Shown here one piece after another: positions 1 to 32,000 of a stretch of DNA of 32,000 nt. The DNA is taken from NCBI RefSeq assembly GCF_037902255.1, contig NZ_CP147990.1, forward strand, positions 3,900,001-3,932,000. Reading direction: 5' to 3'. The position numbers were made by a program, and so were the translations under genes. How positions within the stretch are numbered: position 1 is the stretch's first letter; each line of letters starts with the position of its first letter. The notes below the pieces were generated by a model. It was given only the letters and a program-made list of their open reading frames with translations, had not been told where the DNA came from and did not search any database. The DNA comes from Candidatus Electrothrix sp. GW3-4 (GTDB lineage: Bacteria; Desulfobacterota; Desulfobulbia; Desulfobulbales; Desulfobulbaceae).

Positions 1-250
1 CAAGCTCAGGCTCCTGCTCCAGCATGTCCACAGTAAAGCCCTCGGAGAGAAGGCTCTCGCCCTCAAAGTCCTTATCCTTGCCCGCCAGGATACGGAGCAA
101 GGTACTCTTTCCTGAGCCGTTCAGGCCCAGCACCCCGATCTTGGCGCCGTAGAAATAGGAGAGGGAGATATCTTTAATAATAACTTGATCTTTGTACTTT
201 TTACTGACCTTAATCATCGAATAGATGATCTTATTCGCTTCTTGTGCCAT
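1..250 (-). CDS. ettA: Energy-dependent translational throttle EttA (ABC-F ATPase); N-terminal 83 codons only, gene continues off the left edge
   Basis: Reverse-complement translation from the ATG at 250-248 gives MAQEANKIIYSMIKVSKKYKDQVIIKDISLSYFYGAKIGVLGLNGSGKSTLLRILAGKDKDFEGE... It has Walker A GLNGSGKST and is colinear with the E. coli EttA/YjjK N-terminus as I recall it. It is absent from the ORF track because the window edge truncates it. Confidence 0.85.
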   Translation of the reverse strand, partial: MAQEANKIIYSMIKVSKKYKDQVIIKDISLSYFYGAKIGVLGLNGSGKSTLLRILAGKDKDFEGESLLSEGFTVDMLEQEPEL

Positions 251-595
251 ATGCTCCGTTCTGTATTGAATGAGGGTATTGACCGCCTTGGGTCGCTCGA
301 ACTTGTTGTGCTCGTCCGGCTGGAACCAAGCGGCTGGAAGATTTGTTCAGCGTTACTATCTGTTCATAAACTGTATCTTGTTTTTTTGCGAAGGATTTCT
401 GCATGAATTTTGGGGGATATCCTTTGTTGTGGGATAGCACAGATCGCTGGCATTCATTGCTTGAATTTTCTAAGGACATGCGATAGATAAAGAGTTTTAG
501 CTATCGTTTCAACCAGTTTTCCCTCTCGTTCGGAGCCTTATCGCAGAGACATTTGATACGTTTTGCCTGTAACTTCCGAGAAAAGCAATGCTTTT

Positions 596-1125
596 TGTTT
601 GCAAATAAAAGGTTGTTTGTTATCAAGAGAAGGTTATTAGTAACAAACAAGGAGTTGTTTGTAGCTAACAGAAGGTTGTTTGTAATAAATAAGGAGTTGT
701 TTGTAGCTAACAGAAGGTTGTTGATAACCAACGAAGGAGTGTTTGTTAACAAGAGAAGGTTGTTTGTAACAAACAAGGAGCTGTTTGCTATAAACAGAAG
801 GTGTTTGATAACCAACGAAGGAGTGTTTGCTCCTAGCAAAAGATTGTTTGCTACCAACAAAAGGTTGTTGTTAATCAACGAAGGAGTGTTTGCTATCAAC
901 GGAAGGTGTTTGATAACCAACGAAGGAGTGTTTGCTATCAACGAAAGGTGTTTGATAACCAACGAGGGAATGTTTGCTCATGACAGAAGGTTGTCAGCTA
1001 TTAACAAAAGGTTCTTGGTAGCCAACAAGGGGTTGTTTACTCCTGATAGAAAGCTCTCAGCTATCAAGAAGAATATTTTGTTTAACAGCAAGAATCTATT
1101 GTTTGTCCGTAAAGGTGTGTTACTG
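596..1125. repeat. Degenerate tandem array of about 25 units of 21 bp (alternating 20/22 in places), organised as about 12 copies of a 42-bp higher-order unit. Consensus TGTTTG-yTAnC-AAC-rAAGG(AG)T.
   Basis: TGTTTG-like anchors occur at 614, 635, 656, 677, 698, 719, 740, 761, 782, 802, 824, 845, 866, 887, 907, 929, 949, 971, 992, 1013, 1034 and 1055. Near-identical 42-mers lie at 782-823, 887-928 and 929-970 (TGTTTGCTATCAACGGAAGGTGTTTGATAACCAACGAAGGAG). Units alternate ...AAGGT and ...AAGGAG endings. Many units are imperfect palindromes, for example TTGTTTGTAACAAACAA at 760-776. Confidence 0.9.
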
Positions 1126-1208
1126 AGTAAACACTAGCATAAAAAAACTCCGCTCACTAACAATATTGCACAGAAAAACAATATATTACCAAAGGGGCTT
1201 CGATTTAA

Positions 1209-3302
1209 ATGAATAAGTCTGGTTCAGGGTCAGCAACAAATGCAGGGATAGATTACCAGCAAAGAGTCTCTGCATTATTTCTAATAGCTTTACATTCTCA
1301 GTTCGACATCTCACAATTACTTAACATTAATGACGAATTAAATATTAAGTATGTTTCATACGAGACTGCAGAAAATGTAGATGATCTCAATATTATTTGC
1401 GATGACAACAAAATTTTATACATGCAAATTAAGCGCAAAATTGCGCTTTCCAAAAAAGACGGCTCTGAATTCCAAAAAGTAATTGAACAGTTTCTTTCTC
1501 AATATATCGCTGAACAAAAAATATCTGATCGGTTTCTTCTCATCACTACGTCAGACACATCAAAAAGTATTAAATATGATCTCAAAAAAATTTTTGACAG
1601 TATTAGGCTTAACGATACTGGATTTAAAGCGAACCCTTGCAATAATAACGAAGAAAAAACTTATTCAATCTTAGAAACAGTTTTTAATAACTCATATAAA
1701 AAACTGACCCAACATGAACCATCAAATAAAGATTTTGTTATATTTTGCAAGCAAGTATTCGTGTCTATTATTGATGTAGAAACCGATATGACAACAGAGA
1801 AAATAGCTGTCATGCTTTTGCACAGTGAAGGAATTAATATGCCATCACTGGTTTGGAACTACTTAGTATCCCAGAGTCTATATTATGCAACTAACAGATT
1901 ATCTTTAAACCGTGATGGTATAAATAACACTCTAGCAAAATATCAAGCCAAAAAGCCTACTCAGAAAGAATTGGAAATTCAATTAAATGAACTTTTGAAA
2001 CCGGTAATACTTAATGTTTCAGAGCTTGCAACAGGAAAGGATGTTTTCATAGTAGAGTCTTTTGTCGAAGGTCTTGATTACGCCATAGTTGAACTATTTA
2101 GATTCGATAGTAATGGAGAGAAAAGAGTAAAATTTGAGGACGACTATGTGCTATTAGGGGATAAAAAAGCAAAAGTTATTCGTCGTTTTTCCACAATGGT
2201 CGGCCTTCAAAGATATATGGAAGAAAACCAAGAATATTATAAAAATAAGAAAGTAGTAGTCCTTGAGTCGAGAGATATTGATACTGTTGAAGAAACCGAA
2301 GTGGCAAGAAAATATAAAGAATATTGCCATGAGCTACTCAACAAAAATACCACCCTTATCAATTGCATTCACTCTGGCAAAAGTTGCTTGTCAGCTTCAT
2401 GTTATTTCGTTGAAGTTGACTACCCAAACTATCCTCCTGCAATTGGCATGGTTCGAGAGGAATGCTTGTTGCCACTTGATCGAATTCTCGGTAAGCCAAT
2501 AATTCCGCAAGAAGATATTCGGTTCCCAACCGAAATAAACATATCGAGATGGATGAGTCTTCTCAATAAAGGTCAAGGGTTATTAAAATCATTACCTGAA
2601 GTCAAGAAAGATTTGAAATGTAAAGTGTTACAAGTGGGCTGGAATGAAGATAATCAAGTGTATGCTGAATACAACTATTGCATAAGAAAAAACTTGGAGG
2701 ATGGGAGTTCAGACTATCTCTGTTCCAGAGGAAAAATTCAACGTTTTTCTAAATATGAAGCCGATATTCAGGCAGATTGCCTTAACTCTGATATCTTAAA
2801 GAATAAAAACAATGATAATCGGCTTTGTGTGTCCTCGAAAAACAGGAGGGTTATATCTCGTCCTTTTTTAATGAAAATCAAAGAAAACGGTGAGGAAGTT
2901 CTGGAAGTCAGATCCTTTGAAGTCTGCAAGTATAGTCAACTGTTGGGAGATCTATATAATAATTGCGATAATTATTATGCCCCTCTCTGTTTTGTCATAC
3001 ACAAAGATACTGAACAAATATTTGTAATCGGCGATATAGTCCCTCTTATTTCAAACCCTTTCCAACTATATTTATTCATTGAAAATTGGGGGGAAGCAGG
3101 TTTCATATTTGATGACCATTCATTGTCTGTTATCCATAATGACTATGAATTTGATAAACATATGAGAGATATTATCAATGACAGCCTATTTCCAATAATT
3201 GATCCAAAGTTTACGTCTCAACAGGAATTGGAAGAAGGCATTGTTATTAGAGAAATAAATAAATTTATCGAAGAACAAAAAAATGCACAACCAGATGCTT
3301 AA
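1209..3302 (+). CDS. 697-aa protein with an N-terminal Cap4/DUF4297-like PD-(D/E)xK nuclease-type domain and a large unassigned C-terminal region; candidate defence effector or toxin
   Basis: This is a long uninterrupted ORF in very AT-rich DNA, where random ORFs should be short. The N-terminus reads GSATNAGIDYQQRVSALFLI...YETAENVDDLNIICDDNKILYMQIKRK. That gives a G-x-x-YQ opening followed by an E...DD...QxK arrangement, which is typical of Cap4-type dsDNA nuclease domains as I remember them. A Cys/His cluster follows: CHELLNKNTTLINCIHSGKSCLSASC. Residues ~240-697 have no motif I recognise. The function is an inference. Confidence 0.8.
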   Translation: MNKSGSGSATNAGIDYQQRVSALFLIALHSQFDISQLLNINDELNIKYVSYETAENVDDLNIICDDNKILYMQIKRKIALSKKDGSEFQKVIEQFLSQYIAEQKISDRFLLITTSDTSKSIKYDLKKIFDSIRLNDTGFKANPCNNNEEKTYSILETVFNNSYKKLTQHEPSNKDFVIFCKQVFVSIIDVETDMTTEKIAVMLLHSEGINMPSLVWNYLVSQSLYYATNRLSLNRDGINNTLAKYQAKKPTQKELEIQLNELLKPVILNVSELATGKDVFIVESFVEGLDYAIVELFRFDSNGEKRVKFEDDYVLLGDKKAKVIRRFSTMVGLQRYMEENQEYYKNKKVVVLESRDIDTVEETEVARKYKEYCHELLNKNTTLINCIHSGKSCLSASCYFVEVDYPNYPPAIGMVREECLLPLDRILGKPIIPQEDIRFPTEINISRWMSLLNKGQGLLKSLPEVKKDLKCKVLQVGWNEDNQVYAEYNYCIRKNLEDGSSDYLCSRGKIQRFSKYEADIQADCLNSDILKNKNNDNRLCVSSKNRRVISRPFLMKIKENGEEVLEVRSFEVCKYSQLLGDLYNNCDNYYAPLCFVIHKDTEQIFVIGDIVPLISNPFQLYLFIENWGEAGFIFDDHSLSVIHNDYEFDKHMRDIINDSLFPIIDPKFTSQQELEEGIVIREINKFIEEQKNAQPDA

Positions 3303-3495
3303 CTTGACTACAACCAATCCTTGGTTGCGCTGATGCGATCAGTTATGGCGGTGCAGCAGGTTAGCCACTCATGAATAAGTACCAATATTCGGTATGGTAA
3401 CAACATATGCAGAACAAGTCAATTCAGGCGACGACAAGAAAGCACTGATGCAGGTCGTTAGATATCGACAACCCCTCAAACAACGGAGCATTACA

Positions 3496-3936
3496 ATGGA
3501 CGACTACGAAAAATGGGAACAAGATTGCAAAAAGATCAAAAAAACGAACAAAGGCCTATTAAACGAATTTGAGGCATGGCTCAAAGCTTCCGGTCTCTCG
3601 GAAAAAACGATAAAGAAGCATCTTGAAAACGTTGACTTTTACCTCAATGAATATCTGCTGTACGAGGATGCAATTGAAGCAAAAGACGGTGCTGGCGATG
3701 TCGGTATGTTTCTGGGTTATTGGTTTATAAAAAAGGCAATGTGGGCAAGCAAATCAAGCATCAAGAGCAACGCAACAAGCCTGAAAAAGTTTTACACCTT
3801 TATGCATGAGAAAGGTTTGATAAAGAAAGAAGAACTGACAGATCTCAAACAAAGGATAAAAGAAGAGATGCCGGAATGGTTGGCAACCTTGGCCCGCTAT
3901 GATGACCCCTCAGTTGAAGATGTTTGGTTCGAGTAG
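3496..3936 (+). CDS. Stand-alone phage-integrase N-terminal SAM-like (core-binding) domain protein with no catalytic domain
   Basis: FEAWLKASGLSEKTIKKHLENVDFYLNEYL ... IKSNATSLKKFYTFMHEKGLI matches the two-helix-pair pattern of tyrosine-recombinase core-binding domains (GLSxxTIxxHLxxVxxF ... LKxFYxFxxxxGLI). I prefer the start at ATG 3496 because GGAG lies 7 nt upstream. The ORF track starts at 3394, which has no SD. No R..HxxR..Y catalytic domain follows. Confidence 0.6.
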   Translation: MDDYEKWEQDCKKIKKTNKGLLNEFEAWLKASGLSEKTIKKHLENVDFYLNEYLLYEDAIEAKDGAGDVGMFLGYWFIKKAMWASKSSIKSNATSLKKFYTFMHEKGLIKKEELTDLKQRIKEEMPEWLATLARYDDPSVEDVWFE

Positions 3937-4004
3937 AACTCATCAACAAGATCTGGACGAAACGCCTGTCCTGTTATCAACACCTTGTACAAAGTAGAAA
4001 AGAA

Positions 4005-4487
4005 ATGCCATACTCATTTTTTCATAGTCGTTTTCCTAAAGTTGCAGAGCGAGAAACCAGGTCAGTCACCGTGTATGATCCTTCAGAGTTTAATCTCCCA
4101 CCAGCAGATTATGCCTTTCTCGAAATGTTCTGTGACGAACCCGATTGTGACTGTCGTCGGGTATTTTTCACTGTAATATCTTCTCGTGAAGATGACGTTA
4201 AGGCGGTTATTTCCTGGGGGTGGGAAGACCAAGTTTTTTATACGAAGTGGATAAAGGATAGCGATCCTGATGTTATCAAGGAACTGATGGGCCCAATACT
4301 GAATATAATGAGTCCACAATCGGCCCAGGCCCCAGCTCTTCTCAAGCTCTTCCAAGAGGTATTACTCCCAGACACGGCCTATATCGAAAGAATAAAACGA
4401 CACTATGTCATGTTTCGTCAAACAGTTGACAAGAAGAGCAAAAAAAAGTTCCGCAGAAGGAAAGGGAAGATAAAAAGGATAAAATAA
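4005..4487 (+). CDS. Hypothetical protein with a CDEPDCDCRRV Cys motif and a poly-basic C-terminal tail
   Basis: The ORF is open from TTG 3924, which overlaps the previous gene. The first ATG is at 4005 (MPYSFFHSRFPKV...). The motif is YAFLEMFCDEPDCDCRRVFFTV, and the tail is KKSKKKFRRRKGKIKRIK. I recognise no family. The start is uncertain (3924 or 4005). Confidence 0.55.
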   Translation: MPYSFFHSRFPKVAERETRSVTVYDPSEFNLPPADYAFLEMFCDEPDCDCRRVFFTVISSREDDVKAVISWGWEDQVFYTKWIKDSDPDVIKELMGPILNIMSPQSAQAPALLKLFQEVLLPDTAYIERIKRHYVMFRQTVDKKSKKKFRRRKGKIKRIK

Positions 4488-4536
4488 GCAGTCACTTCAG
4501 CAGACAGGAAAAACGTTTACCCGGCAAAAAATCCCC

Positions 4537-4983
4537 ATGACTCCCCCATCATTTTCCGATCTCACCCTGGAGGACCTCCTCCCCCAACGCGGCGATATGC
4601 TGCTGATCCAGGAGGTCCTCGAAGTAGACAGAAGCGAAGCCCGTACCCTGTGCCGCCCCAAGCCTTCCTGGCCTATGGCCGATGCAAAGGGCGTCCCTCC
4701 CCTCATCCTGGTCGAGCTAGCTGCTCAGACCGCCGGGGTGTGCAACGGTTGGGACCGAATCCAGAGCAAAGGAAAAGACTCAGACCCGATGGGCTGGATC
4801 GTCGGGATCAAAAAAGCAGAGTTTTCCATTGACCATCTCCCCTTTGCCTGCGATATTATCAGCTGGGCAAAAAACACCTTCTGCTTTGACAATCTCCGGG
4901 AAGTGGCGTGCGAACAGCACATCGACGGCCAATTGATCAGCAGGATGACACTTCAGCTCTTTCAGGCAAAAACAGATGAGTAA
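4537..4983 (+). CDS. Hotdog-fold 3-hydroxyacyl-ACP dehydratase-like protein (FabA/FabZ-related, of the type found in aryl-polyene-like lipid clusters)
   Basis: LLPQRGDMLLIQEVLEVD...PPLILVELAAQTAGV is the typical LLPHRxPMLLxDxV...E.xAQ pattern of hotdog dehydratases. It overlaps the next gene by 8 nt (ATGAGTAA). Confidence 0.7.
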   Translation: MTPPSFSDLTLEDLLPQRGDMLLIQEVLEVDRSEARTLCRPKPSWPMADAKGVPPLILVELAAQTAGVCNGWDRIQSKGKDSDPMGWIVGIKKAEFSIDHLPFACDIISWAKNTFCFDNLREVACEQHIDGQLISRMTLQLFQAKTDE

Positions 4984-5719
4984 CGAACAGGCAAAAGAAC
5001 AGGAAACCGCCATCGTGACTGGCGGCAGCAAGGGAATCGGCAGGGCCATCTGCCTAGAACTGGCCCAAAACGGCTACTACGTTGTTATCAATTATATGGG
5101 CGATAAGAACGGGGCCGAGCAGACCCTGGTCCAGGTTGAAGAACAGGGCGGCCAGGGAGAAATCTGCCAATTCGATATCCGGGACCGGGAAAAGGTCGAA
5201 CAGATCATTGAGGATATCGCCCAACGACGGGGCAGCATTGATGTCCTGGTCAATAATGCAGGCATTATTGCCGACGGCCTTTTCATGATGATGAAGCCAG
5301 AAAACTGGGACGCTGTCCTTGATACCAGCCTGAACGGATTTTATAATATGACCCGTCCGGTCCTGGAAAAGATGGTGCGCAAACGCAAAGGCGCCATCAT
5401 CTCCATCTCCTCAGCCAGTTCCCTGGTGCCCAACAGGGGCCAAGCCAATTATGCCGCTGCCAAGGCAGGCTTGAACGCGGCCAGCAGAACCGTAGCCACC
5501 GAGGTAGCCCGCCTGGGTATTCGGGTCAATGTGGTTGCCCCAGGCCTCATTGAAACGGATATGATCCAGGAGGTGCCTAAGGACCATATCAAGACCATGA
5601 TCCCTATGGCCCGGATCGGCAGACCAGAGGAAGTTGCCCAGGTCGTCAGTTTTCTCTGCTCAGATGCGGCTTCCTATGTGACCGGTCAGGTCATCTCGGT
5701 CAACGGAGGCATGATCTAG
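4976..5719 (+). CDS. fabG: 3-oxoacyl-ACP reductase (SDR family, FabG-like)
   Basis: It has TGGSKGIGRAI (TGxxxGIG), NNAG, a Ser...YAAAKAG catalytic triad context and the PGLIETDM motif. Length is 247 aa. Confidence 0.9.
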   Translation: MSNEQAKEQETAIVTGGSKGIGRAICLELAQNGYYVVINYMGDKNGAEQTLVQVEEQGGQGEICQFDIRDREKVEQIIEDIAQRRGSIDVLVNNAGIIADGLFMMMKPENWDAVLDTSLNGFYNMTRPVLEKMVRKRKGAIISISSASSLVPNRGQANYAAAKAGLNAASRTVATEVARLGIRVNVVAPGLIETDMIQEVPKDHIKTMIPMARIGRPEEVAQVVSFLCSDAASYVTGQVISVNGGMI

Positions 5720-6345
5720 TGCTACGCATCTTCCTTTTTCTCTGTCTTTTCTGTCTTAGCGGCTCTGCTATCTCTGCCGTATCGCCCTTTCTTTCCTCTG
5801 GGATTGCAGCCACCGCCCCCTCAGAAGCAGGAGACTTCCGGATTGAGTCTATCCAGGCGGATTTCACCCAGGAAAAGCACCTGAAAATGCTGACCAAGCC
5901 CATTATCTCGACTGGCAAACTGCTCTTCCAGGCCCCTGCTTCTCTACGTTGGGAGTACACCAGCCCCTTTGCCTCTATTCTGCTCATGCACGAGGGCAAG
6001 GTCAAACGCTTCATCGAGCGTGATGGTGTTTTTCAGGAAGAAACAGGTATGCAGCTTGATGCAATGCAGGTGGTCTTGACCGAGATCAGCAGCTGGCTTG
6101 ATGGCCGTTTTACCGACAATGAGCTCTTCGCCGTCTCCTTTCCTGACGACAAGACCGTTGAGCTGACCCCAAAAGAACAGGCCTTTGCCCATCTGATCAA
6201 ACGAATTGAGTTGAAGCTCTCTGGGCAGAAGGGCTTGCTGGATCAGGTGACTATTACCGAAGGACCAGGGGCAAGCACGATTATGCGCTTCAGCAACAGG
6301 GTGCTGAATCAGGCAATCCCAGCCACCTCATTCACGCAAAGATGA
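5719..6345 (+). CDS. LolA-like outer-membrane lipoprotein carrier family protein
   Basis: A signal peptide (MLRIFLFLCLFCLSGSAISA) is followed by FTQEKHLKMLTKPIISTGKLLFQAPASLRWEY, the LolA-family signature region. The GTG start overlaps the fabG stop by 1 nt. Confidence 0.7.
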   Translation: MLRIFLFLCLFCLSGSAISAVSPFLSSGIAATAPSEAGDFRIESIQADFTQEKHLKMLTKPIISTGKLLFQAPASLRWEYTSPFASILLMHEGKVKRFIERDGVFQEETGMQLDAMQVVLTEISSWLDGRFTDNELFAVSFPDDKTVELTPKEQAFAHLIKRIELKLSGQKGLLDQVTITEGPGASTIMRFSNRVLNQAIPATSFTQR

Positions 6346-7049
6346 CACGAGTTCCCTTTCTTCTCCTCCCTGTACTTATACTCCTTGCCTGCTCCTTCTC
6401 CCTCACTGCCTGCGGGGGCAAGCAGACACTCCCTCTCCTCACCAAGGCCGACTCGCTCTCCGAAGAACCCGCTTCCTGCACCTCAATCTTTCCCCAGGGT
6501 GCATGGCAGTTTGTCCACTCCATTGATTTCACTTTGAAGCACGGTGGTGGCTCCACCGTCATCGGGGTAACCTCCTTAGGCCCTGATAGCCTGGAATGTG
6601 CCCTCGTCACCCCAGAAGGCTTCACCTTGTTTTCAGGCACCTTGGATCGGGAAAATAATTTTGCAGTCACACGGGCAGTTTCCCCGTTTGATAACCCGTC
6701 CTTTGCTCTGGGCCTGCTGGAAGACCTGCAAGCCATCTTCCGCAAACCTGTTGGGGAACTACAGCAAGGGTCTCTCAGCGAGCCCCCTGCCCCGGTCTGT
6801 CGATACACCACAAACGATGAAAAGGTGACCGATATCTTGTCGGATAAAAACGCTGAAACCTGCTGGCAGGTCCGCAATTACGCGCCTGATAAAGAGCTTA
6901 TACGCGCTATCGCCGCTCGATCCTGCCAGGCAGCAGGCCCAGGATCGGGTTCGGCCTCCATCCCGCAACAACTGGAACTCCAGACCTCTGGGCCAACCGG
7001 TTATACCTTAAAGATGAAGCTCATCTCTGCTGAACATCTACCGAACTAA
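6342..7049 (+). CDS. Putative lipoprotein, possibly of the DUF3261-like type that accompanies LolA-like genes in lipid clusters
   Basis: It has a lipobox LTAC-GG after a hydrophobic leader (MTRVPFLLLPVLILLACSFSLTACGG). An ATGA overlap links it to the upstream gene. The family assignment is from memory only. Confidence 0.6.
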   Translation: MTRVPFLLLPVLILLACSFSLTACGGKQTLPLLTKADSLSEEPASCTSIFPQGAWQFVHSIDFTLKHGGGSTVIGVTSLGPDSLECALVTPEGFTLFSGTLDRENNFAVTRAVSPFDNPSFALGLLEDLQAIFRKPVGELQQGSLSEPPAPVCRYTTNDEKVTDILSDKNAETCWQVRNYAPDKELIRAIAARSCQAAGPGSGSASIPQQLELQTSGPTGYTLKMKLISAEHLPN

Positions 7050-7164
7050 AGGCAAGGAAAACGCCTCAGCGTTTGCTCGCCCCCTTCCAACCTCCCCTGA
7101 GATCTCAACGAAAGTTCTCATACTGGTCCCTCTCTTTCTCCAACAGAGTTTCTTTGCCACCTGC

Positions 7165-7193
7165 TTGACTTCACCATTTAATTTGATAATAAT
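7165..7193 (+). promoter_or_regulatory. Candidate sigma70-type promoter for the 131-aa gene
   Basis: TTGACT at 7165-7170 is followed 14-17 nt later by the AT-rich GATAATAATAAT block (7185-7196), which offers several -10 registers. Confidence 0.35.
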
Positions 7194-7236
7194 AATTACA
7201 ACAAGTCAAAATAGAGAACAAACAGGGAGGTGTCCC

Positions 7237-7632
7237 ATGTTAAACCTTGCAGAACTGCGAAAAAACAGGATATTGGTCAACAGCATTGACTGGGCCATGA
7301 CTCCAGAAAAGGCAGTGGAAATGTATCTGGAATGGGGAACTGGCTGGATTCGGGGGAATGATTTCGTCTCAAGCTCCGATGACGAGAGCTATTATTTCGT
7401 CATCTATGACTGGGAGACAGAGCCACCGCAGGTTACCCTGGTCCATCGCACCCTTGGCGGTGCGGAAGAGTTGGCAAAAATTGAAGTCCCCAAAGAACTC
7501 TTTGACGCTGCCTGCCAAGAAGACGGGAGACGCCCTGGTGGGACGGTCCATCGCCTGAACAGAGGCCTTCAGGAATGGTTAAACACCCGCCTTAAGGGGC
7601 CCCCTATTGAGTTTTTCAACATAGAACAGTAA
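7237..7632 (+). CDS. Hypothetical cytoplasmic protein (131 aa)
   Basis: A strong SD (GGGAGG, 7225-7230) lies 6 nt upstream of ATG 7237, and a clean terminator lies downstream. I recognise no motif (MLNLAELRKNRILVNSIDWAMTPEKAVEMYLEWGTGW...). The ORF-track start at 7165 is unlikely. Confidence 0.6.
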   Translation: MLNLAELRKNRILVNSIDWAMTPEKAVEMYLEWGTGWIRGNDFVSSSDDESYYFVIYDWETEPPQVTLVHRTLGGAEELAKIEVPKELFDAACQEDGRRPGGTVHRLNRGLQEWLNTRLKGPPIEFFNIEQ

Positions 7633-7668
7633 AGATGAGGGGGCTGCCCACAGCCCTCATCTTCTTTT
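7632..7668. terminator. Rho-independent terminator between convergent genes
   Basis: AGATGAGGGGGCTG-CCCA-CAGCCCTCATCT stem-loop followed by TCTTTTG; A-rich on the other side. Confidence 0.65.
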
Positions 7669-7698
7669 GCTCAGCATATCTCTCACAATATATGTATG

Positions 7699-10122
7699 TT
7701 ACTCTATCTTATTACATTGCGACAAACATTGACTCATACATTTTTCAGGTCGGTCTGTACATTTATTTCCACAGTATTCTTGACAACATACCCGTTTATC
7801 AAGACCGCTTGTCAGCGGATCTCTCAATTGCAGCACGTTAGTGGCTCTGGTAATTGTTGCAGCACAAATATTCAGCTGCCCCTGCCCTTTTCCAGAACGA
7901 AACTCGGAACCGGAAACAGTAACTGTTTCCCCAACTTCAAAATGAAAGACTTCTCGACATTGCTTGATCAAATTCTCGGGAAATACATGGATAACATAGG
8001 AGCCCGATGAGGTCTCTACGTCAAGATGTAATCCGCTCTGCTTGGTCCAAGGTGGAGATTTTATTGCAACCTTCCTGATCTGCCCGCTAATCTCCGTTAG
8101 GGGCGTCTTCCATGGTTGATTGCATGAGGATTCGCGTACTGATTCACTTATTGATTCACTTATTGGTTGAACCTGAACGGCTCCCTGGCCTTCCCCGGCA
8201 TCTGAAGGCTGAACCTTTTCTTCACCATCTTCTGCTGAAGAAGGAGCGACCGGAAGAGAAGTTTCGACCTCTTCCGTTTCCTCAGCCTGAGACGCAAGCG
8301 GACTCATCTCATCTGAGGAAACATTTTTTTCAAGTGGTGGTGTGACCTCTGCTGTTGTGACCTTATCCCCCTTTTCGATCACTGCGGGCTGATCTGCCTC
8401 AGGAATGGCAGGCAGGGAAGGAGCGCCCTCCTTCTCTTCACTGGTCTGCATCTCCGCTTGAGCAACAGCCTCACCAGCAGGCAGCTTTTCCCCTGCTTCT
8501 GCTTCAGATACACTGGCGTTTTCCCCGTTCCCAGTTGTTAGAGATTCAGGTTGGAACTTCTGCCCAGTAACCTCAGATGCGGGGATGGAAGGTACGACAG
8601 GAGCAGGGTCTTTCTCCGCACGGCCCTGTATCTCTGGTTGAGATGTCTCATAAGATGCCGTAACACTCTCTCCATCCCCTGTCGATTCTGTCGATTGGGG
8701 CTCATCCTGAACCTCTTGCTCCTTCTTCTCGACGACAGCTCTGGAGGTCGTGGCAGGAGCCATCGCTTTTGTTTCACTCCGCTGAGGAGTAGCTTGCTCA
8801 GTTTTGCTGACAGCAACCTTCTTCTTGGCCTTGAGCACTCTTATCTCATGAAGAGCCGAATTCTCATGACCAGATTCTTCAGGTTCCTCAGGAAGGGGCA
8901 GAATTTTCTCGTCAACCTCCCTCACTGGGGGAGAAACGACAGAGGCAGGGACAGCTCCTCCTGTTTCTACGCTATGACGTCCCAATGCTTCATCAATATC
9001 ATCAGCAAGGAGGTCTCCTTCTTTTTCTTCCTGCTCAGACGATACATATCTGAAATCAAGGTCTGTCAACTGCCGGGAATAACGCAGGCGGGCCAATACC
9101 CTGCCCTGCCGATCATACAGGCTCAGAATATCACCGCTGATGGTATATCTTCGCGTCGTATCCAAGGCCTGCAAGAAGGCATCCTCCACCTCCATCCCAA
9201 CAGGGCAGGCCATACGGGTTGATGCAATCCGACTGAAGACAAAATCATTATCAGCAAAAAGCCAGCTTCCGCTAAAATTATTACAGCCTGCAAAGCCCTG
9301 AATCAGCTGTTCACCACCTTGGACCTTCAAAAAAGGTGGTTTGCTCACACTCTCCGGCTCCAGCGACTCTCCACCTATCTCTGTCAAATACCACCTATTA
9401 TTTAAAATCGTTGCAATACGGCGCCCTTTCCCCTTACAGAAATGGTATGGATCAATATGAACGGAACGAACCGCAATCAGACGATCTCCCCGACCTGCTT
9501 GAGAGGAAAGGCGAATATCCAGAGTTACAAAAAGCGATTCTGCCCGACCATGCAAGATATCTTGATACGCCTGCTCTACCTCGGCAGCTCTCCCCCTGGT
9601 GACGAGAGGGAACCTCGCCCCACTCAGGCATTCCCGAAAGACCCCACGACCGCGTTTGCGGGTGTACATCCCCTGCATACGCACTATCCCCTCATAGCGG
9701 GGCTCTGTATGCGTCAAGGTAAAGTCATAGCGAACAAGGGAGGGCATCATTCCGCCGGAGACCTTGATAAGCTTCAGGGTTTGCTGCCCTGTAACCGCCA
9801 AGATCCGGCTCGCCTTGTCATAACTGGTCAAACGAAGAAGTTTCTTTGCTTCGCTATATCTCCATACGCCGATCTCTGCCTGAGTCACCTTACGACCAGA
9901 TGCATTTCTTGCCATCCTTTCCATCTGCAAAAAATACATACCATCGGGCCGCAGCACCAACTCAAACGATGTCGAAGGACATCGCTTCAGGTCGAGATCA
10001 GCCCGAAAGACAGCAGGAAGAGGATGAACGAACGTTCTGTCCTTCAGAACATGCTTTTGTTGCGGAGCACATCCTGCCAGCAACAGGACCAAGAGAGAAA
10101 AAAGGCGGAGATATGTACGCAT
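7699..10122 (-). CDS. Large composite lipoprotein: NlpE-N-like region, META (HslJ-like) domain, ~285-aa acidic low-complexity linker, C-terminal OB-like domain and a Cys-rich tail
   Basis: The lipobox is LLLAGC (MRTYLRLFSLLVLLLAGCAPQQ). The META-type segment reads NNRWYLTEIGG...FLKVQGGEQLIQGFAGCNNFSGSW...TRMACP...EDAFLQALDTTRRYTISGDILSLYD. An E/P/S/T/A-rich stretch covers residues ~355-640. The C-terminus has GLHLDVETSSGSYVIHVFPE...VGETVTVSGSEF and ends in CCQEYCGNKCTDRPEKCMSQCLSQC. Confidence 0.8.
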   Translation of the reverse strand: MRTYLRLFSLLVLLLAGCAPQQKHVLKDRTFVHPLPAVFRADLDLKRCPSTSFELVLRPDGMYFLQMERMARNASGRKVTQAEIGVWRYSEAKKLLRLTSYDKASRILAVTGQQTLKLIKVSGGMMPSLVRYDFTLTHTEPRYEGIVRMQGMYTRKRGRGVFRECLSGARFPLVTRGRAAEVEQAYQDILHGRAESLFVTLDIRLSSQAGRGDRLIAVRSVHIDPYHFCKGKGRRIATILNNRWYLTEIGGESLEPESVSKPPFLKVQGGEQLIQGFAGCNNFSGSWLFADNDFVFSRIASTRMACPVGMEVEDAFLQALDTTRRYTISGDILSLYDRQGRVLARLRYSRQLTDLDFRYVSSEQEEKEGDLLADDIDEALGRHSVETGGAVPASVVSPPVREVDEKILPLPEEPEESGHENSALHEIRVLKAKKKVAVSKTEQATPQRSETKAMAPATTSRAVVEKKEQEVQDEPQSTESTGDGESVTASYETSQPEIQGRAEKDPAPVVPSIPASEVTGQKFQPESLTTGNGENASVSEAEAGEKLPAGEAVAQAEMQTSEEKEGAPSLPAIPEADQPAVIEKGDKVTTAEVTPPLEKNVSSDEMSPLASQAEETEEVETSLPVAPSSAEDGEEKVQPSDAGEGQGAVQVQPISESISESVRESSCNQPWKTPLTEISGQIRKVAIKSPPWTKQSGLHLDVETSSGSYVIHVFPENLIKQCREVFHFEVGETVTVSGSEFRSGKGQGQLNICAATITRATNVLQLRDPLTSGLDKRVCCQEYCGNKCTDRPEKCMSQCLSQCNKIE

Positions 10123-10267
10123 AGTTTTACATGATTAGAGATTGATCATTTTTTCTTAACAACAACAGGTAAGGCTTTTCCTGCGTATCCTATAGAGCCC
10201 CCAGGCCGGGACGACAAAACATGAAAGGCGGTAGTGGCCCCTGAGCCAGGCTGAATATAAGGGCCCC

Positions 10268-11365
10268 TTAGACATGGGGTAGATCAGGAAAGGTCTTGGC
10301 AACTGCTGGACACAACAACTTACCATCCCGCATATTGAGGGCAGCGGCCCGGCCCGGAGAACGCTTAACAAAGGGATCCAACCCGACCTTGGCAAGCTCC
10401 CGACAATAGGGAAGCGTGGCATTGCACAGGGCCTTGGTACTGGTTCTACTGACCGCTCCTGGAATGTTGGCGACACAGTAATGGACCACGTCCTCTTCGA
10501 TAAAAACCGGATCGCTATGGGTGGTGGGACGACTGGTTATGCAGCAGCCTCCTTGGTCGATACAGACATCCACCAGCACCGAGCCCTTCTGCATCACTTG
10601 CAGGAGCGAACGGTCAATGAGCACCGGGGCCTTTTCCCCTGGAACAAGCACCGCTCCGACAACCAGATCAGCAATACGGGCATGTTCGCGGATGGTATGG
10701 GGATCGCTGTACACGGTACAGACATTAGCGGGCATAATTGTTTCCAGATATCGCAATCGCTCTGCATTGATATCCATGATAACCACATTGGCGCCAAAAC
10801 CAGCGGCAACCCGAGCCGCATTCGCTCCGACCACCCCACCGCCGATGATCAGGACATGGGCAGGAGCCACCCCCGGGACTCCACCCAACAGGAGCCCGCT
10901 CCCTCCCATGGGTCGTTCCAGACATTTTGCTCCTTGCTGAATGGCCATCTTACCTGCGACCTCACTCATCGGGGTCAGCAGAGGGAGACGCCCCTGTTGA
11001 TCGGCCAGGGTCTCATAGGCCACAGCCGCTATTCCTCGTTGCAGGCAGGCCTCAGTCAAGGCGCGGGAACTGGCAAAATGAAAAAAGCAAAACACGATCT
11101 GGCCGGAGCGGAAACAGGCAATTTCTTCTGGCTGAGGCTCTTTCACCTTGACGATCATCTCGGCCTGCTCATAGAGCTTCGCTGCTGTCTCTACAAACTC
11201 GGCCCCGGCATCTGCATAGACGGCATCCGCATATCCACTGCCCAGTCCTGCCCCTTTTTGCAACAAGACCCTGTGACCATCTTTGCGCAGCAACTCCACC
11301 CCAACGGGCAAGAGGGCCACCCGGTACTCGTCTTGCTTAATCTCCTGCGGTATTCCAATGACCAT
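10268..11365 (-). CDS. ald: Alanine dehydrogenase
   Basis: The N-terminus is MVIGIPQEIKQDEYRVALLPVGV. It carries MSEVAGKMA, the NAD fold VLIIGGGVVGANAARVA and VDVCIDQGG. Length is 365 aa, and it is colinear with Ald family proteins. Confidence 0.92.
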   Translation of the reverse strand: MVIGIPQEIKQDEYRVALLPVGVELLRKDGHRVLLQKGAGLGSGYADAVYADAGAEFVETAAKLYEQAEMIVKVKEPQPEEIACFRSGQIVFCFFHFASSRALTEACLQRGIAAVAYETLADQQGRLPLLTPMSEVAGKMAIQQGAKCLERPMGGSGLLLGGVPGVAPAHVLIIGGGVVGANAARVAAGFGANVVIMDINAERLRYLETIMPANVCTVYSDPHTIREHARIADLVVGAVLVPGEKAPVLIDRSLLQVMQKGSVLVDVCIDQGGCCITSRPTTHSDPVFIEEDVVHYCVANIPGAVSRTSTKALCNATLPYCRELAKVGLDPFVKRSPGRAAALNMRDGKLLCPAVAKTFPDLPHV

Positions 11366-11366
11366 A

Positions 11367-13289
11367 TCAGTTTTTCAAGGCTTCCTGCACAGCTCGCCCC
11401 AACTGCTTGAGGGAGTAAGGCTTTTTGATAAAGCCGTTGGCCCCCAACTTGAGGGTGGCCTTCACATCTGCACTGTCGGAGAACCCACTGACAATGAGGG
11501 CCCGCTGCTCAGGATATATCTTAATAATCTCCTGATACGTTTCATAACCATTCATGCCTGGCTCCATCTGCATATCAATGACAATGAGATCAACCGGTTT
11601 ATCCAAAATATACTTGATCGCCAGTTCACCGGAACAAACCGAGGCAAGCCTATACCCCAGGGATTGCAACATTCGGGTGGCAATATCCCGTAACTGCGGC
11701 TCATCATCAATAACCAGGATGGTCCTGCCCAGCTCTAGCTCTTCTTCCCCTTGGCTGATTTCCTCTGGCACTGCCAATTTTACTTTACTCAAGGGAAAAT
11801 AGATCTGAAAACAGGTCCCTTCCTCCCCGCTGGTAACAGATATTTTGCCTTCGTGATCCTGGACAGTGTTCCAGACAACGGCCAATCCGAGCCCAGTACC
11901 GCTTCGCCCCATAACCTTCTTAGTATAAAAGGGCTCGAAGATATGTTGCAGATCCTGTTTTGCAATCCCCGGACCGGTATCTTCCACGCACAGGACGATG
12001 TACTCTCCAGCGGTTATTTCCAGTTCTCTGGCCTTGGCCTCATCAATCCGTTCATTATGGGTGGAAATGATGATCCCTCCACTGTCAACAACGGCCTCTG
12101 CGGCATTGGTCAATAAATTCAAGAGGCATTTCTTTATATGAAGCGGGGAACAAAAGATATGGGCCTGCTTTGCCTCAAGTTGAGATCTATACGAGATACC
12201 GGAATACAGCGCATTCAGCTTCCCGTGTTCCGGTGAATCCAGATATTCCTTAATCAGAAGATTGAGACTCCTCACTTCTTTGGCAATAGCCACACCACGG
12301 GCAACGGTTAAAAGATCTGCAACCACCATTGCTGCCCGTTGACCGGATTCGACCATAGCCTCAAGTGACTCGCGAAGATTGCTGTCCCTGGGCAGGGTTT
12401 TGAGAAGTAATTCCGGATACCCGATAATTCCGGCCAGGATATTATTCAGGTCATGGGCCACACCACCGGCCATCAGACCGATGGACTCCATTCGCCGTGA
12501 CCGGAAGATTTGCTCTTCCAGCTTCTTACGGTCCCGCAGGTCCCTTAAGACAAAAACAGCTCCATGGAGCTCACCGGCTTCATCACGAATCGGTGAGGCT
12601 GAAACAAGAACCGGTATTTTTTCTTTGGCCGCTGTTTGCAATAAAGTTTCCTGATTTTGCAGGGGCTCTGCTTCTTTATTTGACACAAACTGCTGCACCC
12701 AGACCGCGCAAGCCTCTTCTGCCAGAAAGGTATGCAATGGCTGGCCAAGGACCTCATCCTGTGTATAACCAACAAGAGACAGGCTCCCCTGATTACAGAT
12801 CTCTATATCACCCTGGAGATTGATGACAAAGATAGCATCGGTCATGGAAAAAAGGATATTTTCCAAATAATTCTTCGTTTTTTCCAGCTCTACGGATTTT
12901 TCCAGGGCGAGCTTTTGTTGGTGCAGCTGGAGAAAGAAGCTGACCTTGCTGAATAAAATCTTCGGCGCATACGGCTTAATAATGAAATCAACCGCTCCAG
13001 ATTCATACCCCTTAAAGACGTGGTAATCGTCATGATAGACCGCTGAGAGGAAAATAATAGGGAGATTTTCTGTTTTGGGATCGCAACGGAGGCGTTCGGC
13101 TAACTCATAGCCATCCATGTCTGGCATCTGGACATCAAGGATTGCCAGGGCAAAGTCATTATGCAGGGTTGCCTTGAGGGCATCATTACCGTAGGTAGCC
13201 TGAACAAACTCCACATCAAGGTCGGCCAGGACCTTTCTCAAGGTGAACAGGTTCTGTTCCTTATCATCGACAACAAGTATCTTTTGCAT
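11367..13289 (-). CDS. Hybrid sensor histidine kinase with receiver domains at both termini (REC-PAS-HisKA-HATPase-REC)
   Basis: The N-terminal REC reads ILVVDDKEQN...LDVQMPDMDGYEL...K. A PAS-like segment follows. The H-box is GGVAHDLNNIL, the N-box is LLTNAAEA, and the G-boxes are EDTGPGI and GTGLGLAVV. The C-terminal REC reads ILVIDDEPQLRDI...DMQMEPGMNGYE...IKKPY. Confidence 0.9.
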   Translation of the reverse strand: MQKILVVDDKEQNLFTLRKVLADLDVEFVQATYGNDALKATLHNDFALAILDVQMPDMDGYELAERLRCDPKTENLPIIFLSAVYHDDYHVFKGYESGAVDFIIKPYAPKILFSKVSFFLQLHQQKLALEKSVELEKTKNYLENILFSMTDAIFVINLQGDIEICNQGSLSLVGYTQDEVLGQPLHTFLAEEACAVWVQQFVSNKEAEPLQNQETLLQTAAKEKIPVLVSASPIRDEAGELHGAVFVLRDLRDRKKLEEQIFRSRRMESIGLMAGGVAHDLNNILAGIIGYPELLLKTLPRDSNLRESLEAMVESGQRAAMVVADLLTVARGVAIAKEVRSLNLLIKEYLDSPEHGKLNALYSGISYRSQLEAKQAHIFCSPLHIKKCLLNLLTNAAEAVVDSGGIIISTHNERIDEAKARELEITAGEYIVLCVEDTGPGIAKQDLQHIFEPFYTKKVMGRSGTGLGLAVVWNTVQDHEGKISVTSGEEGTCFQIYFPLSKVKLAVPEEISQGEEELELGRTILVIDDEPQLRDIATRMLQSLGYRLASVCSGELAIKYILDKPVDLIVIDMQMEPGMNGYETYQEIIKIYPEQRALIVSGFSDSADVKATLKLGANGFIKKPYSLKQLGRAVQEALKN

Positions 13290-13417
13290 AAAAGACTCGT
13301 TCTATTATGGGCAAGCAAAAAAAGATCAGTTCATCACGATTGCCTTGTGCAGACGAAACTATCGGATAGAAACCCACCGGATATTTTCCACCCTTTTCCC
13401 CCTCTCCCCCGACATAT

Positions 13418-13549
13418 TTAATGCCACATTGACCCGTGGCATTTGGGACATACTGGCAATTTTTCTTCATCATCTTTTATAACGACTTTTTTCCCGCAGG
13501 TCATGCAAACATAGGTACCTTTTCCTGGACGATCTCCTGTTACCTTCAT
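13418..13549 (-). CDS. Small zinc-ribbon protein (43 aa), below the ORF-track size cutoff
   Basis: Reverse-strand translation gives MKVTGDRPGKGTYVCMTCGKKVVIKDDEEKLPVCPKCHGSMWH*. It has two CxxC knuckles (CMTC, CPKC). GAGGAAAA lies 4-5 nt upstream of the ATG at 13549-13547. Confidence 0.55.
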   Translation of the reverse strand: MKVTGDRPGKGTYVCMTCGKKVVIKDDEEKLPVCPKCHGSMWH

Positions 13550-13906
13550 AACATTTTCCTCATGGATAAAAAATATTTTTTATTTCCAAGACCTCGTTGC
13601 TCACTTTATCTTTGACCTCTGGCAAGAACAAAAATAAGAATACATGATCTGCTTATAATTTCAATTTAAAAGCAAACAAGGAAGAGAGCTGAGCAGGCCG
13701 TATTTTTTAAAAAAATGATATCTCTTGGAGATAAAGCTGGCAGGCATTGCACTACGCCAAGAGAAGAAAAGAATATCCTGTCTCAGAGGAGCCTCTGAGT
13801 GGCGTAAGCAAGAAAAATACCCCTCCTGCAAAACTCAGTTTTGCATCCTTAGCCAACCCGCTCAATCAGCGAGTTGAGATATGCAGAGTGAGGATGTGCA
13901 GGAGGT

Positions 13907-13967
13907 CGAAAGAGAGAAGGGAAACAGGGGCCGAGGACGAGAAGTCAGCTGTGCCTCTATGGGCCCC
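13907..13967 (-). terminator. Candidate terminator of the metal-uptake operon
   Basis: On the minus strand, GGGGCC-CATA-GAGG...CCTC-GGCCCC forms an imperfect hairpin. It is followed by the T-rich TGTTTCCCTTCTCTCTTTCG, about 35 nt after the stop of the 121-aa gene. Confidence 0.4.
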
Positions 13968-14001
13968 ATCATGAATCAGAGTTGGAGATGAAAGCTAAAA
14001 A

Positions 14002-14367
14002 TCACTCTGTTTCGGCAGCTGCATCAAGAAAATCCTGCTCTGTCAGCTCAAAATCAGCATCATGGGCCTGATCCACCTTCAGAAGAATCGTCATGTCCCC
14101 CTGATACGGTGGTTCAAAATCAAATTTCCCTTCTTTATCGGTGGTGCCTTCCAGAATCTTTTCGCCCTTATTATTCACAACGACCACATGACCGCTCTGT
14201 ACTTTCCTCCCTCCCATGAAAAAACCTTCCACATAGACTCGATTATTTTCCACGTAGCACCAGAGGGTGGTTGCATGGGCAAAGGCAGAAGAAGCAAGGG
14301 ACAGAAAAAGTAGGGTTGCTGCGGCAAGCAGGAAAGCTGCTTGTCTGATGGATTGCATTTTGGACAT
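14002..14367 (-). CDS. Secreted small beta-rich protein (prealbumin/transthyretin-like guess), last gene of the metal ABC operon
   Basis: A signal peptide ends at ...SSAFA-HATTLW, so the mature N-terminus would start with His. It is beta-strand rich (VVVVNNKGEKILEGTTDKEGKFDFE). AAGGAGG lies 7 nt upstream of the ATG. The fold assignment is only a guess. Confidence 0.65.
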   Translation of the reverse strand: MSKMQSIRQAAFLLAAATLLFLSLASSAFAHATTLWCYVENNRVYVEGFFMGGRKVQSGHVVVVNNKGEKILEGTTDKEGKFDFEPPYQGDMTILLKVDQAHDADFELTEQDFLDAAAETE

Positions 14368-14403
14368 GATGACATTACCTCCTTTTTAAGGATCAAATTA
14401 TTT

Positions 14404-15324
14404 TTAGATTTCCCCCTGATTCGGTCCCCCTCGGGACAGAAGCGGACGAGAAATCAGGGCTCCGTAAAACAGGGTACTGGAGACCAAGGCGATCACGGCA
14501 CCACTGGGCACTGGCAACAGACCGGACAGCAGCAGACCAGAGGCCGTACTGATCGTGGAAAAGATGACACTGAGCCAGACAAACCAACGAAGGTTAGGAG
14601 CAACCAGTTGGGCCCCGGCAGCTGGAACCACTATCAGGACCAGGACCAGCAGGGCACCGATCAATTTCAGGCTGGAAACCACCACAATGGTCATCAGGGT
14701 GACAAAGAGATACTCCAAAAATACAGGAGAGATCCCACGCGCCTTGGCCAGGGTCCGGTTAAAACTGGCCAGCATAAAGCGGTTGAAATTGAAGGCAAAG
14801 AGAATACCGACAACCAGCGAGGCGATGGTCAGGGTAATAAGGTCCTTATCATTCAGGGTGATCAGGCTGCCAAAAAGGATCCCCTCCACCTGGTGGATAT
14901 TGAACTGGCTGGTCACCACAATCATCAGGATAATCCCAAGGCCCAGCACCTGCGCTAACACCACCCCGATAATCGTATCATTGGCAAGGCGAGTGCGGTT
15001 CTTAACAAAGGTCATCAGCAGGGCGACAATCAGACAAAAACCGTACAGACCTGCATAGGTGCCATCCACGGGTTCCCCCAAGAGCAGACCAATGGCAACC
15101 CCACTCATGGCAGCATTACCAATGGTCTGGGTAAAAAAGGAGAGCTTCTTGGTCACCACCACCGTACCCACCGCCCCGAGCAAGGGCCCGATGATCAAGG
15201 CGGCCAGCAGACCGCGAATCATAAAGGTATGCTCAAAGATCGCAGGCAGATACCCTTGGGATGCCCAATTTTTAAAAATATCGTAGATAAAATCCATATC
15301 GTTTAGATAAGCTTTGAGGATCAA
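14404..15324 (-). CDS. Metal ABC transporter permease (ABC-3 family, ZnuB/MntB/TroC-like)
   Basis: It is 306 aa and polytopic, with Gly/Leu/Ile/Val-rich TM segments. It is colinear with ZnuB-family permeases and sits between the ATPase gene and the small secreted-protein gene. Confidence 0.88.
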   Translation of the reverse strand: MILKAYLNDMDFIYDIFKNWASQGYLPAIFEHTFMIRGLLAALIIGPLLGAVGTVVVTKKLSFFTQTIGNAAMSGVAIGLLLGEPVDGTYAGLYGFCLIVALLMTFVKNRTRLANDTIIGVVLAQVLGLGIILMIVVTSQFNIHQVEGILFGSLITLNDKDLITLTIASLVVGILFAFNFNRFMLASFNRTLAKARGISPVFLEYLFVTLMTIVVVSSLKLIGALLVLVLIVVPAAGAQLVAPNLRWFVWLSVIFSTISTASGLLLSGLLPVPSGAVIALVSSTLFYGALISRPLLSRGGPNQGEI

Positions 15325-15424
15325 TAAGGTTTAAGCAGCGTTATAATACCCATCCCGGCCCCCTGGGCCGGGACAACAAAAAATGAAAATTGGTCAGGCG
15401 ATTCAAAGTAATCGCCCGGTACTT

Positions 15425-16132
15425 TCATAGAAAAGTATATTGCTGCAGAAGATCGGCATGATCCAGGCCCTTGGTGGGGCCGTCATAAAAGATTGTTCGA
15501 TTGACTGCGGTAACGGCGTCGCAAACCCTTGAGATCATATCCATGCTATGGCAGACCATAAGGATGGTGATCCCCTGCTCATCTCGCAGATTGATAAGCA
15601 TCTCTTCAAAATGACGGATACCGACTTCATCAATATTACTGGCCGGTTCATCAAGGAGAAGAAGCTCCGGCTTCGGGCTCAGGGCCTGGGCCAGCAGGAC
15701 CCTGCGAAACTCCCCGCCGGAAAGCTGGCCCACACAGCGATCAATCAGATGGGCACAGTCTGTGGCGGTCAGCAGCTCCTCAATCTTTGCCCGCACCGCC
15801 CTCCGGCGCCCGAGAAAGACCGGCATCTTTTTCAGCATCAGAAAAAGAAAATCAAAGACCGTGATCGGCACGGAATGGTCGAACTCCAGGAACTGGGGCA
15901 CATAGCCGACCCGGCTGCTTTCCCGAAAGAGAAAACGGATGGTCCCCTTATGGGGCATCCCCCCCATGACGCTCCGCATCAGGGTGGTCTTGCCCGCTCC
16001 GTTGGGGCCGGTCAGGGCATGAATATGTCCTTTTCTGACCCGCAGGTTAATATCATCAAGGATTCGGTTTCCCCGCAGGGAAACCGAAAGCTTATCTATT
16101 TCAAGCAGATTTTGTTCTTCAGGACTGCTCAT
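15425..16132 (-). CDS. Metal ABC transporter ATP-binding protein (ZnuC/MntA-like)
   Basis: Walker A is GPNGAGKTT, the signature is LSGGEFRRV, Walker B is LLLLDEP and the H-loop is CHSM. Confidence 0.9.
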   Translation of the reverse strand: MSSPEEQNLLEIDKLSVSLRGNRILDDINLRVRKGHIHALTGPNGAGKTTLMRSVMGGMPHKGTIRFLFRESSRVGYVPQFLEFDHSVPITVFDFLFLMLKKMPVFLGRRRAVRAKIEELLTATDCAHLIDRCVGQLSGGEFRRVLLAQALSPKPELLLLDEPASNIDEVGIRHFEEMLINLRDEQGITILMVCHSMDMISRVCDAVTAVNRTIFYDGPTKGLDHADLLQQYTFL

Positions 16133-17502
16133 TATTGGTCCTTATCCTGCTGTTGCGGTGCTTCCGGAGCAAGATTCTCCAGCATCCCTTTCTGCATATC
16201 CTGCATCTGCTGATCCATACGTTCTTTAACCTGCTGCTGCTGCATTGCTGGCAGGGTTTCTTGCAGGCCCTCCTGCATGGCACCCTGCATCTGCGCCTTA
16301 GTATCCCGAAGCTGCTGATTCATCCGTTTATTCATCTGCTTCTGCTGCATTGTCGGAATGGAATCTTTCAGTTTTTCCTGCACAGTCTTCTGCATCTGCT
16401 TGGTGGTATCCTGAACTTGCTGATTCATCCGTTCAGACATCTGCTTCTGCTGCATGGTCGGCACAGTATCTTTAAGATTTTCTTGGACAGAGTTCTGCAT
16501 TTGTTGCGAGGCATTCTGCATCTGCCGCGACATATTATCCTGCATCTGTCCTGACATATCTCCTGGATTGCTTCCTCCAGACACCTCGGTCAGGGCCGCA
16601 ACAATGGCATCAATGTTTCTCCGCATGGCCTGCTCGAAAAATTCCTTGGTGTACTCCCCGTTGGAAATATGGGAGAGGGCATAGAGACGGCAGCCAGTCT
16701 CTTTATAGATAATATCGATATATTTCTTTTCATAATCCAGCTCACCGAACAGCACATTCACCTTGGCCCGCTTGATCCTTTTAATAGTGTCCTGGAGCTG
16801 ACGTGCGCTGGGCTTGACCCCATGTCTCGGCTGCACCACAGCACTGACCTCGATACCGAGTTCCTGAAAGAGATAAGAATATCCGTCATGCACAGTGGCG
16901 ATACGCAGCTTATTGAGGTCAAGCATATCAATCCGCATTAAAGCGGACTGGAGCAGATTACGCAACTTCATCGAATACGCACGGACATTTCTGACAAACT
17001 CACCAGCCTGATCTGGACAAAGTCTCCCCAGTTTTCTGGCAATCATCTGCATCTGCTGAATCGCGCCGGTGATAGCGATATAGGTATGGCTGTTGTACGA
17101 TACCTTGCCGTCGTTCCCTTCAAAATCGTAATGCTTACCAAAGACGGGAATCAGAGGGAGCCCTTTGCTGGTGTCGATAACCACCAGCTTGTCATTTTCA
17201 ATGGCCTTGAGCATCGGTTTGATGAACTCATCATGCCCTACCCCATTGACAATGACCACATCCAGGTTTTCCAACTTCTTCATGTCCGAGGGCAGCGGCT
17301 GATAGGCATGAGGATCCGAGCCTGGGGGAATTATTGAGGTTACATTTGCCTCATCACCAACGATATTTTTGGTCCAGGAATAATACGGGTGCAGAGAAGC
17401 CCCTATATTCAAACGACACTTTCCCTCTTGGGCATATGCCTGCATTGAGGAGAGGACAAGGCATAAAACGAGCACAAACTGAGGACGCAGTATTTTTTCC
17501 AT
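16132..17502 (-). CDS. Metal ABC transporter substrate-binding protein (ZnuA/TroA cluster) with a ~145-aa Met/Gln-rich C-terminal repeat extension
   Basis: It has a signal peptide, then GSDPHAYQPLPSD, VHDGYSYLFQELG and KVNVLFGE motifs of TroA/ZnuA-type binding proteins across residues ~1-305. A tail with three ~35-aa repeats follows. Confidence 0.88.
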   Translation of the reverse strand: MEKILRPQFVLVLCLVLSSMQAYAQEGKCRLNIGASLHPYYSWTKNIVGDEANVTSIIPPGSDPHAYQPLPSDMKKLENLDVVIVNGVGHDEFIKPMLKAIENDKLVVIDTSKGLPLIPVFGKHYDFEGNDGKVSYNSHTYIAITGAIQQMQMIARKLGRLCPDQAGEFVRNVRAYSMKLRNLLQSALMRIDMLDLNKLRIATVHDGYSYLFQELGIEVSAVVQPRHGVKPSARQLQDTIKRIKRAKVNVLFGELDYEKKYIDIIYKETGCRLYALSHISNGEYTKEFFEQAMRRNIDAIVAALTEVSGGSNPGDMSGQMQDNMSRQMQNASQQMQNSVQENLKDTVPTMQQKQMSERMNQQVQDTTKQMQKTVQEKLKDSIPTMQQKQMNKRMNQQLRDTKAQMQGAMQEGLQETLPAMQQQQVKERMDQQMQDMQKGMLENLAPEAPQQQDKDQ

Positions 17503-17552
17503 GTGGTACCTATACTCTTTTTTTAATGAAAATTTGCCAAAAAAAAGGCGTG

Positions 17553-18215
17553 TCAGCTGCCAGAAGATTCGGTGACTTTGCCGTTAACAGCAGCATTACC
17601 GCTGACCACCCATTTCCAGCCCCGTTCGACAAGGGGACCTTCCGAGTAATCAACGATCTGTGGATTTATCCAAATCTGAGCAGAAAAACGGTCTTCCTGA
17701 GAACCCTGGACAAAGGGATAAGGATATTGTCCCGCCTGGAGATCAATAATACGGAGAATAAAACTGTTCTCTAAAGGATCAGCACCTTGTTTCTCTTGCT
17801 GAGCAACCTCTTTATTGGCCCCGTAATAATCAACCCAGGTTTTGCCCTGATGCATTTCCCAAGAGAAACCCCGCAGGCCAGCGGGCAGGAAATCACCGAC
17901 AAAGGGAGGAAGAGATTCCGTTTGCAGCTCAGAAATCTCTGGCCAATTCCCCAGAGATTCATAGGTCCAGGTAATACTGTCCACCGCTCCCAGAAGAGAT
18001 CGATACAAAACCGGGGCCTGATTCTTCAGACGGATATCTTGCATTTGATAGGATTTTTTGGCGACAACCTCGTCTTTTGGGGCAACCTGACCATAGCGCA
18101 AGCCTGCAAGCAGGAAGATACAACAGATAACAACGGTAAGCCCCAAAACCTCACGCCCCGCAGCAAGCGGGGCAACAATTACTTCTTTACACTCTTGTGT
18201 AGCAGTATTACTCAT
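17553..18215 (-). CDS. Hypothetical membrane-anchored protein, first gene of the metal-uptake operon
   Basis: GGAAGGAGAGGTGG lies just upstream of the ATG at 18215-18213 (MSNTATQECKE...). There is one predicted TM segment (VLGLTVVICCIFLLAGL). Fifty nt separate it from the binding-protein gene. The ORF-track start at 18251 lacks an SD. Confidence 0.6.
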   Translation of the reverse strand: MSNTATQECKEVIVAPLAAGREVLGLTVVICCIFLLAGLRYGQVAPKDEVVAKKSYQMQDIRLKNQAPVLYRSLLGAVDSITWTYESLGNWPEISELQTESLPPFVGDFLPAGLRGFSWEMHQGKTWVDYYGANKEVAQQEKQGADPLENSFILRIIDLQAGQYPYPFVQGSQEDRFSAQIWINPQIVDYSEGPLVERGWKWVVSGNAAVNGKVTESSGS

Positions 18216-18437
18216 TAATTTCCACCTCTCCTTCCTGTAGCCTGCAAACATACCGCTTTTATGCGAACCCGAGGGTCGTGTCCCACAATGAAGGGTATTA
18301 TTTTTTCTAGATACGTAACACTGTTTCTAAACAGACGCAATATTTTTTTAACCTTAGGTGAGAAAAAAATACCCGCATCTCAGAATATCTGATTCTACCC
18401 TGCTGCCGATCTACAACTTTTCCGCTTAAAATCAAGA

Positions 18438-19577
18438 TTAAACCAACTCAGCCATAACCGAGTTAGCTAATAACATCCCTTGGGCGGTAAGTTGCAAGCG
18501 ACCCTGCACAATATGCAGCATACCTTGCCGGATAAGGCCTTGCAAGATCTCGCTGTAATAGTTTTCCGCATGTATGCCAAAGCGCTCAGTCAATTCTCCC
18601 AGAGATACCCCTGCTGTCATGCGTAGTCCCATAATCACGGTTTCCCGAAATGCAGCGTCCAGGTCGAGTTTTTCCCGCTCCATCCACACCTCCTGCCCAT
18701 GCTCCAGGCGCTCGCAAAACTGCTCTGCATCGGCAAGCGCTGTCAGGCGTGTGCCAGCAAGAAAGGCAACCGCCCCAGCCCCAAACCCGAGGTACTCTCC
18801 GTTTTGCCAGTAATTGATATTATGTCGGCATTGCCGTCCGGGCCTGGCATAATTTGATATCTCATAACGCTGCAAACCAGCCTGACGCAGCAGCTGCCGG
18901 GTCTCCTCCAGCATCAGCAGGACGGCCTCCTCCTCAGGGAGAGAAAACAGCCCCTGCCCATATTGCCTGGAAAATGGGGTCCCTTCTTCAAGGGTAAGCT
19001 CATAAATGGAAAGATGCTCTGGCCGGAGCGCCAAGGCCTGCTCAAGGGTTGCCAGCCAGGCCTGTGGTTCCTGCCCTGGAAGTCCATACATCAAATCCAG
19101 ATTGATATTCTCAAAGCCTGCCTCGCGTGCCCATTGCACCGTTTGCACGGCATCGGCCACAGTATGCGGACGACCAAGCAGGCGCAACTCCACATCATTC
19201 AGTGACTGCACCCCTATGGACAGACGATTGAATCCTGCCCGGCGCAGGTGCGCAAGACCAAGAGCAGCAACCGTTGCCGGATTGACCTCAATGGAAATTT
19301 CCGCCTCAGCAACACAAGGGAATTGAGTCAGGCACTCGGTGAGCAGCATGCTCAAGGTTTCCGGGGGCAAAAGGGTCGGAGTTCCTCCCCCGAAAAAAAT
19401 ACTGGTTAAGGGGCGCAGATGGTCTCGATATACTTCAGCACAAGAACGCACTTGGGTGATGAGTGCCTGGGCATAACGGGCATGGAGGTCTGCTCGCCCG
19501 GCAAGGGAGTAGAAACTGCAATAGGGGCATTTCTGGAGACAAAAGGGGATATGAAAATACAGGCCGAGATTATTCAT
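18438..19577 (-). CDS. hemW: Radical SAM heme chaperone HemW (HemN-like, oxygen-independent coproporphyrinogen oxidase family)
   Basis: LGLYFHIPFCLQKCPYCSFYS is the CxxxCxxC radical-SAM motif, and GGGTPT is present. I chose the start at MNNLGLY (ATG 19577-19575). The ORF-track 5' extension would overlap radC. Confidence 0.88.
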   Translation of the reverse strand: MNNLGLYFHIPFCLQKCPYCSFYSLAGRADLHARYAQALITQVRSCAEVYRDHLRPLTSIFFGGGTPTLLPPETLSMLLTECLTQFPCVAEAEISIEVNPATVAALGLAHLRRAGFNRLSIGVQSLNDVELRLLGRPHTVADAVQTVQWAREAGFENINLDLMYGLPGQEPQAWLATLEQALALRPEHLSIYELTLEEGTPFSRQYGQGLFSLPEEEAVLLMLEETRQLLRQAGLQRYEISNYARPGRQCRHNINYWQNGEYLGFGAGAVAFLAGTRLTALADAEQFCERLEHGQEVWMEREKLDLDAAFRETVIMGLRMTAGVSLGELTERFGIHAENYYSEILQGLIRQGMLHIVQGRLQLTAQGMLLANSVMAELV

Positions 19578-19606
19578 AGGCGCAGGGAAAACAAAAAACG
19601 GAGAGG

Positions 19607-20344
19607 TCAGGCAAGGCGAGAACGGATCGCAGCACAGTCCTTCTTCACAGCGTCCATCAAGCCATGATCGGCAAAGCTGTACACGGTCTCCCCGGCACCG
19701 ATGATAAGATGATCCAGCAGGGTGATATTCATAAACGAGCACATCAGAAACAAGGTCCGAGTTAAGTGCTCATCCTGTCCTGAGGGTTGCAAACTGCCTG
19801 ATGGATGATTATGGGCCACCACCAAAGAGGCGGCATGATGGGCCAAGGCCGATTTGATCAGCTCACGCGGGTAGACCGTGTTGACATTGATGGTGCCTTG
19901 GGAGAGGATTTCGCTGCCGATAACTGCGTGGGAGGCATCCAGGTACACCACCATAAACACCTCATGTCGGAGCCCCCGCATGGCGTGGACCAGGTAATCA
20001 GCCACATCTTTGGATGAGGTGATGTAGTTCTTTTTCTCGATTCGCTGGCGCAGATAACGGCGGGCAACGCCTTGGACAAACTGGAGGGCAAAGATATTTT
20101 TCGGCCCCATGCCTTTGATTTTTCCCAGAAGAACGGGCGAGGCATCCAGGACCTGTGGGAGGGAGCCGAATTTTGCCAGGGCATCCCGTGCTGCTTGTTT
20201 GCAGTCAGAACGAGGGGTGCCGAAGGTCAGCAGAAGTTCAATGACCTCGGTGTCAGTCAGGGCCTCAATGCCCTTTTCCTGAAATTTATCCCGGAGCCGC
20301 TGGCGATGGCCTGCGGTATCTCCGGGGGAGGATTTTGTGGTCAC
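19607..20344 (-). CDS. radC: RadC-family JAB/MPN domain protein
   Basis: It has N-terminal HhH-like LTDTEVIELLLTFGTPRSD and the JAMM motif VAHNHPSGSLQPSGQD. Confidence 0.9.
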   Translation of the reverse strand: MTTKSSPGDTAGHRQRLRDKFQEKGIEALTDTEVIELLLTFGTPRSDCKQAARDALAKFGSLPQVLDASPVLLGKIKGMGPKNIFALQFVQGVARRYLRQRIEKKNYITSSKDVADYLVHAMRGLRHEVFMVVYLDASHAVIGSEILSQGTINVNTVYPRELIKSALAHHAASLVVAHNHPSGSLQPSGQDEHLTRTLFLMCSFMNITLLDHLIIGAGETVYSFADHGLMDAVKKDCAAIRSRLA

Positions 20345-20946
20345 GTCACGGTCAGGGGGATTGTTGAATTACTCTGCGTGATAGAAATGACGGTATTCTG
20401 TCACGATCCCCCTGGATTTGCAAGGTGAAATTGCGGAATAGGCTTATCTTTGTTCGTGTTTTTTACAGCCCAGGCCCTGTGGGTTTACCTGATTTCGTTG
20501 TACTCAATCAGACCTTGTATTATGAAATTGGGATGAGTTACCATGGTTCATCTCAATAAAAGCTCCTGCCTACATATCCCAATACACAATCAATCGTGTC
20601 CCCGTTTGTTCGTTATCTAAAAGTATCGAGTGACTCTTTGGAGCCATTTAGTCAACTTTCTGTACCCCTCCCCAAGGGGAGGAGTAGGAGTTATAATGAA
20701 CTTTAACGACGTCGTTCCGGCCAACCATGCATTCTACAAACCTGATTTGCTCTCTTTTGAACGATACCTTCCCGTTGAACATGATCACCTCTTATCCAAT
20801 GGTTCATATTTTTTTATAAGCTATTTACTCCCTACGTCGACTCATGTATCATAAACAACCTGTTGGGATGTGCTCTCCCCCTGAAGGAGGGAACGTCCCT
20901 GAGGCTTTGCAATTAAAACCATTAACCCTCACCGTAATATACCTCC

Positions 20947-21243
20947 ATGTTTATGCTCGGAAACTTTCTGCTTGCCCTGGCAAAGCTTATTAACCTTGCC
21001 TTTTCTGCCTATATCTGGATTGTCATTGGCCGAGCGATCATCTCCTGGGTCAATGCAGATCCCTATAATCCTATCGTACGATTTCTTGTTCAGGCGACCG
21101 ATCCGGTCCTGGAGAAGATCCGCCGTTATCTCCCGCCCATGGGTGGACTCGACCTGAGCCCCATGCTGCTCATCCTTGCCCTCATCTTCCTGCAAAGCTT
21201 TATTGTCCCGACCCTGACCCAAATAGGCATGTCAATGCACTGA
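20947..21243 (+). CDS. yggT: YggT family membrane protein
   Basis: IWIVIGRAIISWVNADPYNPIVRFLVQATDPVLEKIRRYLPPMGGLDLSP is the YggT signature region. Length is 98 aa. Confidence 0.85.
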   Translation: MFMLGNFLLALAKLINLAFSAYIWIVIGRAIISWVNADPYNPIVRFLVQATDPVLEKIRRYLPPMGGLDLSPMLLILALIFLQSFIVPTLTQIGMSMH

Positions 21244-21261
21244 AACAGGGAGCGTTACGGT

Positions 21262-21549
21262 ATGCCCTACCTGCAAAGCCAATCTGACGGCAGCCTGCTG
21301 CTCTCCCTCTACGTGCAACCTCGGTCCGGTCAAAATGCAATCGTTGGTCTGCACGGCGATGCAGTCAAACTGCGGCTCAATGCACCACCCGTTGATGGCA
21401 AGGCGAACAAAGCAGTTATTGCCTTTTGGGCAAAGACGTTAAAAATTCCAAAGGCCGCTGTCACTATCAAAAGTGGCTTACAGAGCCGTCTAAAAAAAAT
21501 CGCGCTGACCGGCGTGGACGAAGAGCAGATTCGCCAGCTGGTGGAATAA
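21262..21549 (+). CDS. yggU: DUF167/YggU family protein
   Basis: LSLYVQPRSGQNAIVGLHGDAVKLRLNAPPVDGKANKAVIAFWAKTL matches the V.P.a....i......l.v.l.ApP.dGkAN pattern. It sits in the conserved yggT-yggU pairing. Confidence 0.85.
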   Translation: MPYLQSQSDGSLLLSLYVQPRSGQNAIVGLHGDAVKLRLNAPPVDGKANKAVIAFWAKTLKIPKAAVTIKSGLQSRLKKIALTGVDEEQIRQLVE

Positions 21550-21631
21550 CAGCCGACCAGGAACGCTATCCCAAACAGCGCAAGAAAAACTCTCAAAGAC
21601 TGATCTCAACGATGTGATGAGGAAAAAAGGT

Positions 21632-23107
21632 ATGGAAAAAAATCAACTTAAAGGTATAAAAGAGATTTTTTCCGAAGCAGGGCATCTCTATACAAGCAGG
21701 GCGATTCCAGTTCTCCTTGTGTTGCTGCTGTCTCTCCTTATAAGCACGATACTCCTTGTCGGAGGAGGAATAACGGCATTTTTTGCCTTAGGAGGCCAAC
21801 CTTTTTTCACAGGTGATCTCCGGGAAATCCTCCTTAATCCGAGAATTATTGGAACAGGAGCACTCTTCGCTTTTGTTGCTGTTCTGTTAATGATCTGGTG
21901 TCAGGCGGCGACGCTTACCATGACGGTTCGACAAGATATCGGAATACTGAAGGGACTCATAACAAGCTGGAAATATACCTTTCCCCTGCTCTGGATCAGC
22001 ACCCTGTACATCGGCATCATCATGGCAGGATCTGTTTTTTTTATCATCCCAGGCCTGGTGCTGGCCCTGTCCATGTCCCTTTGTTTTTTCATCATGGTTG
22101 AGGAAGAACGAACAGGCATTGATGCACTCCTTGCCAGTCGCCTCTATATACGAGGGCATTGGTGGAGCACCCTGCTCAAGCTCCTGCCGGTCTGGGGCCT
22201 GTCTTTCCTGATCGGCCTGATTCCTTTAGCAGGCCCCATCCTTTCCCTGCTCTTCACCCCCTTTCTCATGCTCTACATAGTCACTGTCTACCATGATCTC
22301 AAGGAATGCTCTGGAGAGATTGACCCTTCCTCCAGTGCAGGGTGGCTATGGGTCCTTTTCGGCGTTTTTGGCGTGTCACTCCCTCTCCTTGCCTTTATTG
22401 GCTCCATTGTTGCCCTTGGCCCTCAACTGCCTGACATCATCAAAAAGGTCCAGACAGAGGTTAACCGAACCCTTGGGACAGATATCTTTCCTGATGAGCC
22501 GCAGACGGACGCCAAAAACATCGACTATAGAGCAGGAAAGATTCCGACAGTTCGCCAACTTCCTTCAGTGGATGGCTTTCTTATCTGGCGAGATCCCATC
22601 GGAGACACCCATAGCCATCTTCTGGATATAAAAGAGGTCTCCGCAAAAGGGGACCAAGGCGAGCTTATACTCTCAGTCACCACGACCCGCTCCCTTTCCT
22701 CCTCTTTTCTCGCAGTAAAGGCAGGAGAGTTTGATTCCTTGATCAGCTTTTACCTGGATACCGACACGAACAGAGCAACTGGCGGCACACCTTTTGGCCG
22801 ACAGCAGGGCAGGAGGGGATATGATCTGGATGTACAAGTCCAACTTGTCGCCCAGCAAGACGTGGAGAACAAGGGCGTTTCAGGCGGGGTTGAAGTGAAC
22901 CTTTATCAGATGGATGGGGAGGAAAGACGATCTTGGGGAACGCTGGAGAGCAAGGCTGTCACTGTATCCGGGGATACAGTGACAATACGTTTACCCTATA
23001 GTCAACTAGAAACAGCTCCTGGCGATACTGTCCGAATCTGTTATAGGGAAGCTGCCCAGGAGCAGGGGCGCGGCTTGGCCAAGGACAAGTTGGTTCCGCT
23101 GAAATAG
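21632..23107 (+). CDS. Membrane protein with an N-terminal polytopic domain (~6 TM) and a C-terminal ~220-aa soluble beta-rich domain; function unknown
   Basis: GAGGA lies 8 nt upstream of ATG 21632. The ORF is open from GTG 21614. There are multiple hydrophobic segments through residue ~270, followed by a hydrophilic domain. Confidence 0.7.
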   Translation: MEKNQLKGIKEIFSEAGHLYTSRAIPVLLVLLLSLLISTILLVGGGITAFFALGGQPFFTGDLREILLNPRIIGTGALFAFVAVLLMIWCQAATLTMTVRQDIGILKGLITSWKYTFPLLWISTLYIGIIMAGSVFFIIPGLVLALSMSLCFFIMVEEERTGIDALLASRLYIRGHWWSTLLKLLPVWGLSFLIGLIPLAGPILSLLFTPFLMLYIVTVYHDLKECSGEIDPSSSAGWLWVLFGVFGVSLPLLAFIGSIVALGPQLPDIIKKVQTEVNRTLGTDIFPDEPQTDAKNIDYRAGKIPTVRQLPSVDGFLIWRDPIGDTHSHLLDIKEVSAKGDQGELILSVTTTRSLSSSFLAVKAGEFDSLISFYLDTDTNRATGGTPFGRQQGRRGYDLDVQVQLVAQQDVENKGVSGGVEVNLYQMDGEERRSWGTLESKAVTVSGDTVTIRLPYSQLETAPGDTVRICYREAAQEQGRGLAKDKLVPLK

Positions 23108-23141
23108 CGACTGATTCCCTGACGCGCTATCTTCTGTGCCA

Positions 23142-23540
23142 CTACTTGTGGGCAACCGGATAACTGTTGGTGAGCCACTCGGTCCATCCCCCAGTGAGCG
23201 CATAGACGTGCGTAAATCCCTTTTCCATAAGTCGACGGACCAATCTACCGCTGGTGCCCAGCCCTTCGCAAGCACAGTAAAGGACCATTGGGGTATTTTT
23301 ATGAAAATTTTCTGCCCAAATGTCAAGCTTATCGCCTGGCAGGCGGATTGCCCCAGGAATCTTATTATCACTGGCAGTCCAATGAGGCTCACTGCGGACA
23401 TCTAAGATCGTGTACTCATACGAACCAAGCTTGGATCTCAGCTCTTCTTTACTTATGGTTTGAATATTAGCGGCAAGTGCCTGGCTTACCCCACCTACCC
23501 CCAGTAAAACGGCAACGACGAGCAGCAGAACGTTTTTCAT
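23142..23540 (-). CDS. Exported single-domain rhodanese-like sulfurtransferase (Cys form)
   Basis: A signal peptide (MKNVLLLVVAVLLGVGGVSQALA) precedes a rhodanese domain: ILDVRSEPHW...IPGAIRLP...MVLYCACEGLGTSGRLVRRLMEKGFTHVYALTGGWTEW. AAAGGAG lies upstream of the ATG. Confidence 0.85.
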   Translation of the reverse strand: MKNVLLLVVAVLLGVGGVSQALAANIQTISKEELRSKLGSYEYTILDVRSEPHWTASDNKIPGAIRLPGDKLDIWAENFHKNTPMVLYCACEGLGTSGRLVRRLMEKGFTHVYALTGGWTEWLTNSYPVAHK

Positions 23541-23649
23541 GGCATTTTCTCCTTTGTAAAATAATTGCTGATCCTTTTCTTGTTTGTTCAGCCTGTCTCA
23601 ACTCATCAGCGGGGCACAGAATTACGTCAATTTCTGCAAGCAGAAAAAC

Positions 23650-24045
23650 TTACTTCTTTTCCACCGGAAAATCCTCGGCTCTCCACTTTCGCCATCCGCC
23701 TTCAAGCACATAAACATCGGTAAAACTCTTTGCTACGAACCTGCGTGCCAAACTGGCACTGCTTCTTTCATTCGGTCATGAGCAATAGAGGACCAAGGTC
23801 GTGTCCTTTGGCAAAGAACCCGACCAATCATCAAAATTATCCCATGTGAGCCGTAGAGCGCCGGGGATCTTCACCTCGCTGTTGCTCCACCCTCTTTCAG
23901 ATCGCGCATCCAGGATAGTAATGTTCTCGGCATTGAGATTTTGCTTCAACTCTTCAGCGCTCATGAATTGGACGCCATCAGCGGCCAATAATGAGGTCGC
24001 GCTGAGAAGAAAACAGGCAAAGATGAGCCCAAGTATGTTATTCAT
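23650..24045 (-). CDS. Exported rhodanese-like protein with an in-frame TGA (23776-23778) proposed to encode selenocysteine; 131 codons including Sec
   Basis: AAGGAG lies 6 nt upstream of the ATG at 24045-24043. The signal peptide is MNNILGLIFACFLLSATSLLA. The ORF-track ORF stops at ...TTLVLYCS-TGA, but the same frame continues as PNERSSASLARRFVAKSFTDVYVLEGGWRKWRAEDFPVEKK-TAA. This completes the rhodanese fold and aligns without gaps to the neighbouring paralog, with YCSU opposite YCAC. Confidence 0.7.
23743..23762 (-). promoter_or_regulatory. Candidate bacterial SECIS hairpin
   Basis: On the mRNA strand the hairpin starts 13 nt after UGA. It reads GC-A-GUGCCA-GUU-UGGCAC-GC, which is 8 bp with a bulged A and a G/U-containing apical loop. 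Confidence 0.5.
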
Positions 24046-24384
24046 ATATATCTCCTTTTTTACAGTAGCATTCTTTACAGTAGCACTTACCTCCGTTTTC
24101 ATCAAAAGTTCTTTCTTGTTATAACGAAAGCTCAGCACACAAAAAAAGACATACTGTGATCTCAGGGGGAATATGTGTTCACCCTGAACCCGCTAACACT
24201 GTACAGTTTCTTGCATCCTGTGTACAGTTTTTTTTACATTATAATTTCAATTAATCGAACGAACTCAGAACAGAAGAGCTGCAGACGGCACCAGAAAACA
24301 GGCCCTGGGTTATTATAGCGCCAATAATGGCAAAAAGAAGGATGAAAGAGAAGAGGAAGCACGCGAAGAGAAAGGAGACAATAA

Positions 24385-24417
24385 AAAACCCGCTAACCTA
24401 TTAAGGCTGCGGGTTTT
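24385..24417 (-). terminator. Rho-independent terminator downstream of tRNA-Leu
   Basis: The minus strand reads AAAACCCGC-AGCCTTAATAGGTTA-GCGGGTTTTTTATT. Confidence 0.65.
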
Positions 24418-24450
24418 AAGAACGTCAAAGGACGTGATGGAACTCTAAGA

Positions 24451-24537
24451 TGGTGCCGAAGGGGAGAGTCGAACTCCCACGAGCGTACGCCCACTAGACC
24501 CTGAACCTAGCGCGTCTACCAATTCCGCCACTTCGGC
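24451..24537 (-). tRNA. tRNA-Leu (anticodon CAG), type II with a long variable arm, CCA encoded
   Basis: The reverse complement is GCCGAAGTGGCGGAATTGGTAGACGCGCTAGGTTCAGGGTCTAGTGGGCGTACGCTCGTGGGAGTTCGACTCTCCCCTTCGGCACCA. The acceptor stem is GCCGAAG/CTTCGGC. The anticodon stem is CTAGG/TCTAG with loop TTCAGGG. The variable arm is 15 nt. The T-arm is GGGAG-TTCGACT-CTCCC. Confidence 0.93.
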
Positions 24538-24548
24538 ACGGCGAAAAG

Positions 24549-24577
24549 AATATGCCTTATTTCTGAATTACTGTCAA
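24549..24577 (-). promoter_or_regulatory. Sigma70-type promoter of tRNA-Leu
   Basis: The minus strand has TTGACA (24577-24572), a 17-nt spacer and CATATT (24554-24549), about 10 nt upstream of the mature tRNA 5' end. Confidence 0.55.
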
Positions 24578-24769
24578 CTGTTTTTAGCATTCCTCTTTAA
24601 AAAAAATGAATATGTCTCTCTTGAGGGCCCATGAACTATTTGCGGGTTTTGTCTGGTTGGAGTACATATTCTCTTTTGCCTAAAAGAAATCTGCTTGTTT
24701 TTCCGAAACGGCTGGCCGGATCGGAAGAGAAAAGATGATCCGCATGAGCAAACGAGGCAATAACAACAT

Positions 24770-25750
24770 ATGCAGCTGTATAGACATCTCCAAGAAATCA
24801 AAAGCCCCTTTAAGCGTCCAGTGGTCACTATCGGTAATTTTGACGGGGTACACCTGGGCCATCAGCTCCTCTTTCACGAGGTAGCGATCCGGGCAAAACA
24901 GAGCGGTGGAACCTCGGTGGCCATCACCTTTGATCCGCACCCCCTAAAGGTGCTGCGACCGGATGGCATCAGACTGATCTCCACGACCCGACAAAAAATC
25001 GAACTCATCCGTATGGCTGGCATTGATGCCTTGCTCATCCTTCCCTTTGATCAAGAATTCGCCAAGACCACAGCCACTGACTTTGTTAACACGGTCCTCT
25101 GCGACACCATAGGGGTCCACGAATTGGTGGTCGGCTACGACTATGCCTTTGGCCGGGGCAGAGAGGGCAATATTGATTTCCTCCGTCGCCAGGGAGAGCA
25201 AAAGGGCTTCCCGGTCACGGTGGTTGAGGCCCATTATGAGGATGACATGCTGGTCTCCAGTACCAAGATACGCGAGTTGGTCATGGAAGGGCAGATGCGG
25301 GATGTACGCAACCTGTTGGGCCGTTGCTACCACATCCATGGCGAGGTGCAACGGGGCAAACAACGGGGAGGAGCGGAGATCGGCTTTCCCACCGCAAACC
25401 TTAAGCTCTCAGCAGAGGACCTCTGCCCGAAAAAGGGGGTCTATGTCACCCAGGTTCTCTATGACGATAAGATGTACGGCAGTGTGACCAATATAGGCTA
25501 CAACCCCACCTTTGGCGAAAATGAGTTGGTCGCAGAAACCCATATTTTCGATTTCAACAAAGACATCTATGGCCATCCTATCCGGCTGAACCTGCTCCGC
25601 TACTTACGCGGGGAGGTCAAGTTCAACTCCATCGATGAACTCTCCTCGCAGATCCAAAAGGATGTGGACACAGCCAAGCAGGTCCTTGCCGAGGCCGCAA
25701 AGGAGCGGGTCCTCTCCTGCGAGGAACGATTTAATACCCTACCAATGTAG
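24770..25750 (+). CDS. ribF: Bifunctional riboflavin kinase / FMN adenylyltransferase
   Basis: VVTIGNFDGVHLGHQ, ITFDPHP, GFPTANL and the C-terminal riboflavin kinase region FDF...YG..I...F..LR.E.KF are present. Length is 326 aa. Confidence 0.92.
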   Translation: MQLYRHLQEIKSPFKRPVVTIGNFDGVHLGHQLLFHEVAIRAKQSGGTSVAITFDPHPLKVLRPDGIRLISTTRQKIELIRMAGIDALLILPFDQEFAKTTATDFVNTVLCDTIGVHELVVGYDYAFGRGREGNIDFLRRQGEQKGFPVTVVEAHYEDDMLVSSTKIRELVMEGQMRDVRNLLGRCYHIHGEVQRGKQRGGAEIGFPTANLKLSAEDLCPKKGVYVTQVLYDDKMYGSVTNIGYNPTFGENELVAETHIFDFNKDIYGHPIRLNLLRYLRGEVKFNSIDELSSQIQKDVDTAKQVLAEAAKERVLSCEERFNTLPM

Positions 25751-25785
25751 CCTAAATACCACATTGCCAATCATAAGGAAAAACC

Positions 25786-26637
25786 ATGCCAACTCTTGAA
25801 GTTAACAACCGTGAACTGCATTATCTTGATGAAGGGGAAGGCCCTACCCTCTTGTTTGGGCACAGCTATTTATGGGACAGCACCATGTGGCGACAGCAAC
25901 TTGCTGCCTTGCGGACCTCCTATCGTTGCCTGGTGCCTGATCTCTGGGGGCACGGCCAATCGGCACCACTCATAGCACCACTAACCGAGCCCCCCTCCAT
26001 CCAGTCCTTGGCAGACGACCATTGGGCCCTGCTCCAGGCCTTGGATATTGAACGCTGTTGCCTGATCGGCTTATCCGTTGGTGGCATGTGGGGCGTGCAG
26101 CTGGCATTGGATCACCCTGAGGCCATTGAACGGCTGGTGATTATGGATAGCTTTGTCGGGGAAGAGCCTCCTGCACCCCAGCAAGCGTATTTGCAAATAC
26201 TGGATATGGTTGAGCAGGCTGGCACCTTGCTGCCACCGCTCATTGACCAGCTCATCCCGCTCTTTCTCTCTCCTGTCACCATGGAAGAGCAGCCTGATCT
26301 TGGAGCAGAATTTCAGCACGCACTCGCGAACTTGCCAGCAGAGAATATTCCCACCCTGGTCGCCCTTGGCCGCTGCATCTTTCAGCGCAAGGATCGGATG
26401 GCAGCGTTAGCGCAGCTGAAGATGCCCGCCCTGGTGCTTGTGGGAGAACTGGACCAGCCTCGTCCTCCGCAGGAGGCCAAGGCCATGACAGACGCCCTTG
26501 AGCAGGCCACCTGTCAGGTCATTGCCCAGGCCGGACACATCTCGGCACTGGAACAGCCTGAAAAGGTCAACAGGGCGCTGCAGGCCTTTCTTGGAGCATG
26601 TTATTCTGGCAACGCCCCCCTGTCCCAAACATCATAA
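25786..26637 (+). CDS. Alpha/beta-fold hydrolase
   Basis: LLFGHSYLWDSTMW forms the HG-type oxyanion region. GLSVGGMWG is the nucleophile elbow (GxSxG). A C-terminal AGH supplies the His. Length is 283 aa. Confidence 0.85.
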   Translation: MPTLEVNNRELHYLDEGEGPTLLFGHSYLWDSTMWRQQLAALRTSYRCLVPDLWGHGQSAPLIAPLTEPPSIQSLADDHWALLQALDIERCCLIGLSVGGMWGVQLALDHPEAIERLVIMDSFVGEEPPAPQQAYLQILDMVEQAGTLLPPLIDQLIPLFLSPVTMEEQPDLGAEFQHALANLPAENIPTLVALGRCIFQRKDRMAALAQLKMPALVLVGELDQPRPPQEAKAMTDALEQATCQVIAQAGHISALEQPEKVNRALQAFLGACYSGNAPLSQTS

Positions 26638-26826
26638 CACACCGCTTTTAATCAGCACGAAATTTTGGCAACTGCCAAGCATGTTTTCTTGATGGTTTCG
26701 TAAAAAGTCCAAAATCGCGAAAAATTGCATTGTAACTCACTGAGTTGCCGTTAGCTATTTGCTATTTTCTGACTTTTTACCAGGCCATCTTTCTTGAAAA
26801 ACTCAACTCACCAATAAGGAAAACCC

Positions 26827-27186
26827 ATGTCTAAAATCGCAATTCTTTACTGCAAACGAATCAAAGATCAATCCTGCGTTGCCTGTGCAAAATGCTATAA
26901 GGCCATTGCTGAAAATAACGGCGAATTTGCCCGCTATACTGAGGAAGACATCGACTTGGTCGCCATGACCGATTGTGGTGATTGCCCCGGTCTGACCGTA
27001 CCCAAGGTGAAGCACCTCAATGAGACCACCAAAAATCTTGGTCGCCCCATCGAGGTCCTTCATCTCGGTACCTGCATGAAATCCGCCATGGAGATGGCAG
27101 GTTGCCCAATCGATTTTGATGATCTGAAAATAACCCTGCAAAAAAATATGGGCATCAAGGTGGTACTGGGCACCCACGCCTATTAA
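26827..27186 (+). CDS. CGGC-domain-like Cys-rich protein
   Basis: IAILYCKRIKDQSCVACAKC ... MTDCGDCPG ... LGTCM has a Cys spacing resembling the CGGC domain family (from memory). AAGGAAAA lies upstream of the ATG. Confidence 0.65.
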   Translation: MSKIAILYCKRIKDQSCVACAKCYKAIAENNGEFARYTEEDIDLVAMTDCGDCPGLTVPKVKHLNETTKNLGRPIEVLHLGTCMKSAMEMAGCPIDFDDLKITLQKNMGIKVVLGTHAY

Positions 27187-27223
27187 GGAGCTGGCAGGCC
27201 AACAGCAAGCAGGTCTTTGAAGA

Positions 27224-27256
27224 AAAAGGGGTTTGGCGTTACGGCCCCTTTAATTT
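27224..27256 (+). terminator. Candidate rho-independent terminator after the CGGC gene
   Basis: AAAAGGGG-tttggcgttacgg-CCCCTTT followed by AATTTAT. Confidence 0.5.
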
Positions 27257-27344
27257 ATGGGGAAAAAGACAACTTCAATCAAGGCAATAACAATCCCCCG
27301 CAGCCCTCTCTCCAGCTCCAAGGCTCGGTTTCTGCGTTTATCGC

Positions 27345-27372
27345 TTGCCACATTCCCATTAATGCCTATAAT
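27345..27372 (+). promoter_or_regulatory. Candidate sigma70 promoter for the TPR/Zn-ribbon-HEAT gene pair
   Basis: TTGCCA (27345-27350), a 16-nt spacer and a perfect TATAAT (27367-27372), 75 nt upstream of ATG 27448. Confidence 0.5.
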
Positions 27373-27447
27373 GTAGCAAATTGCGTTTTCATTACCTTAC
27401 GTATAGGTATCAGCTTTAACCTTTTGTAATTTTCCAAGGTATATACA

Positions 27448-28083
27448 ATGTCAGAAGAACAAACCCAAGTCTCCATAGAAACCGTGCTCGGTGAGCTGGA
27501 GAAAATATGCAAAGAAAACCCGGACAATATCATTGCTCATCATAAACTCGGCCTGATCTATCGCCAGGCAGGACGCATTGATGATGCCATCTGTGAGCTG
27601 AAAAAGGCCATTGAGCTGGATGACCACTCCGTGGAAAGCTACATCAATCTCGGTGCCATCTATTTTGATAAAGGTGATGTTGCCCAGGCCCTGGAGCTGA
27701 ACGAAAAGGCCCTGAAAATCACCCCCAAGATGGCCGAGGCCCATGTCAATATCGGCCTGATCCGCCAGCAGGAGGGTAAGCCTGAGGAGGCCCTGGAATG
27801 CTATGAAAGGGCCATCCAGATTGACCCCAACCTCCTGACCCCCTGGCTCAATATGACTTCCGTCTGCACCATGCTGGAGCAGGATGAAAAGGCCGTGGAA
27901 TCTGCCCGTCAGGCCGTGACCCTGGAGCCGGATAACGGTATGGCCCGCAATAACCTGGCCGTGGCCCTGTATTTCTCCGGTGCCTATGAGGAAGCCAAGC
28001 GGAACATGGACAAGGCCAAGGAACTGGGCTACGCCGTTGATCCGCGTTTTGTGCAAGGACTGGAAGAGAAGTTGGCAGCATAA
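27448..28083 (+). CDS. Tetratricopeptide (TPR) repeat protein
   Basis: There are five to six 34-aa repeats with the W/L-G-Y-A-F-A-P pattern (HHKLGLIYRQAGRIDDAICELKKAIELDD; YINLGAIYFDKGDVAQALELNEKALKITP; etc.). Confidence 0.85.
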   Translation: MSEEQTQVSIETVLGELEKICKENPDNIIAHHKLGLIYRQAGRIDDAICELKKAIELDDHSVESYINLGAIYFDKGDVAQALELNEKALKITPKMAEAHVNIGLIRQQEGKPEEALECYERAIQIDPNLLTPWLNMTSVCTMLEQDEKAVESARQAVTLEPDNGMARNNLAVALYFSGAYEEAKRNMDKAKELGYAVDPRFVQGLEEKLAA

Positions 28084-29222
28084 TGGCAGCAAAAAAACAA
28101 GCAAACAGCAAACCTTGGTGCCCATTCTGCGGCATGGAGGTGGGGCGTCCGGTGGAGGCCCCGCAACGCAAGATGACCGAGTTTCCGGTGGGCCGATGCG
28201 AGTGCGGTGCCGTCTATGCCTGTGATGCCACTGGCCATAATGTCGGATCCGCCATGGTGGAATGTTTGGTCTATGCCTGCGGCGAGGAATGGGATCTGGC
28301 CTGGGAACTGATCCCTGAGGACGATTATCTCACCGGGCGGGTGGAAGATTATGACGACGTCACCCACCAGATCTGTCCCAAGAGGAACCTGGACGGTCGC
28401 GGGGTGCGCGGGGTGCTCTATTTTGTCCGCCTCCATAAGGATGTGGCAGAGATTGCTGATCGTTTTGCCCAGAAAAAGGAACAGGAGGCTCAAGCTGCCT
28501 TGGCAGGAAGCGAAAAAGGTTCTCAGGGCCCGGTGACCCCTGAGGTGGAACCGGCCCGTGATCCCAAACGGAAGAAAAAACGGGCCTCCAAGATGATCGT
28601 CAAGAAGCTGGTTGAGGCCCATGATATTGACGGGCTGCTGGATCTCTGTTTTGACGATAGACGGACCCTGCGTTTTATGCAGCGCCTCCTCTATGAGCCC
28701 GATCCGGCGAAACGCTATAAGACCGCCTGGCTGATCGGGCAGGTTTCCGCCCGCCTCTCCACCCGCGAACCAGCCCCGGTGGCCGATATGCTGCACCGAC
28801 TCTTTGAGGCCTGCTCGGATTCCGCCTCCATGCCCTGGGGCATGGTGGAGGCCATTGGCGCAATCATCTCTGCCCGGACAGATATCTACGGGGCCTTTAC
28901 CCGGCACCTACTTAACTTCATGGGTGATGAAGGGACCCAAGAGGCCGCCCTCTGGGGTCTGAGCGAGATTGCTGCCACCCGCCCCGACCTGATCCGCAGC
29001 ACCCCGTTTTACTCCACCTTTCATTTCCTGGAGCATGAAAACCCGGTGGTACGTGGCCTGATGGTCCGTCTGCTGGGCCGCATCAAGGCCAAGGAGGCCT
29101 TGCTCCAGCTTATGGGATTGCAAAAAGATGCAACAGAAATAACCCTCTATAAGCAGGGTGAGCCGATCAAAACCACCGTGGCCGCCCTGGTGAAGGAAGC
29201 AGCGGCTGGGATGCAGGGATAG
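28083..29222 (+). CDS. Zinc-ribbon plus HEAT-like repeat protein, translationally coupled to the TPR gene
   Basis: The N-terminus is WCPFCGMEVGRP...GRCECGAVYAC (CxxC...CxC). The C-terminal helical repeats (PWGMVEAIGAIIS..., EAALWGLSEIAATRP..., NPVVRGLMVRLLGRIKAKEA) are HEAT/PBS-lyase-like. The start overlaps the TPR stop (TAATG). Confidence 0.75.
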   Translation: MAAKKQANSKPWCPFCGMEVGRPVEAPQRKMTEFPVGRCECGAVYACDATGHNVGSAMVECLVYACGEEWDLAWELIPEDDYLTGRVEDYDDVTHQICPKRNLDGRGVRGVLYFVRLHKDVAEIADRFAQKKEQEAQAALAGSEKGSQGPVTPEVEPARDPKRKKKRASKMIVKKLVEAHDIDGLLDLCFDDRRTLRFMQRLLYEPDPAKRYKTAWLIGQVSARLSTREPAPVADMLHRLFEACSDSASMPWGMVEAIGAIISARTDIYGAFTRHLLNFMGDEGTQEAALWGLSEIAATRPDLIRSTPFYSTFHFLEHENPVVRGLMVRLLGRIKAKEALLQLMGLQKDATEITLYKQGEPIKTTVAALVKEAAAGMQG

Positions 29223-29367
29223 AGAAAAGGCGGAGCGATGACCTAAGAGCAGTGGAGTATCTTCAACACATTGATCTGCCAGTTGAGAAAAAAAGGGCTC
29301 AGGCAAGGTTGAATGCCCTGCTGAATATACTCGACACCGGCATGAAGTGATCTTCTTCGTCTTCCGT

Positions 29368-29389
29368 GCCCGATGTTCAAACATCGGGC
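29368..29389 (+). terminator. Strong hairpin downstream of the Zn-ribbon/HEAT gene (possible terminator)
   Basis: GCCCGATGT-TCAA-ACATCGGGC is a 9-bp perfect stem followed by TCTATTCG. The U-tract is weak. Confidence 0.35.
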
Positions 29390-29475
29390 TCTATTCGTCC
29401 AGCCCCTCCTGAGTGACAGAAAAAAGTTCACTTTATCCAGGAGTGCTGTCCCGTGCGGGCTAAAATCATCGCCTC

Positions 29476-30645
29476 TTGGCAACGGCATCAATTATCACAC
29501 CATTTTTTCCCTTGAACATTGAACATAAGAGAACACGAGTAGAAGCTCTCACCTTCTTCAGATTTGTGGCTGCACTCATAGTGGTATTTTTTCACTATGG
29601 CCGAGAGACCGCGTTGGCAACCTGGGGCAAACCCCTGACTCTTTCCGGGCCGCAGATGGTAACGTTTTTTTTCGTTCTCTCTGGCTTTGTGATGCTGATA
29701 GCTCATTACCAAAAAGATAATGAGAAACTCAGAGATTATTATATCTCGAGAATCGCAAGGATAGCGCCTGTCTACTTCTTAGCTTTAGGAGGAATCATAT
29801 TGCTCACAAAGAAGAGTGATATGAAAGCATTGCTCCTGTCCTCCACCTTTCTTCAGGCTTGGGTATCCCCGTATCCACAAACCCTCAATACGCCGGGATG
29901 GTCCTTATCCGTTGAAATGTTCTTCTACCTCACCTTTCCTCTGCTCTTATTTCTTATCAGAAGATATAATATCAAAACACTCTCGTTTGGGCTCGTTGCC
30001 TTGTCCCTTTATATAGGTAGCCAAGTGGTCTTATCAAAACTGATGGTCCCCCCTTTTTATAAAGGCTACCCATCCTTTTCTCATGATATCGTCTATTATT
30101 TTCCCCTGTCACATTATTGCAGTTTTCTTTTAGGAATGGCTGGAGGCCTGCTCTACATCAGAAATAAACCGTTTTTTTCTTCTCAAGGAATACGCTCCTA
30201 TGCTATCCTCGTTGGAGGAGTTGTGACGACCTATTATCTCTTGCAATATCCAGGCATTCTGCGAAAGACCATTGGTTATCCCCTCGCATACTGTTCCAGC
30301 TTTTATGCGGTTGTGTTTACAGGCTTCATCCTTGCACTTTCCTTTTCAAGGAACTATATCGCAAAAGGCCTCAGTTTCCCTGCGCTGATTTTTTTGGGCG
30401 AGATCAGTTACTGTTTATATATCTTGCAATATCCAGCCCATATAATTTATTATCGTTATATTTCTCCGCTTCTACACCTGAAAGGGCAAACACATTTCTA
30501 CATCTACTTATCTTTCCTGATTATACTATCATCAATAATCTATTTATTTTTCGAAAAACCTCTTAACAATTTATTTTCAAAAATAAAAAGCTCTACCACC
30601 AAGAGAAATCAGGCTCATTCGACGGAACAGGTAACGGCTCATTAA
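29476..30645 (+). CDS. Acyltransferase family 3 (OafA/YrhL-like membrane O-acyltransferase)
   Basis: FFRFVAALIVVFFHYG is the N-terminal conserved His region. It has about 10 TM segments, GWSLSVEMFFYLTFPLL and GEISYCLYILQYP. The start is uncertain, since TTG 29476 is the first in-frame start and there is no nearby ATG. Confidence 0.8.
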   Translation: MATASIITPFFPLNIEHKRTRVEALTFFRFVAALIVVFFHYGRETALATWGKPLTLSGPQMVTFFFVLSGFVMLIAHYQKDNEKLRDYYISRIARIAPVYFLALGGIILLTKKSDMKALLLSSTFLQAWVSPYPQTLNTPGWSLSVEMFFYLTFPLLLFLIRRYNIKTLSFGLVALSLYIGSQVVLSKLMVPPFYKGYPSFSHDIVYYFPLSHYCSFLLGMAGGLLYIRNKPFFSSQGIRSYAILVGGVVTTYYLLQYPGILRKTIGYPLAYCSSFYAVVFTGFILALSFSRNYIAKGLSFPALIFLGEISYCLYILQYPAHIIYYRYISPLLHLKGQTHFYIYLSFLIILSSIIYLFFEKPLNNLFSKIKSSTTKRNQAHSTEQVTAH

Positions 30646-30925
30646 GGAGAATCAATTGATCGACAACCGTCTCTTTGTTATAAACGTTATAATCATTATA
30701 AACACCAGAGACAAACTACCAGCTCAAAGTCGATCAGTTACACCACAGGCTTCTGCCCTACGCGGCGGGCTGACACCACCGCCCCACTAAAGAATAAGCA
30801 AAAAAACCGTATGATCCTTACATGACAACGTACTCGTAAGCAATAAAAAGGAATTATTGTAAAACGAGATGGCCAAGGAGCCCCAAAAATCTACGTCTTT
30901 TTTTTCTGAATCAGGAGTATCATAA

Positions 30926-31765
30926 ATGAGAGTACAACCATCCAATCGTACCGCCAGCACACGACGACGAACCACCACATATCTTCTCCTTCTCGTCACC
31001 TGCCTTTCCTTAGCTGGCTGCGCAAGCACTGAAGGCATGTTCAGCTCCTGGTCTGTTTTTGGCGCAGGCGGAGAAAAAGAGAAGAAATTTGATTCAGCAG
31101 AGAAACTCATTATCCAGGGCATGGATGCCTACAAGATAGGAAGATATAACAGTGCCATAAAGGAATTTCAGGAGATCAAGGATCGTTATCCCTTTAGCCC
31201 AGAGGCCCTGCTGGCGGAGCTCAAACTGGCCGACTGCGAGTATTACAACGAGAATTACGCAGAGGCAAAGGAGCTGTATAAGGAATTTGAGGAACGGCAC
31301 CCGACCAACGAGGCGATTCCCTATGTCATGTTCCAGATCGGGATGTGCGATTATTCCCGCACCGACCGCATTGATCGGGATCCGTCAGGGGCTCAGGACG
31401 CGATAAAATCCTTCTCCCGTTTATTACGCAGCTATCCTGATTCGCCCTATACCAGAGAGGCCAAGACGAGGATCCGAGCAGCTCAGGAGTTTATTGTTAA
31501 TCATGAGTACTATGTTGCCGTCTTCTATGTCCGCACCAAGAAATATGAGCAGGCCAAACATCGCCTCAAATATATTCTCACCCTATATCCAGATGCTGCA
31601 ATCATCCCAAAGGCGAAAGACCTACAGGCAAGACTCGCTGCCGGAGACCCGCCCAAATGGGGACTGGACAGATGGCTCCCAGACCTGACCATGCCGGACT
31701 GGGATTTGGCTGATATCGGCGTCGGCAGCCAGGATGACGACATAGATAACCAGATCGGTCAGTAA
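30926..31765 (+). CDS. bamD: Outer membrane protein assembly factor BamD (YfiO family lipoprotein)
   Basis: The lipobox is LSLAGC. TPR-like helices read AEKLIIQGMDAYKIGRYNSAIKEFQEIKDRYPFSPEALLAELKLADCEYYNENYAEAKELYKEFEERHP ... SPYTREAKTRI. AGGAG lies 8 nt upstream of the ATG. Confidence 0.85.
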   Translation: MRVQPSNRTASTRRRTTTYLLLLVTCLSLAGCASTEGMFSSWSVFGAGGEKEKKFDSAEKLIIQGMDAYKIGRYNSAIKEFQEIKDRYPFSPEALLAELKLADCEYYNENYAEAKELYKEFEERHPTNEAIPYVMFQIGMCDYSRTDRIDRDPSGAQDAIKSFSRLLRSYPDSPYTREAKTRIRAAQEFIVNHEYYVAVFYVRTKKYEQAKHRLKYILTLYPDAAIIPKAKDLQARLAAGDPPKWGLDRWLPDLTMPDWDLADIGVGSQDDDIDNQIGQ

Positions 31766-31778
31766 GGGGATATTTCTT

Positions 31779-32000
31779 ATGGGCTTGCTGAACAGCGACA
31801 AACTCCTTGATCTGCTTATTGCACAGCGGCTCTTGACGACGAAACAGAAGCAGTTTGTGCTCCGTCATAAGGAACGGCAGAGCCAACAGCTTGTCAAGCT
31901 TCAGGGCGGGCAGAAGCAGGCAGGACAGGGCTATCCTGATATGGTGGATATCCTGGCCTCCCTGAAACTGGAAGTGCCGGGCCCGAAGCAGCGCATCCTG
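31779..32000 (+). CDS. 5' part of an unidentified gene, possibly a GspE/PilB-type secretion ATPase N-terminal domain; continues off the right edge
   Basis: ATG 31779 is preceded by AAGGGGA. The frame is open to the window end: MGLLNSDKLLDLLIAQRLLTTKQKQFVLRHKERQSQQLVKLQGG...DMVDILASLKLEVPG. The family guess is weak. Confidence 0.45.
   Translation, partial: MGLLNSDKLLDLLIAQRLLTTKQKQFVLRHKERQSQQLVKLQGGQKQAGQGYPDMVDILASLKLEVPGPKQRIL

Follow-up and report, generated by a model that had tools for sequence, protein, structure and literature searches.

The 697-aa gene at positions 1209–3302 of the window, the 32,000-nt stretch of the genome of the cable bacterium Candidatus Electrothrix sp. GW3-4 that was analysed, is best explained, with a probability of about 0.6, as a stand-alone, sensor-activated anti-phage nuclease occupying a defence hotspot. 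Its product is probably an undescribed single-gene anti-phage protein. In agreement with the earlier note on this DNA, no named defence system fits, and PADLOC matches only the N-terminal domain of the candidate system PDC-M54A. The family may already carry a name, since PADLOC-DB, the catalogue used for comparison, dates from 2023. The features of the region are as follows.

1..250, minus strand: 5' end of ettA, an ABC-F translational throttle; conserved left flank.
251..505, no strand: conserved region upstream of ettA, where the left syntenic flank ends (alignment).
About 588..1112, plus strand: tandem array; about 24 units, strict period of 21 nt, super-unit of 42 nt (TRF).
1113..1184, plus strand: degenerate remains of the conserved ~115-bp element found beside variable cargo in other Electrothrix (alignments).
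1185..3275, plus strand: gene-sized cassette in common with Ca. Electrothrix marina, where it occupies a different chromosomal site (blastn).
1209..3302, plus strand: 697-aa protein, candidate stand-alone defence nuclease (ORF, homologues, AlphaFold model).
1209..1958, plus strand: Cap4/DUF4297-type PD-(D/E)xK nuclease domain, residues 1 to about 250 (Foldseek, PADLOC, motif).
2010..3299, plus strand: C-terminal region, residues 268–697, presumed sensor or regulatory part (model pLDDT 84.8).
3276..3445, no strand: spacer peculiar to this window, separating the cassette from the conserved right flank (without homology).
3496..3936, plus strand: 146-aa protein with the SAM-like (core-binding) domain of tyrosine recombinases only; backbone (Pfam, orthologues).
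4005..4487, plus strand: 160-aa protein with a basic tail, from a Desulfobacterota family; backbone (homologues).
4537..4983, plus strand: ApeP-like dehydratase, first gene of the lipid-module operon on the right (Pfam ApeP-like, E=3e-5; PF22817).

The AlphaFold model of the 697-aa protein (pLDDT 84) was compared with the PDB using Foldseek. The nuclease domain matched Avs3 (8dgc), Cap4 (6wan, 6vm6 and 6wam), LmuA (9nxx and 9hqx) and HerA-DUF (9c1m) with probabilities of 0.96–1.0 and E-values from 7e-5 to 4e-3. Each of these proteins is an effector in an anti-phage system with experimental proof. Residues 5–244 were also aligned to positions 2–259 of the PADLOC profile PDC-M54A (E=1e-27), and the description of the ORF as nuclease-like in the earlier note was thus borne out. 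Scored over 25 sequences with identity down to 26%, residues N11, G13, I14, Q17, Q18, R19, E52, D58, D59, Q73, K75 and R76 are invariant, and the DD...QxK active-site motif (D58, D59, Q73, K75, with E52) is intact. For DUF4297 the catalytic triad, which is similar to that of Cap4, is D41/E59/K61 (10.1101/2024.10.24.620088). Given that Pfam DUF4297 and the other Pfam, NCBIfam and PHROG models gave no match, the nuclease assignment is based on fold similarity, one PADLOC profile and the motif. Together they support the prediction that the main gene encodes a kind of nuclease that has so far been met only in anti-phage systems.

Cap4, the CBASS effector composed of DUF4297 and SAVED, shares with the 697-aa protein the N-terminal PD-(D/E)xK fold (Foldseek probability 1.0), a D...(E/Q)xK-type motif and, in logic, the combination of an N-terminal nuclease with a C-terminal regulatory region. 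Unlike Cap4, the 697-aa protein is not recognised by the DUF4297 model, and has no SAVED/CARF domain, since the C-terminal part of the model has no PDB match; no CD-NTase is located nearby in the window or at 68 related loci. Among the structures, the nuclease domain is best matched by Avs3 (8dgc_A, E=7e-5), an antiviral STAND NTPase that begins with a Cap4-like nuclease; Avs3 is a single-protein sensor-effector design, as the 697-aa protein appears to be. However, the 697-aa protein is much shorter than Avs3 (about 2000 aa) and contains neither a STAND/P-loop NTPase module nor a TPR sensor. Lamassu LmuA and HerA-DUF4297 have the same nuclease fold and are inactive until their assembly changes, but no LmuB/SMC or HerA partner is conserved beside the 697-aa family. 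The closest sequence relative of residues 5–244 is PDC-M54A, whose profile has 1657 positions, so that the match is limited to the effector domain; moreover, PDC-M54 is a multi-gene candidate, unlike the stand-alone gene studied here.

The C-terminal region has no significant match in the PDB (best E=0.49) or among the viral structures of BFVD (best E=0.077), and is conserved to the same degree as the nuclease domain. Most homologues carry in it a Zn-ribbon-like CxxC...HxxC motif, which is degenerate in the Electrothrix clade, where two of the four putative Zn ligands of other members are lost. The model of this region contains beta-rich modules. Since it has no recognisable fold, its role as a sensor or regulator is one that we infer. 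In the proposed mechanism the C-terminal region would keep the nuclease inactive before infection, an infection cue would induce oligomerisation of the protein, and DNA would be cut by the nuclease domains once paired, leading to abortive infection or to direct destruction of phage DNA.

The Zn-ribbon-like motif and the beta-rich modules would also suit a restriction-type enzyme, Type IV-like or structure-specific, in which the C-terminal region binds DNA and the Cap4-type domain cuts it, with neither infection sensing nor abortive infection. That the gene has no methyltransferase or ATPase partner, and that a restriction enzyme occupies the corresponding slot in another Electrothrix genome (AR5), agree with this possibility. 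It is rather unlikely, however: no SRA, EVE/YTH, winged-helix or other DNA-binding fold is detectable in the C-terminal model, and all the characterised Cap4-type domains matched belong to regulated effectors activated by oligomerisation or complex remodelling.

In a survey of 185,579 species, each represented by one genome, relatives of the 697-aa protein were found at 68 loci. There are 77 full-length homologues, all without a Pfam domain, and the family is scattered over Bacteroidota, Gammaproteobacteria, Actinomycetota, Bacillota, Cyanobacteria, Campylobacterota and Desulfobacterota. All ORFs within 5 kb were clustered for the 68 loci; no cluster was common to more than five of them, and no conserved neighbour was found. 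Against a defence role, the immediate neighbours are mostly ordinary metabolic genes and only about a tenth match PADLOC models; in its favour, some family members adjoin defence genes (IetS, DrmC, a type I MTase, PycC, PifA). Conservation of the neighbourhood around homologues, on which the earlier note had made its multi-gene idea depend, is therefore absent. This does not argue against a system as such, but suggests one that consists of a single gene.

The gene moves as a unit of about its own size. The cassette is 94.3% identical over 2091 nt to positions 7977–10067 of the E. marina locus (L002), and beyond it blastn finds nothing in common between the two loci. The E. marina copy adjoins PDC-M07A (E=5e-201), PIN and MNT genes. 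The cassette is a mosaic: from 1209 to about 2000 it diverges by 12–15%, whereas 2109–3158 is 99.6% identical. A divergent nuclease half joined to a nearly identical C-terminal half fits the modular exchange expected of defence genes. Movement between loci, patchy distribution, the proximity of toxin-antitoxin-type PIN and MNT genes in E. marina and the presence of one full-length copy on an Agrobacterium plasmid could also characterise a selfish or toxin-like nuclease of mobile DNA, serving addiction, inter-element competition or homing with no anti-phage benefit. We consider this unlikely, given that no conserved antitoxin-like or immunity partner adjoins the gene, no transposase or integrase travels with it, and the family does not occur in 50,697 phage records and hardly occurs in 72,556 plasmid records.

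The limits of the variable segment were drawn from synteny with four other Electrothrix genomes. On the left, window positions 1–499/510 align with L070 (E. aestuarii; 88%), L072 (76%) and L086 (75%), and the reverse-strand translation of ettA (MAQEANKIIYSMIKVSKKYKDQ...) matches the 561-aa ABC_tran/ABC_tran_Xtn gene of the same three. On the right, the spacer has no homology in L002, L070, L072, L073 or L086, and 3450–4490 belongs to the conserved backbone, with 83–94% nucleotide identity. The variable segment is thus about 505–3450 and not 500–4490, as had been proposed. Windowed G+C is about 0.50–0.59 in the flanks, 0.29–0.40 in 1050–3300 and 0.40–0.46 in 3300–4500, and the foreign gene itself has about 0.33 versus at least 0.50 in the flanks. 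These values agree with the fall from flanks above 50% and the intermediate level at 3400–4490 estimated previously by eye. Since the second step lies in the conserved backbone, it does not represent a second acquisition. Comparison of the junctions demonstrated that the slot differs among Electrothrix genomes. This supports the proposal that an accessory, AT-rich insert that moves horizontally lies between ettA and the lipid-module operon. In GW3-4 the AT-rich stretch is genuinely a variable slot, and the 697-aa gene is its only foreign gene. As previously noted, genes for a transposase, a full integrase, a methyltransferase, an ATPase or a cyclase were not found in the island.

The two genes on the right, formerly counted as island cargo, were present in all Electrothrix genomes examined, irrespective of what the slot carries. 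The protein likened to an integrase fragment indeed has only the integrase SAM-like N-terminal domain (Phage_int_SAM_5, E=1e-5; XerD matches are N-terminal only); its counterparts in L070, L072 and L073 are 84–91% identical, and the one in L086 shares its N-terminus. For the 180-aa ORF the most likely start is 3496, which yields 146 aa, because the orthologues begin with MDDYEK and interspecies homology begins at 3446–3478; GGAG is located 9 nt upstream of this ATG. The Cys-motif protein with a basic tail, initially a 187-aa ORF, was corrected to 160 aa (start 4005), 100% identical to the annotated protein of Electrothrix GW3-4. Its family (359 homologues, identity 53–100%) has invariant C43, C48, C50 and H133 and the invariant motif EMxCDExxCDCRRxFF, and is found elsewhere in Desulfobacterota in housekeeping contexts; there is no Pfam, PADLOC or PDB match.

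The 697-aa system does not include the array, the 146-aa gene or the 160-aa gene. All four elements are on the plus strand, as stated earlier, close together and below the flanks in G+C, which would favour a single multi-component defence or toxin locus. This is extremely unlikely: the two backbone genes accompany entirely different cargo in four other genomes, both genes and the array are missing at all 68 loci with relatives of the 697-aa protein, the 94%-identical E. marina copy included, and the array family is also present at an unrelated AraC locus.

The same slot, between ettA and the 146-aa gene, holds a Type IIG restriction-modification enzyme in AR5 (E=5e-179), an Mrr_cat+nSTAND1 NTPase in GM3_4 and a 930-aa P-loop/TPR protein in E. 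aestuarii, while L073 carries HEC-01 A+B inserted immediately downstream of the 146-aa gene. The best explanation of these gene contents is that the region from ettA to the 146-aa/160-aa pair serves as a defence-gene hotspot in Electrothrix. Like defence islands and integration hotspots, it has conserved flanks around genome-specific defence cargo. Unlike them, it has no integrase, tRNA gene or flanking direct repeats, and instead contains the conserved ~115-bp element, whose sharp end abuts the cargo; an exact 18-mer of this element is present in L002, L070, L072 and L086.

Full activity of the GW3-4 copy is not guaranteed, since two of the putative Zn ligands are lost in its clade and a second assembly of the same strain contains frameshifts that result in a 603-aa gene call. 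With the upstream element degenerate as well, the gene might be a decaying, non-functional remnant of a horizontally acquired one. We find this very unlikely, as the ORF is full length and retains all invariant family residues, and four Electrothrix/Desulfobulbales relatives (56–93% identity) are likewise full length. Over the divergent half (about 800 nt), 52 differences fall in codons that change the amino acid and 48 are synonymous, so that per site synonymous change is in excess. The other assembly has five indels in 6.5 kb, which may be assembly errors.

The phased tandem repeat reported in the earlier note was confirmed, with TRF scores up to 438. Each unit contains the dyad TTGTT-N7-AACAA centred on unit position 13, with 61% complementarity versus at most 0.49 at other centres. 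The array is most likely non-coding: the spanning ORF 553–1137 lacks both an ATG and an RBS, and both strands are open across the array. E. aestuarii has an orthologous array with about 12 units (L070 3717–3930), and at the AraC locus the copy numbers differ between L083 and L084.

The variable segment carries a single foreign gene that is inserted in a defence hotspot and probably encodes a stand-alone, previously undescribed Cap4-type defence nuclease. The 160-aa protein has homologues in four other genomes, from which the syntenic locus was retrieved: E. aestuarii (L070), Electrothrix sp. GM3_4 (L072), sp. AR5 (L086) and an ENA contig (L073). In blastn comparisons with other Electrothrix loci, the left flank, consisting of ettA and its upstream region, is conserved from position 1 to ~505 of the window, and the right flank is conserved from 3446–3478 onward with 83–94% nucleotide identity. 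Hence the variable segment spans ~505–3450. The earlier note, which had drawn one four-part AT-rich island at 500–4490, was correct as to the presence of a variable insert but not as to its span. The drop in G+C content that it described is borne out, with ~0.50–0.59 in ettA and from 4500 on, 0.29–0.40 at 1050–3300, and 0.40–0.46 at 3300–4500. All elements that it listed are present and co-directional, and, as it had stated, no transposase, full integrase, methyltransferase, ATPase or cyclase was detected in 500–4490. The features of this region are as follows.

Features at the left end of the window
Start at 250, (−): ettA
About 588–1112: array of 21-bp tandem repeats
1113–1184: degenerate remnant of the conserved ~115-bp element
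1209–3302, (+): gene of the 697-aa protein
Start at 3496: gene of the 146-aa protein
4005–4487: gene of the 160-aa protein

The two steps in G+C content had been taken to suggest two acquisitions. The second step does not mark another acquisition, as the 146-aa and 160-aa genes both belong to the backbone of the locus. For the same reason, and given that the array is a lineage-specific minisatellite, the proposal of a multi-component locus was wrong. The 146-aa gene has 84–91% identity in L070, L072 and L073, and the N-terminus of its product is identical in L086. Every orthologue starts with MDDYEK, so the start of the gene was set to 3496; GGAG is found 9 nt upstream. The only domain matched in the 146-aa protein is the tyrosine-recombinase SAM-like core-binding domain. 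It was rejected as a tyrosine recombinase: the R-H-R-Y catalytic domain was not found, the protein stops after 146 residues, and the gene that follows is unrelated. The family of the 160-aa protein (359 matches, mean column identity 70%) is highly conserved in Desulfobacterota, with invariant C43, C48, C50 and H133 (motif EMxCDExxCDCRRxFF plus H133) and a Lys/Arg-rich tail. The window protein is 100% identical to one of Candidatus Electrothrix sp. GW3-4, which, together with the E. marina origin of the closest relative of the 697-aa protein, identifies the window as cable-bacterium DNA. In other Desulfobacterota the genes of this family are located among housekeeping genes without the 146-aa gene. 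No Pfam, NCBIfam, PHROGs, PADLOC or PDB relative was found for this protein, which is probably a Zn-binding core protein. Further downstream, the "lipid module" of ApeP-like, ketoreductase and LolA genes (4537–7049) is itself variable: GW3-4 and E. aestuarii have it, AR5 lacks it and has the 157-aa gene directly followed by the homologue of window 7165–7632, and in GM3_4 it is replaced by an aminotransferase gene.

The flanks are common to the window, L070, L072 and L086, and the cargo between them differs in each genome.

Cargo of the slot between ettA and the 146-aa gene
GW3-4 (window): repeat array and the 697-aa gene
E. aestuarii (L070): 329-aa protein, repeat array, 930-aa P-loop/TPR protein, 79-aa ORF
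GM3_4 (L072): small HTH protein, 916-aa protein with Mrr_cat and nSTAND1 NTPase, scramblase-like protein
AR5 (L086): Type IIG restriction-modification enzyme (PADLOC E = 5e-179) and a transposase-like ORF

By eye, the 329-aa protein of E. aestuarii has an N-terminal hydrophobic segment resembling a signal peptide. The ENA contig L073 carries a further insertion at 1788–3735, where a HEC-01 candidate defence pair with both of its genes (AAA_15 ATPase and DUF4276, E = 1e-197 and 1e-95) separates the 146-aa backbone gene from the 157-aa one, marking a second insertion point near the slot. No integrase was found at the slot, the sole tRNA being at 24451–24537, and no direct repeats flank the cassette. 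The slot from ettA to the 146-aa gene is a defence hotspot, identified here in cable bacteria. To our knowledge, these bacteria are not available in pure culture, and their phage biology is essentially unknown.

The 697-aa protein has 77 full-length homologues, none with a Pfam domain, and scans of the protein itself against Pfam, NCBIfam and PHROGs yielded nothing. A comparison of the family profile with PDB sequences gave only chance matches to Hha (E ~0.07). An AlphaFold model was built on 25 of the 77 homologues (pLDDT 84). In a Foldseek search against PDB, its N-terminal ~250 residues matched the nuclease domains of Avs3, Cap4, LmuA and HerA-DUF4297 with probability 0.96–1.0 and E = 7e-5 to 4e-3 over ~250–310 aligned N-terminal columns. 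At the sequence level, the N-terminus matches the PADLOC candidate PDC-M54A (E = 1e-27). Across 25 diverse family members, residues E52, D58, D59, Q73 and K75 never vary, and they form a putative active site of the acidic plus (E/Q)xK type. The catalytic triad of DUF4297 is D41/E59/K61, of the D/E/K type as in Cap4; the same study reports that domains of the DUF4297/Cap4 type are widespread among immune systems and are joined to C-terminal domains that vary (10.1101/2024.10.24.620088). As judged from the alignment, the invariant residues of the 697-aa family are consistent with this triad. The N-terminus thus resembles a Cap4/DUF4297-type nuclease in both fold and motif, but differs in failing the Pfam sequence model: the DUF4297/Cap4 model did not match the window protein at E ≤ 1, nor the 25 family members at E ≤ 0.01. 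In L085, which represents GW3-4 in another sequencing run, the gene (445–2256) is called as a 603-aa protein through indels; there are five indels in 6.5 kb at 99.9% identity, which may be either an assembly error or a real inactivating polymorphism.

The named systems that use such a domain differ from the 697-aa protein in their other parts. CBASS requires a CD-NTase cyclase, and none was found in window 1–7000 or as a conserved neighbour in 68 related loci; a CBASS effector would be expected to have a SAVED or CARF domain, whereas the model of the C-terminal region of the 697-aa protein has no PDB match (best E = 0.49). Avs and other STAND NTPases contain a P-loop module; the 697-aa protein has neither an NTPase match in Pfam or PADLOC nor a Walker A motif. 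The SMC-like partner LmuB of Lamassu and the adjacent HerA ATPase of HerA-DUF4297 are both absent from the window and are not conserved at related loci. Component A of PDC-M54 has ~1650 aa and is accompanied by partner genes, whereas the 697-aa protein matches only positions 2–259 of the 1657 positions of its profile. In the literature we found no description of the 697-aa family, PDC-M54, or Electrothrix defence systems or arrays.

The C-terminal region (residues 268–697) was also modelled separately (pLDDT 84.8), and no match was found among viral models either. It is conserved to the same degree as the nuclease half. Most family members have a CxxC...HxxC motif, two of the four residues of which are missing in the Electrothrix clade; its version, at residues 386–419 (window 2364–2465), reads CIHSGKSC...REEC, with the loss of two putative Zn ligands. 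The characterised relatives of the Cap4-type domain all suggest, by analogy, that an infection cue would be sensed by the C-terminal region, which would then release or assemble the nuclease. In the main rival reading, the protein is a Type IV-like restriction enzyme and its C-terminal region itself binds the DNA; the fold data do not discriminate between these two possibilities. We assign a probability of roughly 0.6 to the 697-aa protein being a single-gene defence nuclease. If this is confirmed, the family would represent a compact anti-phage nuclease encoded by one gene, and its sensor region of ~430 residues without a known structural relative would provide a new coupling of infection sensing to the widely reused Cap4-type effector.

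With one genome scanned for each of 185,579 species, relatives of the 697-aa protein were found at 68 loci in many phyla, including Bacteroidota as well as Bacillus and Pseudomonas. Clustering of ORFs within 5 kb of the homologues revealed no family common to more than five loci, and none of the 68 loci has the 146-aa gene, the 160-aa gene or any tandem array upstream. The immediate neighbours are heterogeneous, a minority of them being defence genes (IetS, DrmC, type I MTase, PycC, PifA and PDC-M07A). The family was not found in phage records, and only one full-length plasmid copy was observed. The closest relative comes from Ca. Electrothrix marina, where the gene occupies a different locus (L002) beside PDC-M07A, PIN and MNT genes. 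The DNA common to the two is limited to window 1185–3275 (94% identity). The similarity is mosaic (window 1209–3275 vs L002 8001–10067): from 1209 to ~2000 the sequences differ by 12–15%, and at 2109–3158 only 4 of ~1050 positions differ. The break falls where the nuclease domain gives way to the C-terminal region (about residue 265), which suggests a recent exchange of one module.

A conserved element of ~115–170 bp adjoins the variable defence cargo of four Electrothrix genomes. In E. aestuarii, GM3_4 and AR5 it lies at the slot, and in E. marina at a second, separate locus.

Copies of the conserved element
L070 (E. aestuarii): 4050–4215
L072 (GM3_4): 3330–3475
L086 (AR5): 2650–2760
L002 (E. 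marina): 7860–7976

The seed sequence of the element is TCAATATCGGAATAAGTG, and its core reads ...TCAATATCGGAATAAGTGGA...CAATAGCATGGAAAGTTTCCACTTATTAACACTGTTAG. It contains three ATAAGTGG motifs, two direct and one inverted. In all four genomes the similarity stops at the same nucleotide (...CTGTTAG), with the sharp end ...CACTGTTAG. The consensus fold is weak (−6 kcal/mol), with little conserved structure. In AR5 the cargo gene beside the element is on the opposite strand; therefore the element is not simply a promoter of the cargo. The element may act as a site of recombination or as a portable homology arm, and could explain the exchange of cassettes at the slot. A far-reaching combination of proposals appears improbable to us: that the element is the recombination site of an unrecognised cassette exchange loading single defence genes at several Electrothrix loci, with participation of the 146-aa protein and/or the array, and that, in addition, the 697-aa protein is the first member of a new single-protein class of immune sensors whose C-terminal fold would recognise a phage cue.

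The array consists of about 24 units of exactly 21 nt. The unit has a dyad, TTGTT-N7-AACAA, centred at unit position 13 (61% complementary vs at most 0.49 at other centres), and as a single strand the array is better folded than shuffled sequences (z = −4.65). E. aestuarii has an orthologous array, about 12 units long, at the same relative position; there is none in GM3_4 or AR5. Two related metagenome contigs also carry arrays of this family (L083, 2389–2573; L084, about 434–600), flanked by an AraC-type regulator gene on one side and a 127-aa gene on the other and differing by ~3 units in copy number, and another is present in E. rattekaaiensis. Given this occurrence at other loci and the absence from GM3_4 and AR5, the array is a lineage-specific minisatellite and not a component of the nuclease gene. 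Protein binding of an operator-like or centromere-like kind is possible; no partner gene is adjacent. A ParA/ParB-type or Rep gene, as would accompany a plasmid-type centromere or iteron array, was found neither in the window region nor next to the L070 and L083 arrays. It is also unlikely that the array is a gene of a heptad-repeat protein (NxxLFVx): searches gave only other repeat-derived ORFs, the array has neither ATG nor RBS, both strands are open, the units are dyads, copy number varies between L083 and L084, and the L083 ORF continues into the next gene. The third codon positions are slightly more variable (conservation 0.67 vs 0.76–0.78 elsewhere), which leaves a small probability that the array is coding. 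An Rfam search of window 1–5000 and four related loci assigned neither the array nor the element to an RNA family, and a metagenome scan with an exact 21-mer of the array gave one match, which is unrelated. ORFs with perfect 7-residue repeats NKxFFVx or NSPLFVA (P0201, P0202, P0208 and P0210) occur in unrelated genomes, including a Terriglobia MAG, which implies similar 21-bp arrays of the AACAA/TTGTT type outside Electrothrix. A different tandem repeat, with a 105-bp unit (2.7 copies, 75% matches), was observed in the window at 16207–16490, within a long (−) ORF at 16132–17502.

Follow-up and report, generated by a model that had tools for sequence, protein, structure and literature searches.

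Nucleases of the Cap4 type recur as executioner domains in bacterial immunity, with examples in CBASS, Avs, Lamassu and HerA-DUF4297. To our knowledge, every characterised member is controlled by an identifiable sensor or partner, i.e. SAVED, a STAND NTPase, an SMC protein or HerA. Assembly of the heads is the route of activation in CBASS Cap4, Avs3/Avs7 and HerA-DUF4297. Cap4-type heads have been described as carrying diverse C-terminal domains and being activated by assembly (10.1101/2024.10.24.620088), and in Avs7 the Cap4 heads tetramerise (PMC13581612). Sensor modules are also known to be common to STAND proteins and to NTPase-less single proteins such as Dsr1 (PMC13581612).

The protein described here, and the family to which it belongs, can be compared with each of these systems. 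CBASS Cap4 (6vm6, 6wan) resembles the family in the fold of its N-terminal head and in having a large regulatory region C-terminal to that head, and activation by self-association is probably shared. Unlike Cap4, the family has no SAVED/CARF match in its C-terminal region, no adjacent CD-NTase or other partner gene, and a Gln instead of Glu in the active site, and it does not reach PF14130. The best structural (8dgc_A) and profile matches were to Avs3/Avs7 and PDC-M54A, with which a single-chain effector-sensor logic is shared, but the family lacks a STAND NTPase, a conserved Walker A motif, and a TPR or WD40 sensor, and the window protein is short (697 aa), its compact alpha/beta module being unrelated. 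Homology to the heads of Lamassu LmuA and HerA-DUF4297 was seen by fold and, for LmuA, by profile; those systems need a partner ATPase (SMC-like LmuB, HerA), whereas none is conserved here.

The closest analogue in operating logic is found in Shedu SduA and Dsr1, where one polypeptide combines an enzymatic effector with a region for sensing, either variable or dedicated, and there is no NTPase. Their effector families (DUF4263 nuclease in SduA, SIR2 in Dsr1) and sensor folds are different, and no similarity of the C-terminal module to either was detected by sequence (PADLOC) or fold (PDB). Mrr-type Type IV enzymes share the D...QxK motif (PMC11037411) and the single-gene organisation, but there was no match to Mrr_cat or to an N-terminal winged-helix reader in Pfam/NCBIfam, and the fold neighbours of the family head are Cap4-type. 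No description of the present architecture was found in the literature on Cap4-type/DUF4297 nucleases, stand-alone Cap4 systems, DUF4297 with caspase, and PDC-M54. A domain-centric discovery paper explicitly left single-gene systems out (PMC13069673).

The gene and its family

The window, i.e. the whole stretch of DNA that was analysed, comprises 32,000 nucleotides of Candidatus Electrothrix sp. GW3-4 (contig NZ_CP147990.1, positions 3,900,001 to 3,932,000). The ORF has the ends and length that had been assigned to it in an earlier note made from the sequence (Table 1). The label "orphan" given there was wrong: one search returned 77 near-full-length homologs with 26–93% identity to the 697-aa protein, the C-terminal module formed 346 representative clusters at 50% identity, and full-length homologs occupied loci in 58 species-representative genomes, with a patchy spread over more than 10 phyla. 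Rfam gave no match in window positions 1–5000.

Table 1. Features of the ORF (positions in the window) and gene contexts recorded for the family.
Feature	Position	Strand	Basis or remark
Complete ORF, ATG start, 697 aa	1209..3302	+	WP_339135161.1, "hypothetical protein", Ca. Electrothrix sp. GW3-4
Cap4/DUF4297-type PD-(D/E)xK nuclease head, residues 1-245: alpha/beta core and helical insert	1209..1943	+	Foldseek, PADLOC
G13-I-D-Y-Q-Q-R19, conserved N-terminal helix motif of the head subfamily	1245..1265	+	Alignment
Putative active site E52, D58-D59, Q73-x-K75-R76; D...QxK variant	1362..1436	+	Conservation, model strands
Poorly conserved helical linker, residues 246-276	1944..2036	+	22% mean pairwise identity, pLDDT ~60-75
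Conserved C-terminal module, residues 277-690	2037..3278	+	Model, homolog clusters, shared with caspase-headed proteins
Cys/His cluster, putative metal site	2364..2465	+	Alignment
Context: McrBC and HNH			
Context: SIR2, DUF87 and reverse transcriptase			
Context: RelA_SpoT and 2025-aa NACHT protein			
Context: OLD-TOPRIM, nSTAND3 and HipA			
Context (E. marina): AAA_15/21 ATPase and PIN/NTP_transf pair			
Context: DarT-Macro and SLATT			
Context: Type I R-M, GmrSD and reverse transcriptase			

The nuclease head

A Foldseek search of the full-length model (pLDDT 86) against the PDB gave Avs3 as the best structural match (8dgc_A, E 7e-6), and also matched Cap4 of A. baumannii (6wan and 6vm6, E 4e-5 to 2e-4, probability 1.0; 3.9e-5 for 6wan_D), LmuA (9nxx_D, E 1.3e-4; also 9ux7) and HerA-DUF4297 (9c1m_G, E 3.2e-4). 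The probabilities of these matches of the head were 0.97–1.0, and the alignments spanned 253–288 columns for Avs3, Cap4 and LmuA and 415 for HerA-DUF4297. The fold similarity to the Cap4/DUF4297 structural family therefore extends across the whole domain of about 250 aa, and weaker scores were obtained for NucS (2vld) and EcoO109I. Among profiles, PADLOC PDC-M54A was the best match (E 1e-27, protein residues 5–244), covered over positions 2–259 of its 1657 only. The LmuA profile of PADLOC was matched in register by 10 of 32 family members (best E 5.6e-7), and a CBASS endonuclease effector profile, likewise in register, by one member over residues ~9–107.

Pfam Cap4_nuclease (PF14130) was not matched by the window protein at E≤1, and 4 of the 32 family members gave matches below significance (best E 0.032), so that the link of the head to Cap4 rests on fold and profile evidence and not on Pfam membership. 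The Cap4-type head proposed in the earlier note was in this way borne out by structure and by the PADLOC profiles; in the Pfam search that the note had suggested, significance was not reached. Residues 1–245 are by fold a Cap4/DUF4297-type PD-(D/E)xK nuclease, which would be expected to cleave DNA.

The residues that had been picked out as putative catalytic positions (E52, D58-D59, Q73-x-K75), together with GIDYQQ at residues 13–18, lie exactly where they had been placed, and proved essentially invariant among the homologs. In the 75-sequence family alignment, D58, D59, Q73, K75 and R76 showed no substitution in all 74 covering rows, position 52 was Glu in 73 of these and Gln in one, and G13, Q17 and R19 were present in 73 of the 75 members; judged by this alignment, conservation of the head motifs is far beyond chance. 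In the model, strands were formed by residues 46–51, 60–64 and 69–74, with E52 following the first, D58/D59 preceding the second and Q73-x-K75 within the third. The PD-(D/E)xK superfamily is marked by an alpha/beta core like that of restriction endonucleases, by an Asp where strand 2 begins and by (D/E/Q)-x-K in strand 3, all of which the head has; roles in catalysis are predicted for E52, D58, D59, Q73 and K75. The PD-QXK variant of the motif has a precedent in Mrr (PMC11037411). Gln in place of the acidic residue of (D/E)xK is known from Mrr-type enzymes; in a Cap4-type head, where activity with this residue is a prediction, it counts against the proposed function.

The same head subfamily (GI[DE][YF]QQR...QxKR) was found at the N-terminus of NB-ARC+WD40 and of TIR-like+P-loop proteins, and the G-I-D-Y-Q-Q-R motif is present in two STAND-fused heads.

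The C-terminal module

The model of the module (pLDDT 88.9, pTM 0.76) is compact and alpha/beta, with about four sub-regions (residues 277–380, 381–432, 440–588 and 589–690). Its net charge is acidic, averaging -5 and -7.5 in sub-regions A and C, and sub-region C of the window protein has -13. Conservation of the module is high, with a mean pairwise identity of 36%. This is unusual for sensors that chase fast-evolving phage proteins, and it counts against the immune function proposed below.

No significant match to the module was found in Pfam, NCBIfam, PADLOC or PHROGs, nor in the PDB (by sequence and by Foldseek) or BFVD, in agreement with the earlier view that the C-terminal two-thirds carry no recognisable domain. 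It is conserved as a unit, with no known counterpart in these searches. Foldseek matched it to no SAVED/CARF structure, with Cap4 and other SAVED structures being present in the PDB library. Several leads were followed and dropped. Searches of the PDB by sequence and by profile yielded only noise: Hha was at E 0.1, and the alignment to the uncharacterised 5cqv (E 0.026) was unconvincing. PADLOC 'CARF+PIN' matches in three members fell in the head (residues 124–189), with no stretch past the threshold. When a SAVED-like internal duplication was sought by hhalign, comparisons among the four sub-regions and with the head gave probabilities of at most 1.1%. With respect to NTPases, neither the window protein nor family members matched Pfam NB-ARC or NACHT, and a Walker A-like string was confined to 2 of the 75 members, where its site is not conserved.

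A family-wide motif, C386-x2-C389...H416-x2-C419, was present in 70 of 75 members. The module is probably stabilised by a metal, for which this motif, with two ligand pairs as in a zinc-binding CCHC knuckle or ribbon, is a candidate site. The window protein carries S389 and R416 in place of the Cys and His of the motif, i.e. two of the four canonical ligands are absent in its clade, and its candidate ligands are C386, C393, C398 and C419; C393 and C398 occur only in the five members that lack C389 and H416. The cluster had been described previously with numbering that was off by two, the actual residues being C373, H374, C386, H388, C393, C398 and C419. The many scattered Cys mentioned at the same time are mostly not conserved, the exceptions being C386, C389, C419 and C491.

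Caspase-headed relatives

The identical module was also found joined to Peptidase_C14 heads, in about 90 clusters which are mostly from Bacteroidota. Nine of ten such heads scored above Pfam's Peptidase_C14 threshold, and the catalytic dyad motifs GHG and DSCxSG are retained. The invariant residues of the module are kept in these proteins as well (R298, F299, R326, C386, C389, E402, G413, H416, C419, R425, W448, P592, W627, D645 and P666). Since the same module is joined either to a nuclease or to a catalytically intact caspase head, these results suggest that it acts as a switch and not as a targeting domain, which fits the idea of a sensor or regulatory module raised in the earlier note. Among the 136 representatives examined within the best 150 of the 346 clusters, 105 had Cap4-type heads, about 12 had caspase heads and the remainder were fragments, with no third effector head. 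A word-indexed profile search returned 18 proteins, all of them nuclease-headed.

Genomic context

Clustering of 512 flanking ORFs from 51 loci revealed no neighbour conserved in more than three loci, and for this reason the gene is read as stand-alone. In the window, too, it adjoins no cyclase, SAVED/CARF protein or partner ATPase, as had been noted earlier. The two small downstream ORFs (3394–3936 and 3924–4487) and an upstream 21-bp array were considered as parts of a system and rejected, as they do not recur beside homologs; neither these two ORFs nor the 697-aa ORF had a match in PHROGs. The AAA_15/21 gene adjoins the E. marina copy only, and is missing from the window and from other loci.

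Known defence genes were located within about 8 kb in 7 of the 11 contexts examined by hand (see Table 1 for contexts), and guilt by association over these 11 contexts suggests a role in defence. Signs of mobility speak for the immune reading as well: the foreign GC content, the different locus of the E. marina copy and the patchy distribution. Counting against it are the window itself, in which no known defence genes lie beside the gene, the four contexts that likewise had none, the non-significant Pfam Cap4_nuclease result, the Gln of the QxK motif, and the loss of two canonical Cys/His ligands in the clade of the window protein.

Proposed function and alternatives

The gene probably encodes a stand-alone, single-chain, NTPase-less effector-sensor protein of immunity (abortive-infection type), with a presumed anti-phage function. 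The module would hold the nuclease head inactive until a cue of infection is detected, and would then drive self-association, bringing the nuclease heads together; the assembled heads could cut DNA through the D58...Q73-x-K75 site. The self-association step is proposed from the likeness to activation in CBASS Cap4, Avs3/Avs7 and HerA-DUF4297. Nuclease activity, a sensing role and activation by oligomerisation would be the properties expected of the protein. We tentatively extend this to the module of about 415 residues as a whole, which could be an NTPase-independent immune sensor or switch, of a kind not described before, that detects its cue directly and activates a fused death effector, mostly a Cap4-type nuclease and in many Bacteroidota a caspase-like protease; the proteins would then form a new family of single-chain receptors, with a fold of their own and a conserved Cys/His metal site.

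Swapping of nuclease and caspase-like protease effectors also occurs on SAVED and Thoeris-type receptors. The type IV Thoeris caspase is cited in PMC13069673. This parallel would suit a second-messenger effector like CBASS Cap4, in which the module binds a nucleotide signal from a distant cyclase or TIR enzyme and thereby causes oligomerisation and DNA cleavage. Cap4 uses the same class of head, and a small, conserved ligand would go well with the good conservation of the module, in which many Arg, Asp and Glu residues do not vary. Such a mechanism nevertheless appears unlikely: no cyclase, TIR or other neighbour is conserved across the 51 loci, the module has neither a structural match to SAVED/CARF nor the internal duplication expected of tandem CARF-like halves, and the marginal 'CARF' matches of PADLOC lie in the head and below the threshold. 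It is also improbable that the protein is a Type IV-like restriction endonuclease, the module of which would read a feature of foreign DNA (modification or structure) and position the PD-QxK nuclease. The D...QxK motif is a variant of the Mrr type (PMC11037411), the gene is a single one and often lies beside R-M, McrBC or GmrSD, and the Cys/His knuckle might serve as a zinc element for binding DNA; however, the same module is carried by caspase-like proteases, for which positioning on DNA makes little sense, and it is net acidic. Moreover, Pfam and the PDB gave no match to SRA, PUA, YTH, winged helix or DUF3427, and the structures nearest in fold to the head all belong to immune effectors activated by assembly, and not to Mrr.

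A non-immune role, either as a nuclease of a mobile element (homing, integration or exclusion) or as a factor of DNA repair or recombination, is very unlikely. The defence neighbours would in that case reflect shared integration hotspots, and this would be in line with the foreign GC content, the variable locus (the E. marina copy is at a different locus from the GW3-4 gene), the transposases that adjoin the Draconibacterium copy, a recombinase-like SAM-domain ORF downstream in the window, and the 4 of 11 contexts that have no defence genes. Against it, no family member was found on phage records, the sole IMG/VR match covers the head only, one full-length copy is plasmid-borne, and no mobile-element gene is conserved next to family members. 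The GW3-4 and E. marina copies have 94% DNA identity over the ORF only; the DNA homology of the two Electrothrix genomes ends where the ORF does, and no termini of an element were seen there. A role in DNA transactions does not sit easily with the existence of a caspase-headed sister family, and the patchy distribution speaks against a housekeeping one.

The family joins a Cap4-type head or a caspase to a compact conserved domain, and does so without a partner gene or an NTPase. Should its role lie in defence, it would offer a new sensing domain, the trigger of which could be traced by phage escaper genetics, and a minimal system for the switching of a nuclease or protease in which neither nucleotide hydrolysis nor second messengers take part. 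Several hundred proteins named "hypothetical" or "caspase family", from more than 10 phyla and with cable bacteria included, also gain a lead to their function.

The base composition of the gene is foreign to its genome. The 697-aa ORF has 33.8% GC (29.7% at third codon positions, GC3), and the adjacent genes have about 55% GC and a GC3 of about 66%. The genome of Electrothrix sp. GW3-4 has about 50% GC overall, compared with 34% for the gene.

Nuclease gene and protein family

All motifs quoted in the earlier note were present in the translation of the nuclease gene, and an identical protein is deposited under WP_339135161.1 ("hypothetical protein WGN25_17210") from the cable bacterium Candidatus Electrothrix sp. 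GW3-4. The base composition of the gene is foreign, with a GC content of 33.8% (GC3 29.7%) compared to ~55% (GC3 ~66%) in the next biosynthetic genes and 50% in the rest of the window.

The earlier description of the protein as an orphan was wrong. A single search returned 77 proteins with 26–93% identity, nearly all full-length, from Thermodesulfobacteriota, Bacteroidota, Bacillota and Campylobacterota, all of them uninformatively named and free of Pfam domains. Scanning GTDB, with each species represented by one genome, gave 58 loci and extended the range to Gamma-, Beta- and Alphaproteobacteria, Cyanobacteria, Actinomycetota and Chloroflexota. When only the C-terminal region was used as a profile, 346 clusters were matched at E≤1e-3 (226 at E≤1e-30) among 1.84 billion representatives. 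Across the 32-member and 75-member alignments, residues D58, D59, Q73, K75 and R76 showed no substitution in any covering row, and the C-terminal region contained ~20 invariant positions. E52 was Glu in 73 of 74 covering rows, and the GIDYQQR helix was near-invariant across the aligned members.

Short ORFs consisting of the head only (150–318 aa, 40–47% identical to the window protein) were found at three loci (L056, L057, L064; Verrucomicrobiae, Saprospiraceae, Ktedonobacter), and may be truncated pseudogenes or stand-alone heads. Five members of ~762–773 aa (P0033, P0038, P0041, P0044, P0053) continue for ~70 aa past the C-terminal module (FKGDKVKI...FVVFQP...), and two of ~870 aa (P0028, P0036) for ~170 aa, with ISFPNNDAGQEASQWW in the final segment. 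Neither type of extension matched Pfam.

Nuclease head

Searches of Pfam and NCBIfam gave no significant match to the head (residues 1–245) of the window protein, and the Pfam Cap4_nuclease model matched faintly in four of 32 members (best E 0.032). In PADLOC, residues 5–244 matched the first ~260 of the ~1650 profile positions of the candidate defence protein PDC-M54A (E 1e-27), a profile matched by all 32 members tested. The Lamassu LmuA model was matched by 10 of the 32 (residues ~8–240, best 5.6e-7), and the CBASS models "Effector Endonuclease" and "SAVED_PDDEXK" by one (residues ~9–107, in register with the profile start).

An AlphaFold2 model of the full-length protein was built from a 75-sequence alignment (mean pLDDT 86.3). 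Its top Foldseek match in the PDB was Avs3 (8dgc_A, E 7.4e-6), followed by A. baumannii Cap4 (6wan, 6vm6, 6wam; 4e-5 to 2.5e-4), with further matches to LmuA (9nxx, 9ux7, 9uxl) and HerA-DUF4297 (9c1m). All significant matches were Cap4/DUF4297-type heads (probability 0.97–1.0), covering ~250–290 columns for Avs3, Cap4 and LmuA and 415 for 9c1m. In the model, D58/D59 directly precede strand 60–64 and Q73-x-K75 lies within strand 69–74, the predicted placement thus being that expected for a PD-(D/E)xK site. The PADLOC profiles, the fold search and the active-site placement agree on a head of Cap4 type with predicted nuclease activity, upholding the earlier assignment, with the Pfam Cap4_nuclease model itself not significant.

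The third motif contains Gln where an acidic residue is expected; the active-site residues of DUF4297 are D41/E59/K61 (10.1101/2024.10.24.620088). Since a "PD-QXK" site is a recognised variant in Mrr-type restriction nucleases (PMC11037411), this Gln is no argument for an inactive domain.

The same head subfamily was also found at the N-terminus of two larger proteins, from Micromonospora (L062) and from an IMG/VR contig (L077), which keep the GI[DE][YF]QQR and QxKR motifs. The subfamily thus counts among the standard effectors of STAND-type immune receptors.

C-terminal module

The claim that the C-terminal two-thirds holds no known domain, SAVED and CARF included, stood in every search. The module (residues ~277–690) had no significant match in Pfam, NCBIfam or PHROGs, in the PDB by sequence or profile, or among the BFVD viral structures, and PADLOC gave nothing beyond noise mapping to the head. 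The best Foldseek match in the PDB, including the SAVED and CARF structures, had an E of 0.33 and a probability of 0.03. Modelled alone, the module was compact (pLDDT 88.9, pTM 0.76). The full-length model had a pTM of 0.53, and this difference suggests a flexible head-module junction, formed by a poorly conserved helical linker.

A Cys/His cluster, C386-x2-C389...H416-x2-C419, was present in 70 of 75 members; by the family alignment, the residue numbers first given for the cluster were two too low. The remaining five, which belong to the Electrothrix/Desulfobulbales clade and include the window protein, carry S389 and R/L416 in place of C389 and H416, and among the 75 only these five have C393 and C398. 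Covariation this complete resembles an exchange of ligands that would preserve a putative structural metal site. The module carries a net negative charge, on average -5 in sub-region A and -7.5 in sub-region C. Mean pairwise identity was 36% for the module versus 42% for the head, with tight covariation between them (r = 0.93).

Of 136 representatives examined among the best 150 of the 346 clusters matched by the module profile, 105 had a Cap4-type head, and about a dozen full-length proteins had another N-terminus, identified above the Pfam threshold as a Peptidase_C14 caspase domain in nine of ten tested. The caspase-headed proteins retain the GHG and DSCxSG dyad and essentially all module invariants, including the CCHC cluster. 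One of them as query returned ~90 full-length clusters, mostly Bacteroidota, labelled only "caspase family protein". As the module is conserved whether it is fused to a DNase or to a protease, it behaves as a sensor or switch rather than a substrate-targeting domain.

Genomic context and mobility

In a clustering of 512 flanking ORFs from 51 loci, the window included, each neighbour family was confined to at most three loci, and the recurring ones were housekeeping genes several kb away. The nuclease gene therefore stands alone, without a partner gene; in the window it is flanked only by an ABC-ATPase gene on the upstream side and by two small ORFs on the downstream side.

Defence genes were sought in the 11 contexts with precomputed Pfam annotation. 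They were recognised within ~8 kb in seven, and none were recognised at that distance in the other four. The defence contexts contained McrBC, HNH and DUF1016; SIR2, DUF87 and reverse transcriptase; RelA_SpoT and a 2025-aa NACHT protein; OLD-TOPRIM, nSTAND3 and HipA; and, in Ca. Electrothrix marina, an AAA_15/21 ATPase with a PIN/NTP_transf pair. Contexts of the caspase form contained DarT-Macro, SLATT and an SLFN-type helicase, or type I R-M, GmrSD and reverse transcriptase.

The 94% DNA identity of the Ca. Electrothrix marina copy is confined to a stretch beginning 24 nt upstream of the start codon and ending ~27 nt short of the stop, and this copy sits in a neighbourhood unlike that of the window. 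Its flanking genes (L001 in the table), none of which occur in the window, probably form an independent defence or toxin-antitoxin cluster. One full-length copy was plasmid-borne (Agrobacterium). No member was found in 50,697 phage records, and the sole IMG/VR match was one contig with the head alone. The family is frequently located in defence islands and is horizontally mobile.

Proposed mechanism and comparison with known systems

The protein resembles Cap4, Avs and LmuA effectors in its head, and Dsr1 and Shedu in that effector and sensor form one stand-alone chain. However, it lacks the SAVED domain and CD-NTase of CBASS Cap4, the NTPase of Avs and PDC-M54, the partner ATPase of Lamassu and HerA-DUF4297, and the Mrr_cat and reader domains of Mrr, and so falls outside each of these systems as defined. 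A defence function appears likely. We propose that the module would keep the head inactive until an infection cue is sensed, and would then promote self-association, so that the nuclease (or caspase) heads would form an active oligomer, destroy DNA (or cleave proteins) and abort the infection.

Activation by assembly is suggested by analogy with other Cap4-type heads. Cap4 oligomerises on ligand binding, and Shedu is a single-chain precedent without an NTPase. Assembly of DUF4297 is driven by HerA (10.1101/2024.10.24.620088), Cap4-type heads tetramerise in Avs3 and Avs7, and Dsr1 is another NTPase-less single-chain precedent (PMC13581612).

The module might instead receive a second messenger from a distally encoded generator, as a head shared with CBASS Cap4 would allow, but with no SAVED or CARF match this is improbable. 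A Type IV-like restriction enzyme, to which the Mrr-type PD-QXK site could point, is improbable to the same degree; the module is well conserved and acidic, which counts mildly against a DNA reader, and likewise against a fast-evolving binder of phage proteins. A non-immune mobile-element or repair nuclease is somewhat less probable still. The defence prediction is precise and could be tested at low cost.

Searches of the available literature found no description of this architecture, and a recent domain-centric screen left out single-gene systems by design (PMC13069673). The protein joins a familiar executioner domain and familiar logic to what appears to be an undescribed sensor module.

Other features of the window

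Coordinates of features in the window and at related loci
Sequence	Position	Strand	Feature
Window	1–~250	-	ABC-ATPase gene fragment
Window	591–1095		21-bp unit repeated ~23 times head to tail without loss of register, consensus GTTGTTTG(T/C)TA(A/T)CAAC(A/G)(A/G)AAG; GC 36.8%
Window	1209–3302	+	Nuclease gene, ATG start, 697 aa
Window	2364–2465		Cys/His cluster
Window	3394–3936	+	Small ORF, 180 aa
Window	3924–4487	+	Small ORF, 187 aa, CDEPDCDC motif
Window	7699–10122	-	807-aa ORF, lipoprotein-like N-terminus, long acidic Glu/Pro/Ser/Ala-rich low-complexity middle
Window	24451–24537	-	tRNA-Leu (CAG), sole tRNA of the window
L001, Ca. Electrothrix marina	10148–12305		93%-identical gene; before it, PIN and nucleotidyltransferase genes; after it, a 432-aa SMC_N/AAA_15/AAA_21 ATPase and small ORFs of 87 and 198 aa
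L062, Micromonospora	5968–10335		Head, NB-ARC and WD40; 1455-aa ORF (scanned as 1445 aa)
L077, IMG/VR contig	5001–9407		Head, TIR-like segment, P-loop NTPase, multi-pass transmembrane C-terminus (1468 aa)

The tRNA gene is not the integration site of the low-GC island, because it lies far from it. The two overlapping small ORFs directly 3' of the nuclease gene (GC 41–42%, below the genome average) do not recur beside its homologues. The first matched only the SAM-like core-binding domain that lies at the N-terminus of tyrosine recombinases (Phage_int_SAM_5, E 1e-5), the catalytic domain not being found; the second gave no match in the searches run.

The 21-bp array, placed between the ABC-ATPase fragment and the nuclease gene, had no Rfam match and was found neither at the Ca. 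Electrothrix marina locus nor at 55 other family loci. It yields long spurious ORFs on both strands. Two subtypes alternate, giving a 42-bp period, and many units contain an 8-bp palindrome (TTGTTTGT/ACAAACAA); one possibility is that the array consists of phased protein-binding sites.

Follow-up and report, generated by a model that had tools for sequence, protein, structure and literature searches.

Rhodanese-related selenoproteins are a described group, and the family closest to the locus reported here already has an NCBIfam model, NF041203, which carries the name "rhodanese_LYCAU, rhodanese-related (seleno)protein". The Cys-x-Sec (CxU) form of rhodanese appears with NF041203 in PMC13188914, and a 2022 review gives the same form as "COG0607 form 2 (CxU)", among predicted families (PMC9312934). 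The first prediction of the CxU rhodanese as a selenoprotein is credited to Zhang & Gladyshev 2005, with bSECISearch, and rhodanese-type selenoproteins are abundant in Deltaproteobacteria that are Olavius symbionts (PMC1976440). A preliminary description of the locus had stated that rhodanese-related selenoproteins were known from surveys, and NF041203, PMC9312934 and PMC13188914 bear this out. Because the CxU family has been catalogued, the locus does not represent a new kind of selenoprotein.

Bacterial SECIS elements are recognized as a stem-loop just past the UGA with a small apical loop that contains a G (PMC1088965). The SECIS element of E. coli fdhF, the paradigm for bacteria, is a hairpin directly past the UGA, within the coding sequence, and its small apical loop exposes G-U at +23/+24 counted from the U of the UGA. 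The E. coli rhodaneses GlpE and PspE are single-domain proteins (PF00581) with a Cys after the central beta-strand. The periplasmic rhodanese Sud of Wolinella succinogenes is small, a single domain of about 130 residues, and has a single Cys and no Sec. Sud passes polysulfide sulfur to the periplasmic Psr reductase.

Within the window, by which we mean the whole 32-kb stretch of Candidatus Electrothrix DNA that was analyzed, the gene occupies positions 23650-24045 on the minus strand and comprises 131 codons followed by TAA. Its start codon is the ATG at 24045-24043 (minus strand), and in our reading of the sequence a Shine-Dalgarno-like AGGAG (24052-24056, minus strand) stands 6 nt 5' of this ATG. 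The upstream part of the frame has 89 sense codons ending ...KDTTLVLYCS, codon 90 is a TGA (23776-23778, minus strand), and past the TGA the same frame runs on for 41 sense codons to the TAA at 23652-23650. The read-through product would be MNNILGLIFACFLLSATSLLAADGVQFMSAEELKQNLNAENITILDARSERGWSNSEVKIPGALRLTWDNFDDWSGSLPKDTTLVLYCS-U-PNERSSASLARRFVAKSFTDVYVLEGGWRKWRAEDFPVEKK, in which PNERSSASLARRFVAKSFTDVYVLEGGWRKWRAEDFPVEKK is the translation of the 41 codons. This agrees with the preliminary description, which had placed the annotated gene end at this TGA, after ...TTLVLYCS, and had counted 41 sense codons from there to the TAA at 23650-23652. We put the probability at about 0.9 that the gene encodes an exported single-domain rhodanese of 131 residues in which the UGA at codon 90 would be decoded as selenocysteine (Sec). 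The resulting motif would be LYC-S-U, and the reading of codon 90 as Sec draws on the invariance of the TGA and on homologs that have Cys instead.

An open frame of 41 codons past a stop is not rare, so the significance of this one rests on homology and conservation. A frame scan of the window found 32 TGA-joined frame pairs of similar length, the rhodanese gene included, and we judged by eye that the other 31 have low-complexity, non-protein-like translations. We also noted a TTG-initiated ORF of 33 codons at 23650-23751.

The first 66 nt of the gene (23980-24045, minus strand) encode a predicted Sec-type signal peptide, MNNILGLIFACFLLSATSLLA|AD, in which a hydrophobic core precedes an A-x-A-like site. 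A hydrophobic N-terminal segment ending LLA|AD is kept in the orthologs, and the equivalent segment in the structural model of the adjacent paralog is a low-confidence helix; together these are consistent with a cleaved signal peptide. Export of the protein to the periplasm is accordingly a prediction from the signal peptide.

The read-through product matches the whole of the Pfam Rhodanese model PF00581 (positions 1-102 of 102, 58.2 bits). When it was queried with U replaced by C, it scored 151.5 bits against NF041203, for which the NCBI curated equivalog cut-off is 115 bits, and the match covers profile positions 6-126 of 126. These matches support the earlier proposal that the continuation past the TGA supplies the missing C-terminal third of a rhodanese domain. 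The LYC-x-U/C motif of the family is present in the window as LVLYCS-TGA-PNE. The protein shares with NF041203 the motif LYC-[AS]-U, a single-domain build of about 130 residues and a signal-like N-terminal segment, and its putative SECIS hairpin is common to 37 other loci of the family. The Electrothrix clade differs from the rest of the family in having Ser rather than Ala between the Cys and the Sec, in having PNERSS instead of PNEATS after the Sec, and in that a Cys-Cys paralog from this family always follows its Sec form. We also compared the protein with TsoB (NF045694), a rhodanese/DsbD fusion-like selenoprotein that likewise has a rhodanese domain with Sec, but its motif (UxxxxU) and architecture are different, and the score with that model, which has a cut-off of 805 bits, was only 24, so the protein does not belong to the TsoB family.

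The Cys-Cys paralog lies 109 nt downstream on the same strand (23142-23540), is 132 aa long, and carries the motif LYCACEGLGTS. It scores 135.6 bits against NF041203 and is 46% identical to the UGA-containing rhodanese over 112 residues. The preliminary description had aligned the UGA with a Cys of this paralog, and the alignment is correct, the residue being Cys91. An AlphaFold model of the paralog (pLDDT 87.4) has the rhodanese fold, and its best Foldseek matches are rhodanese structures that include 6mxv, 3tp9 and 1gmx (GlpE).

For comparison we used 8 orthologous loci fetched by exact protein and 52 loci from GTDB species representatives. Homologs that consistently ended at the TGA would have spoken against selenocysteine, as the preliminary description recognized. 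Instead, each of the 8 exact-protein loci carries TGA at this codon, with about 41 in-frame codons conserved after it. Among the 39 closest GTDB loci, out of 52, 38 likewise have TGA at the Sec column and conserved codons past it, with the pattern LYC-[AS]-TGA-P-[NSH]-E-[AG]-[TS]-S-A. The position of the terminal stop is also kept in the exact-protein loci, with the divergent 3' end of one locus (L007) as the sole exception, and the tandem of Sec form and Cys paralog is kept in all eight. A gapless alignment of 44 distinct sequences, made up of the window and 43 relatives, has an invariant TGA and conserves the downstream frame, its length and its terminal stop. These relatives include Electrothrix marina, E. 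laxa, E. aarhusensis and E. gigas, as well as Desulfocapsa, Desulfobulbaceae, Desulforhopalus, Desulfosarcina, Desulfuromonas, Pseudodesulfovibrio and Syntrophaceae, and, outside Desulfobacterota, one Chloroflexota MAG (Sphaerobacteraceae).

Conservation extends to the protein encoded past the TGA. Among 10 Electrothrix orthologs, dN/dS is 0.13 over the 41 codons after the TGA versus 0.21 in the mature part before it, so the purifying selection that the preliminary description had called for is evident. The window DNA is 80-82% identical to the syntenic Electrothrix loci and so belongs to a cable bacterium close to the sequenced species but separate from them. Sec/Cys alternation at this column, which had also been anticipated, was found in three places: the adjacent paralog, one GTDB locus (L045), and a membrane-anchored relative (P0065) with the motif LYCACPNESTS.

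Copy number varies within the genus. E. laxa has a second Sec-type gene of the NF041203 family with the same hairpin (L038), and two further Electrothrix MAGs also have a second Sec-type gene with this hairpin (L024 and L030). E. laxa thus carries at least two Sec-type LYCAU rhodaneses and one Cys paralog. In one Electrothrix lineage the gene no longer has its N-terminal part, UGA included, which indicates that the Sec rhodanese is dispensable at least in that lineage.

A putative SECIS apical hairpin, GUGCC-AGUUU-GGCAC, begins 17 nt past the UGA at 23745-23759 (minus strand) and was recognized by folding, by covariation and by RNAalifold, which independently predicts the same helix. Folds of the wider region (23728-23775, minus strand) show the hairpin behind a 16-nt spacer, and only the Electrothrix folds add a possible lower stem (an AUGAA/UUCGU-type pairing). 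Across the 44-sequence alignment, 98.9% of the 264 cells of a six-pair helix are paired. Three of the hairpin pairs show compensatory double changes (UA to CG, CG to AU and AU to CG), and shifting the 3' partners by 1-3 columns lowers pairing to 20-52%. The first base of the loop is an invariant G and the second is U in 39/44 sequences. Identity at third codon positions averages 0.91 inside the hairpin versus 0.53 outside it, and such frozen synonymous positions argue that the RNA structure is under selection on top of the protein. In the Cys paralogs, where the codon is TGC or TGT, the corresponding stretch forms no conserved hairpin.

The hairpin at 23745-23759 has the features by which bacterial SECIS elements are recognized, and we regard it as a putative bacterial SECIS element. 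As in fdhF, it lies past the UGA within the coding sequence and has a small apical loop exposing G-U; the fdhF loop, GGUCU, is found unchanged in many members of the NF041203 family. The loop bases here are G26/U27, one codon further from the UGA than in fdhF, and its upper stem comprises five to six pairs and shows no bulged U. The hairpin region had no Rfam match even at E up to 10, a result of little weight if Rfam has no bacterial SECIS model.

The preliminary description had made its reading depend on the presence of Sec-insertion machinery in the genome. The tRNA-Sec part of this expectation was borne out by the genome of a congener, a different genome from that of the window. In a Candidatus Electrothrix marina MAG, ARAGORN detected a tRNA-Sec gene with anticodon UCA (locus L009, 12969-13066) that lies some 6 kb away from the ortholog, and this gene scores 74.8 bits against Rfam RF01852, for which the gathering score is 47. 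The 32-kb window itself yielded no tRNA-Sec; its only tRNA, which is also its only Rfam match, is a tRNA-Leu(CAG). In the window and about 0.9 Mb of local neighbourhoods, tblastn queries with the E. coli proteins SelB, SelD and a partial SelA returned only unrelated GTPases. SelB and SelC are described as signatures of the Sec-decoding trait in PMC1273633. Electrothrix probably decodes Sec. UGA is the ordinary stop for 4/19 confident genes in the window, and one ortholog (L006) even uses it to terminate the same gene, so the decoding of UGA as Sec must depend on context.

Selenocysteine insertion at this codon would proceed as follows. The hairpin 17 nt past the UGA would expose G-U in its small apical loop and act as a SECIS element, recruiting SelB·GTP·Sec-tRNA(Sec) to the ribosome, and Sec would be inserted at the UGA instead of termination. 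The product would have LYC-S-U-PNERS in the rhodanese active-site loop, where the Cys/Sec pair could form a selenenylsulfide-capable centre or serve as a sulfane-sulfur carrier. The proposal of the preliminary description, that the in-frame TGA is a selenocysteine codon, is supported by the conserved TGA, the conserved downstream frame, the Sec/Cys alternation and the hairpin.

In gene calls and in GenBank records the protein stops after 89 residues, and one Electrothrix lineage did degrade its copy, as would be expected if the gene were a pseudogene, a former Cys rhodanese truncated by a nonsense mutation with a decaying relic downstream, or if the TGA were a sequencing or assembly error. However, the TGA is at the same codon in 43 further relatives from many genera and assemblies, the codons past it evolve under stronger constraint than those upstream while keeping their frame and length, and no ortholog has a frameshift or an extra stop, the 3' end of L007 excepted. 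The comparative data on the TGA, the frame and dN/dS exclude a pseudogene, a sequencing error and an arrangement of two genes, and we consider decay or error to be effectively refuted. It is also very improbable that the UGA is a real stop, which would leave a functional fragment of 89 residues and a downstream region conserved for an RNA or regulatory reason or as a separate small peptide. The 33-codon ORF at 23650-23751, with its TTG start, could be such a peptide, and a scan for terminator-like structures also picks up the hairpin, but on the opposite strand. The fragment would end inside the active-site loop and lack the post-loop helix, the last strand and the last helix of the rhodanese fold. 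The downstream conservation is at the amino-acid level, is in the frame of the upstream gene and matches the C-terminal third of a rhodanese, and a separate peptide would have no conserved start codon or ribosome-binding site.

Somewhat less improbable, though still quite unlikely in our judgment, is that the UGA is read through and no selenium is incorporated in vivo, either because a near-cognate Trp or Cys tRNA reads it without Sec machinery or because tRNA-Sec carries Cys when sulfide outcompetes selenide at SelD. Thiophosphate-driven insertion of Cys at UGA is known for the mammalian machinery, and the sulfidic-sediment habitat makes it conceivable here; reviews, moreover, give the CxU family as a predicted selenoprotein. 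Against selenium-free read-through, the covarying hairpin, the invariant G of the loop and the fixed distance from the UGA are hallmarks of SelB-dependent decoding, and tRNA-Sec is present in the genus. TGA has also been kept over TGC or TGT across phyla while the paralogs use Cys codons, which implies selection for something that a Cys codon cannot give.

If Sec is indeed inserted, its place in the active site depends on how the loop is aligned. With hhalign, Cys88 falls on the catalytic Cys65 of GlpE, and a two-residue insertion is needed after Cys88. The model of the Cys paralog has a central strand at 85-88 ending in Tyr88, a loop from Cys89 to Leu94 and a helix from residue 95, a geometry that would make the first Cys the canonical nucleophile and put the Sec at loop position +2. 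By contrast, the gapless alignment that phmmer gives with 6mxv places the Sec on the catalytic Cys, and because of this disagreement the catalytic assignment is probable, not certain. Judging from the paralog model and hhalign, Cys88 most likely occupies the canonical rhodanese catalytic position, with Sec90 two residues later in the active-site loop. Pfam, hhalign, the paralog model and Foldseek are in agreement with a rhodanese fold in which a Cys opens the active-site loop after the central strand. The fold and the Cys after the central beta-strand are shared with GlpE and PspE; unlike these, the protein has a second redox-active residue two positions past the catalytic Cys (a Cys in the paralog) and is predicted to be exported.

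In size, domain build and predicted location the protein resembles Sud, and we hypothesize that the Sud polysulfide carrier is its nearest functional analogue, although similarity to Sud (1qxn) is not significant (profile E = 0.044, 16.8 bits) and Sud has neither the Sec nor a second Cys. A 2026 survey of sulfur genes in cable bacteria predicted periplasmic rhodaneses (pRho) in all of their genomes, reported higher expression of pRho than of the cytoplasmic rhodaneses, noted that cable bacteria encode periplasmic Psr/PhsABC, and never mentioned selenium (PMC13047784). A supplementary file of this survey contains no rhodanese entries. We infer that the UGA-containing rhodanese and its Cys-Cys paralog would take part in periplasmic handling of persulfide, polysulfide or thiosulfate sulfur in a sulfide-oxidising cable bacterium. 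Given that Electrothrix appears to decode Sec and that E. laxa has at least two Sec-type copies, a selenoprotein belongs among the candidates for periplasmic sulfur trafficking. A more specific and rather doubtful idea, drawn by analogy, is that the periplasmic rhodanese pair of marine cable bacteria is a Sec/Cys tandem, with the selenoprotein as the reactive partner, a Sud-type carrier whose Cys-x-Sec centre might take up polysulfide or persulfide sulfur and pass it to periplasmic Psr/PhsABC or to the conductive fibres as an electron sink. Were such a Sud-type Sec carrier to exist, electrogenic sulfur oxidation in Electrothrix would depend on selenium.

Gene context in Electrothrix gave no clue to function, as the neighbours are housekeeping or unknown genes: a YciC/UPF0259-like membrane protein, a DUF167-type protein, YggT, ribF and a tRNA-Leu. 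Outside Electrothrix, a membrane protein that is conserved but uncharacterised is encoded upstream of the Sec rhodanese, and it had no informative family match.

Automated annotation, as the preliminary description had suspected, truncates this gene, and 89-residue records run throughout the Electrothrix matches. A protein search returned about 22 close homologs with 65-100% identity, several of them from Candidatus Electrothrix genomes and "Desulfobulbus sp. US5"; all of them end ...YCS, and nearly every one has a length of exactly 89 residues. Every Electrothrix Sec-form copy returned by this search is cut to 89 residues, and the GenBank entries of this length include E. laxa, GM3_4, AR1 and Desulfobulbus sp. 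US5. As a consequence, half of a conserved tandem of predicted exported rhodaneses is effectively missing from cable-bacteria gene catalogues. We found no literature that combines Electrothrix with selenocysteine, and a search for cable bacteria and selenocysteine gave nothing relevant, so the presence of a CxU rhodanese selenoprotein in cable bacteria appears to be unrecorded before. From the comparative sequence evidence, the gene almost certainly encodes a true selenoprotein, and it adds to NF041203 a new member that has been systematically mis-annotated.

For selenoprotein biology the gain is incremental, since the family, the CxU motif and the SECIS type are already catalogued; what the locus adds is a clade with good support and, within one genome, a clean pair of Sec and Cys paralogs to compare. 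We regard its value as moderate to low for that field and somewhat higher for the annotation and culture of cable bacteria, where selenium supply is a factor to control in enrichment cultures. It would also be worth allowing U at this position in searches of cable-bacteria proteomes: the peptide spanning the UGA would be LVLYCSUPNER, and peptides C-terminal to it include FVAK and SFTDVYVLEGGWR. Among the Cys paralogs, one (P0040) is itself named "rhodanese-related (seleno)protein" by NCBI.

The NF041203 family has a second Sec-type representative in Electrothrix genomes, which reads VIYCA-TGA-NSEGSSASLARTLIEEKGF... and which we located at 10001-10336 of the related locus L038 (Ca. E. laxa chromosome 127182-147517), at L024 3444-3848 and at L030 234-638 (L-numbered loci carry their own coordinates). 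This second member and the window gene have the hairpin GUGCCAGUUUGGCAC in common. The second member adjoins argS, a context unrelated to the window locus. Given its presence in E. laxa, that genome contains no fewer than two LYCAU rhodaneses of the Sec type, as well as one Cys paralog.

In one Electrothrix lineage (GCA_052785185.1, GCA_052785085.1), only a C-terminal remnant of the Sec-type gene, ...RSRLARKFIKNGFSKVYVLEGGWRKWRADDFPVEKK, is present (L065 9700-10000, L066 900-1175, L067 800-1073); the UGA and the N-terminal part are missing, and the lineage has an intact Cys paralog. Genes for an MqsR toxin and MmeI restriction-modification lie between ribF and the remnant in L065. The window has a tRNA-Leu(CAG) gene at 24451-24537 on the minus strand, between ribF and the rhodanese gene, and in another locus, L004, an island of roughly 9 kb (L004 351-9184), carrying integrase, AlpA, Toprim, DUF3987 and CoiA-like genes, separates this tRNA gene from the rhodanese gene. 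Taken together, the L004 island and the L065 insertion suggest that this site is an integration hotspot.

Two homolog records are irregular. The ortholog in L007 (530-680) departs from the others past ...GGWRQWRS and reaches a stop 6 codons later than they do, a pattern that suggests a frameshift or an error of assembly close to its 3' end. The database protein P0023 (127 aa), called as a gene in a read-level assembly, is out of frame past residue 68 and is thus another artefact.

Outside Electrothrix, a gene for a conserved membrane protein of ~418 residues is found directly upstream of the Sec-rhodanese gene in 12 loci (L016, L019, L022, L023, L026, L028, L029, L032, L033, L036, L040 and L047; for example, L023 8691-9947) from Desulfocapsa, Desulfobulbaceae, Desulfosarcina, Desulfobacterales and unclassified MAGs. 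Its gene is co-directional with the Sec-rhodanese gene at a spacing of 30-250 nt in these 12 loci. The protein has no Pfam match and resembles APC-type antiporters, faintly only; it may be a functional partner of the Sec-rhodanese. Genes for glucokinase, VTT/DedA and pyridine-nucleotide-disulfide oxidoreductase are often found downstream in these loci.

The nearest Cys counterpart of the CAUPNEATSA motif among the sequences compared is P0065 (221 aa, JGI metagenome; VVLYCACPNESTSARVA), a Cys-form relative in which an N-terminal hydrophobic segment is fused to the rhodanese part.

A tRNA-Sec gene with anticodon TCA was detected in a Ca. Electrothrix marina MAG (L009 12969-13066; Rfam RF01852, 74.8 bits), flanked by a UvrD-like helicase gene on one side and a two-component/Hpt cluster on the other, with no sel gene adjoining it.

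Three long ORFs in the window, of 697 (1209-3302, plus strand), 232 (17553-18251, minus strand) and 379 residues (28083-29222, plus strand), had no Pfam match at E <= 1e-5. Based on its length and its position beside the ZnuA gene, the 232-residue ORF may be the counterpart of a gene annotated as DUF6162 in the related locus L002.
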